A DNA stretch of 64,000 nucleotides from assembly GCA_020891255.1 (NCBI GenBank), contig BQFW01000012.1:1798001-1862000 (forward strand). The letters are read 5' to 3'. Shown here piece after piece: positions 1 through 64,000 of the stretch (positions within the stretch are counted from its first letter, which is position 1; each line of letters opens with the position of its first letter). Under the pieces are notes generated by a model that worked only from the letters and a program-made list of their open reading frames with translations, was not told the origin of the DNA and searched no databases. Source of the DNA: Entomortierella parvispora E1425 (taxonomy: Eukaryota > Fungi > Mortierellomycota). Both the position numbers and the translations under genes were made by a program.

Positions 1-37
<37 letters not shown>

Positions 38-88
38 TGTTAGAGACTGTGCTTGTTGCGGAGGCTGTGCAAAGGGCTGGGTGTACAT
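1..88 (-). CDS. N-terminus of a Gln-rich protein, truncated by the window edge
   Basis: ATG at 88 on the minus strand reads MYTQPFAQPPQQAQSLTQQQQQQQQQQQQ with no stop before base 1. The upstream sequence is CT-rich on the coding strand, like 5' UTRs elsewhere in the window. Function not identifiable. Confidence 0.6.
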
Positions 89-3000
89 GGTTGCGTTTGT
101 AGCAGAGAGAGGCAGTGATGAACGGAAAAAAAAACAACACGGTTTGATACAAAAAAAAAGAGGGCGCGTTTTGGGTATCAAGCAAGGAACTTGTCAACGA
201 GGGCGAAATGAGAAGAGGCAAGGGGGAAAAGAAAGAGTGGGAAGGAAAGATGGGGGAGGAAAACAAGCGGAAAAGGTCAGCGTTATAAAGGGCGCGGGTT
301 GTCCGGTGGCACTCTCCGAGGAGGTTCCTATGTAAAGACGAAAAGTAGCGCTACTCTTTGCAAAGAGAAAGGAAATCGTGCTAGACAGGGGGATAGAGTA
401 GCAGCACTGACAGAGAAAAGAGGCACGCTCAATACACCGCTCGTGCATGTCGGCGGTGATGTTTGTGCCCGTCTCTGCTGTCGCTCACTTTTTCTTTCGC
501 TCATTCTCGTCACTCCCCACTTGCCCACGAAGGTTTAGCAGTCCACCAATGATCTGCAGTGGCCATGAAGTGGGACTCAAAACGGCCATGGTGGGAGAAA
601 GAGAAGATAAACCAGCTGCCTTTTCCGTGGAGGAACTGCAAATCTCACATTCAACACTGCACGCGCTCTCAGATTTTTGTGTGTATGTTTGTGTGTGTTG
701 TCTGTGTGTGTCGTGGGTTGTGACTCTAGTTTAATTGACTACATCCAATTGACTACTGAGTACTCGAGAACGGAGGCCACATCCGTGATTTTGATTTTGA
801 TTCTCGCCGCCAAGCCGTCCCCAATCAAAGAGGCGTTGGAATGAGCGAACATTCATCGCTAATTCGGTACTTCTGAAAACAGTACAGTATTGTACAGTAC
901 GTCTTTTATTCTGTCCGTCAGAAAAACCCAAGCTGTGGCGTTGCAGGGGCGAGGGCAGGTCCTCAACACCAGAATATCTAATCGGCGAACACCCAAGTAT
1001 TCCAATGAATATCAACGAGGTGTCGAAAGCCGACGAATCTTGTTGGTGCCACACACGCCTCCTCTCCACCCCTTTCAATTCTTTCTGTGTTTCCTTCCAA
1101 GACCAGTGCGCCCGAGGGTCATTTAGGCCCTGCGTTCATTTCCCTCTCTTCTTGTTTGGATAGCTCACAAAAATTGTCATTTTTACATTTGGGCTTTTGC
1201 GACCTTTTTTTCTATGTTTCTGGATCTGTGCTGGCGATGGGACTGTAACCATGTCGGGATCGCGATCCGGTGGTGTTGTTGAGCCATCTTTGAACGTAAA
1301 CTACTGTACACAAGAAACAAAAAGAAACTCAATGCCTGTCAAACACATATTCTCATCGGCGGTGCATCGCAATTATTTTTTTGTTTCTTGTAATGCACGC
1401 ACGACTAACAGGACCTTTTGGGGGGATCGTGCCTGATAGGTAATTAATCAATATTCCACCCCGCATTTCAGTTGCCTGCACATGTACGTCGACCAGTGAT
1501 CCACCCCCGCCTACCCCAAGTCCCTCTAATTTTTTGTTTTTCTTTTTCACCGATGAGCAAAATAAACACCCTCCACTGATGCACGACATTCCATGGTCGG
1601 ACAGAAAACGAACAAAAAAAAATCCTCCTCTGTGTAAATAACGAAAACGTGCCATCCCCAAAGGGCGTAAATAAAGAAGCACCACTGTACCGCCGAATGA
1701 GATGGTGATGAGCAATTGAATGGAAAAGGGGGTACCTTCTTCTCTTCTCCTCTGGAACCGACCAACTGTGAAATGCATGAAATGGCTCCCAGAGAATGTG
1801 TTTGTGGATTGACTTTATCACGTTCTCAATTCTCAGCAGATTTTCTTTATTTTTTCAAATGTTTCTAAAACCTTCAAAGTCGACCAGTGCGGCAAGGTTT
1901 GAGAGTCCGGGTTACCAGAGTAGGGACTTTGGAGCCGTGGTGCCTGCTGCTGGTGAGAGACCTGCTCTATAGAAATGTAGCCAGCAGCAGCTGATGGCCA
2001 GCGTTGGAGAGGTGGCAGAGCAGGGACGGGCAACTCCGCTGAGAATTTTTATTTGTTCGTACTGGCTGGCCGTTTTTTTTTCTTGGTTCAAACGAAGGCC
2101 CGACCCCCCCCCCTACATGGTTATGGTTCATACCCTTCGCTCTGCTGATTGGCGCGATGGTCTGACCCAGTGCTTTGGAACCAAACGAACACAGAAAACT
2201 CAGAGAACAAACAAAAGATAAAGGGACAAAAACAGTGGCCCCGTCGTTTCTTGGCAATATCACTTTCTACATATCCCATCTTCATCATGATGCTGTTGCT
2301 CATCAAGGTGCCAAACCCTTGCATGCAATTGGGCCGTCAAAAAATGAAGGCAAAGGCCCCAGGACTCCAAAAAGGCGTTTTGGCTTTAGGCTCCATAATC
2401 AACTCCAACTTCGCCCTCGCCGAATTAACCATCCACATCCAAGAGTCTTGGCAAAAAATCGGGGATGTGATACTAACGGCAATCGTACGCCAAAAGAAAC
2501 AGAGAGCTCGACGCCCCGCAGTAATGTTATGATTTCAATGCCAAGAGAGCAACGTGGTGGAGGGGAGATATTTTCCACTTGTCGTTATGAATATTCGCCC
2601 TGTCCCTGACATGGTATTTCGCTGATCTCTTTACGGGCAAAAAAAAAAAAAAGAAACAGAAACGTTCAAAGAGGATTATGAGTGGATCGTAAACCATCAC
2701 GGGTACAACAAAACCAAAAAAGGGAGACACACGACGGCCTCTCCCGCGCACCAAGAGAAGAAAGACACGTCGTTTATCTTTTGGTCACGTCGGGCGGGTG
2801 ATCCGTTTCTTGCGAACACGCAATCACCAGTGTCGAAGATAAATGACAAACGTAAATCTCGTGGGTAAGGCCGCGGAAGGTCTTCCCGTTGGTATTCTTT
2901 ATCTTTTTTTTTTTTTTTTTTTTTTTTTTGGGAACTGGTTCTTCGTACATGCCAAGAAGTAAAAATCTAGCCAACCAACCGCCACCTCTTCTTTTTCTGT

Positions 3001-3591
3001 GCCTGAAATCATTTCAACTTTCCTGAGAAGTTGATAATGGGCAGATTGGTTTCCCTTTTCTTTTAGACTGGCAAAGGGGCTAAGACTCGCGACAGGTGGC
3101 ATTGCGCGATTCTATCGTTTCTGTTCATCTCTCTATCCACAACGACGCACATCCACCCATACGCACATCCACCCACATAAAGAGGGTGTCCCAAAAAAAC
3201 AACATCATCGACCAGCAAAGAAGGCACTGAGCAATTTGTTCAAGGTTAAGGTTTTTACCAGGCTCCACTGCCTTTGTGGAAACGCGCAACAGTGCGAGAG
3301 CAAGGAGAGGTGAGCCAGCAAAAGAGTAAAGAGAAAGAGAGAACGAAACAAAAGAGAGGGTGCAAGAGTGCTGTGTAACCGTGGGCTGTCGCCTGTGTGC
3401 TCTGCAAGAGATGATCGAGTGTCAACACTGGGATTGAACAAACAGGAATCGACCCAGTTGATACAGTGCCTTTTTTTCAATTACCAGCAGTTGCCGACAA
3501 AAACAGGGGAGAGAGCACATCGTGGCAAAATCGCGCTGCAGTTCGTGTAAGGGCAGCTAGGGTAACAACAACAGCGAGGTTCTCACCTTCC

Positions 3592-3619
3592 AGATTCACG
3601 TGATATATCACGTGAATCT
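3592..3619. promoter_or_regulatory. Perfect 28-bp palindrome with two CACGTG E-boxes, upstream of CBF5
   Basis: agattcacgtgata|tatcacgtgaatct is its own reverse complement and lies about 275 bp upstream of the CBF5 ATG. The sequence is certain; the regulatory role is inferred. Confidence 0.55.
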
Positions 3620-3894
3620 ACTCGGCTATTAAGGGTTAGTGACTGCTACAAATGTTTTGATTTTTTTTCTTTTTTTTGTGTTGTCTCTTGCAGTGGGCAG
3701 GCGATTGAAGAAACAAGAAGGTCCATGGGAGATCAAGATCGCATTACTCTCTTTTGTTCATTCACCACCAACCAACATCCTTCGGAAACTGTACTCGGCT
3801 TTTTACGATTGAAAGTTCGACGCAGCTACTAAGGGCAGAGAATTCAAACAGAGACTATATCATACCTACCTCACACACTACACTCATTCACATC

Positions 3895-5598
3895 ATGTCC
3901 AAGAACATTGAAGAGGCTCAGCGCTCCGGCGACTTTGCCATCAAGCCCGAGGCTGCTACCCCTACCTTGAACACTGCCGACTGGCCCTTGTTGTTGAAGG
4001 TGCGAAATTGGTCGTGGCTCTTACTAGTCAAACTGATCGGAGCACTTTAATCCTTTTGCGCTGGGATTTTGACAAATATCCTCCCTTCTTGTTGACATGT
4101 CTGACTAACAACCTAACAATCCCTGCCTCTATCACACCAACAGAACTATGACAAGCTCAACGTCCGCACTGGTCACTACACCCCCATCCCCAGCGGTTGC
4201 TCTCCTTTGAGACGTGAGCTCGCTGAATACGTCAGGTATTGATCTTGGAAGACTTTGGGATGCCGGGCAACCGATCGTCATAATAATGAGCCAGGACCAA
4301 CTGACTGACCCATTGCAAAACAACATAGATATGGTGTCATCAACTTGGACAAGCCCGCTAACCCCTCCTCCCACGAGGTTGTCGCCTGGGTCCGTCGTAT
4401 TCTCCGTGTTGAGAAGACTGGTCACTCTGGAACTCTTGATCCCAAGGTTACTGGATGCTTGATTGTCTGCATTGACCGTGCCACTCGCTTGGTCAAGTCC
4501 CAGCAGGGTGCCGGTAAGGAGTACGTCTGCGTTCTCCGTCTTCACGATGCCATTGAGTCTGAGAAGAAGCTCGCCCAGACCCTCGAGACCTTGACCGGTG
4601 CTCTCTTCCAGCGCCCCCCTCTGATCTCGGCTGTCAAGCGTCAGCTCCGTATCCGTACCATCCACGAGTCCAAGTTGATCGAGTTCGACAACGACCGCCA
4701 CTTGGCTGTCTTCTGGGTTGCTTGCGAGGCTGGTACTTATATGCGTACGATGTGCGTGCACATGGGTCTCTTGCTCGGTGTCGGTGGACACATGCAGGAG
4801 CTCCGTCGTGTCCGCTCTGGACACATGGGCGAGGAGGATGATATTGTCACCATGCACGACGTTTTGGATGCTCAGTGGATGTACGACAACACCAAGGATG
4901 AGTCTTATATCCGCAAGGTCGTTCGCCCCTTGGAGACTCTCTTGACCACCTACAAGCGTGTTGTTGTCAAGGACAGCGCTGTCAACGCCATCTGCTACGG
5001 AGCCAAGTTGATGATCCCCGGTCTCCTCCGTTACGAGTCTGGAATTGAGGTCAACGAGGAGGTTGTTTTGATGACCACCAAGGGAGAGGCCATTGCTTTG
5101 GGTATTGCCCAGATGACCACTGCCGTCATGGCCACCTGCGACCACGGTGTTGTCGCCAAGATCAAGCGTGTCATCATGGAGCGTGACACCTACCCCCGTC
5201 GCTGGGGATTGGGACCCAAGGCCCAGGAGAAGAAGAAGTTGATCAAGGATGGCAAGCTCGACAAGTTCGGCCGTACCACCGAGGAGACCCCCGAGGGCTG
5301 GAAGAAGGGCTATGTCGACTACAACCGCGAGGACCCCGCCGCCCCCGCCGCTGTTGCCGTTGCTGCCCCTGTTGCCGTGAAGGAGGAGGAGAAGAAGCGC
5401 AAGGCTGCTGACTCTTCAAGTGAATCTGACTCTGAGAAGAAGGAGAAGAAGGACAAGAAGGAGAAGAAGGAAAAGAAGGAGAAGAAGAAGGTCAAGACTG
5501 ACGAGGAGGAGTCTGACAAGAAGGAGAAGAAGGCAAAGAAGGAGAAGAAGGACAAGAAGGAGAAGAAGAGCAAGAAGGCTGACTCTGACTCTGAGTAA
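3895..5598 (+). CDS. CBF5: H/ACA snoRNP pseudouridine synthase (dyskerin/Cbf5)
   Basis: Exons 3895-3999, 4144-4235, 4329-5598. Motifs [13 protein letters not shown] and [12 protein letters not shown] (catalytic Asp), a PUA domain ([10 protein letters not shown]) and a KKE-repeat tail. Confidence 0.98.
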
Positions 5599-6164
5599 GC
5601 CTCTTGTTGCCAAGTCCAGAACAGGTTACCCCAGACCATCCCCCATGTTACATTAGTTTTTTTTACCACACTTTACCATAGTTGCATCTGTCAGAATGAA
5701 ATACAAAAATGACAATCCAAAAAAAAAAAAAACTGAAGGGAACAACAGCTTGAGAATGAGAACAGCTTGAGAATGCGCCACCAATCCACGCGTCCCAGCA
5801 GTCCTGCGCCCCTTAACTCCACCCAAACAACGCCATGCCAGCCCAGAGGCCATTTGATCAATTAATCCATCCATCCGTCCCTTCCTCACTCCACCTGTAC
5901 ACTCGAGTGGCACGCCATTCGTCTGTTCCCTTCCTCCGCCCTCTCTCCGCCCTCTCCTTTATTGCTCCTGGACCCTCAGTCTGCCCCATCCCATCCGTCC
6001 ATAGAGCCTATAGCGCATCACCTGGAACGATCGAGGACCCACGCCTGGTAATTCAGGAACCCAGTCTTTTCTGACATGACACGATCTACCCGCTTGCAAC
6101 GTGCTAACACGCGCAATTGTCTGTATTCAACAGGACAAGTCTTCTTGCCTTATAGACTGCCAAT

Positions 6165-9100
6165 ATGGAGCCACAATGGTCGCCGGTTTTCGAGAATCTC
6201 TTGAGGGACATTCAAAGCGCCACGCGTTCTGATTCGCGCGAGTTTGTATACAGCGTTCTTCGCGAGATTGAGGCCCAAAAGTCTGCCATTCATGCAGCGC
6301 TCGAAGTGCCCTCGCCTAATGCTGCCCACAGAGCACAACTGAAGCTTGGTGAGTCAACGGGTTGCCTTTTCCATGGATGGTCTCATGGACAGCTTGGAGC
6401 AGCACCCATACTGATATATCACATATGCTTTCGTAGGATCTCCTGTTATCGGAGGCAAGGTTCGAACTGTGAACGAGCAGTTTATCTCGGATGCTATTAT
6501 TCTGTCTGACCAGCTGGAGATGGACGAGTACGCGGTTTCTTGCCTTCTCCAGTATGGAATCCAGGAGCAGGCTAGATTTGATAGGAGCGCTGTTGACACC
6601 TCCATTATTCTGTTCCACCGCGAGAGAATCGCGCTGCTCGACATTATTTACAACATCCTGGATACCTCATGTACTTGGGAGACTCCTTCTGAGTTCAGCA
6701 AGGCCATTACACCTTTCAGGGATGAACTTCTTTCTACTGCACACGGAAACCTGGCTAAGAAAGCTCTCACTCGCATTGAGTCCACAGACAACAAGGCAAG
6801 AGTGCTACGGGATTCGCTCACGGAGACTTCGGCATTGGTGGCGCAGCTTGGAATCACCATCAACGAGCAAAGACTGGACTACCTCAAGAAGGAGCGATCT
6901 CTTTTGGCCACCATCCTATTTGCGATCGCCCATTATCACGAACTGTCCAATCCTGATCTAAAGGCGACTATCACCACTTTAAAGAAGATGACGCTGACAG
7001 ATCCTGTCGCGATCCACCTTACTGTCGCTGTCATGGCAGCATTCGAAGTCTCGGAGCAACATATGCGGATCCGTGGGAAGGGCGAAGACGAGTTCCCCGC
7101 CTACATGAAGCAAGAGTCTTTCCTAGCAGAGTACGCTCGGTTTATCTCAGAGAACAACTGGTCGGTTCCGGCCATCAAGTCAACTGTCATGTTCCAGTTC
7201 TGTCTTTGCATCGGGAATGTTTACAATGGCAGGAGGGACGGACTCACCGAGGATGAGCTTCAATCAATCATGGAGAAAACAGTTTCATCCGACGCCTTCC
7301 AATTCATCGCCAACTATATTCTGGGCTTTAAATCTCAGGTTGTCGTTACAGGAAAGCCATTCGAGGTTCCACTGGAGATGTCATCCTCATCTCTTGGTAT
7401 CGTGGACCAAAACGCAGACGGCTTTGATACGACCATTGGAAAGCCAGTTCCAGCCCATATGTCCGTTGTGATGCAGGACGGCATTTACTCTCTCCTGGAG
7501 ATGTCTATTCGCAATTTCATCAACACTATGCTGCCTCTCCTCCGAAAGATCAAGCACAAGGAAGAGGATGCCGCCATTCACCAGACCTCATTTAGGCAGT
7601 CTCAGTCACAGTCAACATCTCTGACTACCCGAAATGACCTCGAGGCTCTCTTCACCGTGATCGCTCTCCTCTTCAAGGATCGCCCTGAGGCAGGAATCAA
7701 CTTTTGGCCTAATAACGACGATCGTCTCTACCGATTCCTCAAGTGGGGTGTGGATTGCAAAAACACAGCGCGTGCCTTTTTCGACATGCTCGGATCGCTC
7801 GCCACTGGCCCCCAGTGCGCACATTACGCGTACGAGTTCTTGAAGAGTAACGGAGGACGCTATGGTACACAGAGCTCATCCTCAATTCCCAACACACTTT
7901 GCTCATGGCCAAAGCTCTTTGAGGCCATCAAGTTCTATACCGAGACTTTGAATGCTGCTACAGCAACAGGAAGGCCCGTCGAGAAGATCAGACCAGAGGA
8001 GGAGGCGCTCTTGAAGTCGTTTTTGCACCTCTTGTACATCGTTGCAAGATATTCTGCTGTCGCTCGATCCACCTTGATTGACTCGAAGCAGTACCAGGTG
8101 ATCGACACTCTCTTCCGATTCTTTATCTGTTCCATCTCTGTCGAGCTGAAGGCTTCTATTCTCAACACCATTGCCGCCTTTGGAACACCAAGCGCCATCG
8201 GAAACGATACTTCTGGAACTGTTTGGGAGTACCTTGAGCATGCCAGAATTTTGCCAAAGAAATACAGTGCTTTCCAGCCCGAGCAGCCTTCTGCGATTAA
8301 CGACAAGACCGTTGCCACCACTGCACCTCGCCAAGACAACGAAAGCCTCGATGCAGGAATTGGATTTGATTTGGAGGAGATCGAGGCAGCCAACGAAACC
8401 TACCCAGAGACCATTGCTTTCACGCGTCTTTTGAGCAGCCTTATGCAGGTGCCATTAAACCCCGAGGACTTCCTCTCAGGTGGCTCGCCTACCATCCCTG
8501 CGCAACTAGGAGCAAGCTATCGCCAACCCGGAGTGATCCCGTATGCAAGATTTGTCTTGGATGTGATCTTTGTCAAAGCACTTAAGCGCACCTACCGTGT
8601 TGCCAACGAAAAATGGGAGGTTATCGATGCATGCTTGACATTCATGGAGCGCTGTCTCTTGTCGTTTGATATCAACTCCTACATCCTTGGAGGTACTCTC
8701 GGAGGTGAACAGGACAGGAGCACCATCGAAGACAGGAAAAACAACGCCATTCGCGCCTCTCTTCATCCAGCATACGAGATTTTGACCCGACTGCTCTCAG
8801 GAGACGACGTACTTAAGGAGATTTTCAGAATTATCGGCACTGGTGTCAGTACACTCAACCGAGACCACGAGACGACCCCTCATCTCAAATCTTCAATCTT
8901 GAGATGTTTCAGGATCTTGACGAAGACCATGCAGGTACAGGATGTCTTTATGGAGTACATTGTTCAGGTACTTCTGACAACCTCCGCAAGGAACATCAAG
9001 CTCTCATCATTGGCCCCAATGGAGCAGCATCTGCAATACAGTCGGGATACAATTGTTGACATTGCTTGTTACATTAACTGCGATGTCAGCAAGGAGATTT

Positions 9101-12100
9101 GCTCCCTCACCATCGAAATCATGGACCGACTCTCAGCTTCGCCACTCTTTGCAAACGGTGTGGCTCATGGCGGCAGGGCGACAAACGGATTGGTTCTTCA
9201 ATTCGAGAACAATCCCCGATCCAACCAGATTCTCTATGGCTTTGCGCAAAAGCTGGAGGTTGAGGATGATGAACAAACGGCAGAGTTTGGAGCCAGTCTT
9301 TCGGATACAGTCATGGCCGTGGATGGCCCAGACTCACAGAACTTGGCCCAGAAGAAAGCCGTCTTGGCAGCCCCAGCCATTACCAATTCGACCATTCGAC
9401 TTCAGATTATGAGACTCTTGCTGGATAACCTTGACGACTCCAGAAGCGGACCTACGATTGCTCACTTCCTGCTCGGATATCCCACGGAGTCTCGCATCAC
9501 CAGGGCCGAGAACGTGGACGTCCTTTCTAACATGACCATGCTGACTGCTCTTCATGTCACTTTGGACCTGCTGAGGAGAGGAATGGGCGACCAGGACCTC
9601 GACAGTGCCACAGCACTCAGTCCTCTCTATATCACCCACCCCCAGCTTGCCGAGAAGTGTCAAGAGCTTATTTATCGCCTTTGCTCTGATGCTCAAACTT
9701 CGACGACCACAATGCGTTATCTCCGCAACCAGGAAGCTTTCTTTTATAGACACTTGCGAGCATTGCCAACACGTTTTGAGGCAGGACTTGAGGGCAACCA
9801 TGGAACCTTGCGACGTCTTGATGGCTCTACTTTCAGAGCCAACTTCCTCAACCTGCTGTCTCAGCTCTATCAGCGGTCGTGGGTTATGCGTTCTTCAGCG
9901 CTCGAGCTCCGTGCAGCTTGCGACGGAAACCAACGTCAAGAAGCAGTGAGCTTGCTTTCGCTTCTCTACAGCAACACAGACACCTCCCGGTCTGCTAACG
10001 AGGACGATTTCATGTACGCACTTTCGAGGGGCAGGAACGGAAACCTTGTCCAGCCCCGCATCAAAATCCTTGAGTTGCTGGACTCTCTCGATTTTACTTG
10101 GGATGATGAGCTGAAAATCAAGGACCTTGACCGTTACTACTTTGCCGATGTCTCTGAGGATGCCTGTGTGGAAAAGGACGAGTACAACGTGGAGCTTTTC
10201 AACATCCGTAGAGTTTTCGCTCTCCTGCTGACCCGGAAATCGAGGTTGGAGAATGAAAACTTGATTTCAGGTTCAGGCCACAGAGCAGCAGCGCACGCAG
10301 AGATGGATGCTATCTTGGAGCTCTGCCTGGCTAAGAATCACGCCCGCCGACTTGAAGCAGGAAAGAGGACCGCATTCGAGGCTTGGCGCGAGCTTGTGGA
10401 GATTACTCTTGGACCAGGATTCGACTTTTTGAAGGTGGAGCAACGTGAAGTCATGTTGTACGACATACTGGATGCTGTCCTGGCTAAGCTTCAAGGCGAA
10501 TGTCCAGCAGATATTGCTACCATCCTGAGCAAGGTTGCACTGTCTGTACTTCAGCGCCTTCGTTCAGATCATTTCCGTCAGTTTATTTTCCAGGCCACTT
10601 CCACCGATCCATCCGAGATCAACGCACGACTTCCAGCTCAGCGACTTCACCGTGTTGCACGAAGCATCATGGCATGTATCCTTCGTCCTGGCACTTCTCA
10701 GTCTCGATGCAATTTGTACTCGACCTTGGTCAACTACTTCCAGTACACTCGGTCCGAGAGCGACAGTCACCGAAGTTCCAAGGCCACCCTTGCAGGTCTC
10801 TCAACAGAGGGAGAAGTTAACGAAGCGATTTTGAGTCGGGGCGACAAGGACGTCCGAGAAGCTCTTGAGCTGCGCAACCAGGTTTTGGTGGCAGAAGCTG
10901 GCGATCGATTGTTGGAGGTCGTGTGCAAGGATGCATCGGATGTGGATCAAGTCTGCAAGATTGCTGCTTTCACGCTTCTGAATACTCTTTACGGGCTCTT
11001 TGAGAAGGAGGCTACGAACCGTGTGTTGGTGCACTTGGTCCAGCGCAACTATCTTAAGCACTTTATTGAAATCATGGCGCGTGAGGATTTGGAGTTGCAG
11101 GCCTGTGTCAAGGGTCGATTGAGCCGGGTGCCTATTGTGAGCGAAACTAGGATGACCTTGTTCCTGAGAATCGCCCAGCGTAGGGATGGAGCGGAGCAAT
11201 TGTTGGAATACGGATTCTTTGATGTCTTGACCAACTCGTCTACTGTCATTGACATGCGGACCAATTTGAACGTCACCGGTAAGTGTTTTCTGTCAATTAT
11301 TCTTGTTGCAGCGATGGTTTCAAACGGCGATGTTGTCTAACTCAATATTCTTTCTTGCAAATGTCGCAACTAGACTTTGGCCCATTCGAACAAACGGAAA
11401 GCAACCGGTATCACAACATTGTTTACCCTATCTTACAGGTTGCTGTGGCTATTTTGGCCAATCTCGGCCGTAACCATCGCATTGCTACCAGCAAGGTAAA
11501 TAATAGCGCTTGGAGGCCTTTCTACAGCCTTTTCGATATTGAGGAAAAACCGATATTAACGATAAATGACTTCCATCGTGTTAGGCCGAGCTTTTCGTTA
11601 CGAGCCACCAAGACACCTTTGCCTCTATCCTTCGAGATAATGATTTCCCAACCACGATCAACTCTCTTCGGGAGCTTCGAGCTATAACTGCATTCGTAAA
11701 CCAGCTTGCTGGTCATATTGCAAGCAAGGCAACGGTGAGTTGCTTACCTAGTACAGAAAGCGATATGTTATTTTTCAAACGATGCATTTTACTGATTGTT
11801 TTATTCGCGGTAATAGACGGCATCGTCAGTGTTTGGGTCGTTGCACAGTCTTGTGTTGGCGCTGATTCCAAAGTACTTTTCTGTTGACCTCTGGGCCCTG
11901 TCATTGCAGCCAGTCAGCGATTCCGAAATGTTGATGGCAAGCATTCTGGCACCCTCTTTGACTGCGAAGGCCGGAACGACGCTATTTGAGCGCGATGCCA
12001 AGAGCCTGGCAAGAGATATCTGCAAGAACCTTTTGTCTTACTGCCAGATCAGTACTGACGCTGTGGACCGCACTGGTACGTTGTTGTATTATGATGAACG

Positions 12101-13180
12101 ATAGTAGTATTTACAAGATCTTAACACCCATATATTCTGTTGGTTGCAGCCGCGCAGTCATTTACGCCTTTGTTTACATGGAATATCACGAGCATGCCCA
12201 GTGTTCATGACGTCAATGCTGTGCCTTCAATGGCCACGCTGACTAGCTATATTAGTCGCACGACAAGTGAGGTGCAGGACGCTCTCCTTAGACGCCAGAC
12301 TCAGTTGTTGAAGCTGCAAAATATTGCTGCGTTGACTCCTGAGGAAAAGCAGGATATCCTCGAGGCCTCGGATGAAGACTATCTGGATGATCTGGCGGCA
12401 ATTCAACGGGATCAATTAGCTGTGCAGGTTTTGCAAAAGATGTTGGTGACATCGACCCAGGAGGTCATGTCTGCTCTATGTAAGTGGGGTCATTGCGGTA
12501 ATGTTCGATTAAGGTTGGGTGTGCAAGAAGCAAGCAGGGGAGCTCATATCATTTCATATTCCCCATTTGATTTCCTGTCATTAGTTTTGCTGGAAACTTC
12601 CCTAGTCTTGTTCTGGCGTCACCTGGATTACTATCTCTCACAGTACCCGGGCATGCTGGACAGCACGGTGGGCACTCAGCCAGGCATGGGATCCTCTCGC
12701 TTTGGTCATAGTGGTCGCTTGAGTTTGAATGGCTTTAATGGTGCATCTCAAGCCCTCACGGAGTTTGGTACATCGAGCCAGCTCGGCCAGAGTCAAAATG
12801 CAAGCCAGAGTCAACTCTCAAAGAACTTCAAGCCCACGCTCGTGGAGGCCCAGGGGTTGAAGAGGGATGCTAGCCATGTGATCAAGCCAGTTCTGGATGG
12901 TATCTTGGGATTGGAACTTGTAAGTAAAATGCTGGCTTCCCGTCGGCTAGCTTGTCATTTCTCTGGATAATGTGGATAGAGGACCCTCCCCCTACTTCCC
13001 TTCCCTTCCCTTCCCTTCCTCCCTTCCATCCCCCCCTGCATGTGCTTTTTCATGGTTGGAAACTAATCATGTTGATCATCCCGCGACTGTATTTCCGAAT
13101 CTTTTTAGGATGAAAGCTCGAGGAGCAGCTTTATTCAACTGTTGACGGGACGAATTCGGGCCCTGGTTGAGCGCAATTAG
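6165..13180 (+). CDS. NUP192: Inner-ring scaffold nucleoporin Nup192/Nup205
   Basis: Exons 6165-6348, 6437-11278, 11374-11495, 11585-11734, 11817-12075, 12150-12479, 12585-12919, 13109-13180, spliced in frame. About 2000 aa helical protein with Nup192/205-like segments (CSWPKLF, SVELKASIL, DLEEIEAANETYPETIAF, PAQLGASYRQPGVIPY). Confidence 0.88.
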
Positions 13181-14867
13181 AAACTGTTGACTCGCAAAGA
13201 CACTTGCGTGATTAAAGAAGAAATAAAAGAACAAAAAAATTGTTGCATCAGGAACAAAGTGAACCGCAGGCGAGGTGTCTCATGGTCTCCCTCGATTCCT
13301 CCCTGTCTGTCGCCTTTTGTCTCAGGCATGTGCAAATGGGCAGTTTTGGTGTGGCGCGGACAAAAAAAAAAAAAAAAAAAAAAAAAGAGGTCAGGGTGCG
13401 TGGCTCCGGTGGAGAGGAAAGGCAGTGTCAGGATGCACTGACCATCAACAACGTCGTGAATAAGTACGACAAAAAAAAAAGGAAAAAGGTGGGCGCCCTT
13501 GTGTTTCGTCAGTTGGCGGAGAGGATGAAAGAGAGGAGAGAATGGACTTCCTTCCGACAAAGAGACCCCATCTTCCCCTTTCCCCCCTACCTCGATCCAT
13601 TCAAGATCATCCTCCTACTTTGTATTCCCAGAATACCCCAGGTTGGTCGCTCCTGCAGGCGAACTCTTGGGGCACAAGAAGTATTAGTGTTTGTGGGAAG
13701 GGGTTGTGAGATTAGACTGATAAAGAAAGAAAAAAAGAGAGGGAGGAAGACAAACAAAAGATAGTAAATTCGAACCTATAGATGCGACCAAGGCAGTCGG
13801 TGACCACAGCAAGAACATGGACAAGAGGTGGGCATGGACAAAGAGAGATCAAGAGAGATAACAAACTGAACTGCTTCAAACACACCCCATCCATCCACAC
13901 CGAGGGAGGGCTGACCTGACCACCTCATTCTCATCGACCCGAGATCGGCCTTGCGCAGGATTGTCATCTAAATGATGGCTCAGTCCAGTTGCAATATGAC
14001 AATATAAAAAAAACAAAATAAAAAAAAGGGTTCGCATAGTGCGAGAGCGCGTGCTTGTGTGAGCGTGCGGGCTGCGGGTGGTGGGGGATGATGAGGATGC
14101 CGATGATGCTGTCCTTTCAAGGCTATTTGAAGGGGCGAGAGCAAAGAGAGAGAGAGAGCAATGATGGCTCTGTCATCCCGTCCTCGATCGTGCGTGCGTG
14201 CGTCGGTCTGTTGCTTAGACAAACAACTGAGAGCTGGCTGGGCAAGATGAGACCGCGGAGCGAGAAAGATGACTTTCACCTGCAAATCGATCCGCGCGTG
14301 GGCGCGTGCAAAACAAGAAGCAAGGTGAGTGTGGATGGATGCATGCTTCGTTCATGCTTGCCTTGCTGCTCTGGGGGCGTGCCCTGTGTGTGGATGGCTG
14401 TCCTGGACCCTTTGCCCTCTTCTTCTTCTTTTCTTTCTCTCGTCTTTCCTCTTCACCCTCGCCCACTCACCTTCCACCTTCACCTTCACCAACGCATCCT
14501 AGTCCATTCATTCATTCTATTCATTCAAACAAACCATACACCCAAACCGCCCATTGCACCCCGAAGGATTGGCCCAATAGGTACCTCCTTGCTCTCGTTA
14601 TTCGCTCCTCCTTTCCCTTCGCTGTTCTCTCCTGTCTTCTCCTCAATTCATTTCGCGCCCTCGTTACATTCTCTTGCTCGTTCCTCCCAATCTTTCGATT
14701 GCCCCTCCCCGGCCTCAACAGGCAATCACTCCTCCGCCTAACCCCCTCCCCTTGCCCAGGTCCATCCAACTCACCTTCACCTTCCTCCACTTTCTGCTTG
14801 CTCTCTCTCTTTTTCCTAAAGCGAACAGACCGCATTTAGCCAACAACAAGGGATCCAGCAGTTCGTC

Positions 14868-17800
14868 ATGACAAACCAGCCCATCTCTGTCTCGATTGCG
14901 ACGCCTTTCAACTCAGAGTTCTCGTTGGCGTCTCTTGCAGAGTCGGCCCTTGACGAGCACGAGCACGAGCACGCACGTCCCTCTTCCCCCACTTCAGACT
15001 CGATTATCGTCAAAAAGACCAACCGCTTTTCTTCAGACCAAGGATACCATTCAGGCACATCCGGTTCCAGTACTGTTTCGGACGAAGACATGCCTTTGAC
15101 CTATTCCAAGCACCACAGCGGAGGCACTGCCACCAGGACCATCCTTTCTTCCAGCACTTTTACTTCTTCCTCATCAACAACCACAGCAGCAGAGGTATCA
15201 ATGGCTTCGCCGCCTGTCAGTCCCCTCTCGACTTCAAGCAGCCACCACAGTCAATTCCCTACTGATGACGCTGACGCTGACGAAAACAACAACAACAGCG
15301 TCAGCACAAGTAACCACACAGACATGGCTTCCCCCCTGCCCACATTTGTGTTGCAAACATCATCCGTGTCGCAGGATTTTACCTCAGCACCGCAGGACTC
15401 GACCTCAACGCAGCAGGATGCGAACCACACGACCTTTTCCGACACTGTCCAGATCATGGGTATCTCAGACTCTGCAACGATTGTCGTGCATGATGAGGAG
15501 GTCAGCAACAGCGGCGGCAGCGGCAGTAGTGGAACAGATGCGGGCCAGGACAGTGACAGAGACAGTCATTCAGAGGGCCAGCAGAATCAGCCGCGTTATC
15601 TGGACCCGAACAGTAACAATGGCCAGAGCCAGAGCCAGAACCAAGTCCACAACCATATCCGTGCCCGCACGGTCTCCGGGTCAGACACTGACAACATTGA
15701 CCGAGAGCGTGATTTTCGAACGGACAGGGAGGCAACCACGCCGACTTTGGAGGAGATGGGACTCGGAGGACTGGACGAGCTAGGACTCCGGGTACTGCTC
15801 CACAACGCCTTTGAGGTCATACAAGAAAAGGAACGAGGTATGTCTGTCTCAAAGTTCTGCTTTGTTCAAGCTTCCCAAACGCCTTCGCGTTCATTTCGCG
15901 GTTGTTATTCGTCGTTGTCCTGGATCGTCTCAAGTCTCACCCTGGATTCTCTTGTCTTTGCGTATGTTTGTAGATCTAGATATGGCTGCTGTGATGGGTC
16001 AGGACCTTGTCGAGACCAATGCATCCCTGAAGGCCAAGCTCGAGCACATCCTGACACAGCTTCGACAACAGCGTGTACACCGTACCCGCCAACTGACCCC
16101 GCCTAGGACCATCATTCTCTCGCCTCCACCTGAACTGCCTATTGGAAGTGTCTTGAGCATGGATGGTGCTGATGATGAAGGCGGCAACAGTGGAGACGAA
16201 AACTGGGTAGATGATTACGAGCCCTCTCGTTCATTACTCCATGTCGCCTCCTCGCCATCTTCTTCTGGAGCTGCCTCGTCTTCCTTCAGTCATCCAAACT
16301 CACCCTCGGCCGTAGGAGGATTTACCCACCACCATCACCATAACATCTCGTTCCGACGCAGCACAAGTCATAGCGGAATATTGCGATCGCGCTCTCGACA
16401 GGATATTGAAAAGCTGGCTACACTCGAAGATCTCAACTCAGAGCTGCAGGCCAAAGTGGATGCAACCACCAAGGAGTTGAAGCAAGGAAAGAGACAGGCG
16501 TTCAAACGTTACCGCAAAACCGAAAAGGAACTGAAGGCTGTCAAGGACGAGTTGGAACGGACGACAGTCAAGGTGGTTGACTTGGAGGAGCAAAACGGAC
16601 GGTTGATCGAGGCCAGCAAAACGCTGAGGCTGCGGAGGATCCAACTCAAGAACCAGCTGCCTGCCCCAGGATCAATCCCTGGATCTACTATGGTCGCTAT
16701 GGCCGTGGAGATGCAAGGAGATGACATGACGCTCCAAGAAATGTTGGCAGAGGATAACAGGATCTTTGAGGAACTTCGGGATCGACTCCAATCTTTGGAC
16801 CGGAAGAATGCCCAGCTCGCACATCAGAAAGCCGAGTCTGACAAGAGGGCCCAGCAGTCGGCACAGGATTTGGCAGATGTGCGAGCAGATAACGAGGATC
16901 TGTTGACGAATCTGTGCGGATATTCTGATCTCCGGAGCAAGTATGAGGAGCAATCGGCGCATGTGGCTGAGCTGGAAAACACTATCAAGGAGCTTCAGAA
17001 CACGATCAGTATCAACGCAGCAAGGCTATCTCAGATGAACTCGCCAATGTTGTCGCCAATGGTGCCCTCGAGCCCTGTCCAGGCTGTTTGGAGACGAGAT
17101 GATGCTGACTTTAAGGCTCTGAAGACCATTCTGCATGGATCGAGCCCTGGTCCTATGGCGCCTCTCAGATCTCCTGGGTTGAATGGTCAACGCCGTCCTC
17201 GTCGCACACTTTTGGCAGAGCTTGAATCAGAGTGGTTCAGAGATGTGTCGTTCTTTGGGCCGCCTCGTGTGGCAGAGCAGCCACAAAATACCATCCCGAC
17301 AATTCACATGGACAGCGATGGCGTTAACGGAGGTCACCAACACCGTAGCAACAAGAGAGCTATCAAGAACCACCGCCACGAGTCAGAGTCCGAGTTCTTT
17401 ACGGATGACACTGGTGGACGTGTCAAGGGCTGGCGTCAGCGTGTCCAGGATCTGGACTACTCGGATGAGGCTTGTGAATCTTCGAGCTGTGTGAGAAAGC
17501 AGCGCAGTGGTCGAGTCCAGCGTCGACACCGATTCAAGTTTGCTGGAGAGAGTGATACGGACCATCATGATCAGACTCAAGGAGAGGACAGCGATGTGGA
17601 GCGGTATCAGCTCCGTAGAAGAGGCAACCGTCGTCGTCGCCGTCGCTCCAGTGGATCGAACTCAGGATCGGTCTTTGGATCGGAGGATGATCCTTTCGAG
17701 GTGGACGATGGACAGCTTTCCGACTGCTCTTGCTCCGATCCAGAGCATGACCACGTATCCCGACCCGACTCTCCTGGATGCTGCTGTCATCTCTATGAGG

Positions 17801-18114
17801 ACGAGTACAGCGGCTACTCTTCCTTTGATGATGACAACATGCACATGCTGCACGACCGTGATGAGGAAGAGAGTGTCATTGGCTGGGCTCACTTTGAGGA
17901 TTACGACGCGTCCTCTCTTGGTTATGACCAGAAGCGCGACGGCTATTATTTGGGTCGACGACCTCGTCGGGGTATCATCGGCATGATCCAGAGCGTGTTT
18001 TTGCTCGTGCGATTGATCTGGCGCTGGTGTCGGTTCATTGGCATCCTATCGACTGCCCTGGGTATTGCCATCTACCGTGGTCCAGATGCTCTCTTGACCG
18101 ATGGCCATTACTAA
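14868..18114 (+). CDS. Coiled-coil protein with a CC1-box-like motif and C-terminal hydrophobic anchor; putative motor cargo adaptor
   Basis: Exons 14868-15837 and 15974-18114. Ser-rich disordered N-terminus, spliced motif EKERDLDMAAVMGQDLVETN, heptad coiled coil at about 16410-17035, TLLAELE motif, and hydrophobic C-terminus VFLLVRLIWRWCRFIGILSTALGIAIY. The gene is clear; the function is inferred. Confidence 0.8.
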
Positions 18115-18431
18115 GAGGCTTTGTTCTTCCCTTTTTCCATATCGAGTTTTTGTTCTTGTTCTGATTTATACCCATTTTTTTTCTCTCTCTCTTCTCTTCC
18201 CTTGGTAATGAATGACCTTTCCTCAAAATATTCATGACTGAGAGGTTGTTTATCACTTCTCACTATCTATAATGATCCCCTCCCTGTTCTCTTGACAACT
18301 CTCCTTTACTCAATGCATTTTCAACCAGCCCATACACAGAAACAAAACACAAAAAAGTGGCAAAATAAACTTGTTTTTATTAGTGGTATGTTGTAGTATG
18401 ATATAGACATGGGCGTTCCTTCTCGCCATAT

Positions 18432-19897
18432 TTAAGCGGACACCTTCTTGGAGGAGCGCTTCTTGGTGCTTGAGGAAGACTTCTTGGTCTTGGTGACGTT
18501 GGTGACGGGTGCTTCCTCGACAACGGGCTTCTTCAAGGTACCATCGGCGTTCAAGTGAGGATATCTGGAAGGATCGCTGGAGTAGCTGGATCCGCCCGAG
18601 AAGAGGTTGAAGACGACACCGGACAAGGAGCCGGCCATGATGTAAACCATCCACTTACTATTGGTCGCAACAAGAAAATATTCGCTGTCAAAACAATGTT
18701 CACATCCAAACGGGCAACCAAAGACAAACGAGATCAAAAGAATCGACTTACGGCATCCAGGAGGTGTACTGGCCCATCCACTCCATGCCTTCAGCGTACT
18801 TCTCGAACCAGACGGACCTGTTGGATTAAAAAATAATAATATGATAATGGTCAGCAAAAGCATGCCTACAGAGGAGCATGAATGCGAACAAGGGCAAGTT
18901 TGTTTTTCTTACAGCTTGGAGTAAGGGCTCATAGGTCCGTCCAAGATAGGGTACATCTTGTATTTTTCTTCCTCGATGAACTCAACCAAGAACTGGGTGT
19001 CGTTTCTCTGGTAGGGGATCTGACGGACTGTGAAATCAGGTTTGAAAAGTGAAGGATAACAAGAGTCAATACGAGAAAAGAACAGGGCGGCACGCGACTA
19101 GTCAAAAAAAAAAAAAAAAAGGATGAAGGTGTCCCAACTTACATTCACCATCCTTGGCATAGATGACATAAGGAAGACGGGCAGGGACAAAGAAGCGAGC
19201 GGCAACGCGGGCGCTGTCCTCGACCCAGACAGCCGAGAACTTTGTGGTGGTCTCGTTCTTCATCGTGATAGCAGCATCGACAAAGGTAGGGAAGTAGTCG
19301 GCGCAGGGGGCGCTGGTAGCTGAGCAACTGTTTCAAGAGGACAAGAAAGTTTTTTATCGTTAGAGAAGGTTCTGACGGTCATTTTTCCATGGCTTTTCTT
19401 CTTTCATTTTCAGGAGTCGAATTCCCTTCTCCCAAGCGTAAAAGTGTCAGTCCGAACTTTTCAGTTCCTTGTTCCTGCGACTGATCCCTTCCATTGTACC
19501 CATCAATCCAATACCTCCTCTTGCCAGCGTCGATCCTTGAAGCTTCCTCGACGCATTCCTTCTTTCCTGAATAGAATCCTATCCATGACATCAAGAGTAG
19601 CAGTTCAACTTACAAGGTGATGATCCACTCGTCCTCAAAGATGGTCTCTTTGTAGTTGACGTCTGTCACGTTGAAGATGTGTCCCTCGGGGTCAGCCTCA
19701 AAGATTGGTGGTGGTGTGCCTCCGAGGACGATGGCCTTGCCGATCTGGAAGAGTCCCTTAAGGCCACCGCCCTCCTTGGCGGCCTCCCTTTGAGCAGCAG
19801 CAGCAGCAGCCTCTTCTTCGCCGTACTGGGCAGCGGCGGGGGAGGTCAAGAGGGCGACGGTGGCAACGAAGGCCAGTGTTGACTTGAGGAACTTCAT
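18432..19897 (-). CDS. Thioredoxin-fold type I membrane protein (TMX-like) with signal peptide
   Basis: Exons 19897-19614, 19327-19143, 19027-18913, 18817-18752, 18657-18432. Signal peptide MKFLKSTLAFVATVALLTSPAAA, Trx-like segment EWIITFCSATSAPCADYFPTF...LPYVIYAKDGEFR, C-terminal TM segment and Lys/Ser-rich tail. Confidence 0.75.
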
Positions 19898-20846
19898 GTA
19901 TATGAAATGTGTGAGTATACGGAGGGGAGAATGAAGGAAGAGTGATGAGGATGGGAGAAGAGAAGAGAGATGAGAAGAAAGAAAGAAAGAAAGATGAGGG
20001 CGGAAAAAAAAGAAGGAAAGAGGCGTGAGTGGACACAGGGCGATCAAGACTGTGACCGGGCGGATCTCATTGGTCCAGCGAATAAGGCACCGTGTGCGAG
20101 GGGAAAGAGCAAAGGACGGACCAACTGGGCGCCTTCTTTTTCTTGTTCGTTCTCGTTCTCGGTGCCTGTCTGTTTGTTGTTGGTTCCCATCAGGGTGGCT
20201 ATCTTTCTCTCTTTCTCTCGTCTCATTCATGAACATGAACATGCGCTCACGCCCGCTCACAGAACAAGAGGCCAAAGTCGATAAAAGGATGGTCCCTCGG
20301 ATGGTTTGTTTCTTGTTCGTTCCATCGTGTTCTATATTGCATCGATCATCCATCCTCTGAAAGTGAGTACAGAACAGACAAGCTTGTTTGTTTGTCCTTG
20401 TCCGTGAAGAACAGGACAGGACCGGCCGTGAGAGCGCTGCTGGTTGCGTGTCTTCAGAGCAAGCAAGCACACCACTCACCAACTCTCTTTGTTCTTGCAG
20501 AGAGAAAGGATCGCCTTCCCATTGGCCCGCCCCTCGCCGGTTGCACGCACCGAATGAACGCAAATTGGATTTGCATGCAAACACGCAACCCTCTTTTTGG
20601 GCCTTTGTTCCCTGGCCTTCTCTCATTTATCCATCCTTTTGCGATAGCGTCTGTCTCGACTCTTGAGTGCCTTTGTTCTCGTTTCCCACAGTCCACTGTC
20701 ACCTGCCTGGGCCACACCTGCTCACATTGAGCTCTCTTCTCTCCAACTCTCTTTGGCCTTTGCTTGCTCTCAACAAATAAGCATTCAATTGCTGGGAAAC
20801 CATCTCCTTTGCTTGCTTGACCTACTTTATCTTTTGGACTACAAAC

Positions 20847-22394
20847 ATGCCTTTCGTTGCCTTGGGCTCCAACGGAAACGGACAGCTCGGCATCGGATCC
20901 GACGAGGACACGCCTCGGCCTGCCTGCGTCACCGCGAGTCAAAACGATGAACTTTTGGTCGGTGCACATTCGGCAGCGACATTGTCCACTTCTCCTTTCC
21001 ATGCCTTTGCCGCCGGTGGAAATCATTCTGCCATCATCACGCGCGCCCCAAGTCGGCGCTTGTTCATGACCGGATCGAACAAGGATGGCGAAACTCTCTT
21101 TCAAGTGGCTTCATTTATTTTTCAGGCACACGACATTGAACCCGACAAGCAACAGGATCCACCTTCGCGACTGAATCAGCATCCGATTCCAGACATTGAT
21201 CCTCAGAATCAACACATTGGTGACAAGAGTCTACACTCGTGGCGTGCTGTGGCCTGTGGATGGGCCTTCACCGTGGCCATAACAGAGCCTGTTTTTGACG
21301 AGGGGCTGGGCCACAGCAGTCGCGAACGCGCGCAGGATCGACCCCAAGTCTTTGCATGGGGATCGGGCTCTTTTGGCGAGCTGGGTCTTGGTCCAGGCAT
21401 CTCCAAGACAGGGCGGAAGGCGATCCCGGTCACACTGGACACAGATCTCTGGAGCAAGGAGGGCGTCGCCGTAGCGTATGAGGCCACTCAGATCAGAGCA
21501 GGTCTTCGACACGTCCTTTTGCTTTTGACAGAGTCGACTGCATCATCAAATGCCGGTGAGAAGAAGAGGACATTGCTGTTGGGTTGGGGATCCAATCGAC
21601 AAGGCCAGCTTGGAATCTTGGAGCGGAGAGGACAAGGCCAACAACAGCCACCACTGGCTGAAAAGGAGCTTCGTGGCAAATTCATGGAGCCAGCTCGGAT
21701 ACTCCTGCCTATTTCGCCAGCACCGTCGATAAATGATACCCCAACAGTGGTGGACATGGCCTGCGGGCAGAATCATTCGCTGGTTTTGTTGTCGGATGGA
21801 TCAGTTTATTCATCGGGCTTGGACAAGTACGGTCAACTCGGACCAAGGGAGGTTTCAGGAACGGGCCGGCCCCCATCCCAGGCGTCAGGTTCAAAGACTG
21901 ATTTCAGGATTGGATTTGAGAGGGTTCAAGGCCTGCCCCCTGTGGACTTGATCTCGTGCGGTTGGAATCATAACGGAGCCATGAACAGTCAAGATCGAAC
22001 CCGGCTCTATCTCTGGGGCCGAAATGACCATGGGCAGTTGGGAAATGGCACAACTTTGGCTGCCATTACGACATCCGATAGTTCGGCCATTGTTGTTGTG
22101 CGGATACCCAAGTCCGAACAGCCGGATTCGCCTGACAAGGAATTTGAAGAGATCGAGTCATTCAGCTGTGGATCCGAGCATTGCTTGGCTATGACTCGAT
22201 CAGGCGATTGCTACGCGTGGGGTTGGAACGAGCATGGCAATTGTGGGACAGGACCCGAAGGTGTGGACGATCGCCTGGATGTTCTCTCGCCCCGTAAAAT
22301 CCACCTTTCTACATCAACCTCAAACCCGCCATCATCATCTGCATCAGGCTGGGTCGCGGGCGGATACGGCTCATCATGGATCGTATTTCCTTAG
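20847..22394 (+). CDS. ATS1: RCC1-repeat protein Ats1/Kti13 (SERGEF-like), an Elongator/diphthamide cofactor
   Basis: Intronless. Starts MPFVALGSNGNGQLGIGSDED, resembling the yeast Ats1 N-terminus. Multiple RCC1 blades (VACGWAFT, AWGSGSFGELG, WGSNRQGQLG, WGRNDHGQLG, CGSEHC, WGWNEHGNCG). Confidence 0.8.
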   Translation: MPFVALGSNGNGQLGIGSDEDTPRPACVTASQNDELLVGAHSAATLSTSPFHAFAAGGNHSAIITRAPSRRLFMTGSNKDGETLFQVASFIFQAHDIEPDKQQDPPSRLNQHPIPDIDPQNQHIGDKSLHSWRAVACGWAFTVAITEPVFDEGLGHSSRERAQDRPQVFAWGSGSFGELGLGPGISKTGRKAIPVTLDTDLWSKEGVAVAYEATQIRAGLRHVLLLLTESTASSNAGEKKRTLLLGWGSNRQGQLGILERRGQGQQQPPLAEKELRGKFMEPARILLPISPAPSINDTPTVVDMACGQNHSLVLLSDGSVYSSGLDKYGQLGPREVSGTGRPPSQASGSKTDFRIGFERVQGLPPVDLISCGWNHNGAMNSQDRTRLYLWGRNDHGQLGNGTTLAAITTSDSSAIVVVRIPKSEQPDSPDKEFEEIESFSCGSEHCLAMTRSGDCYAWGWNEHGNCGTGPEGVDDRLDVLSPRKIHLSTSTSNPPSSSASGWVAGGYGSSWIVFP

Positions 22395-23635
22395 AGTTAT
22401 TAAATCGTACAATCGCAACCATCTCTCATGGCCCTTGTTCGTCTCTTCAAAGTCTTGGGTAACGGCTGGAGGACTTCTTGCCAGTCAAGCCATGCCTATC
22501 TCTCTATGATCTACGAAACAAATATGTTCTTCAGCAATGGATTAGACTGGTGCTTTTCATTTTTTATTCATTTGACCAAGTTTTGTTGGTTGAAAGAGCT
22601 TTGTTCACTTAAACTCGGCCTCAAGCGTCTTGAACACGCCTCAAAAATGGCGATAAGTAGCAGTGGCTTGTTATAAGACTGTCCAAGTTCAGTGCTTCCA
22701 TTGTCGCAGGTGAGGGGTTTCTTGCAACTAAGTGCGTTCAATATCCCATGAAGCAAACAATTGCTCGAAGGGTAATTCGCTCCTTCTTGCTGGAAGAAAG
22801 TCGAATCAGGAACGGAAGACTGTTTTCTAATGCTCGCGCAACTATATATAATCGCGATGGGTCTTGGACCTTTGTTGAGTTGCATGTCAATATTGGACTG
22901 GCACCATCACCATCCTATCCGTAAAGACGAAAGATCTTTTTCAGTGCAAAAGAATAAGCTGCCAAAGAGGCTGGAAAAAAACGCACTGCCGCCTTTACCT
23001 TTCTGTTTGCTGACTGACATCCAGAGGTAGGACCGTAGGTCAGATTTTTTTCATGACAGCAGACTGACCATTTATCAAGTCAGTCTTGCCTCCATACGAT
23101 GGGCAGATGGGATGGGATTGATGTAGTCCATGCTATTAAAGCGGCCCTTCAGTTGGGAGCCGAGTTCCGATCTCGCTGCCCCATGTAAGAACAATGGAAT
23201 CACCGTGGTCTTTGTTCATTGTGTATGATAATGGTCCAGGATGGTCTACATCAGGCCTTGGTGGCCTCAGTTCTTCCATCACCGCCTTTGTGGATGATGT
23301 CAGCACCGCTAGGGTAAGAACCCTCTGGAAACACCAATGAATATTCGGCGAAGAAGAACCTTTTGCTGCCGCTTGCACAAGTATCTACTCTGGAGATGAC
23401 TTTCGGTAGCACACCTGTGCGAATAGCCGGCTTTGAAGATATCTCTCAGGCAACATCTAAAAGTCCTTTCGTCAGTAGCCTTTCTCTCTCTCTCTCTCTT
23501 TCTCTAATTGACCTTATGATGAAGTTTTTATATTCTACGGATCAAATATCTGCTTCAGCAACGGGCTCGAGAGCTGAGTGTTTTCATGTTTATTCATTTG
23601 ACCAAGTCTTGCTAGTTTTCAGATGCTTGTTCACT

Positions 23636-24780
23636 CTAAGCTTCCTTTGCTGCCCCAGCAGCTTCTTGTTTTGCAATAATGGCCTTGGCCTTAACCTCCC
23701 AGCCTTGAGCCTGAGTAGTGCTGTTCTCCTTGTCAAAGTATGGCTTCTCGCCCGAGACGGTGACACGGACTCCACGGCGTAAGAAGGGGGAAAAGTCCGG
23801 GATTCCGGTGTGGTAGGTGGAGCGGTTGTCCCAGATGGCTACACTGTTCTTCTCCCAACGGAAGCGCACCTGGTATTGCAATTTCTGGACGACGAGGTTG
23901 TTGAGGTAGTCCAAAATCCACTTTGATTCTGAAGCAGTGACGCCGTTGATCTCTCGGGTGAAGACTGGGTTGGTATAGATAGACTTGTGGCCTGTGACAG
24001 GGTTGGTGCGAACGACGGGGTGCACGGAATCGTTTAATTTTCCAAAAGTCTTGCGGCCAGTGCTTTGGGTCAAGACTTTGAAGATATCGGAGGAGTGGGT
24101 GGCGGTCAGGCCCTCGAGGAAGGCCTGGACTGCAGGGGAAAGCTCGTCATAGAGAGTACGGGCATCGGACCAGATGGTATCGCCACCCGACTCTGGGATC
24201 TCTTCGAATTTAAGGATTGAGAAAGAGGCCGGGGCTGGCTCGAACGAGACGTCCGAGTGCCATGAGTCGTTGGTATTGAATCGGGTAGGAGGGCTAAAAA
24301 GGATGGGTTGTGTGTTTAGTGACAAGTCAAAGTAGTAGCAGCAACTGGAAGAGCTGGGAGCACAGTTCTGACGTCTTACCTCAGACGAGAGTCCAAGACA
24401 ATGACCTCGGGGTTATCCTGGTTATGAGGCACCAAAGGGTGGATATGAAGGGGACCCCAGCGCTTGCCCAGTTTGACCTGTTCTGAGTTATCCAAGTCAT
24501 CTTGGTCTCTGAAAAAGACAACACCTCGCTCGGCGATCAAGGCCGCCAACTCCTCGGCCTGATCCTCGGTCAATTGCGACAGTTGAATGCCGTGCAATTC
24601 AGTACCGATCTTGGGCGAGTAGTCAATTCTCTTGGTCACGGCCGAGAGCAAGGCTTTCTTCTCGGGATCTGCACCCTTGCCAGCAACACGGGTGGCAAAG
24701 GTGTTGCGGTCCGTCAGCGACTGATCTTGCTCGCCTGCGGAGACGACAATGCTGTTTTCGGCAACGATGGAAGGGGCCAT
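23636..24780 (-). CDS. Fe(II)/2-oxoglutarate dioxygenase, TauD/TfdA (Jlp1-like) family, copy 1
   Basis: Exons 24780-24380 and 24293-23636. ERGVVFFRDQ, WHSDVSFE (HxD), GGDTIW, HPVVRTNPVTG, WDNRSTYH. Confidence 0.95.
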
Positions 24781-25996
24781 GGTGCTAGTTATCGAGTGTT
24801 ATTGGAAGGGGTGGGTAGGTTGTTGTTGTTGATAGGGATCGGGAGGGGTGTAAAGGAGAGGCTTTCTTTTTCTTTTGCAGAGTTAGCACGTTGAGAGTGA
24901 ATCGGGTATGAGCTTGTGGAGGGAACAAAAAAACAAATCTGATCGTGCCTCCAGAGGTTTTTATACCAAGGAAATGAATAGAGAGTCCCTCCCCCGAGCA
25001 CGACATTTGTTGCTAAAATGGTCGCCATTCCCTCCCCATGTGTTTCCCGAAACCGGGTGAAAGGGATGGCGAAAAGGCCACAAACAAAAAAAGAGTGTTT
25101 GGTTTGTTCTTGCGAAGAGACACTCGGTGGGCACAGGAGGAAGAGCCATTTTGAGTGGGGAAGGGGTGCGTGCCCGTGCTGGAGGGTGCTGTGCTCACGG
25201 ATATCACGACAAAAGGGGGGAAAGCAGGCACGCTCTGCCCTGCCTTTCGTGAAAAAGGTACTGTACACCTGGGTAGCGCCAAAAAAAAACGCCATCGCAC
25301 GATGATATTCGCCCGCACAACCCGCATGCAGTCAGGTCTGCTTTAGCGGAGAAATGTTGACCAAGGATTGGCGAAAATCGCGTAATTTCTGTCCTACCAA
25401 AGGGTTTTGAGCAGAGGCGCGTCTGTCTGCACTCTGTGCCTTTGAGAGAGCAGCGCAAGTGGTGCCACAACCCAAAAAAAAAGTCACCAAGATTTTGTCG
25501 ATCCCCCCTGCCTACCGCTCTTCTTGGATCTGATAGTCCGAGGGGCAGTATCCCTGGAACAAAACAAAACAATCCAGTTCCAAGAGCGCGGGACAAAACA
25601 AGGGACAAGCGAGATAAATTGACACGTCAACTATCGAAGCTCTTGAACCACTCATGTTGGTTGGTCTCCGTGTCGATCCACAAGACCTGGAGAACCAAGT
25701 CTTCTTTGTATGAGACACGCTTCTCTCTGGATGATAAGCAGGTGCAAATAACAAACATGCAAAAAAGATGACGAGAGACAGGCTGACAGTCCAAAGCCAA
25801 GAAACGCAGCATTTTTTTTTGGTCGCTTAGGCAATTTGAGCAAAGAAGAAAAGGAGTTTCCCATCCAGCAGATGAACCAGCATCCGCCAAACACGACCTC
25901 CTATCTTTTTTTTACTTGTCTACGGAAGGTTTCTATGACTTCAGGAACTAAATTGGCTATACAAAAAAGCATCACGCTGATGCCGCGTATGCTTGT

Positions 25997-27321
25997 TTAG
26001 TTCTTGGGGGTAGGGGTGGGCTTCTTGGGAGCATGGGTCTTCTTGGGAGCGTGGGTCTTCTTGGGAGCGTGGGTCTTCTTGGGAGCGTGGGTCTTCTTGG
26101 GAGCGTGGGTCTTCTTGGGAGCATGCTTCTTGGTGGGGGTCTTCTTGGGGGCATGCTTCTTGGTGGGGGTCTTCTTGGGAGCAGGCTTCTTGGTGGACGC
26201 AGGCTTGGGGGCAGGCTTGCCGGATCCAGCAACCTTGACGGTGATCTTCTTGCGAGCAGCGAACAACTGGGACTTGTCATCATCGGTGGGGTTGGGGAAC
26301 TCAGGGATCAAGGGAGAGCTGGGGCCATAGTTGGCATAGAGGGGGACAACACCCGAGATGGAGCCACCGTTTTCACCCTTGATCTCGATATCGGCGCAGT
26401 TGGAGTACATCTCGCGGTTACCGATGGCGTTGTTCCAGATCCACTGGAAGGTGGCCTTGCCCGAGGGGGCGTTCTTGGGGATTTCGACGGCAACAGAGTA
26501 CTTGTCACCGCTGTTAACACCCTTGAGGCAGTCGCGGATCAAGGTCTTGAGGACAACCCAGGTCTTGCCATCGTCGTACGACAAGGCCCACTGACAATGT
26601 CCACCACCGTGGGAGGCACCAACGCTGTACGCGGTGTGGATGGTCTCACCAGCCTTGTACACGGTGCGCTTGGCGTAAGGGACAGTGTGCTATGTATGAC
26701 AGAGAGGGGTAGACAGATTAGACTTGATGATTCAGCGATCGAAAGGTACTGCACGTCGTTCAGAGGATTGAAAGGGCGGTCTACCTTGCAGATGGGGGCA
26801 TCGATGGCGTCGTGGGTGGAGACAGGCGCGTTGATGTTGTAATCAATGGACTGGCCGGCTATAATGAAATATAAAAAAAAAATTGTCCGATCATTAGGAC
26901 CACAAGCGTGCAATTTCATTTTTTTTCGCGCTTTGGTAACTGTGAACCACAGCCGCCAGGATGTTCATGAGTCCAGGGTGAATAACCCATGGGTTTCTCA
27001 CTCCTGTGTTGTTTATGTTTGTCAGACTGGCAGAATGTCTGTGAGCTTGGTGTGTGTGCGTGTGTGTGTGTTGCAAAGGACCCTGCGAGTGCATAGTTAC
27101 AGGGTGGTTGATCTAGGCGAGAGCAGCTGCGCTGTTGTTGTTGTTGTTGTTGGCGCGTACGAAGGTATGTAGAGCTAGGAAAAAGTCGTACCAGGAGGAG
27201 CAGGGCAGCCCTGAGCAGGCTGGTAACGTCCACAGGGGGTGGAAAGACTGACGTGAGCCTGAGCAGTCATGGCGGACAAGCAGACCATGGCGGTAGCAAT
27301 GACGGAGGTTTTGAACATCAT
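25997..27321 (-). CDS. Secreted AA11-type lytic polysaccharide monooxygenase with a Lys/Pro/His-rich C-terminal tail
   Basis: Exons 27321-27192, 26858-26785, 26689-25997. The signal peptide ends TAQA and is followed directly by His1. Motifs SHGGGHCQ and WIWNNAIGNREMYSNC parallel AA11 HGGGSCQ and WTWFNRIGNREMYMNC. Confidence 0.88.
26021..26200 (-). repeat. Coding tandem repeat: five 18-nt units (THAPKK) plus six 15-nt units (xxxKK type)
   Basis: On the + strand, five units of cttcttgggagc(a/g)tgggt at 26021-26110, then six 15-nt units beginning cttcttgg at 26111-26200. Confidence 0.95.
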
Positions 27322-27448
27322 TTTGTTTGGTTGGTTTCGTGAGTGAGTGAGGGGGTTAAAGGTGAAGGCGAGGAGCGAGAGGAGAAGAGTAGGGTGAAGG
27401 GAAGGGGATTCAGAATTGATACAGAACCAAGAAGGGGTGGGGATGGAG

Positions 27449-27460
27449 GACCTTTTATAC
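27449..27460 (-). promoter_or_regulatory. TATA box of LPMO copy 1 (gtataaaaggtc)
   Basis: About 130 nt upstream of the ATG. The same 12-mer occurs upstream of LPMO copy 2. Confidence 0.6.
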
Positions 27461-30400
27461 AAAACAGGGTCGCTTTGCTTTCCCTCTTCTTTGTTGTTCT
27501 TTGCGTCAATAGACAAAGACCAGGGTCTACATGGAGGGACAAGGTTGCGCGGCGGCTCTTCACCCAATAGATTGCAATTGAAGCCTGTCTGGTCTACACT
27601 CAGGGCACAAACAAGGCGGGTGGAGCGGGGTCTCCACATTCAGCTATCACTTGTTCTTTTGTGCTCTGACGCATCTAATAGGTGGACCTGATTCGATTCA
27701 GTCCAAAAAGGCAAACTGTGAATGTTGGACTTTTTTTTTTTTTTTTTTTTTTTTTGATCCATCTCTCTACGTGTTATTACGTTGCACAAATTCAATTACA
27801 TACAAACCACCGATCATGACCACCATGCATAGTGCGCTATTATAACAGTCCGTGCCAGAAGCCCTCAGGTATCAGGTTCAAGGGGTTAGGGGTTTTTTCT
27901 TTGTGGGCAATAGAGGAATGAGCTGAGGGGCAGTTGCAGCCCTGGAAGAAGAGAAGGTCAGGCAGGGGTCAGCAGTCAGTCTCGCCGGAAATTCAAACGT
28001 TGCGCCCATACAAACGCAAAGACAGACCTTCCTCCGCTCTCAACATCAACTACTGTACTGTACAACGGCAAAAGAAACGATTAGCATCGTCACTTCGGAA
28101 CTTTCAACTTTGAAACCTTAAAAGAGTAATCTCGGGGGGCACAAAGGCACACCCTGGGCAACAACAGGCCATTGTTTTCCACATCGCTCTCGCTTCATTT
28201 CGCCCTCGGACTTTTCTGGCCCTCGAGGGTTTCTCTTTTGGTTCTACCTGGCAACAAACAAACACACCTTGTGATGAGATAGAAATATAGAGGGAGAAAA
28301 GAGAAAAGGATGAATAGCAGCTGGATGCGGTCTCGTTTGTTTCATCTGGGGGTAGGTGTAGCCACCCATTCTCCTGATCATTCTTGAAGTCAGCCCTCTC
28401 CCCTTCGTGTGCGTGTGAACAGAAAGATGGTGAAGTGCAAAACGGATGGAATGTCCTTAGAATAACCGGTTTCCGAGACGCTGGAAGAATTTGTGTATAT
28501 TGCTTTTGTTGATGAACGAACCATAGAGAACCATAACTTTGAAGTAGACCTGCGGCAGTTTCGTGGAAAGAAAAGATACTCGCCACACAGTACGCCGTCT
28601 CGATACCCAATGTTCCCCTGCAGCGCCAAAACAGTGTGGAAGGAGGGCAAGGAACGAGTTGCAATCTTCAGGGCACTAAAATCAGGGCAATTGATCTCTC
28701 AAAAAAAATGCGCTAGTTCACTTCAACCCTCATTGCTGGCCTGATCAAATAGTCTACAATATTACTCTGCCCCACCATCCTCTGCGCTGTATCTATGAGC
28801 TGGGCTTCCATCCGCGAAGTGAAAACGGGTCCCCAAAGTGAGATCGGCCTGTCAGGCGTGTTGGGGCGGTATCCGTATCTTGTGTTGTGTAGCGCGGAGT
28901 CTCACGCGTCATTCTCTGCACGTTTTTTTTCTAGGCGGGAGAGGTCATTATTTTCATTTCCCTCTTGGTATTGAGATGCATGCACCTCGGATAAACAAGC
29001 AAACGGTTTCCTTGAAACCCAGAGACCGGGGGGGGGGCACGAAGATGCTCCGCTCAATGTTACAGGTAAACAAGGTGTGTACCTGCATGTCCTTGACCCC
29101 ACTCTAAGGCTTTGAGAATGTTCTGTGGATAAATAACAATGGCAAAGGGGAAGATTGGAATCCAGATGACCCCGCGCGATACAGAGCAATTGCCCCATCG
29201 TGAACATCCCCACCACCTCCTTTCTCATGGCAACAAACCCTCCCAGGGGTGCCGGATTGGAAAAGGGGCTGAGGTCGAAAAAAATATCGCAGCGTGAGCT
29301 CACTTTGTCACAAATTGTTCATATCTCTATCCCCGAGAGCAGCTCAACGGCCTCGAGATCAGACTAAATTGCAATTTCCCTGACTTGAACTCCAGGGAAC
29401 GGGTGCACGAGTTCACATCCATTACATCCTCTTGTGTTTCTGAAGGGCACCGAACAAAAAACTAGGGCACTATTGCCTCTTCCTTGCAAACGATCGTCGT
29501 ATGAGTTTCTGTCCAATGCTTCGGACATCTGCCAGAAGGCAACATTGTTTTTTGGCGCAAAGGGAGCCCGTTCGATATCAGTGACCAACAAGAGAGGATA
29601 CCTGTCCCTTAGCCTCTCTTCACTCCTTGTCTGTTTCTTGTCCTAGTTTTCGCGTCGCTGTTGAGGTCTAGAGGTACTTGGATTCTTCCATGGGTCAATA
29701 AGCGGATAAACGACCTTGAAGAGCGCGACACAGCGGAGAAAGGAAAGAAATCAGGGCCCCCCGAGGAAGGAGCCACTTCTCCCACGATGTATGTAGTTGG
29801 CTTGGCGCCACCATAAATTGCACAACAAATTTGATTATGCATTGCCATCGCAGATCCATTTTTTTTGAGCCTGGCACTACAGGGACAGACGCGTACAAGA
29901 AAGGTACAGAACAGTGCTTGAACGAGCACATCGGACTCAATTGCTGAGGAATGGCGACAACCAATTGATCAGTCTGCGTATCCATATACTTCGCCCGCGC
30001 AAAGTACGAAGCCAGGAAACGAAGGAAGTCCACTATAATGACGTCGAGCTTGTAAAACGATACTTTTTTTATTTCATCTCCCTGTTCGTTGTGCCCTGGT
30101 GCAGAGTCTTGTTTGCCTTCCCTGACCAGGTCGCCCACCCTGAAGCGTTTTCGTGTGCTCTTTTTCTCCAAACAGAGAGGCAGATAGGGCGGCTAGAATC
30201 TCAAGAAGGAAGCGTTCTTCGAAAGGGAAGGATCGCGCCACGATCTCTTCCATGGGTGGGAGGTGGAGCGTTTGTCTGAGATTGTTTGTTATGGTTTTAT
30301 TGCAATCGAGGAGGGACAAGGGTGGGCACAGACTGAGCATTCTCAATCCCCTCACTTCATCGCTCCACTCCCTCCCCTCTCTTTTCCTCGGTCATCCCTT

Positions 30401-30505
30401 GCCTCCGAATCCCGGGCTTGTTCGATGCACTCCGCCCATTCGTCCCTGAAAAATAAAGATCGAAAAAAAAAAATTGAGAGCAACAAATCCCCGGGATGCC
30501 TTCTC

Positions 30506-30517
30506 GTATAAAAGGTC
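30506..30517 (+). promoter_or_regulatory. TATA box of LPMO copy 2 (gtataaaaggtc)
   Basis: About 170 nt upstream of ATG 30688, followed by a CT-rich 5' UTR. Confidence 0.6.
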
Positions 30518-30687
30518 AGCTTGTCGTCCTTGTTTTTTTTCTTTGTCCTTCGACGCAACAAACCCCCTTCCCCTCAACAGCAACCCCACACAGCTTCTGC
30601 AGCAACCTCCCCATCACCCTTCGTTTACGAATTATCACAGAACAACCACCCTCTTTCTCCTCCTCATCCTCTCTCCAAACCAACAAA

Positions 30688-31477
30688 ATGCTTTTCACTA
30701 AGACCGCTTTCATGGCCGTTGCCTTGGCCTGCCTCTCCGCCTTGTCCGTCGAGGCCCACGTCTCTTTGAAGACCCCTTGCCCCCGTAACGGTCCTTTTGC
30801 CGGATGCAGTGCCACCACTAAGGGTGGACCTGATTATGACATCACCACTCCCATCGGCACCCACGACCGCCAGAACTTCCCCATCTGCAAGGTAGAGTCC
30901 ATTTCTTCTCTCCCATTCATCGGATATATCCAGGTGGACATAACCAAATCTGTTCCTCGCATCATACTAACGGCCTTTTTGTTATCTTTCATCTTAATAG
31001 AACACTGGTATTCAGAAGAAGCGCACCGTTGTCAAGGCCGGTCAGTCCATCAAGACCACCTACAACGTCGGCGCCGCTCACGGTGGCGGACATTGTCAGT
31101 GGGCCTTGTCTTACGACAACGGCAAGACCTGGGTTGTCATCAAGACCTTGATCCGTGATTGCTTGCGCGGTGTCCCCAACTCGGGTTCTTACTCTGTCAG
31201 CGTCCCCATCCCCAAGAACGCTCCCTCTGGCAAGGCCACCTTCCAGTGGCTCTGGAACAACGCCATCGGTAACCGTGAGCTCTACTCCAACTGTGTTGAC
31301 ATTGAGATCAAGGGTACCAACGGTGGCTCCATCAAGGGTGTTGCGCCTTTGATCGCCAACTACGGTCCCAAGTCCCCCATGATCCCCGAGTTCCCCCACC
31401 CCAAGGACAACGACCACCGCGACTTGTTCGCCAAGCGTAAGGCTGTTACTATCAAGGTCGCCAAGAGCAACAAGTAA
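30688..31477 (+). CDS. Secreted AA11-type lytic polysaccharide monooxygenase, tail-less copy
   Basis: Exons 30688-30891 and 31001-31477. The signal peptide ends SVEA and is followed by His1. Motifs AHGGGHCQ and WLWNNAIGNRELYSNC. Confidence 0.88.
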
Positions 31478-31796
31478 AAACACCCTTTTGCTTTTCATGG
31501 CTCTTGTGTCTGTGAGCTGACGTGAGCGAAAAAACTTGAGGCAAGAAAAAGAGGGTTGACACCAATAAAACCAGTGCTTTTGGGCGTCAATCTCTACTCC
31601 CCTCACTCCTTTTCATTCAAGAGCAACAGCAGCAACAGCAACAGCAACAACATCCAATTGCACAAAAAATATCCCAATAAAAAATCCTCATAGAATGAGG
31701 GACTCACTGCTGGTCAGGGAGTTTTCTCACAATGTGCAATTGCATCTCAAAAGCTTTCTATTTTCTAAAAGGGTCTCTATAGTTTCTATTGCGATT

Positions 31797-33689
31797 TTAA
31801 ACGGCCTTCTTTTCCTTCAACACCTTGATTCGCTCCTCGTCATATCCAAGCACGTCTCTCAAGATTTCATCCGTATGCTGTCCCAGCATTGGTGGCGGGA
31901 TCCGGATGCTGGGCTTTGTATCCGAGTATTTGACAGGAATGCCTGCAACCTTAATTTTGCCTGCCTTCGGGTGGTCGATTTCCTGGATCATGTCCCGAGC
32001 GACGACTTGGGGATGAGCGAACGTCTGGGCAATGTTGTTGATGGGCGCAAAGGGGATACCGCGGCCCTCCAGAGCCTTCAACCAGACCTCGTTATCCTTG
32101 GTCTTTAACTTTTGTGTCAGAATCTGAATAAGTTCTTTTCGATTTCGAACTCGATCTTTGTTGGTCTTGTATTCAGCCATCTCAGGCAGATGCTCCAGTC
32201 CCATGACAGAACACAAGATCTTGAACTGGCCATCGTTGCCGGCGCCAATCATGATGTGTGAATCCCGACTGGGCAGGACTTGGTATGGAACAATAGAAGG
32301 GTGAGAAGTGCCCATCCGTTTGGCCTCCTGTCCCGCAATGAGATAGCTGCTTCCGATGTTGGCCAAGGTCACAACCTGAGAATCTAAAAGCGAGCAGTCA
32401 ATGTGTTGACCCCGTCCAGTTTTATAGCGCGCCAAGATGGCGGCCATGATAGCCCCGTGGGCGTAGAGCCCTGTTGTCAAGTCTGTGACGGCCACGCCGA
32501 CCTTTACGGGTGTTCCGTTTTCCTCGCCAGTGATATACATAAGTCCAGCCTCTGCCTCGATCATCACATCATAGCCAGGTCGATTTCTGTAAGGGCCAGT
32601 CTGTCCGTATCCTATTGAAGAAGGACAGTCGGGAGTTAGCATTGTGTTCGAAGCATATGACAGCGGGTCGATCTCTTTCTTCATTACCTGTGATAGATGT
32701 GTAAATCAGTCGGGGGTTCAGGGCCCTCAAGGTCTCGTAACCAAGACCCATTTCATCCAGTTTGCCTGGAACGTAGTTCTCCACGAGGACATCAACCTTG
32801 GTCGCTAAATCCTGGACCAACTTCCTTCCCTCTTCCGATCGAATGTTGACTGTAATGGACTTTTTGTTCCTGTTTACTCCCAAAAAGTATGCGCTTTCCT
32901 GTCCAGTAAGGTCGGTCGGATCCGCGTTCTTAGCAAAAGGAGGTCCCCACGCACGAGTGTCGTCTCCGCCCTTTGGGTTCTCAATCTTGATCACCTCGGC
33001 GCTGCGGGAAGGAGTTTGAAAAAAAAGAGAATGTGACGAGATGGTTAGTTTCTTTGTGGAGAAAGACAGGCGGGCGGGCGGAGGCGGTTAAATTGATCCG
33101 CTGTTCTCCTGTTGTCATCGTTCACTTTACCCAAGATCTCCAAGCAATTGGGTGCAGTATGGACCAGCTAAAGCGAGAACACCAGTAGAAAAGCAGCAGA
33201 GCGGTTAAATATCGAAATATCGATCATATTCCACTGATCGATAATGGCCCAACGTTCCACAGACGAACAAAAGCCCGTGAGAAACAAAGGACAAACCGTC
33301 AGATTTATCTTACCAAGAACGCGCGTCAAGTCCAAGACTCGAATGCCATCCAAGGGAGCGGCAGGCTGTTCGTTTGCCTCGGATGATTGACCAGTCGACG
33401 TAGCTCTGCCCTGGTGTGTCTTGGATAGCAGGGACTCAATCGTGTTCTCGTTGTTCCCAACCTTTGCGTCTTTTTGTGGGTGCTGTGGAACTGTTTCGCT
33501 GCCAGCTGTGCTCCGTTGATGATCGCGTGCTCGAGCTGTGTAAGAGAAGAGTCGGGTTTGCAAAGAAATTGAGCGCACATCCATTAGGGCAGTGGTGCGG
33601 AGGGGCATAGTGCAGTTCCTGGACAGAAGTGAAGTGGCGGTTCTTCTGGCGGTCAGCCCGAGGACTGAGGAAGAGGATGCCTGCATCAT
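31797..33689 (-). CDS. Family III (CaiB/BaiF) CoA-transferase, SUGCT-like, with probable mitochondrial presequence
   Basis: Exons 33689-33314, 33167-33131, 33001-32688, 32611-31797. [62 protein letters not shown] (catalytic Asp). The N-terminus is Arg/Ser/Thr-rich and lacks acidic residues. Confidence 0.93.
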
Positions 33690-34149
33690 TGAGCAGAAGT
33701 GGAATGGAATGTAGTAGATGAGAAAACTGTCTGCTGCAAGGAGAGAGCAGAGAAGTGGTGATGTAGAAAATGAGGAGAGCAGGAGGGAATGGGAAGACCG
33801 AGAGAATGTTGCAAAAGAGGAATGAGAAGTCGACTGGCTTCACCGCCACCTATTTTATTCTTAATTTTTATCATGATATTTTTAAGGCGCCCACAGGCAC
33901 AACCACTGAACTTCCGAGAGCATTGGGGCAGTTCACCTTTGTCGCTATCATCTCGGCATACTCTTGTTCTTTCATTCCAGCCTGCTGCTTCATATATTGC
34001 CTCATGATACGCACATGTAGTTTTTGTCGTTTAGTTTATTAATACCATGGTGTTTTTATTGAAGATATTTACAATTGTTTGCTAGATGTTTGCTAGACCT
34101 GCCAGACCTGTCCAGCTTGCGTCTGCCGAGGCCGCCGGTTGCTCATCTT

Positions 34150-35238
34150 TTAAGCAGTCGTCGCAGAAGCCTTTTCAAGGGCCTCAGCCTTAGCCTTTGC
34201 TGCTGCCTCTTGCTTGGCAATGATGGCATTGGCTTCAGCCTCCCAGGCTTGGGCCTGAGTGCCGCTGTTAGGGTCAAAGAAAGGAATCTCGCCCGAGACG
34301 GTAACACGGAGTCCACGTCTGAAGAACGGTTTGAAGTCTGGGACTCCAGTGTGGAAGGTGGAGCGGTTGTCCCAGATAGCCACACTGTGCTTGGCCCAGC
34401 GGAAACGGACCTGGTAGTCGAGACGCTTGGACACCAAATCGTGCAAGTACTCCAAAATCCACTTGGACTCGGCCTGGGACACATTGTTGATCTCACGGGT
34501 GAAGACGGCGTTCACAAAGACAGACTTCCAGCCAGTCACTGGGTTGGTACGGATGACGGGGTGCTCGGTGTCGTTGAGCTTTCCAAAGGTCTTGCGACCA
34601 GTCAGCGCCTGGAGGACCTTGAAGTTATCAGAAGAGTGCGTGGCAGTCAATCCCTCGAGGAACTTCTTGATTGGCTCCGAGAGACCATCGTAGAGAGCGT
34701 AGCCGTTGCTCCAAGCAGTGTCACCACCAGACTCGGGGATCTCGTCAAAGGTCAAGATCGAGAAGGATGAAGGGGCAGGTTCGAAGGAGACGTCCGAATG
34801 CCAAGAGTTGTTGGTGTTGTAGCGAGCTGGTGGCTGGTAGCGAGAGTCCAGAACAATGACCTCGGGGTTAGCCTGGTTGTGGGGGATCAAGGGGTGGACG
34901 TGAAGAGGTCCCCAGCGCTTTCCAAGCTTGACGTGTTCAGCGAGGTCCAAATCTTCTTGGTCCCGGAAAAAGACGACACCGCGCTCGGCAATCAAAGCTG
35001 CAAGCTCCTCGCTTTGCTGCTCAGTAAGTTCGGAGAGGCGAATGCCATGCAACTCGGTTCCGAACTTTGGAGTGTAGTCGATACGCTTGGTGACACTGGC
35101 AAATAGGGCCTTCTTCTCGGGGTCAGCGCCCTTGCCAGCAACGCGGGTGGCATGGGTGTTGCGGTCGGACAAGGCCTCGTCTTGCTGGGAGGCATCGAGA
35201 ATGATCTTCTCGGCGGTAGTGATTGCGGTAACAGACAT
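34150..35238 (-). CDS. Fe(II)/2-oxoglutarate dioxygenase, TauD/TfdA family, copy 2 (intronless)
   Basis: Single 362-aa ORF with WHSDVSFE, GGDTAW, HPVIRTNPVTG, WDNRSTFH. Clearly paralogous to 23636-24780. Confidence 0.96.
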   Translation of the reverse strand: MSVTAITTAEKIILDASQQDEALSDRNTHATRVAGKGADPEKKALFASVTKRIDYTPKFGTELHGIRLSELTEQQSEELAALIAERGVVFFRDQEDLDLAEHVKLGKRWGPLHVHPLIPHNQANPEVIVLDSRYQPPARYNTNNSWHSDVSFEPAPSSFSILTFDEIPESGGDTAWSNGYALYDGLSEPIKKFLEGLTATHSSDNFKVLQALTGRKTFGKLNDTEHPVIRTNPVTGWKSVFVNAVFTREINNVSQAESKWILEYLHDLVSKRLDYQVRFRWAKHSVAIWDNRSTFHTGVPDFKPFFRRGLRVTVSGEIPFFDPNSGTQAQAWEAEANAIIAKQEAAAKAKAEALEKASATTA

Positions 35239-37359
35239 AGTAGCTTGAGGTGTGAGAGGTGGATGTGTGGCGAGGGAGTTCTTTCTCTGGTAGAGAGGCT
35301 TCTTTTTTTATTTGATTGCGGTAGAGAATAATGAAAAAGGAGCGCGTCCCAAGCATTCCTTTTATAAGAGGCCAAGAGTGAATCTTTATCCGATCGCTGG
35401 GTGAACTTTCAGCATGAAAAACCACGGGGAAATGACCAGTGCGCAAACATATGGCATTTGCGCGGGAAACGAGAGGAACGACATCCTTGGAAAGATAAAC
35501 AGCCCTTTGCAAAACGCGAACAAGAGAGTCACAATGAGGCGATGGGATTGACAAGATCTCTGAAGACTTTCACGTTGGATTCATTTCCGATGGTCTGTGT
35601 TAGCTCAAGCGAGAGGGTATAAGGTCATCTAGCGCGTTCAACAGACCAAATGGCTGCATTGGTGGCAATGGTCGTGGCGCGTGAAGGGTGGCTAGAATGG
35701 CGACATGATCTTGGTCTGTGGCATCAACAATCAGCGCCAAGGGACGGTCTACAATGATCGCACGGCACAGAAGGTCAAAATTCACCAAGGGCTCATTTGA
35801 ACTCTACCGGATTTTGCCCTCTTCCCAGCTGGCGAAATCTGTTGTGCACAGAAAGCCTCGCAATGCAACCCTATTGAGAGTAGGAGCAAGGGGGCAATAC
35901 GTTTTCTTTTCCTTTTGGAAACAATTGTCCGGAATCTCCACCACCGATAATCACACATTTGAGGAGGCAGTTGCGTCCGCTCACAAAAGTTATTGGCGGA
36001 CGATACGATGACGCCAGAGTCTATGGTGGCATTCGTCAGCCATCAGCAAAAGATGAATTCGATATCGGACACGGAGGCACGCTCCTCTTTTGAGGTTGTC
36101 AAAGTATGAGAGGCAGCCCCTCACTTGTGCAATGGTACGATTTGACATCAACCACTCGAGGCCAAATTCATTTTGAGTCCCCGAGGGGTTCATGAGTTCA
36201 GTCAGACAACAGGACTCCTTGACTCCCAAAATCAACCAACATCCTGCCACTTTGATTGCAGTGTTTCTTCTCTAACTGCTGAAACAAACGATTGCAATTC
36301 ACTTTGAAGGTCAGGTATGTATTGTTTTCTCCCAGACAGACTTATATGTGCTTCTCTTCTGCAGAAAGTACCGTGAGAGGCACTCGCTTTTTTTTTTTTT
36401 TTTTTTTTTTTTGCCGAAGTCTATCAAACAGAGCACCAAAAAGACGCGTCTTTTCGCCGAAATTGCAACATTTCCAGTCCCGAGTTACACGAAAAGTTAT
36501 CAAAACGGGAGCAGGATGGCCCTCGCTTGATCGCTCTTTTGGCCGTACCAATCCTCGCTTCCAAGACGGGGAGAAAACTGCCCCATTGGGCCTCAAACAG
36601 GTTTTCTCGTTCCCCCCACAAGTTCAGAGCCAAACAGGCGTTACAGAGGCGACATTTTCTGTTGCGTCTTCATCAGTAAAAGAAGTGTCATTTTTTCGCA
36701 GTTTTTTATCCTCACTTTTATCACCTGGGCCAAGCATGTCCTCAACGGGCGCCGCATGACACCATTCAACTACAACCAGAAAGAAAGATCGTCATATCAC
36801 TCGATCCTCTGCACACACACATTGCCTTCAGGGACCCTTGTCAATTCAGGTTTTGTTTGTTACCCCCCTCACCTGGCCTTCATTCTCTGTGCCTGGAACA
36901 AAAAAGGTGACAGGATCACGGTTTTGCCATCATCGATTTTCAACGACCTGGATTTCTCTTCTTCAAAGTGTCGAGAGTCTGTCGGAGGCCCTTCAGAAAG
37001 GCGAGAAAAGCCCGTTTTGCAGTCGCGTGTGGGTGCGTGCTCTTGCGATCGAGGGTTTTGGGGACTAGGAAGTTGCGGAAGTTCGGACAAAAAAAAAAAG
37101 GTATTTATAATGGCGTCCATGCCATCACCTTCCACTTTTTTTTTGTTCTTTGACCCGTCGAGCCTTCACAATTGCTAGCCCTCCGATCAACGCCCTTCTG
37201 TCCTTCTCTCCCCATACCGCGTGCTCTTTCCACCCGCGGAAAAGTCCCCTTCCCTTTCATCCTACTATTGTCACTCTCTCGCCTGTATATAACCCTAGCC
37301 AGCACTGCATTGACCTTCCAATTAGCCTTATATCCAACCCCTAATCACGCACCATCACC

Positions 37360-39234
37360 ATGTCTGACAAGCAAGAAGTTCATGTGTACGACAACAAACA
37401 AGACCCCGAGAAGGGCAGCGGCGGTTACAGTCTCGCCTCCACCCTGAGTGTCCCTGGGGACACCGCGGACGAGAAACTCCGAGCCTTGGGTGCCTTGAAC
37501 CCTCATTACGACCACGACTTGACGTGGACGGCCGCTGAAGAAAAAGAACTTGTTCGGATATTCGATCTCAAAGTCCTCTCTTGGATTGGTGTCATGTGTA
37601 CGTGTTGGACTATCTGCGGCAGACATGAAATAAGAAAGGACTCTATGCTAAACCAATACCTCTTCTTCAATACCATCACTTAGTCTTTTTCCTTCAGCTG
37701 GATCGCGGCAACATGTCGAATGCTCTGACGGATAACTTCATGCTGGATCTTAATGTTAACCTCAACACCATCAACATGGGCACCACTATCTTTGTGATTT
37801 TCTTTTGCTTCTTTGAGATCCCATCCAATATGATTATTCGTCGCCTGGGCCCTCACCGCTGGATTCCCTTCCTCATGGCCTGCTGGGGCATCTCTACCGC
37901 TGCCCAAATGTTCCTCAAGGACCGTGCTACCTTCTTCATCTGTCGTGCGCTCGTCGGCTTGTTCGAGGCCGGATACATTCCCGGTATTGCCATCTATCTG
38001 ACAACCTACTATAAGCGTGAGGAAATGGCTCTGAGACTCTCAATCTTTTGGTCTACACTCTCGATTGCCAATTCCTGTGCTGGTGTCCTGGCCTACTTTA
38101 TCTTGCAAATGCGAGGCATCGCTGGTTTGGCTGGCTGGAAATGGTTGTTCTTGATCGAAGGCGTGGCCACTTTTATTATCGGAGTCTTGTCCTTCTTTAT
38201 CCTGCCTGAGGGCCCTACGAACACGAAGGGCTACTTGCGTTTCCGAGGTTATCTGACTGAGCGTCAAGAACTCATTGCCGTCACCCGCTTGATCAAAGAC
38301 GATCCCAGCAAGGCAGATCCGACCAAGAAGGTCGTGTCAAAGACCGATGTCTGGAGGGCAGTGTCATCGCCCAAGGTGTGGCCCAACATCTTGATTGGAT
38401 TCTTTGGTTTGTTGCCCTCGACTCCCATCAGTGGATTCGCCCCTTTGATCTTGAAGATGTTGGGATTCAATGCTCTCAAGTCCAACCTGATGACTATTCC
38501 CGGGTACATGATGTCGCTCTTGGTCATGTCCGTCGTCAGTTATTCATCCGACAAGTACAACGAGCGTGCCTTCCACGGTTTCGGTAAGTAGTGATCGAAT
38601 ATCCTTAACCCATGAAAACACTCAATTGTTTGACTTCCAAGGCTGACTCGTTTTTCTTGATTTGACTTTAGTGGCAACCCTTTACTACGCTGTCAGTGTG
38701 GCCACTTTGGCCTTGTTGCCTTTGGATGCAAGCAAGTACAGTCTTTACGTCGCCCTGATCTTCACCATGGGCGGATCCACCTGCTGGCATCCTGTCAATG
38801 TAAGTCTACACTCTGCTACTTGTATAGAATGGCGACTTTTTCTCTTCCTCTCCTAATAACCTCTCTCGACATGAAAAAAAAAAAAAAAAAAAAAAAAAAA
38901 ACAGGCTGCTTGGATCGCTGGCAACACAGCTCCGGTAGGCAAGCGCACGATCGCGTTGGCCATGTACATTATGTCTGTCAACCTCACGGCCATTGCCGGT
39001 TCCAATGTCTTCAGGGCCGACGCTGCACCCCGTTTCATTAGTGGCATGTGGGTTCTCTTTGGAGCCTTGGTCATCACCATGTCCTTGTTCATCTTCCAGA
39101 GATTCTATCTTAAACACATCAACTCCAAGAGAGCAAAGATCACAAAAGATTGGACCCCAGAGGATTGGAAGCATTACGACGAGACTACAACCCATGTGGG
39201 AGACGATCGTTTGGACTTTGTCTATAGTTATTAA
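37360..39234 (+). CDS. MFS transporter, anion:cation symporter (DAL5/Tna1/Soa1-type) family
   Basis: Exons 37360-37597, 37684-38583, 38672-38799, 38905-39234. QLDRGNMSNA, FEIPSNMIIRRLGPHRWIP, RALVGLFEAGYIPG, YKREEMALR, WKWLFLIEG, NTAPVGKR. Confidence 0.93.
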
Positions 39235-39599
39235 GAAAGGACTCATCGTCTTTCACCTTCCACTTTTCTCCCTCATCTATCCTGTTCATTCGAACAGTGG
39301 AGTCATGTAAATACAATTTTTTCCCTATAAAGAACCAGCCATCTTCCCCTCATCCGCGGTGTGTTACATATCTTGTCGTCAGACGCAGTAAGGGCAGGTG
39401 AAAGTTCAATGCGAAAATCTGATTGATGTCTTTATTTTGTGAGTGGAGCGAGTCAAGGTGAGAGGAGAAGAATGGAGAGGAGAGGAGGATAGAGGGAGGG
39501 AAAGCAAAAACAAAATGAAGCGTGCAAGAAAATAAAAATGATATTTACATTTTGCAAAGGAAAACAAAAAAGAGAACCTCAGGAGGGTGCCTCTTTGAT

Positions 39600-41509
39600 T
39601 TACTGCAACTTCTTGGACTTCTCCTGGGCAGCGGCGGCCTTGGCAGCCTTGGCAGCCTTGGCGTTCTTTCTGTAGAAGTTGTAGAAAAGACCGAGCATGG
39701 TCCACATGTAGAACCAGAGGAGGGCGGTGATGAAGAAGGGGTATCCGGGACGTCCGAGGACCTTCATGGCATACATGTCCCAGGAAGACTGGATGGACAT
39801 CATGCAGAACTGGGTCATTTGCGAACGAGTAATGTAGAACTTGACGAAAGAAACCTGCTTGAATCCCAAGGCAGACAAGAAGTAGTATCCGTACATGATG
39901 ACGTGGATGAACGAGTTCAAGGCAGCAGAGAAGTAGGCTAGGAGTGGAAAGAAGCAATAGGTTAGCAAAAGAATGACTTTCCATTAACATCGTTAGATGA
40001 GAAGGCACTGTCCATCCTGCCGCTGTTTTTCTTTTTAACATACCTTCACCGTTGGGGGCAATGAAGGTGACCAACCACCAGATGGCAAAGATAGAGCTGT
40101 GATGGTAGACGTGCAAGAAAGAAATCTGGCGGTTGTTCTTCTTCACGACCATGATCATGGTATCCACGAACTCCATGATCTTGGAAAAGTAAAAGAGCCA
40201 AATCATCTTGGCCATCTAGAAAACGCCAGAAAAAGGACATGGTAAAAGGTCGAATTGGGTCAGTATACTATCTCAAGAGGGCATGGGTTCTCTTTGTTGA
40301 AAAGGACGCTTCCTTGCTCTTCATGAGCAATCAGCCCATCCCGCCCCTTGAAAATGACGAAAGGTGTCGAATGTTGCCACCGCAATAGACCCCAGGAGGT
40401 ACAAACAACAGTGTTTGTTCTCCCGTTTGTCATGAAAATTCCGAGCTGAAAATCTGATCCGTGGTTTTGGTTAGGGCCTTTGAGCTTTGGCCCCCCGTGT
40501 CGTAAAACACCGCATGCGCCTCCCTTTCCCCCCTTGGAGGTGTCGTTGCAGGAATTCAGGTGTCAACGGCCCATGAAGAAAACACAGAAAAAAAAAAATA
40601 TTGCCGTGGGCAGTGGCGCGCTGGAACGACTCTATTGGCCAGCGTCTGTTGTAGGACAGTCAGACCCCTGTCCCCTTAGTCGCTTTTTGTCCAGTCAGGC
40701 ACAGTTCCCGAATCGGCTTGTTCCTGATAGCAAAATGCAAGGAGGGTGTTGTCCCTCCCAGAGATCGGTAGACAATCACTCCTCCTGATAGAGTGAAGAA
40801 GTTCTTCAAAGCGAACGCTCAGTTTTCTTTCCTTGTCCTCGGTAGCTGAGTCCCTGCATTCCCGAACTGTCTTCCCCCACGAAAAAACAATAACAATTGT
40901 ATCCTCCGATACCATATATAAAACTCAAAAAGAACAGGCACCGAACCTGCTCAACAAACGTTCCCAGGTCTCCAGGGCGAGAGGTAGGACCGATTCAGAG
41001 CAAAAAGGAAAAACGAAAGGAGAAACAAAAAAAAAAAAAAGGCAAAAAGAAAATAAACTTACAGGGAAACCCTTGCTGGTGTGATCGGCCAAGTTCTCAA
41101 AGAGAGTGTAGTTGGACTGGTAAGCCTCAAAGAGGATGCCTCCGCACATGTAGGCACTGATCGAGACCAGGCAGAAGTTGTGGAAGAGCGAGAAGGTCTT
41201 GACCTCGAAGCGCTCAAAGTTCTTCATGATCTGCATGCCGACAAAGATGGTGATCAGGTAAGCGAGCACGATCAAGAGGACGTGGAAGGGGTTCATAAGA
41301 GGCAATTCCGCGACCAAGGGGGACTCGACTGCAACCATAAATCCACGGTAGTGGTGGACCAAGGTAGGGAAGTAGGTCTCCATCTGAGCAGCGAGGGCGT
41401 CCTCGAGGGGATCGACATAGGGAGCAGCCCGGACACCAAAGGCCCTGGCAAAGTCGATGAAGAGATCCTGTGGCATCTTGGATGGGAGGTACTGTGCGAT
41501 CGACTCCAT
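39600..41509 (-). CDS. GLELO: Delta-6 PUFA elongase (GLELO-type, ELO family)
   Basis: Exons 41509-41063, 40215-40044, 39937-39600. ELO motifs KIMEFVDT, FLHVYHH, HVIMYGYY, TRSQMTQF. N-terminus MESIAQYLPSKMPQDLF closely matches M. alpina GLELO as recalled. Confidence 0.93.
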
Positions 41510-42378
41510 TTCGAAACGAATGAGAAGAGGACAGGGGGGAGAAGGAATGAGGTGGAGGAGAGAGGGAGAAAGAGAAAAGAGAAAAAGACCAACAAGAAAA
41601 CAGAAAACCGAAGAGGTGCAGATTGCAGGTGCAGTGCAATTGACGACCAACATAACAACAATAATAACAGAGGCAGAAAGGTCTTGCTGAGCTGCCGCTC
41701 TGGGCCCCTCGGCGGTCTTCCAGGCCGAGGGATCTGTCGAGGGAGGAGCTCGCTCCCCCACGAAATCGAGCCCATTGGCAGAGTTGCATTTGTGCTGACT
41801 GTTGCGATATGTCCGCCAAGGTGGAAAGTCGCAAAAGTGACCGAGCGGGAAAGAAGGTTTTTCTTCCCTCCCTTCTCCTCTCCTTAGAAAAGCACAGGGC
41901 AAAAAAATGTTTGTACTGCTGTCGTGCATGCAGAAATACGACACTCGCTGCTCACATGGAGCAGGCAAAGAACCAGGTCCTCGGGTCCTTCCTTTGGACG
42001 GGAAGAGGGCAAAACGTGCTGGACTTTGGAGTGGAGTGACGAGCTGAAAAACATAAAAATCTGCGTGCACTGCCGACACATGCTGCAGCGTCTGACCGTT
42101 CGCTTTTGCCCCCTTGTTCCCGTCGGTGGCAAACACACCGCTCACACCCTCGCACACTTACACACGAATGCTCACCCCTTTCTCGAAAGATTGAGACGTA
42201 AATGATTTATGAATAACAAAAGAGACAACAATGTGAGAAAACAACAACGAACAAACAATGAACAGCAACTCGTTAAACTGGCGGGGGGGGGGGGGATAAA
42301 AAGATCCAACATTAACAGAGAAACGTATGCAGAGAATGAAAGACTGGACGAACGAGCGAAAGAGTGAGAACAACTCAC

Positions 42379-44636
42379 TCATGATTTTGTCGTTGCGGTG
42401 TATTCGCTTGTCCTGAATACATCCTTGTGTTTTTTGGATCGTGACGAGGATGCTTTCGAGTGAGTATCATCCGCAACAACGGGAATATGGGGCATCCACG
42501 TCAATGGTTTGGGCGCCGGTTCTTGTTTTGGCTCTTGTTTCGCAGCTCCGTTTGGGGTCGTCGTTCCGTTCGTGGCGGGTGCAACTGTCGTTGCAGGAGT
42601 TGACTTTGAAGACGGTGCAGTTTGTGGAAGGGCCTTTGTTTGGCTGTTCTCGCCCTCTGGATCAACAGTCGTGTCTGTCCCCACTTCTGCCTCCTCATCC
42701 GCATCAGTGTTCTTTTCCTCTTGAGACCGATCCTCGCCTGTCCGGCCCTTCTTACGCTTCTCATACCACTGATGTTTCCGTTCTTTGTTCTTGAGCGACC
42801 CCAATTCCTTGGACAGATTCGCCCTTTCAACTTCCACGCGGTTCAAATTCTCGCGCGCCTCCGCGGCCTCTGCCTCCCACGTCTTGGGCCGTGCAGCCTT
42901 GTTTTCATTGGACTCAATCTTCAGCAAAAGGTCTAGGATATGGTCGCGTTCCTTGTTCTTTTGGTTGTAATGCTCGTTCAGGGACGCGATGCGTCGGATC
43001 CGGATCGAGGCGGCGTTCGAAGCATTGGCTTCTCTCTTCATGATCAGTTGTTCCTTGCTGATCTTGGTCTCCTTCTTTGGTGTCATCTCGGGCAGCTTTG
43101 AGCGAGACCGACCACGCTTGTAATCATAGTCTTCCTCCAAGAGCTTCGCCTTTGCCTTGTTCCAGAGGTTTCCTTTATGTGACAACAGTGTGGGATCTTC
43201 CAATGCAAGTGTCTGAGCTGCACAATTGATGGCGTGTTCATATTTCGTCAGTTGTCGAGAAGAGTGCTTTCCATATACCAATGCCTGATGCAAGATCATT
43301 TCCCGAGTAGCAGGGTCCAAATGTGCTCCTCCAACTGCCTTTGGCGTGCTACTCCAAGAAGATGAAGAGTTAGAGTTGTACGAGCTTGGCTCTGGTAGAA
43401 CGGGTGACGACGATGGGTCTCCGACAGCGGTGGGGGGCGACTCTGTTGATCTTCTCCTCTTGATGCCATGCTTGTGTTCGTTTTGCTATTGTCCACACAG
43501 CGACAAATAAAAAAAAAAATAAAAAAAATAAAAAAAACACGTCCTGGATCAGCGTCTGGGCACAGACAAAAAAAAAGAGACCTAACCGAGATTACAAAAT
43601 CAAATATCTCAAGACCTACGCTGTTTGACAGAGTTCTTTGAACGGGCGGATGTTCCTGACTGAACAGTGGTACGGGCTGAGGATGGTAGTAGCCGGAAGG
43701 CACGCGTGCAACCCCTCCAGCATGTTGGTAGATGGCTCCACCTGACAAAACCTGTGATGGTGTTGGTAGAGTTGGTCCTCCTGGTTGACCTGACGAGCTG
43801 TTTCCTTGTGAAGATGACCAATGGCCCCCTATCCTGGATGATGGCTGACGGTGAAGATTTGAGGGCTGACCATTCTGCAGATGCGATTGACTGTATCGCC
43901 GAGTGGGTTGAGAGTTGGGCGCATTCTGGGAGGGGTGGGAGTTTTGCGACTGTTGCGAAGGCGGCTGCGACGAGAGTTGTGGGGGCAGCTGAGGCTGCGA
44001 CGGTTGTTGAAAGAACTGTGAGTGAGAGTAATGAAGCTTACTGTGTGGTTCCGCATGCATGAATGAACTCTGGGAATTGTCAAAGTGCATAGATCCCATC
44101 CGTGAACGCTCGCGTAGGTCGCGCACTCCCATCCGAAAGGTCGCGGCGTGGAAGGGCTTCATTGGGATAGCGTCCATGATACTCTTCAGCTCGTCGTCAT
44201 CAAAGTCGAGAATCAGGGGCATCGCGTCGTCTGCCGCTCCTGCTTCGTTGAACGACTGAAGATACTGGGACAGGTTGCAATTGTTCAGGAAGGCGGGCAG
44301 CGTGGGTATCTCTGAGAAGGGCACAAAGCTGCTGTTGTGCCTCCGGAGTGCCTCTGGTACATGAAGCTGTCTTGGTTCCGAGTGGCCATTTTGGTGTAGA
44401 TGCCCAGAGGCACCAGTATCGTACGCTGCAGGGGGTGCAACCATATAGGACCCACGACTAGGGCGAGACTCGTATGGTGGCGTCGGCGTGGGAGAGCGCG
44501 TGGGCGGTTGTTGCTCGTCGTTTGAGTCGAACTCGGGGTCAGAGGGGATAATGGGCGAGGTGATATCCTCGGCAGACTCTGAAGGGGCCTCTGCAGAGCC
44601 GGCGCCGTTGGCGAGGCTCCGGTGGTGTGACGACAT
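42379..44636 (-). CDS. NAB-like protein: SAM-like NCD1 region, Q/S/P-rich linker, NCD2-like region, coiled coil
   Basis: Exons 44636-43620 and 43485-42379, phase 0, in frame, about 707 aa. Basic NLS-like KRRR. The domain call rests on remembered NAB1/2 sequences (see findings). Confidence 0.75.
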
Positions 44637-45617
44637 TGTGCGCAGATGTCGGAGACGGTAGCTAGCAGGATGATCGAACTTGATTGCAGAGGAGAGGGAG
44701 AGAAAGAACAACAGTCGGTTCCTGATTGCACTGTTGCAGTCAAAGAGAGAAAGGGTGAAAGAGTGAGAATAAGACAAGGTCAAGCGAGGCCGAGAAAGTG
44801 ACCGCGAGGGGGATGGAAGGGCTGGCAGAAAGAGAAGAGATCACTGCAGGCAGCAGACAGGGCAAGCGGGCAGGCGGGAAGGTGGGCGAAGGAAAAAGAG
44901 AGGAGGAAGGGAAGGAAGGGAAGGGAAGGGAAGGGAAGGGGGACGGGGAGGGGATGGGCGCTCTCTGGCTCTCTGAATAATGGTGTCTGTTGCCCTTCTC
45001 TCCCTTCCTTTTTGGACGGATTGCGTCAAACGGGGTGTCCCTGTCGATTGGTGGCGGTGGCTTGCATTCTCCATTCCTCCATCGTCATCAACGGTTTGTA
45101 TGATCGAGAGCGATATTTTTTTCTTGAGTCCCTGTGTGTGTTTGTCTTTGCGTGGTTTGTCTGTTCGGTCTTCGACTATGGTCTATCCTTCATTGTCTAT
45201 GTCTGTCTATGCATCAACTTGACTATTCCGTGATGGTTCGTCCTTGGGACCATAGGATTTTCATTCTGCTGTGCTCTTTTGATTTGTAAGTCCTTTATCC
45301 GTCTGCCTGTCTTGAAATATCTGGCACCTCTTGTTATCGTTTTGCTATTCGGGGCAGAGGTGCCCTCTACACGTTCTTCAGACGACTCAAGAAGGGAAGA
45401 TGTGAGAGAGGATGATAAAAGGCTGTATCCTTGTTCGCGAAGGTTCCCACTCCATACCCGTCTTGTGCAGCACCCAAATCAACATGCTCAGTTTAAAATG
45501 CAGTCACGAAGTTTTCCGGGCGCGATCTTCGTCAGTCATCAAGGGCCAAGGCCCTGTTCATTCGTTTTCGCTACACCCACACGCACGTATATCCTACACA
45601 AGGACACTTTACTCAAG

Positions 45618-46800
45618 ATGAACATTCGCGAGGCTACTGTACGTCTATATCCCACGCGGACCTTCTTTGGAGGCGAGACCGTCGTACGATTCAGGAACAA
45701 ATGGATTTGAATTAGTTCCTCGGACTAACGGTTCATTGATCAACTTAGCTGGACGACATGATCCCCATGCAGAACTGCAATCTGCACAACCTGCCCGAGA
45801 ACTATCAGATGAAATACTGTAAGTGTCCAAAAACTTAATAGCGCGCTGTCCTGAAAAAAAAATGAAGGTATGCCTGGCTTTTTATACTGACTGCGTTTGT
45901 TTTTTTATTTTTGGACTGATAGACTTTTACCATGCATTGACCTGGCCACAACTGTCATACGTCGCAGAGGATGAGAAGGGCAGGATCATCGGATATGTCC
46001 TCGCAAAGCTGTAAGAATGGCTGTCAGGGGGTTAACTGAAAGAGAATCGCAATTGCTTTACCGGGTTGGCACTTTATTTTGAACAGTTCTTTCGGAGTGA
46101 TGGCGTGCCAAGTCAAACAGAAGGAGGAAGATCGCAGGTCACCACAACGGTCGGATACTAACTATTAGCTATTGCTTTCATGTTATTTTCTATTAGTGAG
46201 GAGGATCCAGCGGCAGAGCCTCATGGACATATCACCTCTTTGTCAGTAATGAGAACATACCGCCGTTTGGGAGTTGCCGAGAAGTTGATGACCCAGTCGC
46301 GTAAGTTTTTTTAGGGCGAGAATGTCACTCAATGGGTCTGAATATTTTTCAGGAAAGACAAGAAAGACAGGAAAGAATCAGGCAATTTGCCTGTCATGAC
46401 CCTTGATCTCCACATTTTTGCGGAACCTGCAGTATTAGAGAAAGAGTGGGAGATTGACGGAGATCTACATGGAATGTATCGACATTTTTTTAACAACCTC
46501 TCCCCTCCTCACTGCTCCTTCTCTGATTTAATTTCATTAGAAAACGCCATGCGTGATATCTTCAACTGCAAATATGTGTCGCTCCACGTTCGTAAGAGCA
46601 ACCGTGCTGCTCTTCAGCTGTACAGAGATACCCTCAAGTTTAGGTAAGGCAGCACCTATGCATTTGTAGCCTCTGGACTAGAACAAAATAGGAATCTGAT
46701 TGAATGTGTTTGTGTGTTATATAATAGTGTCCAGGATATCGAAAAGAAGTACTATGCCGACGGCGAGGATGCCTATGCCTGCCGCAAGACGCTTCAGTAG
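45618..46800 (+). CDS. NAA10: NatA catalytic subunit (Ard1/Naa10)
   Basis: Exons 45618-45638, 45749-45818, 45923-46010, 46197-46300, 46541-46643, 46728-46800. [58 protein letters not shown]. Confidence 0.97.
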
Positions 46801-46932
46801 TAGAAATCGCGTAATAAAAAATCCAGTGACGTGTCGAATTTCTTTCTTTCTTTCAGGCTCCTTTTTGCATCTTTGCACAGCTGTTCATCACCTTCCGCCG
46901 TATAGCATCAGGGACATCACCAGCCAGCCGCC

Positions 46933-48162
46933 ATGTTCTTCCTGGTACGACATCCGGTGACATGTGTTGCTTGACCGTCCGAACATGTCAACGCATTCAA
47001 TGAATGCGTCATGCTCATATCTACAGAGCTAATTGTTTATGACTTTGGCACTGATTATCGTTCATTGAAACTTCTTTCCCTCCCTCCCTTCTTGATGACT
47101 CTCTTTCACCTGGGCGTCGGAACTCCTTGGCTAACTGAATCGTTTCCTTACACGGACTTGGCCTATATGTCATAACCTTCTTTGGCGACTATCATATATC
47201 AACTACGAAACACGATCCAACTCGACCCAAACAACAAACAACAGCGCAACTTGTCACACACGATCAACCTTCACCCGTCCTACTATGGACCTCACATGAA
47301 GGAGTTCCTGTTGAGGAACCTGCATGGAGATGTGGAGGGTACCTGCTCTGGAAAGGTCGGATTCATCATTTGTGTGTTGACAGTAACGAACATTAGTCCA
47401 GGAAAGGTCTTGCCCGGCTCTGGTTTGGCCGAGTTTGTTGTCCAATACCAGGCCATTGTCTTCAAGCCTTACAAGGGAGAGGTTGTTGACGCCATCGTGA
47501 CCAGTGTGAACCAGGTATATAGAGACGGGGCTGTTCAGGGATAATAGAAGGCTGGAAGATCTATTTGGGTGTCGACAATCCCGGGAAGAAGTAAAAATTC
47601 GAGAAAACAAACGTTGAGATGGAGCATTCAAGTCGACTGACTCTTTTTTTTTTTTCGTCTTCGAAAACTAGATCGGATTCTTTGCCGATGTTGGACCCCT
47701 TCAAGTCTTTGTCGCTCAAAAGGTACAATTTGATCTGGACAACTCCCGTTTCATTGACCGAGAGATTGTGGATCGCTGGCCGCTTCTTGATTGCTTTAAT
47801 GACATGCCTAGTTAACTTTTTTTTGTCCTCCCTTTCATCGTTTGTAGTTGATGCCCAACGAATTCAAATTTGACTCGAACGGACCTTGCTACAGAGGAGA
47901 AGATCAGACCATTGAAAAGAATGGTCAAGTACGGCTCAAGATTGTGGGTTTGAAGCACCAAGCAACACAGATTGTATGTTTCCCTTTCTTTCTTATGCAA
48001 CAGGCCCCCTGTCATGCCCTGTCATGCGCCATGGAATGTTTCCCCAGTGGTCTAATGTCTTGCTAAAAAAACTAAAATGGTTGTATGCGCCTTTTCTCTC
48101 TCTCTCTCTGATAGAATGCGGTGGGAACGATAAAGGAGGATTACTTGGGCCAGATCCAATAA
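46933..48162 (+). CDS. RPB7: RNA polymerase II subunit Rpb7
   Basis: Exons 46933-46944 (MFFL), 47245-47514, 47672-47722, 47848-47973, 48115-48162. LHPSYYGPHM, VEGTCSGKVGFII, FKPYKGEVVDAIV, GFFADVGPLQVFV, GTIKEDYLG. Confidence 0.96.
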
Positions 48163-48321
48163 GCAGGACTGGAAGAAACAGGTGCACATCATCAAAGACA
48201 AAGACTGTAAATTGTACTTTTCTTATCATTCACACACACGTAGCTACCCCCATCCCCTTTGGTACATGTGCACTCTATTATTATATTTTCAAGTAAAGTG
48301 TGTGTTGTATGTTTTTTTTTA

Positions 48322-49669
48322 TCAATCCACGTATATCATAAGCTTGCCACCACTACGGTCAATGGCGACGCGGACATCGCCATCATTCTGAAGGGGGGCA
48401 AAATCACCACGATCGTTGCGGTAGCTCAACTCCTTCTGCTCCGTGTTGAGACGCTCAAAAACCTTTTGCTGAAGAGATCGGAAGGTGATCGCGACCGGTA
48501 TCCTCATGGCCATGATATCATCCTGATAACTAATCTTGATCTTGATCATTTCCTCATTGCTACCGGGGATGCTAATGGCCGAAGATTGGAATGTAGACTG
48601 AGATCGTAGACTGGGTGACGAGCTGGCAGTTCCCATATCTTCTCCATAAGAGCGAAGGCCAGAGGATGAGGATCCTTGCTGCAATGACTTTGAGGCGTAC
48701 ATGGCTCTAGGTCCTGCAGAATGGGAGGGTCTCCGGTCCGAAATGGCCGAAGAGTGGAACATGGGGCTAGAAGGTGTCGAGCGACCCATCATGGCCGATC
48801 CTGGCATGTTTCCATTGTTGCTATGACCGTTGCCGTTGGATCCTGGTCCCGTCTCTGTATCTCCATCTCGTAAGGCAAAGAGTTGATCAACAAGAGGGTG
48901 GTGGAGGATTCTCCTTGGAAGTCTGCAGAGATCCTGAACGTACTCGTTCAAATCCACCTTGCGAGAGGCCGAAACAGAGTCGTCGACAACCTGGAGCGGC
49001 ATTGGCATGAAGGGCAAGATTCGGGGTTGATCACCAACCCTGCCAGATTCCACGGGGAACTCCTCCAGAAGCGCAATGTGAAAGTTGTAAAAGTCTTCGT
49101 ACAGGCGGAGCAAATTCCTGTTTGCTCCATCAGACATTTCAGCCTTGACAGTGAACCAGTACTGATCGTCCTCGTGGTGGAAGGAATCGACAGAGGCATA
49201 CACCAATTGCGCAAAAGATTCCTCTGCGATCTCTCCATGGTCATATCCGTCATGCCGACTTGAAACAGGCGTAGAGGTGCTGCCTCTGGACATGTCATCG
49301 CGTCCGTTCTATTGTTGGATTTGGGTACAAATTGAGTCAGTTTTTCTTTGAATATGGGCTGCAGTAAATGCCTGTTTTTTTTAGCCCAAAAAAAAGAGAG
49401 TCTCGGGCAGTCCTTACCATACGGCGTCCAATGTCTTCTTGAGAAGCAAGTCGGCGAAGAGGCTCGCGTTGCTGTTGCGATTTCATATCCCTGGACATTT
49501 TGTTCTTGAGCTGCTGGATGGTGGGGCCAGAGTTTTGGCTCGAGAACTGTTGTGGGTGGATTGGCAGTTGAGGCGAAGGCATGCCCATAGACTGATGGGG
49601 GTGATATTGCTGCTGGGGCTGTAGTTGCTGCTGCTGCTGCTGCTGCTGCTGGAGTTGTTGTTGTTGTTG

Positions 49670-49700
<31 letters not shown>

Positions 49701-50509
49701 TGTTGCTGAACGGCTTCGTTAGAGTCAATTCGTCCAAGAGGAATACTGTTGGCTTTGTACTCCATTGTCTGCTTCTTCCATTCCTCGACGCGAGGAATGG
49801 CTGTTCCCGTCTGACGGAGAAACTCCTGGACGTTAATGGGCTTTCCTGTAACCATGTCTCTGATCTCCACAAAACTGACAGGGATCAAACCTGGGCCACC
49901 CAGGCGACCGATCGGCTTGGCCACATACCACTCCTCATTCGACTGAGCAATCACCAAGATGGCATCGCCCACCTTGGCATCCAGCTCGTCTGGACGCTCT
50001 GCACCAAAGTCGTAGAGGACAATACCATACAAGGGCTGGCACTTTGGAAGGGGCTTTTGCGCAGGGATAGGGGACGCTGCGGCCGCCACAATAGGGATTG
50101 GTTGTGACTGAAGAGGGTGTTGCGGTTGCTGGTACTGTTGCTGCTGCTGGTAAAACTGTTGCTGCCCCTGCTGATTATGATCGTTCTCGTGCACATTGTC
50201 ATCGAGACTCTGGTTGCTGTTCCGATGACTCTTCTCCAGGATCTGAAAGTAGGTCACTGGGACGTAACCTCGGGCGCCAGTGACGGGATTGCATGCCTCG
50301 TACCAGTCCTCGTCATCCTCATTGCCGACGACATGGAAAAAGTCGCCCTTGGTGAAGGAGAGCTCCTCGGTCTGCTGTGAATTGTAGTCGTAAAGAGCCT
50401 TGATAACCTTGCGAGGAGGGGCGAGGGCGGCGGGCCCGACTCGATTGGGGTTGGGAGAGAGTCCACCAGAACTGTTCTTGGTTTGGAGCGATCGTCGAAG
50501 ATTCTGCAT
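48322..50509 (-). CDS. BEM1: Polarity scaffold Bem1/Scd2 (SH3-SH3-PX-PB1)
   Basis: Exons 50509-49418 and 49308-48322. SH3 (ALYDY...ELSF...GYVP), SH3 (VLYDFGAERPDEL...GPGLIPVSF), PX (RLYEDFYNFHIALLEEFP), PB1 (IKIKISYQDDIMAMRI). Confidence 0.95.
49625..49708 (-). repeat. (CAG)/(CAA) trinucleotide tract encoding poly-Q in Bem1
   Basis: gctg and gttg runs on the + strand, between the second SH3 and the PX domain. Confidence 0.95.
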
Positions 50510-52286
50510 CTGGGTGGGTTGCTCTAAAAGACTGGGTGCAGAAGAAAGGAGAGGGGAGGTGAAAGAGAAGAGAAGGGCTTTTGCGCAGTGGAGAGGAGAG
50601 AAGAGGAAGAGAAGAGGAAGAGAGGGGGGATTGAGAGAAGAGAGGGGAGCAGATGATGATGGAACGAGACGATGGAAGGAAAGAGGAGCGAGCAAAGGGA
50701 ACAGCGCACAGAAACACAAATTAGGGAGGGAAAAAAGAGAAAAAAAAGCAGCGAGATTGTTTATGGCCGAACGGGCGGGTGGATTGTGCGACAGGCAAGC
50801 AAGAAAAAAGAGTCGGTGCTCTCTGCTGTCTGGCTGTCTGTCTGTCTGGCTGCATGTCTGTCTGGCCATCTCTCTGTCCTCTTTCTTGTCTGTCCCCCTT
50901 TCTGTCTCGTCGCCGTTCTTCGCTCTCACTCTTCCGTGGGTGTCACCCTCGCCCGAAGAACAAGAAGCTCTTCAGGGGATGGCAGGCAGAGACACCACGC
51001 TGTCAGGCACGTCCATCCAGACTCTATTTCTTTCAGCTCCCGTGGATCGTCATTCCTCTCTGGCCCAATAGGAGAGGCGCCATCTCAGAAGAGTGCACCC
51101 AACCAATGTCGCCAAGAGCGTACCGTCTTGCTCATGGGAACCTAACGTAGAGATCGGCTTCCACCTGCTAAGAGAGCGAGAGAGCAGCGTTGGGCAGCTA
51201 ACTGGTTATTTACACGAAACATCATGACGTTCAGGGTGCACATCTGCCTTTATCTCTTTGATTCATGCATCCTCTCATATCAGCCGCAATTAGACCGCCC
51301 TTCCTGGCTGGTCCTCTTGTCCCCACACCAATCTGCCCTTCTGGCGTTAGAAGAGGGGGGGCTGAAGGGAAACACCATGGTTAGTCTGTCCATCCGCTGT
51401 GCATCCTGCAGGCTGATAACACGCCGCACTTTGGGGTGCAGAGTGGACATAGTCCACCCATCTCCCTTCTTTCCCCTTGTGTTTGCTCAGCAACTGACTG
51501 GGCTCATCCCCTTGCTCCTTCGCTCCTTTTCAGTTGGACACAGAGATGCGCACCCACACCTCGCGCCTTTTTTTTTTTTACTCGAGCAACCCAGTGTGTT
51601 ATTGCGATCCCTCGCCTGGATCCCAGTCAGTTGCCAGACCACAGGTGCTTTTGGAATTACGGACACAATGAGCGGTCAATGAGGCACTGCTGCTTGCCAG
51701 GTGGGTTCTTTTTGCCTTTTGACCTTTTTCTGTGGGCTGTGCAGAGCGGTCGACTCTGGCGTTGCCTTTTTTTTCTCTAGGACGCGTGCGAGGACAGCGA
51801 GGGAAGTTTTTTTTGCTAGGTTTGGGAGGCAGGGCAGGCGTGAAACTTGTCAATTTTTTTTTTTTTTTTTTTTTTGCCTTTGAATTTCGACTGCATTCGT
51901 ACGTGTCCAACTGCTTGCGCCCACAATGATGACAGCGAGTGAGTGGGTGAGGGACACTCGGCCAGTGGGGGCGAGTTGGCAAGCGAGAAAAGAAGAGATA
52001 TCGATGGCACGGCAGGACAGGACGAGAAGGGACGGAAGGGCGTCAGCATGTTTGCATCCAGCCCCCGTCCAAATCCTCGGCCAGACCAGACAGCACTGCG
52101 ACGGACAGCACTGCGACAGACAGACAGAGAGACAAACACCACGCCAATTGAACCAACATAAAAGGGTGGCGTCTCGACCAACATCCTTCCTGACAAATTC
52201 ACTCTTTTGTATTTTTCGCGCGCTATTCCCTCCCTCTTTCTGTTTTCCCTCCCTCCCCCCCCCCCCCCCCCCAATCGAACAGTGCA

Positions 52287-53675
52287 ATGTCCGCCCTCTC
52301 AAACGACCAAATCGAGGACCTCATCTCCCAGTCGCTCGAGGGTACATGTCCACCTTTTCTCCCATTCCTCCTACATGTGCACATCCTGTGCCAAGACACG
52401 CCCTCGCCTTCTTTCTCTCTCTCTCTCGCCTCCATATTACACAGGGCTAGGGGCTGATGGCTAATAGAGACTAACTTGTACAAGGGTCATCCCGCCTGTT
52501 CTCTTCAATATTATAGCCAGGAACAACTCGTACTCACCCTACTCCAAGTTCCGGGTAGGTGCCGCTCTTCGCACCGTCGACGGCAAGATCTTTCAAGGTA
52601 TGGCAAAAGTGGATGGTGACCAGAAACGAATCTCGTTGGACGGAAAGAGACTCAACATCAACTGATCAATATTTTTCTTTTTTCACTTTCTAGGATGCAA
52701 TGTTGAGAATGCATCATATGGTATGTTAGTTATTACTGGAGACAAGAGCAGCCTGCTGTCTGGCGCCGTCAACGCTCACCCTTCTGGGCTGAATCGAGTT
52801 GCGAATCGCTCAACGGAGAAAAAAAAAAAAAAAAAAAAAAACATTAGGAGACGCAAGCCAACCCCAAACTCTGTTTTTTTTCCTTCTTCCTCCTCATCTT
52901 TGGTCCTGACCAACGTGTCCTTTCTCTTTAACCCTTCTTCTCCGTGCACGACCGATCACTGACATGTATGCTTTCTCCTCGTCTCTCGATGATTCTTACT
53001 CTCTCGTCCTTAACGCTGCCCAACGCGGTGCTCAGGAGGAGCCATCTGCGCCGAAAGGACAGCCTTTGTCAAGGCAGTGGTAAGCCACAGTCGCGCTCTC
53101 AACTCTCTTTTGTTTGTCAAAACGAGGTCGATCTCCTCTTTGTCGCCCAATCTTCAGATCGGGGAGAACGGGAATTTTGTTGTTTTTGTTGTCGATCTGT
53201 TTCTTCATCCACGTTCTGACCGTTCAACCGTGCTCTTTTTCTATTTTTCAGAGTGAAGGATATCGTCGATTTGTTGCCATCGCCGTTTCATGGTATAATC
53301 TCTTTGAATCACAAGACAGACCACACGCGTCTCTGCTGCAAACATTTTTACTGACACGTTTTTTATGGCATGCACGCGACCCTCCACAGTGACATGAACC
53401 AGTTTATCTCGCCTTGCGGAATTTGCAGGTATGACAACTCTTTTGAACAATGTGCTCCAGGAACATAACCGTTCCTCTGGTGCTACTATTATTATTATTA
53501 TTTTTGCCTAAAATGTATATGCTTCTTGGGACGATGTACCTCTAGACAATTCATGAACGAGTTTGGCAAGAATCTCGAGATTTTCTTTGTCAATGATGAC
53601 CGGACATACAAGCGTGCTATTCTTGCAGACTTGCTTCCCTATGCTTTCGGACCAGAAGATCTTCCTGGCAATTAG
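52287..53675 (+). CDS. CDD1: Cytidine deaminase (homotetrameric CDD type), 7 short exons
   Basis: Exons 52287-52341, 52517-52597, 52694-52720, 53036-53079, 53252-53292, 53390-53428, 53546-53675. These give SYSPYSKFRVGAAL, GCNVENASYG, ICAERTA, SPCGICRQ and LLPYAFGPEDL. Not in the ORF track because of the micro-exons. Confidence 0.95.
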
Positions 53676-55391
53676 AAAGGACGTTGTAGCCTCTTCTCAA
53701 ACCCGTCTCAATACAGAATGTGAGTGTGGTGAAACATGGTTATCTCATTCGCTTTGTGGGTCTTTCAGTTGTACGCTAGAGGTTGAAACGACGCACATCT
53801 AGGTACATATTGGACCACTCTGTTTGCAGAAACCATTGACCCAGCTGTTTCGTGCAGAACACAACAATCTGGGGTGGAAGACGAGGTTATGGTGACTGAC
53901 AGACAGACAGATAAACAAAAAAAAACCAAAAAAAAAAGAAACAACGGCGCACATGCATCGAGAGGCTGGGACAAAAAAAAACTTCCCGCTCCAAGTGCAA
54001 CGACAACTGGGAAGAAAAAAAACCAAAGCATTTCGATGCTTTGGCCACTTTTCCTTTGCCCAATGTGTTTCCCCACGATGAGGAAAGAACAAGGGATGAG
54101 GATGTAGGATGTAAATGATCTTCATGAACCGCAGGTATGGAGGGGATTATCTCTTCTCCTTCATCCTTATTCCTTGCAGAGAAAATATTCGTCAACGCGT
54201 CGGTCGCGTTCTTGGCGAAGGAAGAACTGAGCTGAGCAGCGCCTTTTTTTTCAGTCCTGGCCCACCCCCTTTTCGCAACGAGATAGGAGGAATCATGTTC
54301 TATGACGGGAGCGAGTTTTTTTTTTCTCTTTGGGAAAGATCATGGGACAAGAGGATGATGAGTCCTCCTTGCTTGCTTCTTTGTATCCCTTGAACCAAAG
54401 AGTGGGGTGGCTGGTCGCGAGGCCGGGAAAACGTGGACAATGGTCATCACAATTTACCCTCTTGTTTAACTGCTGCTGAAGAAGATGAGATCAAGCGATA
54501 GTCAGGGCGAAGAAGAAAGAAAGAAAGAAAAAAAAGCAAGAGCGAGCACTCTTGCCATGTGGCATGGGTCGGGAAGAAAACTAAAACTGAAAAAAAAAGG
54601 GAGACAGAGTGAAAGATCAAAGGATCTTCAGCCGGTTGTCCCCATGCAACCAACGATCGGACAGACTGCCGATTAGGGCTCTGGTGGAGAAGACGTAGAG
54701 ACAAAAAGAGAGCAACAAGACGGGAGGGCCTAGAAGGACTATTTTTTTTTATGTTTCGAGGATGGCTGACACAAGCAGAGCATGGCGTCAGTCCAGGGCA
54801 AGAGCAACGAGCAAGGGGGTGGGTCCAAGGGCGGCCACCGGGTGGGTGCGCGCATTCAAGGATGAGGGATGTGGGTGCTTGCAAAGCAAACATGGGTTCG
54901 TCCCGACTCGCACTGTCTGGAAAGAACAAAGTTGAACAAACAACATTGACCGACGGAAAACGAGAGCAGGAGAGGAAGAAAGACACGCTGAGAGAAAGAG
55001 GGGTGGACATACATGGCCACCAAGGACCAAGGGAGATCGGCTTCCCTTCCACCCATCCATCCGTGCGTCCATGGCGTCGGCCGTCTTTGTTATCTTTTTT
55101 TTTTCGTTCTTCTCCCTTTTGCTTCTTTGTTTCCCCTACCGACAATCCACCCACGCCCTTCGCCCACCCTCCTCCTCCTCAAGCTTCCTTTTCTCGTTGA
55201 CTTGCTTCTCAACTTTTCTTCTCTCGCCTTCAGACTCCTCCACCCCCTTCACCTCCCAAGTCCTCCACCGCGTTCTTCCTCATTCGCATTCTAAACCTTT
55301 TGATCCCTTCTTACTAACACCTGACTGTCACCCTCTCTTGGAGCAATCTCGGAGTCTGGCCTCAGCGAGCACGCTTGGCCACCATTCAAAG

Positions 55392-58300
55392 ATGGATGAG
55401 CTTCATGCAATGCTGGCCAGTGCCTCAGACGCGCTCTCATGCGGCAATCCCAAGGTCAGCAACAGCCCAGGAATCTTGTGGATGAGACCAACGCCGCGTG
55501 TGGGACGCGTTCATCATCCGACTGACATGGAGATCGTTTTCGTTTGTGTTGAGTAGGACGCGTACTTTGGATGCCTCGATCTGCTGGATGCATTGACGGC
55601 CGAGCTGAGAAAGATCAAGTTCATTGCCAATGGTGAGTCCAGACACGAGCCCCGCTTCTTGCCCAACTGCTCCGTCCTGGTGCTCTGTTGTGGCCCTGCT
55701 GACATGACATCGAAGACTGCTCTCAACCGCACAACCAAGGAGGACGAGAGAATCGACCCGCTGAATTCTAACTCTCTTCTTCCCATTCGGCCTTTTTCTC
55801 TCCTATCTGTGCCATTGCTCCTTGCTCTGCCCTCTCCACAGTCGCCATTTCTTCTGCTCAGACCGTGTCGGTGATCACCCTCACGCGAAGCGCGGTTTGC
55901 CAGACTCAGGACATCCTCGGGAGACACAATGCGGCCATCGCCGGCATCACGGACTCGTCCGTTGGTGTGTTGTCCAAAAAGTCGGCACAACCAAGACCAG
56001 CAGACAGGATCATCTCCAGTCAGGCAAGGACTGTTGCCATGCTCACTGAGAAACTGCAGGCTTCCTCGCCCTCCCAGCCGCCAGAGGACCGTCCACGGCC
56101 ACCAACGCGTCCTCCGTTCTCACCGGCTCAGTCTGTTTCTTCATCCCCTGTTATATACTCACCCTTGGTGCGAACTGGATCCACAAATCCTCCAAAGCCA
56201 ACTCGTCGACCTCCACCTTCACCTCCACATGAGAGTCAGGGGTCTTCTTACTTTGACATCAGCACGATGGATCTAAGCGAGTCACCTGTTCACACAGTTG
56301 AAGATAGCCCTACATTCACAGGCCCTCATATGGACTCGGACCTGGCCGAGTCTCTCGATCTCGAAACATATCATCAGCCAAAACCGCCATTGCCACCCAA
56401 ACCAGCGGGTCTGTTCCGAAGACTTGCTCGCCTGCGATCTTCAGACGACCTGTCTGCAGACGAGGACGATTCCGACGACGACGACGAACCACAAGAGCAG
56501 GAGTCGCCAAAAGGTAAACCACGGTCTTACTCCTGGCGTTTCATATTTGATGGTAGTCGCTTGCTTGCTCACTCACACAACACCTTTCTTTCAGCGCCTC
56601 TTCCTACAGCCCCAGTGTTGCACAGAAAGACATCTTCACCAGGGATTGCCATCCCCTCTCCCTGGAAACGGTTCGGCCCCTCCGTGTCGGTCCCAGTCTC
56701 TCCGAGTCACTCACCCCCAAATACACCTGCAAGCTGTCCGTCATCCCACGGAACCCGCTCCTTTTCACAATCCCAATACTCTGTTCTTCGACAGGGCAGT
56801 GGTCTGATCACCGTGATCCCAGAAGGTTGCATTGACCCCGCAAATCTTATTGAGGCAGAACGTATCAACGGAGACGACGATGAGGACCAGCTAGACTACA
56901 AGACTTATGGTCCCTCAGATCATATCCCTCTCATTCCCGTGTCACCCCTACGAACCACACATCGTTCTTTGGTCGAGAAGGAAAAGTCATGGTCGACAAT
57001 GTTGGCAGAGGCCAAGCGCAAAATGCAGGAAGACCAATCATCCGACGGACAAAGCGAGGACGACAGTGACACTCAAACACGGTATGAAGACATTCAAAAG
57101 TACACTGCGCAAATCGCCAACGTTATGGCGACCATCACCAAGGTCCGGGAGCTACTCTACCGGTCAGCTAGTATCACCTCCATTCTCGAGTTCCCTCCAC
57201 ACCTCGTCGCATATCAGTTGACACTTGTGGAGTCGGCCATCTTTCTGCAGATCCTGCCGACGGCGCTACTGGTGCACTCGCCAAAGACTCCACACCGAAC
57301 AATCACAGCCTCCACCGACTTTTTCAATTATCTCACGCGCATGATCGAGTACTCTATTCTCTATCCGCCTGAGGCATCCGGTCGAGCTCAGAGTCTGAAC
57401 TATTGGGTCAAGGTAGCGGTGAAGCTCCACGAACTTGAAAACTTTCAGACTCTCAAAGCTGTTCTTTCAGCCTTGGGAACTCCTCCTATCAAACGCCTCA
57501 AACGGACATGGAGTTTCTTGCCAAAGAAGAGCACAACCAAGCTAGAGACACTTTCAGAGCTAATGAGTGAGAATCGCAACTATGGAAGATACCGAGAGAT
57601 GATGGCGAGTCTCAGCGCCGGCACCATTCTTCCTTCAGCAGCGACATCTCCCGTGAGCTCTGACGCCTCTTCAGGCAAGTTTGATATCCTCGGCAGCTGG
57701 TCTTCGGCAGAGCTAAAGGTCAAAGAGAATATCCGACGGCCAATGGTGCCATTCTTGGGCACGTTCATCATGGATATCACGTACTTGTTGGCGGCTGTCA
57801 AGAAGGGCAACAGCAACGTGTCCTCTTCACCGCCTGTCCAAGTGCCCGCGACATCAAGTCTACGCGGAACGCCTTCCAGGATTAGTGTACACATGTTGCC
57901 TCAAAATGACCCAAGAGTCCAGGACTTGCTTCATACGCTATCCGCCTATCAATCTGGACCTAGGTATTCTCCTCAACCACCGAGATCCTACATCAAGGCC
58001 TCGATCAAGGCACCGTCACATTTCAGGGCCCCATCCCTTTCATCCGCACTGCAGATCACATCCAAGTATCGCACATCGTCCGCGGCAGCTGCAGTCGAAC
58101 GAGACCGCCAAATGGCTCTTTTTGATGACGATGACGACGATATGCCTGTAGGTGTAGCTGGCTATGGAGGTATGAGGGCGACACAACAGTTGATTCTCCA
58201 TTATATTCTCACACGTCCTTGGGTACCTGAGAAAATGGCAGACGAGCTGAGTACGATCCGAGAGCCAGTCAAGGCCAAGAATGCAGCTTCTCCCTCATCC

Positions 58301-58459
58301 TCCAGCGTCATCAGCAACAACAACAACAATTCGTGGGCGAGCTCCACAACAGGTTCGATCAGCAGCTGGGCGATGAGCACGGCAAGCAGCTCGTTGTATA
58401 GTCCTAGAGGCAGCATGGCCAATGAAGAACCTCGGCCTATCAGTGTGGAAGAAGAGTGA
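55392..58459 (+). CDS. RasGEF (CDC25-homology domain) protein with a short N-terminal helical domain
   Basis: Predicted exons 55392-55454, 55557-55632, 55842-58459. CDC25 motifs VAYQLTLVE, FFNYLT, LENFQTLKAVLSAL...PIKRLKRTW, NYGRYR, VPFLGTFIMDITYL. The 5' exons are less certain (about 0.6). Confidence 0.88.
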
Positions 58460-58603
58460 CTCCTAGTGTGAAGATGAGGCTGGGACACGCTCCCTGTCAC
58501 CCCAGCCCAGCTGCATCCTTCAATCGTATATTTTCCTTGAATTGAGCAATACAAACTTGTATAACACCATGTCCATCCTCCATCCATACAGTATTCCATA
58601 ATG

Positions 58604-58611
58604 CACGTGAC
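58604..58611 (-). promoter_or_regulatory. GTCACGTG E-box upstream of ELP1
   Basis: cacgtgac on the + strand, about 170 nt upstream of the ELP1 ATG in a 320-nt intergenic gap. Confidence 0.4.
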
Positions 58612-58778
58612 CAAAATCAATGAGAGTGAGAGTGAGAGTGAGACTGTCTTTCCAGTCCTTCGGAAAACACTGTCTGCGCCTGCAGGCGTTCAAGCTGCAT
58701 TCCTCTTCAGTCCCATTCAGCACTGGCAATCTCGTTCCTCGGCCGCACCCACCATTCGAGCGACATTCTCTTGCCACG

Positions 58779-59696
58779 ATGAAGAACCTCACGCTCCTGT
58801 CTCAAATTCACCTGGCGCGGTTTGGGCGACCCGTGGGCAAGGACATTCACCACAGTGTCGATCCTGAAACGGGCGACGTCTATGTCGCCTACTCGACCGG
58901 ACCAACAGAGGGCGTCCTGGTCAGGATCTCTGATCTCCAGGTACATACAGAGGGGATATTGGCATGGATGCTGGACATGGACCTCGAGACGGAACAAAGA
59001 TATCCCATTGCCCTCGACATGCTTGGAGCCAAGCAGGAAAAGAAAAGGCCGGCTACTCTTTTGGATCTGAAGAAGAGGGGTTTGACCGATCCAAAATGAC
59101 CTCCTTTTGGCAAAATACTTATTTTTTCATCCGTTCTTTCGCTATAGTCCCCTTTTCCAGAAATCAACGAACTGGTTACCTTTCCACCCCAGAATGATGT
59201 GAACGCAGATCAATGGGGATATGTTGTTGGCGTCAAGTTCTTGGTCGACATTCAAGCCGTTTGCGTGATCTTTTCTCATGGAGATGTTGTCCTCTTTCAC
59301 AATGAAGCGACCGAATCGGGAGACACTGTACGTTTTTCCTTGATCATACTGCATGAGCGGGATAACTTTTTATCGGGAGAGATATTAAATGCGAAGAAAG
59401 GGGGACTAACGACGATGTTTCTCTATTTTTTTTTGTAGCTCGAGATTGTTGGCTCTGTTGACTCGGGGATTTCCTGCATGGCTTGGAGTCCTGATGAGGA
59501 GCTCGTTGTCATGGTGACAGGTATGATTCCGTTTCTTTTCAGACCTTCTCTACCTGAAAGCATCTGTTGAACAAGGGACTGACACCGAGCTTCTGTTCTG
59601 GTATCGACCATAGGCGAAGGTTCTATTCTGGAAATGACAAAAGATTTTGATGTGATTGCCGAAAACCCGATTGATGTTGAGGAAGCTGGAGAAGGT

Positions 59697-59728
<32 letters not shown>

Positions 59729-62700
59729 GATGTCAAGTCATCGGATGAACAGTAGGCTCGAAAGAGATTGTGCAGCTAACTCGAAAGAAAAAAAACAAAT
59801 CATTTTAGATGTCAGCGTTAATGTCGGCTGGGGAAAAAAGGAGACGCAGTTTCATGGAACAGAAGGAAAGCAGGCGGCGCAGCGCAAGGTCGATACCTCA
59901 GCATTCACATTCTCTCCAGACGATGATAACCAGCACAGACTTTCATGGCGAGGCGATGGAACTTACTTCTGTTGTTCCTCCAAGGACTCTCGTCTTGGTA
60001 AGGACAGACAGTCGTTGCGACTCTGGATGCCTATACTTGCGGACATGCATAGCCTGTACTAAATGACACATACTGTCACTTTCTTTACTTATCTTGCAGG
60101 ACGCCGTGTGATTCGTGTTTACAACCGTGAGGCAGTGCTTCAGACGACAAGTGAATCTGTGGATATGTTGGAACATGGGCTTTCATGGCGACCTTCTGGA
60201 AACTTGATCGCGTCCAGTCAAAGACTCCCCCACCGTCATGATATCGTCTTTTTCGAGAGAAATGGATTGAGGCATGGAGAATTCACACTTCGGGAAGGCA
60301 ATGATGCCGTTGTCAAGGAATTGGCATGGAACTGCGACTCTACTGTTTTGGCTGTTTGGCTTGAGCGTGCAAGTGGATCGTGCATTCAACTCTGGACAAT
60401 GAACAACTACAAATGGTACATGAAGCAGGAGTTGTCCTATAACAGCGAGATCAGCTCGGCCGTGGCGAGTCTGCAGTGGGATGTCGAATCTGCGTTGGTG
60501 TTGCATGTCGTCACTCAGTCAGGATCCTACCAACGTAACCAGTACTGCTGGGACACCTATATCAACGAAAGACTCAGCCCTGAGAACCTTGGAACAGCTG
60601 CTGTGGTCGATGGAGCCGATCTCCTAGTCACGCCTTTCAGAGTTATGAACGTCCCACCACCCATGAGTGCCTACACCCTGACTGTCCCTTACGCCATCCA
60701 GCATGTTTCCTTCTCGTCACAGGATGGAGGTGATGACATGGCGGTTCTTTTGGCAGACCAGCGAGTGGCCTTTTTTGAGAGGACTGAAACAACCGTTCGA
60801 CCTTTGCCAGAGCCCAAGTTGATGGGTTTGATCGAACTGGCAGACATGCCTTCCGTGGCCGTTCGACAGATTGCCTGGGTTCGTCCCGACACGTTGATTG
60901 GACTTCAGTATGATAGCGACATCTGTGCCGACGCCATTGTCATGGTTAAGCTTGCATTCGATGAGGAAACCCGGGCGCCCAAGATTCTTTCCAAGACAGA
61001 TCTTCCTTTGGAGGGCGTTTACCAGCGCCTCTACTTCAACCAGACCTATGGCGACATTTTATTGCAGCAGGCAGACGGAAATTTGATGTCGGTGCAAATT
61101 CAGGACGGAGAGGATACCCCAACCGTCTCAAAGTGGATGGAGATCTCCCGCCTGCCAGAAGGATGTCTTTGGATGGGCACCACTAGGATCGGAGCAGGTC
61201 GCGAGGAGTACAGGGAAAGGGCTGTCGTTGGGCTGGCGCGGAACAACAGACTCTATGTCAACGATCGCCTGATTTCATCCGAGACGACGTCCTTCTGCCT
61301 TCACAACCACTTTTTGATCTTTACCACTGCGACCCACTCGGCTCGATTCTTGCCATTGGAGACCAGCCTTGCTGATTTCAAGATTGTCGACAACTCGATG
61401 TTGCCTTATGATGAATCCATTCGCCGTGTTGAGCGCGGATCCAAAATTGTGTTGGCATTGCCTTACTCTGTGAACCTGGTCTTGCAGATGCCACGAGGAA
61501 ATCTCGAAACAGTGGCACCCCGAGCTTTGGTTTTGTCAGTGACCCGCGACGCATTGGACAAGTGCGATTTCAGGACAGCATTTGTGACCTGCAGGAGGAA
61601 CCGTATTGATCTCAACATCTTGTACGACCACAATCCCAAGGTGTTCATGGAGAACGTTCCCGAGTTTGTGAAGCAGGTCAAAGAAGTCGATTACCTCAAC
61701 TTGTTCTTGTCTTTCTTGCGCAATGAGGATGTTACTCAGACTTTGTATCCACTTTCAGGATCTGGATCGGCACTGAAGCAGCAATTGCTCCCCCAGGCCA
61801 ACACTCAAAAAATTCAACGCTCCGATGGATCCAGAAGCAAGGCCACTGCAGTTTCTGCAGAGCAATCTCAAAAGGTCAACCAGATTTGTGATGCTGTCCG
61901 CGTGGAACTCGACAAATTGGACCGTAAGACCTATATCAACTCTGTTTTGACGACTCATGTCCGCAAATCACCTCCAGATCTGGAGGCTGCCTTGTTGTTG
62001 TTGGCTCAGCTCAAGGAGGAAGATCAATCGCTCGCAGAGGATGCACTCAAGTTTACAATCTTTTTGGCGGATGTGGACCGCCTCTTTGATGTGGCCTTGG
62101 GCATGTACGACTTCGCGTTGGTGCTCATGGTTGCCCAATGGTCTCAGAAGGATCCCCGTGAGTACCTGCCGTTCTTGAACGAACTCCGAACTCTTGAGAA
62201 GTACTATCAGCGGTTCAGGATCGATGATCACTTGAAAAAGTACGAGAGCGCGCTCAAGAACCTGAGTTTGGCGGGTGAGAAGTACTTTGAGAACTGTGTG
62301 TCCTATATTCGTCAACACAACTTGTTCCGACCTGCGTTGAAGATCTTTGGTTCCAATTCTGTCAAGCACAAGGCGATTTTGCAGATCTATGGTGACAGTC
62401 TGTCGATGAATGGCGATCATGAACAAGCTGGAGTTGCGTATGCCATGGCTGGAGAGAAGGAGAAGGCTCTCGAGTCATACAAGGAGGCTGGACTCTGGCG
62501 TGAGGCCGTTGTGTTGGCACAGCAGCTTCGATACGAGCCCTCGGCGATGTCATACTTGGCCCAAGGATTGGCCGATCGACTTAAGGTTGACAAGCGGTAT
62601 CAAGAAGCCGGTACTGTCCTGGCCGAGTATGCCCGGGATTCGGAAGAAGCCATCACTGCCCTCTTGGAAGGTCGCCTGTGGACCGAGGCTATTCGGACGG

Positions 62701-63733
62701 CTTACTTTTATAACCGCCTGGATTTGATGGATACTCATGTGGCGCCTGGTATTGCAGATGGTCATCATGACCTGATGGAGTCGATCCGGGAAATGCAGGA
62801 GCAATTCGATAAGCAGACAAAGCGTTTGAAGGAAGTCCGAGATCTGAAGATCGAGAAGGCTTTGGCAGAGGCGGCCGAGGATATGATGGCGCCAGACGAG
62901 GCACTGGATAACGTGGACATGATGTCGGATACCACTTCAATGGCGTCTGGGTTCAGTCGATACACCGCAGCGAACACTGTCGTCTCCAAGGCCTCCAACT
63001 CTTCGCGCTCGTCTTCACAGTACGTGCTTATCATCATTGGACTCTTGTGAGGGGGAATCTTGTCCAGGCACTCTTGAAAACTGACAATCTTGCTTTCCGT
63101 CACCACCCCCCATTTTTTTTCTTTTAATTCCTCTAGATATACCGCTAGACTCAAGAAGAGAGCCGACAAGAAGCGTCAGAGAGGAAAGAAGGGCAGTGTG
63201 TTTGAAGAAGAGTACCTGATCAACTCCCTTAGGAAGCTGATTCTCCGCGTTGACACCACTAAACGTAAGCAATTGAAGTGAAGATGGGGGTTACAAGAGT
63301 GGGACCATAGGAGAGGCGTATCACTAACGGTCTTTTTTTTTTTTTTTTTTTTTTTTTTTGGTATTGTCCTTTAGCCGATGTCCACGCGCTGTTGAAGTGC
63401 TTGGCCGAGTCCATGTCATTGGAGCGTGCCCGTGTGTTGCAACAAGAGTTTTCAAAGTTACTCCAGGATATCGAAGCCCAGGGGCCCATCATTTTTGTCC
63501 CTGCACCAGAGGAATACCTGGCCAAGAAGAAGGCAGCTGAGGATGCCAAGACGGAGCGCAAGAAGCTGATCAAGCAGAACCAAGCCCAGGCCCACTTGAT
63601 GTCGCGCCACGAGGAGGCCGTGGCACAAGCCCAGATTGCTCAGTTGGAGGAGATTGCAGAGCAGGACATTGCCGATATCTATGGCGAGATCCCTGTCATG
63701 TCCAAGGAGACTTGGGACGTGGATCTTGTCTAG
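58779..63733 (+). CDS. ELP1: Elongator complex subunit 1 (Iki3/Elp1)
   Basis: Exons 58779-58940, 59148-59327, 59439-59520, 59614-59694, 59809-59997, 60100-63019, 63137-63264, 63375-63733. MKNL start, AWSPDEEL, VGWGKKETQFHG, SWRGDG, SWRPSGNLIAS, FFERNGLRHGEF, LQMPRGNLETVAPR, basic KKRADKKRQRGKKGSVFEEEYL. Confidence 0.97.
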
Positions 63734-64000
63734 CCAGTGTGCCACTTTTGACCCATTTTTCTCCCCCAAAAGGAACGAAAGGAACAGAAACATCATAGGG
63801 AATAAAAAAAAGTTTTTTTGCATTTTCAACAACACAGTACCCTTCAATCAGAGAAAGAGGGAGGCGCACACACACACACAAAGAGGGAAAGGTCTAAGGG
63901 GTGCTGGAGTAACTCTCAAGACCCTGCTCATCTCCTCTTTTCAATCTTCGAAAGGAGCAGAGACTCCGTCTGAGAGAGAGAGCAAAAATGAAATTGGCAG

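Follow-up and report, generated by a model that had tools for sequence, protein, structure and literature searches.

To our knowledge, no dynein activating adaptor of filamentous fungi other than Hook is well established. Hook (HookA/Hok1) is a coiled-coil adaptor with a Spindly-type motif (10.64898/2026.04.25.720804). It reaches dynein's light intermediate chain (LIC) through the Hook domain and endosomes through FTS-FHIP, and has neither a CC1 box nor a membrane anchor. The best solved-structure match to the fungal protein described here is BICDR1/BICDL1 (PDB 6f1t, 6f1u, 6znm), in which the coiled coil is continuous, a QxxH HBS1 lies at approximately +35 and an [ST]LLSE[LI]E motif comes after the coiled coil. 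BICDR1 is reported to bind Rab6 via its C-terminal coiled coil. A CC1 box is also present in TRAK2 (ERDRDLELAARIGQALLKRN). In TRAK1, CC1a is very short and gives way to a break close to an acidic patch (10.64898/2026.04.25.720804), and TRAK reaches mitochondria through Miro. CDR2/CDR2L are CC1-box adaptors that couple ER sheets to dynein; they are soluble and are recruited by the integral membrane protein kinectin (PMC11580933). KASH5 (PMC10071310) and Nesprin-2 (PMC11310688) are integral-membrane proteins, anchored at the C-terminus, that themselves act as dynein adaptors. Each has a canonical KASH domain of the nuclear envelope, and KASH5 binds LIC by an EF-hand pair rather than by a CC1 box.

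The window analysed was a stretch of 64,000 nucleotides from the Mortierella-family soil fungus Entomortierella parvispora E1425, in which a two-exon gene was delineated on the plus strand (Table 1). The spliced product comprises 1036 aa. Every sequence element named in the original prediction was found in its place in the window. Exon 1 encodes a poorly conserved, S/T/Q/N-rich N-terminal region and then the CC1 helix's N-terminal half (...LDELGLRVLLHNAFEVIQEKER). Its product is collinear with the N-terminus of the Gryganskiella orthologue (P0002), with the same start (45% identity, E=3e-61). The protein read across the 15837|15974 junction is IQEKERDLDMAAVMGQDLVE; the junction codon G|AT specifies D (codon 324), giving the joined reading ...IQEKER-D-LDMAAVMGQDLVETNASLKAKLE. 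A CTRAY-like element (GTCTCAC) lies in the intron approximately 35 nt upstream of the acceptor. Further introns in exon 2 were unnecessary, given gap-free collinearity with 22 orthologues.

Table 1. Features of the predicted gene and its product (positions are those of the window; residues are those of the spliced protein).
Feature	Position	Strand	Details
Exon 1	14868..15837	+	Codons 1-323 and first base of codon 324
Predicted CC1a helix	15777..16080	+	Residues ~304-359, intron-split; mapped from M. alpina orthologue
CC1 box	15825..16014 (coding parts 15825-15837 and 15974-16014)	+	EKERDLDMAAVMGQDLVE, residues 320-337; spans intron
Intron	15838..15973	+	136 nt, GTATGT...TGTAG, phase 1
Exon 2	15974..18114	+	Last two bases of codon 324 to TAA stop at 18112-18114
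Disordered linker	16081..16386	+	Acidic patch DGADDEGGNSGDENWVDDYEP at ~16162-16224, His/Ser-rich stretch; AF2 pLDDT <50
Second long helix (CC1b)	16387..16656	+	Residues ~462-551; AF2 helix 154-243 of M. alpina orthologue
Loop QLPAPGSIPGSTM...	16657..16722	+	Invariant, breaks coiled coil, Mortierellaceae-specific; from alignment and AF2
Third long helix (CC1c)	16723..17037	+	Residues ~574-678; AF2 helix 266-370, pLDDT 87-93
Spindly-like motif RRTLLAELESEW	17200..17235	+	Core LLAEL 17209-17223, residues 736-740
Disordered acidic/basic region	17236..17973	+	Conserved blocks; AF2 pLDDT <50; from composition
C-terminal hydrophobic helix IIGMIQSVFLLVRLIWRWCRFIGILSTALGIAIY	17974..18075	+	Residues 991-1024; juxtamembrane part, then TM core; predicted anchor
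Tail RGPDALLTDGHY	18076..18111	+	12 residues after anchor, conserved, net charge -1

Alternative junctions were scored with an HMM of the CC1 region comprising 27 non-Mortierellaceae relatives and zero Mortierellaceae sequences. The 15837|15974 product scored 50.0 bits as one contiguous domain. Products of alternative in-frame donors and acceptors all scored lower (28.9-39.9 bits), and the two unspliced ORFs scored 11.7 and 22.1 bits. The Gryganskiella orthologue has an intron at the same codon and in the same phase; the exon flanks are conserved, while the intron itself is diverged and indel-rich. Among other Mortierellaceae, five fragments of unspliced ORFs finish with ...EK[ED]R, after which four of the five read G and unrelated residues. 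The predicted splice from 15837 to 15974, which would recreate the CC1 box as originally proposed, is supported by evidence that is entirely comparative. The two unspliced exons gave weak generic coiled-coil matches in a Pfam scan and no match to HAP1_N, whereas all ten spliced orthologues tested matched this profile at positions 72-111 (E 1e-3 to 1e-6). This agrees with the earlier observation that neither unspliced ORF holds the intact motif.

The AAVMG core of the CC1 box occupies 15985-15999 (residues 328-332). Lack of conservation of AAxxG among orthologues had been named beforehand as a possible refutation; the motif is invariant in 23 Mortierellaceae sequences (A5, A6 and G9 of the Mortierellaceae alignment) and in a 30-sequence alignment covering four lineages. 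When the family profile was searched against the PDB, the BICDR1 chains of dynein-dynactin cryo-EM entries were matched on the CC1 box with E=6e-12 (domain 7e-9), and TRAK2 was matched on the same segment with E=1e-4. A single-sequence search returned TRAK2 at 0.009 and BICDR1 at 0.06. The aligned segments are BICDR1 104-142 and TRAK2 117-156, and identity to BICDR1 is approximately 45% over a 38-residue CC1 segment (SALREKERDLTLAAEIGKSLLENN against SVIRQKEKDLVLAARLGKALLERN). Statistically solid similarity to known adaptors is confined to these approximately 40 residues, and on this profile evidence the CC1 box is homologous to that of animal adaptors, in line with the type originally assigned to it.

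The limits of CC1a were transferred by alignment from the AF2 model of the M. alpina orthologue (helix 19-74, pLDDT 85-89). The helix ends in QRVH (16069-16080), a QxxH-type candidate for HBS1 located 28 residues past the first Ala of the CC1 box. QxxH is conserved in Mortierellaceae only, and lies at +28 rather than at about +34/35. HBS1 chemistry varies, and the dynein sites are not conserved in fungi (10.64898/2026.04.25.720804). Unlike BICDR1, the fungal protein has no HBS1 conserved across the family and no Rab-binding region, has a predicted membrane anchor of its own, and shows a long disordered break after CC1a.

The original prediction had placed a long heptad coiled coil at approximately 16410-17035. 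Long helices were indeed found there (~16387-16656 and 16723-17037). The coiled coil is not continuous with the CC1 helix, because a disordered linker of approximately 80-110 residues separates the two. Short CC1a, break and acidic patch together parallel the arrangement in TRAK1, although neither TRAK1 nor FIP3 has been described with a break as long as this linker. In the family members scanned, an acidic 12-mer occurs between +15 and +98 downstream of AAxxG, and W78, D81 and P84 of the linker (alignment numbering) are invariant in Mortierellaceae. CC1b opens with a family-wide LExxNxEL block, in which L166, E167 and N170 are near-invariant in the 30-sequence alignment. The AF2 model consists mostly of isolated helices and disorder (mean pLDDT 61). 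Its three predicted helices total 226 helical residues, against the approximately 200-300 coiled-coil residues expected in CC1-box adaptors from LIC-binding site to pointed-end motif, and the number of helical residues from the CC1 box to the downstream motif is similar to that in BICDR1.

That downstream motif, originally described as Spindly-like, fits the Spindly consensus L-phi-x-E-phi (10.64898/2026.04.25.720804) and comes after the coiled coil, as [ST]LLSE[LI]E does in BICDR1. The consensus is short. TLLxExE (T412, L413, L414, E416, E418) is invariant in the 23 orthologues, and L427, E430 and E432 are near-invariant in the 30-sequence alignment. The counterpart in Mucoromycota and Zoopagomycota is a near-invariant TLLSELE; that in Basidiomycota is R[ST]L[GQ]SEL (e.g. 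RTLGSELG), which is recognisable and has G at the second hydrophobic position of the consensus. The family-wide form can be written R-T-L-(L/G)-x-E-L. With BICDR1 at full length, HMMER reported a second, weak domain (3.4 bits) that aligns the motif collinearly with SLLSEIE, the Spindly motif of BICDR1 itself. AF2 models a short helix at this position (pLDDT ~60). LLAEL sits 408 residues after the CC1 Ala in the E. parvispora protein, and the offset is 235-345 residues in most members outside Mortierellaceae, compared with approximately 228 in BICDR1. In BICD2 the Spindly motif occupies residues 336-340 (10.64898/2026.04.25.720804).

The region between this motif and the C-terminal helix (17236..17973) contains Mortierellaceae-specific short motifs (SFFGPPR, ACESSSCVRK, EDSDVERY, LSDCSCSDP, PGCCCHLY and EESVIGWAHFEDYDASSLGYD).

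Residues 991-1024, which correspond to the C-terminal hydrophobic segment noted at the outset, form the only hydrophobic region of the protein; the N-terminus is not hydrophobic. AF2 models this region as a 35-residue helix (pLDDT 86-93), within which there are three Arg residues. Hydrophobicity is moderate, with a best 19-residue Kyte-Doolittle window of 1.55 and a 14-residue core of 2.03. W676, F679, L683 and A686 are invariant in the 30-sequence alignment. A lone C-terminal hydrophobic segment, a short tail and a non-hydrophobic N-terminus are the features expected of a tail-anchored protein, and the helix, a predicted membrane anchor, is the sole candidate for that role.

Taken with the modelled helices, these sequence features point to a candidate dynein-dynactin adaptor of the CC1-box type that is BICDR/TRAK-like and directly membrane-anchored, and this is the reading that we consider probable. 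The C-terminal helix would insert post-translationally and leave the N-terminus in the cytosol. CC1a, CC1b and CC1c are predicted, from helix length and family resemblance, to dimerise. By homology with BICDR1 and TRAK, the AAxxG CC1 box would bind C-terminal helix 1 of LIC, which in human LIC1 has the paired Phe residues F447/F448 (PMC11580933). Approximately 226 helical residues might then run along the dynactin filament while the acidic, disordered linker loops out, and TLLAELE, judged by consensus fit and conservation, would dock on the dynactin pointed end (p25). More speculatively, the disordered region of approximately 250 residues may tether the complex to the membrane and carry lineage-specific regulatory or cargo motifs. 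Such a protein would recruit, and probably activate, cytoplasmic dynein-dynactin from a cytoplasmic membrane surface. The outcome would be minus-end-directed movement of the organelle carrying it, or microtubule pulling if the membrane is fixed. TRAK depends on Miro to reach its membrane, whereas the fungal protein is predicted to insert in the membrane itself; compared with CDR2 and kinectin, adaptor and anchor would be one polypeptide.

It is unlikely that the protein is instead a membrane-bound coiled-coil tether or organelle shaper of golgin/CASP-like type, with a CC1-like helix that serves dimerisation or a non-dynein partner and resembles adaptors only through a shared ancestral helix. 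Beyond the CC1 region of approximately 40 residues, only generic coiled-coil families were matched, all below threshold, and the HBS1 motif is not conserved. In ESM Atlas, the whole protein returned HAP1_N and CDR2-like clusters first at 0.81, within the chance range, and CASP_C and TMF clusters scored equally; no usable match to the C-terminal half was obtained. A tether is harder to reconcile with AAxxG, which is exactly the LIC-binding signature and stays invariant in more than four fungal lineages, and with the occurrence of AAxxG and [ST]LLSELE in the order seen in BICDR1, the combination that defines CC1-box adaptors.

The tail beyond the anchor bears on a second alternative, in which the protein would be anchored in the nuclear envelope or spindle pole body and act in a functionally KASH-like manner, with the GPD tail lumenal, for dynein-coupled nuclear migration in coenocytic hyphae. 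Dynein would be bound by the mechanism proposed above, with nuclei as specific cargo instead of organelles in general. KASH5 (PMC10071310) and Nesprin-2 (PMC11310688) provide precedents for dynein adaptors at the nuclear envelope, the family is present in hyphal and coenocytic lineages, and beyond the anchor lies a short, conserved tail whose G694 and P695 are invariant family-wide in the 30-sequence alignment. Neither the KASH domain of these proteins (PF10541 in Pfam) nor the EF-hand pair of KASH5 was found in the fungal protein. Past G-P, RGPDALLTDGHY and its counterparts vary from approximately 6 to >30 residues with unrelated endings, and tail charge differs between clades, from -1 in E. 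parvispora to about +3/+4 in basidiomycetes. KASH-domain proteins have a defined lumenal C-terminus (PPPX type), which KASH peptides are generally regarded as requiring. This alternative was considered distinctly improbable.

HAP1_N (PF04849) is a 307-position domain with a gathering threshold of 33.9 bits. All members tested scored 19-30 bits on profile positions ~70-114 only, and sub-threshold matches were obtained for 22 of 30 wider family members. The Milton/TRAK kinesin-associated domain (PF12448) was matched in none of the Pfam scans, which covered the unspliced exons, orthologues and family members. The protein is not a member of the TRAK/HAP1 family, since HAP1_N is matched at only 40 of 307 positions and below threshold; TRAK/HAP1-type membership did not survive this comparison, and nothing was found to support the kinesin part of the original prediction. 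The W-acidic consensus is L/M-D/E-W-D/E, and GDENWVDF, considered as a kinesin light-chain motif of this type, was rejected as a poor fit. FFAT or LIR readings of GWAHFEDYDAS were likewise set aside as fitting their consensus motifs poorly. A bidirectional TRAK-like scaffold binding kinesin as well as dynein is very unlikely: TRAK2 ranks among the best sequence matches in the PDB, but the Milton/TRAK kinesin-binding domain and any identifiable kinesin-binding motif are lacking and HAP1_N similarity stops at positions 72-111.

The architecture of the putative adaptor extends well beyond the Mortierellaceae, to which the original prediction had too narrowly confined its retention. It was found in Mucorales, Glomeromycotina, Zoopagomycota and, within Basidiomycota, three subphyla, including Ustilago, with a recurring CC1 box, coiled coils, R-T-L-(L/G)-x-E-L motif and WRWCRF...GP anchor; all these members are annotated as hypothetical proteins. 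Chytrid and Allomyces relatives were also identified. A literature search turned up no relevant report of CC1-box, HAP1_N or tail-anchored adaptors in fungi. Spindly likewise combines a CC1 box with an L-phi-x-E-phi motif, and early-diverging fungi carry both families, as illustrated by a 'Protein Spindly' in Mycoemilia scoparia (P0179). Proteins of the Spindly type terminate with a CaaX box (..ECNQQ), in contrast to the hydrophobic helix and GPD tail of the present family. No ascomycete member occurred among the sampled matches. Ascomycota rely heavily on dynein, yet are unrepresented in that sample. The family is uncharacterised and spread over many fungal lineages, so far not including Ascomycota.

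We tentatively suggest, at somewhat less than even confidence, that these proteins represent an ancient class of fungal CC1-box adaptors integral to the membrane, extending from Zoopagomycota to Basidiomycota and apparently lost or unrecognisable in Ascomycota, which would link organelles directly to dynein-dynactin, with no need of a Rab, Miro or kinectin-type receptor. We know of no earlier CC1-box adaptor with adaptor and membrane receptor in one polypeptide. Aspergillus, Neurospora and yeasts have been the main organisms in dynein screens, which, if the reading is true, would account for such a class having been missed. The question is directly testable, because relatives occur in Mucorales and in genera with genetically tractable species (Ustilago). 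The reading bears on the way in which nuclei, ER, mitochondria and cargo other than endosomes engage dynein in filamentous fungi. If true, the anchored adaptor would give fungi, besides Hook, a second way of attaching cargo to dynein, and the BICDR/TRAK-type adaptor module would be older than the animal-fungal split.

The gene was modelled as two exons (see table), giving a spliced product of 1036 residues with ...LHNAFEVIQEKER-D-LDMAAVMGQDLVETNASLKAKLE at the junction. Alternative junctions were scored with a CC1-region HMM built from 27 relatives, all outside Mortierellaceae. The proposed junction scored 50.0 bits as a single contiguous domain, against 28.9 to 39.9 bits for all other in-frame donor/acceptor pairings, and the splice product given in the original prediction was confirmed. 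The two unspliced ORFs scored 11.7 and 22.1 bits and neither matched HAP1_N in a Pfam scan, in agreement with the earlier view that neither holds the motif intact. Unspliced translation of 15973-18111 coincidentally gives the same residues as spliced exon 2, junction Asp included. P0002 (Gryganskiella cystojenkinii) was the closest annotated orthologue, with 75% identity across exon 2. Its gene shares the start codon, is collinear with exon 1 from there and carries an intron at the identical codon and phase; exon flanks are conserved, while intron sequence has diverged and length differs. A branch-site-like element is common to both introns. In other Mortierellaceae, five fragments predicted as ORFs only finish in ...EK[ED]R, followed in four by G and unrelated residues, the pattern expected if translation ran on into an intron located here. 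This comparative evidence shows the splice 15837|15974 to be real.

Gene features in the window and segments of the AF2 model (M. alpina orthologue)
Feature	Position	Strand	Length	Details
Exon 1	14868-15837	+		
Intron	15838-15973	+	136 nt	GTATGT...TGTAG, phase 1
Exon 2	15974-18114	+		
RRTLLAELESEW	17200-17235	+		translated exon 2
CC1a helix			56 residues	contains CC1 box; pLDDT 85-89
Disordered linker			80 residues	between CC1a and second helix
Two helices			90 and 105 residues	invariant PAPGSIPGSTM loop between; pLDDT 87-93
Short helix				on TLLAELESEWF; low confidence
Disordered stretch			~220 residues	before C-terminal helix
C-terminal helix			35 residues	confident

A Nup192 nucleoporin gene lies upstream of the Gryganskiella orthologue (L001:1-12). 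In the window, an opposite-strand ORF (18432-18863, -) begins approximately 300 nt beyond the stop codon, has a K/S-rich tail at its end and is probably the last exon of a convergent neighbouring gene.

Thirty Mortierellaceae orthologues were found, each annotated as hypothetical. Identities to the window protein were 92% for a Logan protein, 75% for Gryganskiella cystojenkinii (the closest named) and 53-59% for Entomortierella entries. Conservation of AAxxG and TLLAEL had been set beforehand as a test; in an alignment of 23 of the 30, AAxxG and T-L-L-x-E-x-E were without variation. Many further blocks were conserved, including the C-terminal RWCRFxxILSTALxIAxYRGPDALLTD. A lineage-specific insertion of approximately 28 residues with TNNHLEA-like repeats directly follows the CC1 box in P0014, P0017, P0019 and P0021 (Linnemannia; columns 378-405 of this alignment). 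The disordered parts (window 16189-16224 and 17236-17973) contain short, conserved, Mortierellaceae-specific motifs without known match: GDENWVDDYEP, ACESSSCVRK, EDSDVERY, LSDCSCSDP, PGCCCHLY (a Cys cluster) and EESVIGWAHFEDYDASSLGYD. Two of these are acidic W-x-x-F motifs.

PDB searches with the CC1 region of a single orthologue returned TRAK2 (9dgv; E=0.009) and BICDR1 (E=0.06). With a wider-family profile, the CC1 box was in each case the site of the match: BICDR1 chains of dynein-dynactin cryo-EM entries gave E=6e-12 (domain 7e-9), TRAK2 1e-4. At the level of sequence, these matches show the CC1 segment to be homologous to BICDR1 and TRAK. In full-length BICDR1, a second domain paired the family ..RRTLLSELESEWF.. 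collinearly with the Spindly motif ..TSLLSEIEQSM.., suggestive only at a weak 3.4 bits. HAP1_N was matched by 10/10 full-length orthologues tested, over profile positions 72-111 of 307 only and at 19-28 bits, against a cut-off of 33.9 bits. The animal-like adaptor reading therefore held for CC1 homology and failed for HAP1_N membership. In sequence the window protein shows the hallmarks of CC1-box adaptors, with HBS1 present only as a candidate, but it falls outside Pfam HAP1_N and has neither a Milton nor a KASH domain; it is therefore best described as working like BICDR/TRAK, not as a TRAK/HAP1 family member.

The AF2 model, made with a 30-sequence alignment, had a mean pLDDT of 61 and shows the helices of the family protein as predicted features. 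Approximately 226 helical residues separate the CC1 Ala from the coil end, nearly the same as the ~228 residues between CC1 and Spindly motif in BICDR1. The CC1-to-motif offset was 235-345 residues in most non-Mortierellaceae members and 374-430 in Mortierellaceae, owing to insertions. In the literature the motifs are defined as AAxxG (CC1 box), QxxH/Y together with an acidic patch (HBS1) and L-phi-x-E-phi (Spindly consensus); in TRAK1, an unusually short CC1a precedes a break (10.64898/2026.04.25.720804). HBS1 lies ~30 residues past the CC1 box (PMC11580933). A strongly acidic stretch was present at +15 to +98 past the CC1 box in members scanned; QRVH at +28 matches QxxH and is lineage-specific. 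LExxNxEL (window 16420-16445), with which the second helix opens, is near-invariant across the family. HMMER aligns it on BICDR1 LEQEKHEL, which holds a QxxH, so LExxNxEL is another candidate for HBS1, provided that the disordered linker is looped out.

The sole hydrophobic region of the window protein, residues 991-1024, is only moderately hydrophobic (best 19-residue Kyte-Doolittle window 1.55; 14-residue core FIGILSTALGIAIY, 2.03). The C-terminal helix contains three Arg residues and is followed by a 12-residue tail of net charge -1, a charge that varies from clade to clade. Region and tail fit a candidate tail anchor. The hydrophobic C-terminus and RRTLLAELESEW were both present as originally described.

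A putative membrane-anchored CC1-box dynein-dynactin adaptor is the reading we consider moderately probable. The coiled-coil protein would dimerise, AAxxG would bind LIC, the coil would run along dynactin, TLLAELE would dock at the pointed end and the C-terminal helix would insert into the membrane. The coil and anchor could instead belong to a membrane tether unrelated to dynein, which appears unlikely. Within the adaptor reading, a nuclear-envelope version takes a small share and an added kinesin role a slightly smaller one; Pfam found neither KASH nor Milton domains in the window protein. Overall, the observations of splice, motifs and hydrophobic C-terminus were upheld, and the interpretation was supported in part.

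An exhaustive profile search across 1.84 billion representatives gave 156 matches. CC1 box (typically EKERDLxLAAEIGKSLLENN) and related anchor (..WRWCRFxxxLxxAxxIxLWxGPD..) occurred together in 58 of the proteins retrieved, Mortierellaceae orthologues included. Cluster look-ups placed such proteins in Glomeromycotina (Entrophospora), Mucorales (Apophysomyces, Hesseltinella), Zoopagomycota (Piptocephalis) and Basidiomycota (Ustilaginomycotina, Tremellomycetes, Pucciniomycotina), and an additional search added Ustilago, Sporisorium, Pseudozyma, Puccinia and Mycena. Retention in Mortierellaceae, as first proposed, was therefore too narrow. All 30 sampled clusters were fungal, with Ascomycota and animals each 0/30; a more divergent Ascomycota member may exist. 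Across 30 aligned sequences from these lineages, the CC1 box, LLxELE motif and anchor (W, F, L, A, G-P) were invariant or near-invariant, and basidiomycete members read R-[ST]-L-[G/Q]-S-E-L at the Spindly-like site. Alignment thus shows CC1 box, Spindly-like motif and anchor to be conserved family-wide. The literature searched held no description of a fungal member.

P0124, P0148, P0161 and P0179 (Calcarisporiella, Endogone, Coemansia, Mycoemilia), one annotated 'Protein Spindly', form a second CC1-box family ending in a CaaX box (..ECNQQ and similar), so at least two adaptor-like families with a CC1 box occur in these early-diverging fungi. In chytrids and blastoclads, the CC1-box proteins examined (P0079, Allomyces; P0088, Spizellomyces; P0101, Chytridium) differ in their C-termini. 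Allomyces P0079 keeps SLISELERAW, then ends in an amphipathic GFFGLLDSL and lacks a clear TM, a hint that the CC1/Spindly-like pair is older than the anchor. The window protein itself is a member of a widespread, uncharacterised fungal family.

What the first reader, a model, noticed from the sequence alone, without database searches (positions are those of the whole stretch)
42379..44636. NAB (EGR co-repressor)-like protein with both NCD1- and NCD2-like regions in an early-diverging fungus
Seen: two conserved-looking islands within low-complexity sequence. Island 1 (about 44305-44105) is LPAFLNNCNLSQYLQSFNEAGAADDAMPLILDFDDDELKSIMDAIPMKPFHAATFRMGVRDL. It parallels animal NAB NCD1 as I recall it ([62 protein letters not shown]). 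Island 2 (about 43310-43100) is ALVYGKHSSRQLTKYEHAINCAAQTLALEDPTLLSHKGNLWNKAKAKLLEEDYDY. It parallels NCD2 (IYGRF...[44 protein letters not shown]). Order and spacing also match. Established: NAB1/2, Drosophila Nab and C. elegans MAB-10 bind EGR/LIN-29-type C2H2 factors, and Mig1/CreA zinc fingers resemble those of EGR. Inference: this is an ancestral opisthokont co-repressor module lost from Dikarya, possibly partnering a CreA-like factor. The intron splits the two islands across separate ORFs, so automated annotation could miss the architecture.
Basis: partly seen in the sequence, partly recalled or inferred. Interest (0 to 1): 0.8.

Follow-up and report, generated by a model that had tools for sequence, protein, structure and literature searches.

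The report
Fungal NAB-family transcription cofactor gene
This two-exon gene of the soil fungus Entomortierella parvispora encodes a true relative of the animal NAB (EGR-binding) transcription co-repressors, showing the family predates animals, although databases already label its close fungal relatives this way.

Summary
A minus-strand gene (exon 1 44636-43620, 134-nt GT..AG intron, exon 2 43485-42379) encodes a 707-aa protein. It is letter for letter GenBank's 'hypothetical protein EMPS_08940' of Entomortierella parvispora, so annotation did not miss the architecture.

The NAB reading is supported. The window protein alone is sub-threshold in Pfam (NCD2 E 3e-4, SAM_NCD1 E 0.02). Its orthologues decide the case:
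- A profile of them retrieves coral, lamprey, mollusc and sea-urchin NABs at E 1e-14 to 1e-17, in one collinear match.
- Fungal-versus-animal profile comparison gives E 4e-11 for NCD1 and E 1e-20 for NCD2 plus tail.
- The best structural matches of the NCD2 model are human NAB1 NCD2 (2yuf), MAB-10, NAB1/2 and fly Nab.
- A third shared block follows NCD2: a helical hairpin ending in a basic K-E-R-K-H-Q-W-Y motif.

Homologues were seen in Mortierellomycotina, Glomeromycotina, Mucorales, Umbelopsis, Endogonales, Calcarisporiella, Basidiobolus and the unicellular holozoan Syssomonas. None was seen in Dikarya or chytrids, but absence was not shown.

Novelty is limited. UniProt and NCBI already name several fungal orthologues 'NAB co-repressor domain-containing' or 'NGFI-A-binding protein 1-like'. 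No paper found discusses them. The partner (a CreA-like factor) and the repression activity are untested.

The parts
42379..44636 (-). Whole coding region of the NAB-like gene (707 aa, plus stop at 42379-42381). It equals GenBank EMPS_08940.
   Evidence: the spliced translation is identical to P0031.
43620..44636 (-). Exon 1 (residues 1-339): N-terminal Ser/Pro-rich region, the NCD1 SAM domain, and a Q/S/P-rich disordered linker.
   Evidence: In diverged strains the shown indels in the linker sum to 3, so the linker is coding.
44094..44321 (-). NCD1-type SAM domain (residues 106-181), with the family signature M-K-P-F/L-H.
   Evidence: Pfam on this sequence alone: SAM_NCD1 E 0.021, SAM_2 E 0.018. 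24 of 29 fungal orthologues hit SAM_NCD1. hhalign against animal NCD1: probability 97.2%, E 4e-11. The AF2 model is a five-helix SAM fold with core pLDDT above 90. Gly and His of the signature are invariant across fungi and animals.
43486..43619 (-). Intron of 134 nt: GTAGGT donor, T-rich tract, AATAG acceptor, phase 0.
   Evidence: It carries stops and a frame change. In related strains this interval differs in length by 8, 16 or 20 nt and will not align, while the flanking exons do. No RNA run was available.
42379..43485 (-). Exon 2 (residues 340-707 plus stop).
43093..43317 (-). NCD2 domain (residues 396-470), a four-helix bundle.
   Evidence: Pfam NCD2 E 3e-4 to 1e-3, 19-21 bits against a cut-off of 25. 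17 of 20 orthologues hit NCD2. The profile hits PDB 2yuf (NAB1 NCD2) at E 3.2e-5. hhalign on NCD2 alone: E 3.1e-18, against 0.33 for the reversed control. AF2 pLDDT about 95. Foldseek top hits are 2yuf, MAB-10, NAB1, NAB2 and fly Nab.
42736..43056 (-). Third conserved block (residues 483-589): a long antiparallel helical hairpin. In animals it corresponds to the first half of Pfam PF04902 'Nab1'.
   Evidence: AF2 helices 94-140 and 153-200 have pLDDT above 90. The block is collinear with animal and Syssomonas proteins. hhalign on this block alone: E 7e-5, against 0.041 for the reversed control. The animal block hits PF04902 positions 10-106.
42748..42792 (-). Basic motif KNKERKHQWYEKRKK closing the hairpin. 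The animal counterpart is K-K-Q-R-R-S-D-R-Y and the Syssomonas one K-R-Q-K-K-S-E-W-Y. It is a candidate nuclear localisation or partner-contact motif.
   Evidence: Nearly invariant in fungi; alignment. The function is inferred.
42382..42735 (-). C-terminal tail: an acidic TDTTVDPEG stretch, low-complexity sequence, and a basic SRSKKHKDVFRTSEY end. It is conserved only within Mortierellaceae.

Best explanation

Shown:
- The protein has, in the animal order, an N-terminal NCD1-type SAM domain, a four-helix NCD2 domain, and a helical hairpin ending in a basic K-x-E/Q-R-K/R-x-x-W/R-Y motif.
- Long Q/S/P-rich disordered linkers separate these modules.
- The family was inherited vertically in opisthokonts.

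Inferred from animal NABs:
- The protein does not bind DNA itself.
- Its NCD1 SAM domain docks onto a sequence-specific, probably C2H2-type, transcription factor and/or self-associates.
- The NCD2 and C-terminal modules then lower or modulate transcription of that factor's targets, possibly by recruiting a CHD/Mi-2-type remodeller.
- The basic clusters (KRRR, KRKK, SKKHK) direct it to the nucleus.
For: - Gene model: the spliced product is identical to GenBank EMPS_08940. Third-codon substitutions, in-frame linker indels and frame-breaking length changes in the intron of related strains support it.
- Sequence: 17 of 20 orthologues hit Pfam NCD2 and 24 of 29 hit SAM_NCD1.
- Profile search: a fungal-only profile searched against 1.84 billion proteins retrieves animal NABs at E 2e-17 to 1e-13, as one stretch spanning all three blocks. 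Those animal proteins carry strong Pfam NCD1 and NCD2 domains and NAB names.
- Profile-profile: hhalign fungal versus animal gives NCD1 97.2%, E 4e-11, and NCD2 plus tail 99.3%, E 1.1e-20. Reversed-template controls score 0.33 for the NCD2 slice and 0.041 for the third-block slice; no reversed control was run for NCD1.
- PDB: the profile's best hit is NAB1 NCD2, 2yuf, at E 3.2e-5.
- Structure: the AF2 model has pLDDT 91. Foldseek places 2yuf first in the PDB and MAB-10, NAB1, NAB2 and fly Nab at the top of Swiss-Prot.
- ESM Atlas feature search: the five best clusters are all NAB/NCD2 clusters.
- Tree: Mortierellomycotina, Glomeromycotina and Mucorales are recovered as clades, animals form a separate clade, and the fungi are not nested inside animals.
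- Database names of orthologues: 'NAB co-repressor domain-containing protein' and 'ngfi-a-binding protein 1-like'.
Against: - The window protein by itself is below Pfam's gathering thresholds for both domains.
- Its SAM domain scores no better against NCD1 than against generic SAM_2.
- The SAM model's best structural matches are generic SAM domains (SASH3, SAMD5, Eph), with no NAB in the top 30.
- All Foldseek E-values for NCD2 are weak (0.045-1.1).
- No expression or splicing data could be found.
- No partner, repression activity, nuclear localisation or CHD4-type contact was tested or is testable here.
- Whether fungi have an EGR R1-like docking motif is unknown.
Confidence: 0.85

Rival explanations
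1. It is a NAB homologue by descent but does a different job in fungi. For example, it could be a SAM-polymerising scaffold or condensate former built on its Q/S/P-rich linkers, or a co-activator rather than a repressor. It might not depend on any EGR- or CreA-like C2H2 factor.
For: Only the domains are conserved (about 20-27% identity to animals). About half of the protein is low-complexity sequence. Animal NABs themselves use different partners in different lineages and can co-activate (my own knowledge). MAB-10 forms nuclear condensates through disordered regions (PMC10584935). The SAM model resembles generic SAM domains.
Against: Three modules stay collinear and conserved over more than a billion years, including the M-K-P-L/F-H signature and the terminal basic motif. 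This argues for a retained molecular mechanism.
Confidence: 0.25
2. The fungal genes came by horizontal transfer from an animal or another holozoan into an ancestor of Mucoromycota, rather than by vertical descent from the opisthokont ancestor.
For: The distribution is patchy: no Dikarya or chytrid hit was seen among about 60 named homologues.
Against: Fungal sequences fall on one side of the tree, and their internal clades follow the species groups. A long starred branch sets the animal clade apart from all other rows, and the fungi are not nested in any animal clade. Basidiobolus, outside Mucoromycota, also has the gene. Note that the branch uniting all fungi has weak support (SH-aLRT 16) and the tree is unrooted.
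Confidence: 0.05
3. There is no homology to NAB. The protein has a generic SAM domain plus an unrelated helical region, and this produces chance sub-threshold Pfam hits.
For: The single-sequence Pfam hits are under the gathering cut-offs. The SAM model matches generic SAM domains best.
Against: Profile-level E-values run from 1e-11 to 1e-20, with clean reversed-template controls for the NCD2 and third-block slices. Both domains are retrieved collinearly in named animal NABs. NAB family members top two structure libraries and the PDB sequence search.
Confidence: 0.02

Closest known systems
Animal NAB co-repressors (mammalian NAB1/NAB2, Drosophila Nab, C. elegans MAB-10)
   Same: The module order is the same: NCD1 SAM domain, NCD2 four-helix domain, then a C-terminal helical region with a basic end. 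Long disordered linkers separate the modules. Profile E-values are 4e-11 (NCD1) and 1e-20 (NCD2 plus tail). Structure searches put these proteins first.
   Different: Identity is only about 20-27%. The fungal NCD2 lacks the animal insertion (RFDSKRK...) after I-Y-G-R/K and the first 48 positions of the Pfam model. The terminal motif reads KERKHQWY rather than KQRRSDRY. The fungal block gives no direct PF04902 hit. Partner, repression and any CHD4-interacting region are untested. No EGR-type partner is known in fungi.
Automatically named fungal 'NAB co-repressor domain-containing' / 'NGFI-A-binding protein 1-like' proteins (Linnemannia exigua, Rhizophagus irregularis, Gigaspora margarita, Apophysomyces, Lichtheimia, Absidia, Umbelopsis)
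   Same: They are direct orthologues (E 1e-40 to 1e-138) with the same three blocks.
   Different: The E. parvispora entry and most other Mortierellaceae entries are still labelled 'hypothetical' or 'uncharacterized', because their domains fall under Pfam's cut-offs. Mortierellaceae proteins are about 700 aa with a much longer Q/S/P linker, against 350-490 aa in Mucorales and Glomeromycotina.
PDB 2YUF, solution structure of the NCD2 domain of human NAB1
   Same: It is the best PDB match by sequence profile (E 3.2e-5) and by Foldseek (probability 0.99, 30% identity over 81 columns).
   Different: TM-scores are low (0.29/0.40) and rmsd is 6.5 A. The comparison is between an NMR ensemble model and a longer predicted model.
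Generic SAM-domain proteins (SASH3, SAMD5, Eph receptors)
   Same: The five-helix SAM fold is shared, and these are the best structural matches of the island-1 model.
   Different: They lack the M-K-P-L/F-H signature and are not followed by NCD2. Sequence profiles favour NCD1: 24 of 29 fungal members hit SAM_NCD1, against 10 of 29 for SAM_1.

Membership tests
NAB (NGFI-A/EGR-binding) cofactor family | N-terminal NCD1 domain (Pfam PF04904 SAM_NCD1) | tested here: met
   The window sequence alone is inconclusive: E 0.021, 15.2 bits against a cut-off of 24.3. At family level, 24 of 29 fungal orthologues hit SAM_NCD1, best 1e-7. hhalign against animal NCD1 gives 97.2%, E 4e-11. The AF2 model has a SAM fold. 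The Gly and His of the G...M-K-P-x-H signature are invariant.
NAB (NGFI-A/EGR-binding) cofactor family | NCD2 domain (Pfam PF04905) | tested here: met
   The window sequence scores E 3e-4 to 1e-3, 19-21 bits against a cut-off of 25, covering profile positions 49-125 only. 17 of 20 orthologues hit NCD2. hhalign gives E 3.1e-18, with a reversed control of 0.33. PDB 2yuf is hit at E 3.2e-5. Foldseek top hits are NAB family members.
NAB (NGFI-A/EGR-binding) cofactor family | Collinear architecture: NCD1, then NCD2, then a C-terminal conserved helical region | tested here: met
   Single-stretch profile matches span positions 9-275 in animal NABs. See also the alignment and hhalign over 180 columns. 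The third block alone scores E 7e-5 against 0.041 for the control. In animals it overlaps PF04902 positions 10-106.
NAB (NGFI-A/EGR-binding) cofactor family | NCD1 binds an EGR / LIN-29 / Rotund-type C2H2 transcription factor | not testable with these tools
   No multimer prediction or interaction data were available, and no candidate fungal partner was identified.
NAB (NGFI-A/EGR-binding) cofactor family | Represses transcription through NCD2 and a C-terminal CHD4 (NuRD)-interacting domain | not testable with these tools
   The domain roles come from PMC8230482 and PMC2235890. No mammalian NAB2 sequence was in hand to map the CHD4-interacting domain onto the fungal third block.
NAB (NGFI-A/EGR-binding) cofactor family | Nuclear protein | not tested
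   Only basic clusters were seen (GIKRRRS, KRKKGR, SRSKKHK). This is an inference.
Generic SAM-domain scaffold | Five-helix SAM fold | tested here: met
   AF2 model. Foldseek probability is 0.99-1.0 for SASH3, SAMD5 and Eph SAM domains. NCD1 is itself a SAM subfamily, so this does not conflict with NAB membership.

The most novel reading that the evidence does not exclude
NAB is an ancestral three-module opisthokont cofactor: NCD1 SAM domain, NCD2, and a helical hairpin with a basic W/R-Y motif. In Mucoromycota it still pairs with a C2H2 factor to time developmental switches such as sporulation, dimorphism or symbiosis. It was lost in Dikarya. If so, the animal EGR-NAB negative-feedback logic predates multicellularity, and the conserved third block is a functional module not yet recognised in animal NABs.
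Probability: 0.25. Interest if true: 0.6.

Novelty: new member of a known kind. Interest (0 to 1): 0.4.

Why it matters
NAB proteins are studied as animal regulators of EGR factors in myelination, differentiation timing and the NAB2-STAT6 tumour fusion. A clear orthologue in Mucoromycota and in a unicellular holozoan dates the family to the opisthokont ancestor.

It also offers genetically tractable fungi (Mucor, Phycomyces, Mortierella) for asking what the NCD1, NCD2 and C-terminal modules do at the molecular level. It highlights a third conserved block shared from fungi to vertebrates.

Practically, the E. parvispora entry and most Mortierellaceae orthologues could be renamed from 'hypothetical protein' to NAB-like.

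The gain is modest. Databases already tag several fungal orthologues, so the main point can be read from InterPro, even though no paper found here discusses it.

Tried and rejected
- RNA evidence for the splice: no RNA run was listed. The four runs laid on the gene were DNA contigs of the same or diverged strains, so they give only comparative support.
- Structure search of the SAM model against Swiss-Prot did not separate NCD1 from generic SAM domains.
- Direct Pfam scan of the fungal third block against PF04902 gave nothing.
- I tried to place the odd NCD2-only metagenomic protein P0120. Its contig has a Fungal_trans neighbour, but no DNA was served and no relatives were found.
- Literature: no paper on fungal NAB was found in the text searches aimed at it. 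The only trace is a 2014 domain census that lists NCD2 in fungal proteomes in passing (PMC4102429).
- Harris & Horvitz 2011 (PMC3160099) is not held, so statements on how MAB-10 contacts LIN-29 rest on PMC7105380 and on my own knowledge.
- The alternative acceptor at 43470 is rejected: it gives 702 aa and does not match GenBank.
- Earlier scan notes offered no EGR- or CreA-like partner.

Full report
**Observation**

They are 43296-44783, with its first ATG at 44636, and 42379-43320.

Exon 1 (44636-43620) ends ...TLSNS before a GTAGGT donor. After a T-rich tract, an AATAG acceptor opens exon 2 at 43485 in phase 0. The spliced protein has 707 residues. It is identical to P0031, 'hypothetical protein EMPS_08940 [Entomortierella parvispora]'. 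An alternative acceptor at 43470 gives 702 aa and does not match.

**Gene model without RNA**

No RNA run was listed. DNA contigs of the same species label, about 85-97% identical, were laid on the gene. They show three things:
- The listed exon 2 substitutions fall on third codon positions (42676, 42682, 42685, 42691 and so on, all one residue class modulo 3).
- The shown indels in the Q/S/P-rich linker of exon 1 sum to three (T+CC; G+T+C; GCT).
- The interval 43488-43581 cannot be aligned, or differs in length by 8, 16 or 20 nt. None of these is a multiple of three.

So the linker is coding and the intron is non-coding. This is comparative support, not proof of splicing.

**Is it NAB? The window protein alone**

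By itself the protein is sub-threshold:
- Pfam NCD2: E 3e-4 to 1e-3, 19-21 bits against a cut-off of 25, profile positions 49-125 only.
- Pfam SAM_NCD1: E 0.021, no better than SAM_2 at E 0.018.

**Is it NAB? Family-level evidence**

- Homologues occur throughout Mortierellaceae and in Glomeromycotina, Mucorales, Umbelopsis and Endogone.
- 17 of 20 homologues hit NCD2 (best 5.8e-6), and 24 of 29 SAM segments hit SAM_NCD1 (best 1e-7). Only 10 hit SAM_1 and 10 hit SAM_2.
- A profile built only from fungal sequences (A3) was scored against 1.84 billion representative proteins. It gave 718 hits at E<=1e-3.
- Among them are proteins of 480-740 aa matched in a single stretch over profile positions about 9-275.
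- Ten such proteins were scanned; all carry NCD2 and nine also carry SAM_NCD1. The named animal ones score SAM_NCD1 up to E 6e-46 and NCD2 up to E 9e-52.
- They are named NGFI-A-binding protein 1-like in a coral, lamprey, hagfish, sea urchin and nemertean.
- Profile-profile comparison of fungal against animal alignments gives 97.2%, E 4e-11 for NCD1. It gives 99.3%, E 1.1e-20 over 180 columns for NCD2 plus tail.
- Sliced, NCD2 alone gives E 3.1e-18, against 0.33 for a reversed template.
- The best PDB sequence match of the fungal profile is 2yuf, the NCD2 domain of human NAB1 (E 3.2e-5). Next come Eph SAM domains at E>0.1.

**Structure**

The AlphaFold2 model of residues 390-592 has mean pLDDT 91.4. 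It shows a compact four-helix NCD2 followed by a long antiparallel helical hairpin.
- Foldseek ranks 2yuf first in the PDB: probability 0.99, 30% identity over 81 columns.
- In Swiss-Prot, MAB-10, four NAB1, two NAB2 and fly Nab lie among the 17 best.
- The E-values are weak (0.045-1.1), as expected for a small helical domain.

The SAM model (pLDDT 81, core above 90) is a five-helix SAM fold. Its best matches are generic SAM domains, not NAB, so structure does not discriminate here. What marks the domain as NCD1 is the sequence profile, the conserved M-K-P-L/F-H signature (its Gly and His invariant), and its position upstream of NCD2.

The ESM Atlas feature search also returns NAB/NCD2 clusters as its five best hits.

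**A third shared block**

Beyond NCD2, fungi, Syssomonas and animals align through the helical hairpin to a terminal basic motif:
- KNKERKHQWYEKRKK in fungi
- KRQKKSEWYFQRK in Syssomonas
- KKQRRSDRYF in animals

On its own this block gives hhalign E 7e-5 over 80 columns, against 0.041 over 10 columns for the reversed template. This is moderate evidence, strengthened by collinearity.

In chordate-type animal proteins the block coincides with positions 10-106 of Pfam PF04902 'Nab1'. The fungal block does not hit that model directly. I could not map the CHD4-interacting domain of NAB2 onto it.

**Distribution and descent**

Named homologues come from:
- Mortierellomycotina, Glomeromycotina and many Mucorales (Mucor, Rhizopus, Phycomyces, Blakeslea, Absidia, Cunninghamella, Lichtheimia and others)
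- Umbelopsis, Endogone, Jimgerdemannia, Calcarisporiella and two Basidiobolus species
- the unicellular holozoan Syssomonas multiformis
- animals

No Dikarya or chytrid protein was among the roughly 60 named hits. Only the best 150 of 718 were visible, so absence is not shown.

One divergent NCD2-plus-hairpin protein without a SAM match (P0120) sits beside a Fungal_trans gene on a metagenome contig of unknown lineage.

A quick maximum-likelihood tree of the NCD2-hairpin region recovers Mortierellomycotina (99), Glomeromycotina (97), Mucorales plus Umbelopsis (81) and animals (96) as groups. Fungi fall on one side and are not nested in animals. The branch uniting all fungi is weak (16), and the tree is unrooted. 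This favours vertical descent over transfer.

**Mechanism**

Shown: the architecture and the homology.

Inferred from animal NABs:
- NCD1 binds the transcription factor, and NCD2 and the C-terminal CHD4-interacting domain repress (PMC8230482; PMC2235890).
- MAB-10 does not bind DNA but binds LIN-29 (PMC7105380).
- MAB-10 forms nuclear foci, and its large disordered regions are proposed to drive that condensation (PMC10584935).

On this basis the fungal protein is most likely a nuclear, non-DNA-binding cofactor. It would dock through its SAM domain on a sequence-specific factor and modulate, probably repress, that factor's targets.

**Novelty**

The gene is correctly modelled in GenBank but unnamed. 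UniProt and NCBI already call several orthologues 'NAB co-repressor domain-containing protein', 'Nab N-terminal domain-containing protein' or 'ngfi-a-binding protein 1-like'. A 2014 census lists NCD2 among domains of fungal proteomes in passing (PMC4102429). No paper found discusses fungal NABs.

It is therefore a new member of a known family, with a modestly interesting evolutionary implication.

Noticed in passing
Protein P0120 (metagenome contig, JGI sample 3300059473; not in the window): A divergent 481-aa protein has NCD2 plus the hairpin block but no SAM match. It lies next to a PF04082 Fungal_trans gene in a compact gene arrangement. No relatives were found and its lineage is unknown. 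It may mark a further fungal lineage with a NAB-like gene.
   Followed up: partly
window 42736-43056 (-), motif at 42748-42792: A helical hairpin ends in KNKERKHQWYEKRKK. It is conserved from fungi to vertebrates (KKQRRSDRYF) and Syssomonas. It is only partly covered by Pfam PF04902, and none of the papers read here lists it among the NAB modules.
   Followed up: partly
window about 44480-44560 (-), and 42382-42480 (-): Three short motifs are conserved only within Mortierellaceae: an N-terminal SPIIPSDPEFDSNDEQQPPTRSPTP, an acidic TDTTVDPEG, and a C-terminal SRSKKHKDVFRTSEY.
   Followed up: no
Proteins P0006 and P0007 (Linnemannia MAG gene models): These models splice out the whole Q/S/P-rich linker between NCD1 and NCD2 (401-477 aa, against about 670 aa in other Linnemannia entries). 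In the window the linker is open in frame, and the indels shown for related strains are in frame. The short models are probably mispredictions.
   Followed up: partly
window 40925-41590 (-): The downstream neighbour begins with an ELO (GNS1/SUR4) fatty-acid elongase exon (Pfam E 1.2e-11).
   Followed up: partly
window 47182-47544 (+) and 48322-50929 (-): By eye only: an Rpb7/Rpc25-like ORF, and a long Q-rich protein with SH3-like and PB1-like parts that resembles Bem1/Scd2. No search was run on either.
   Followed up: no
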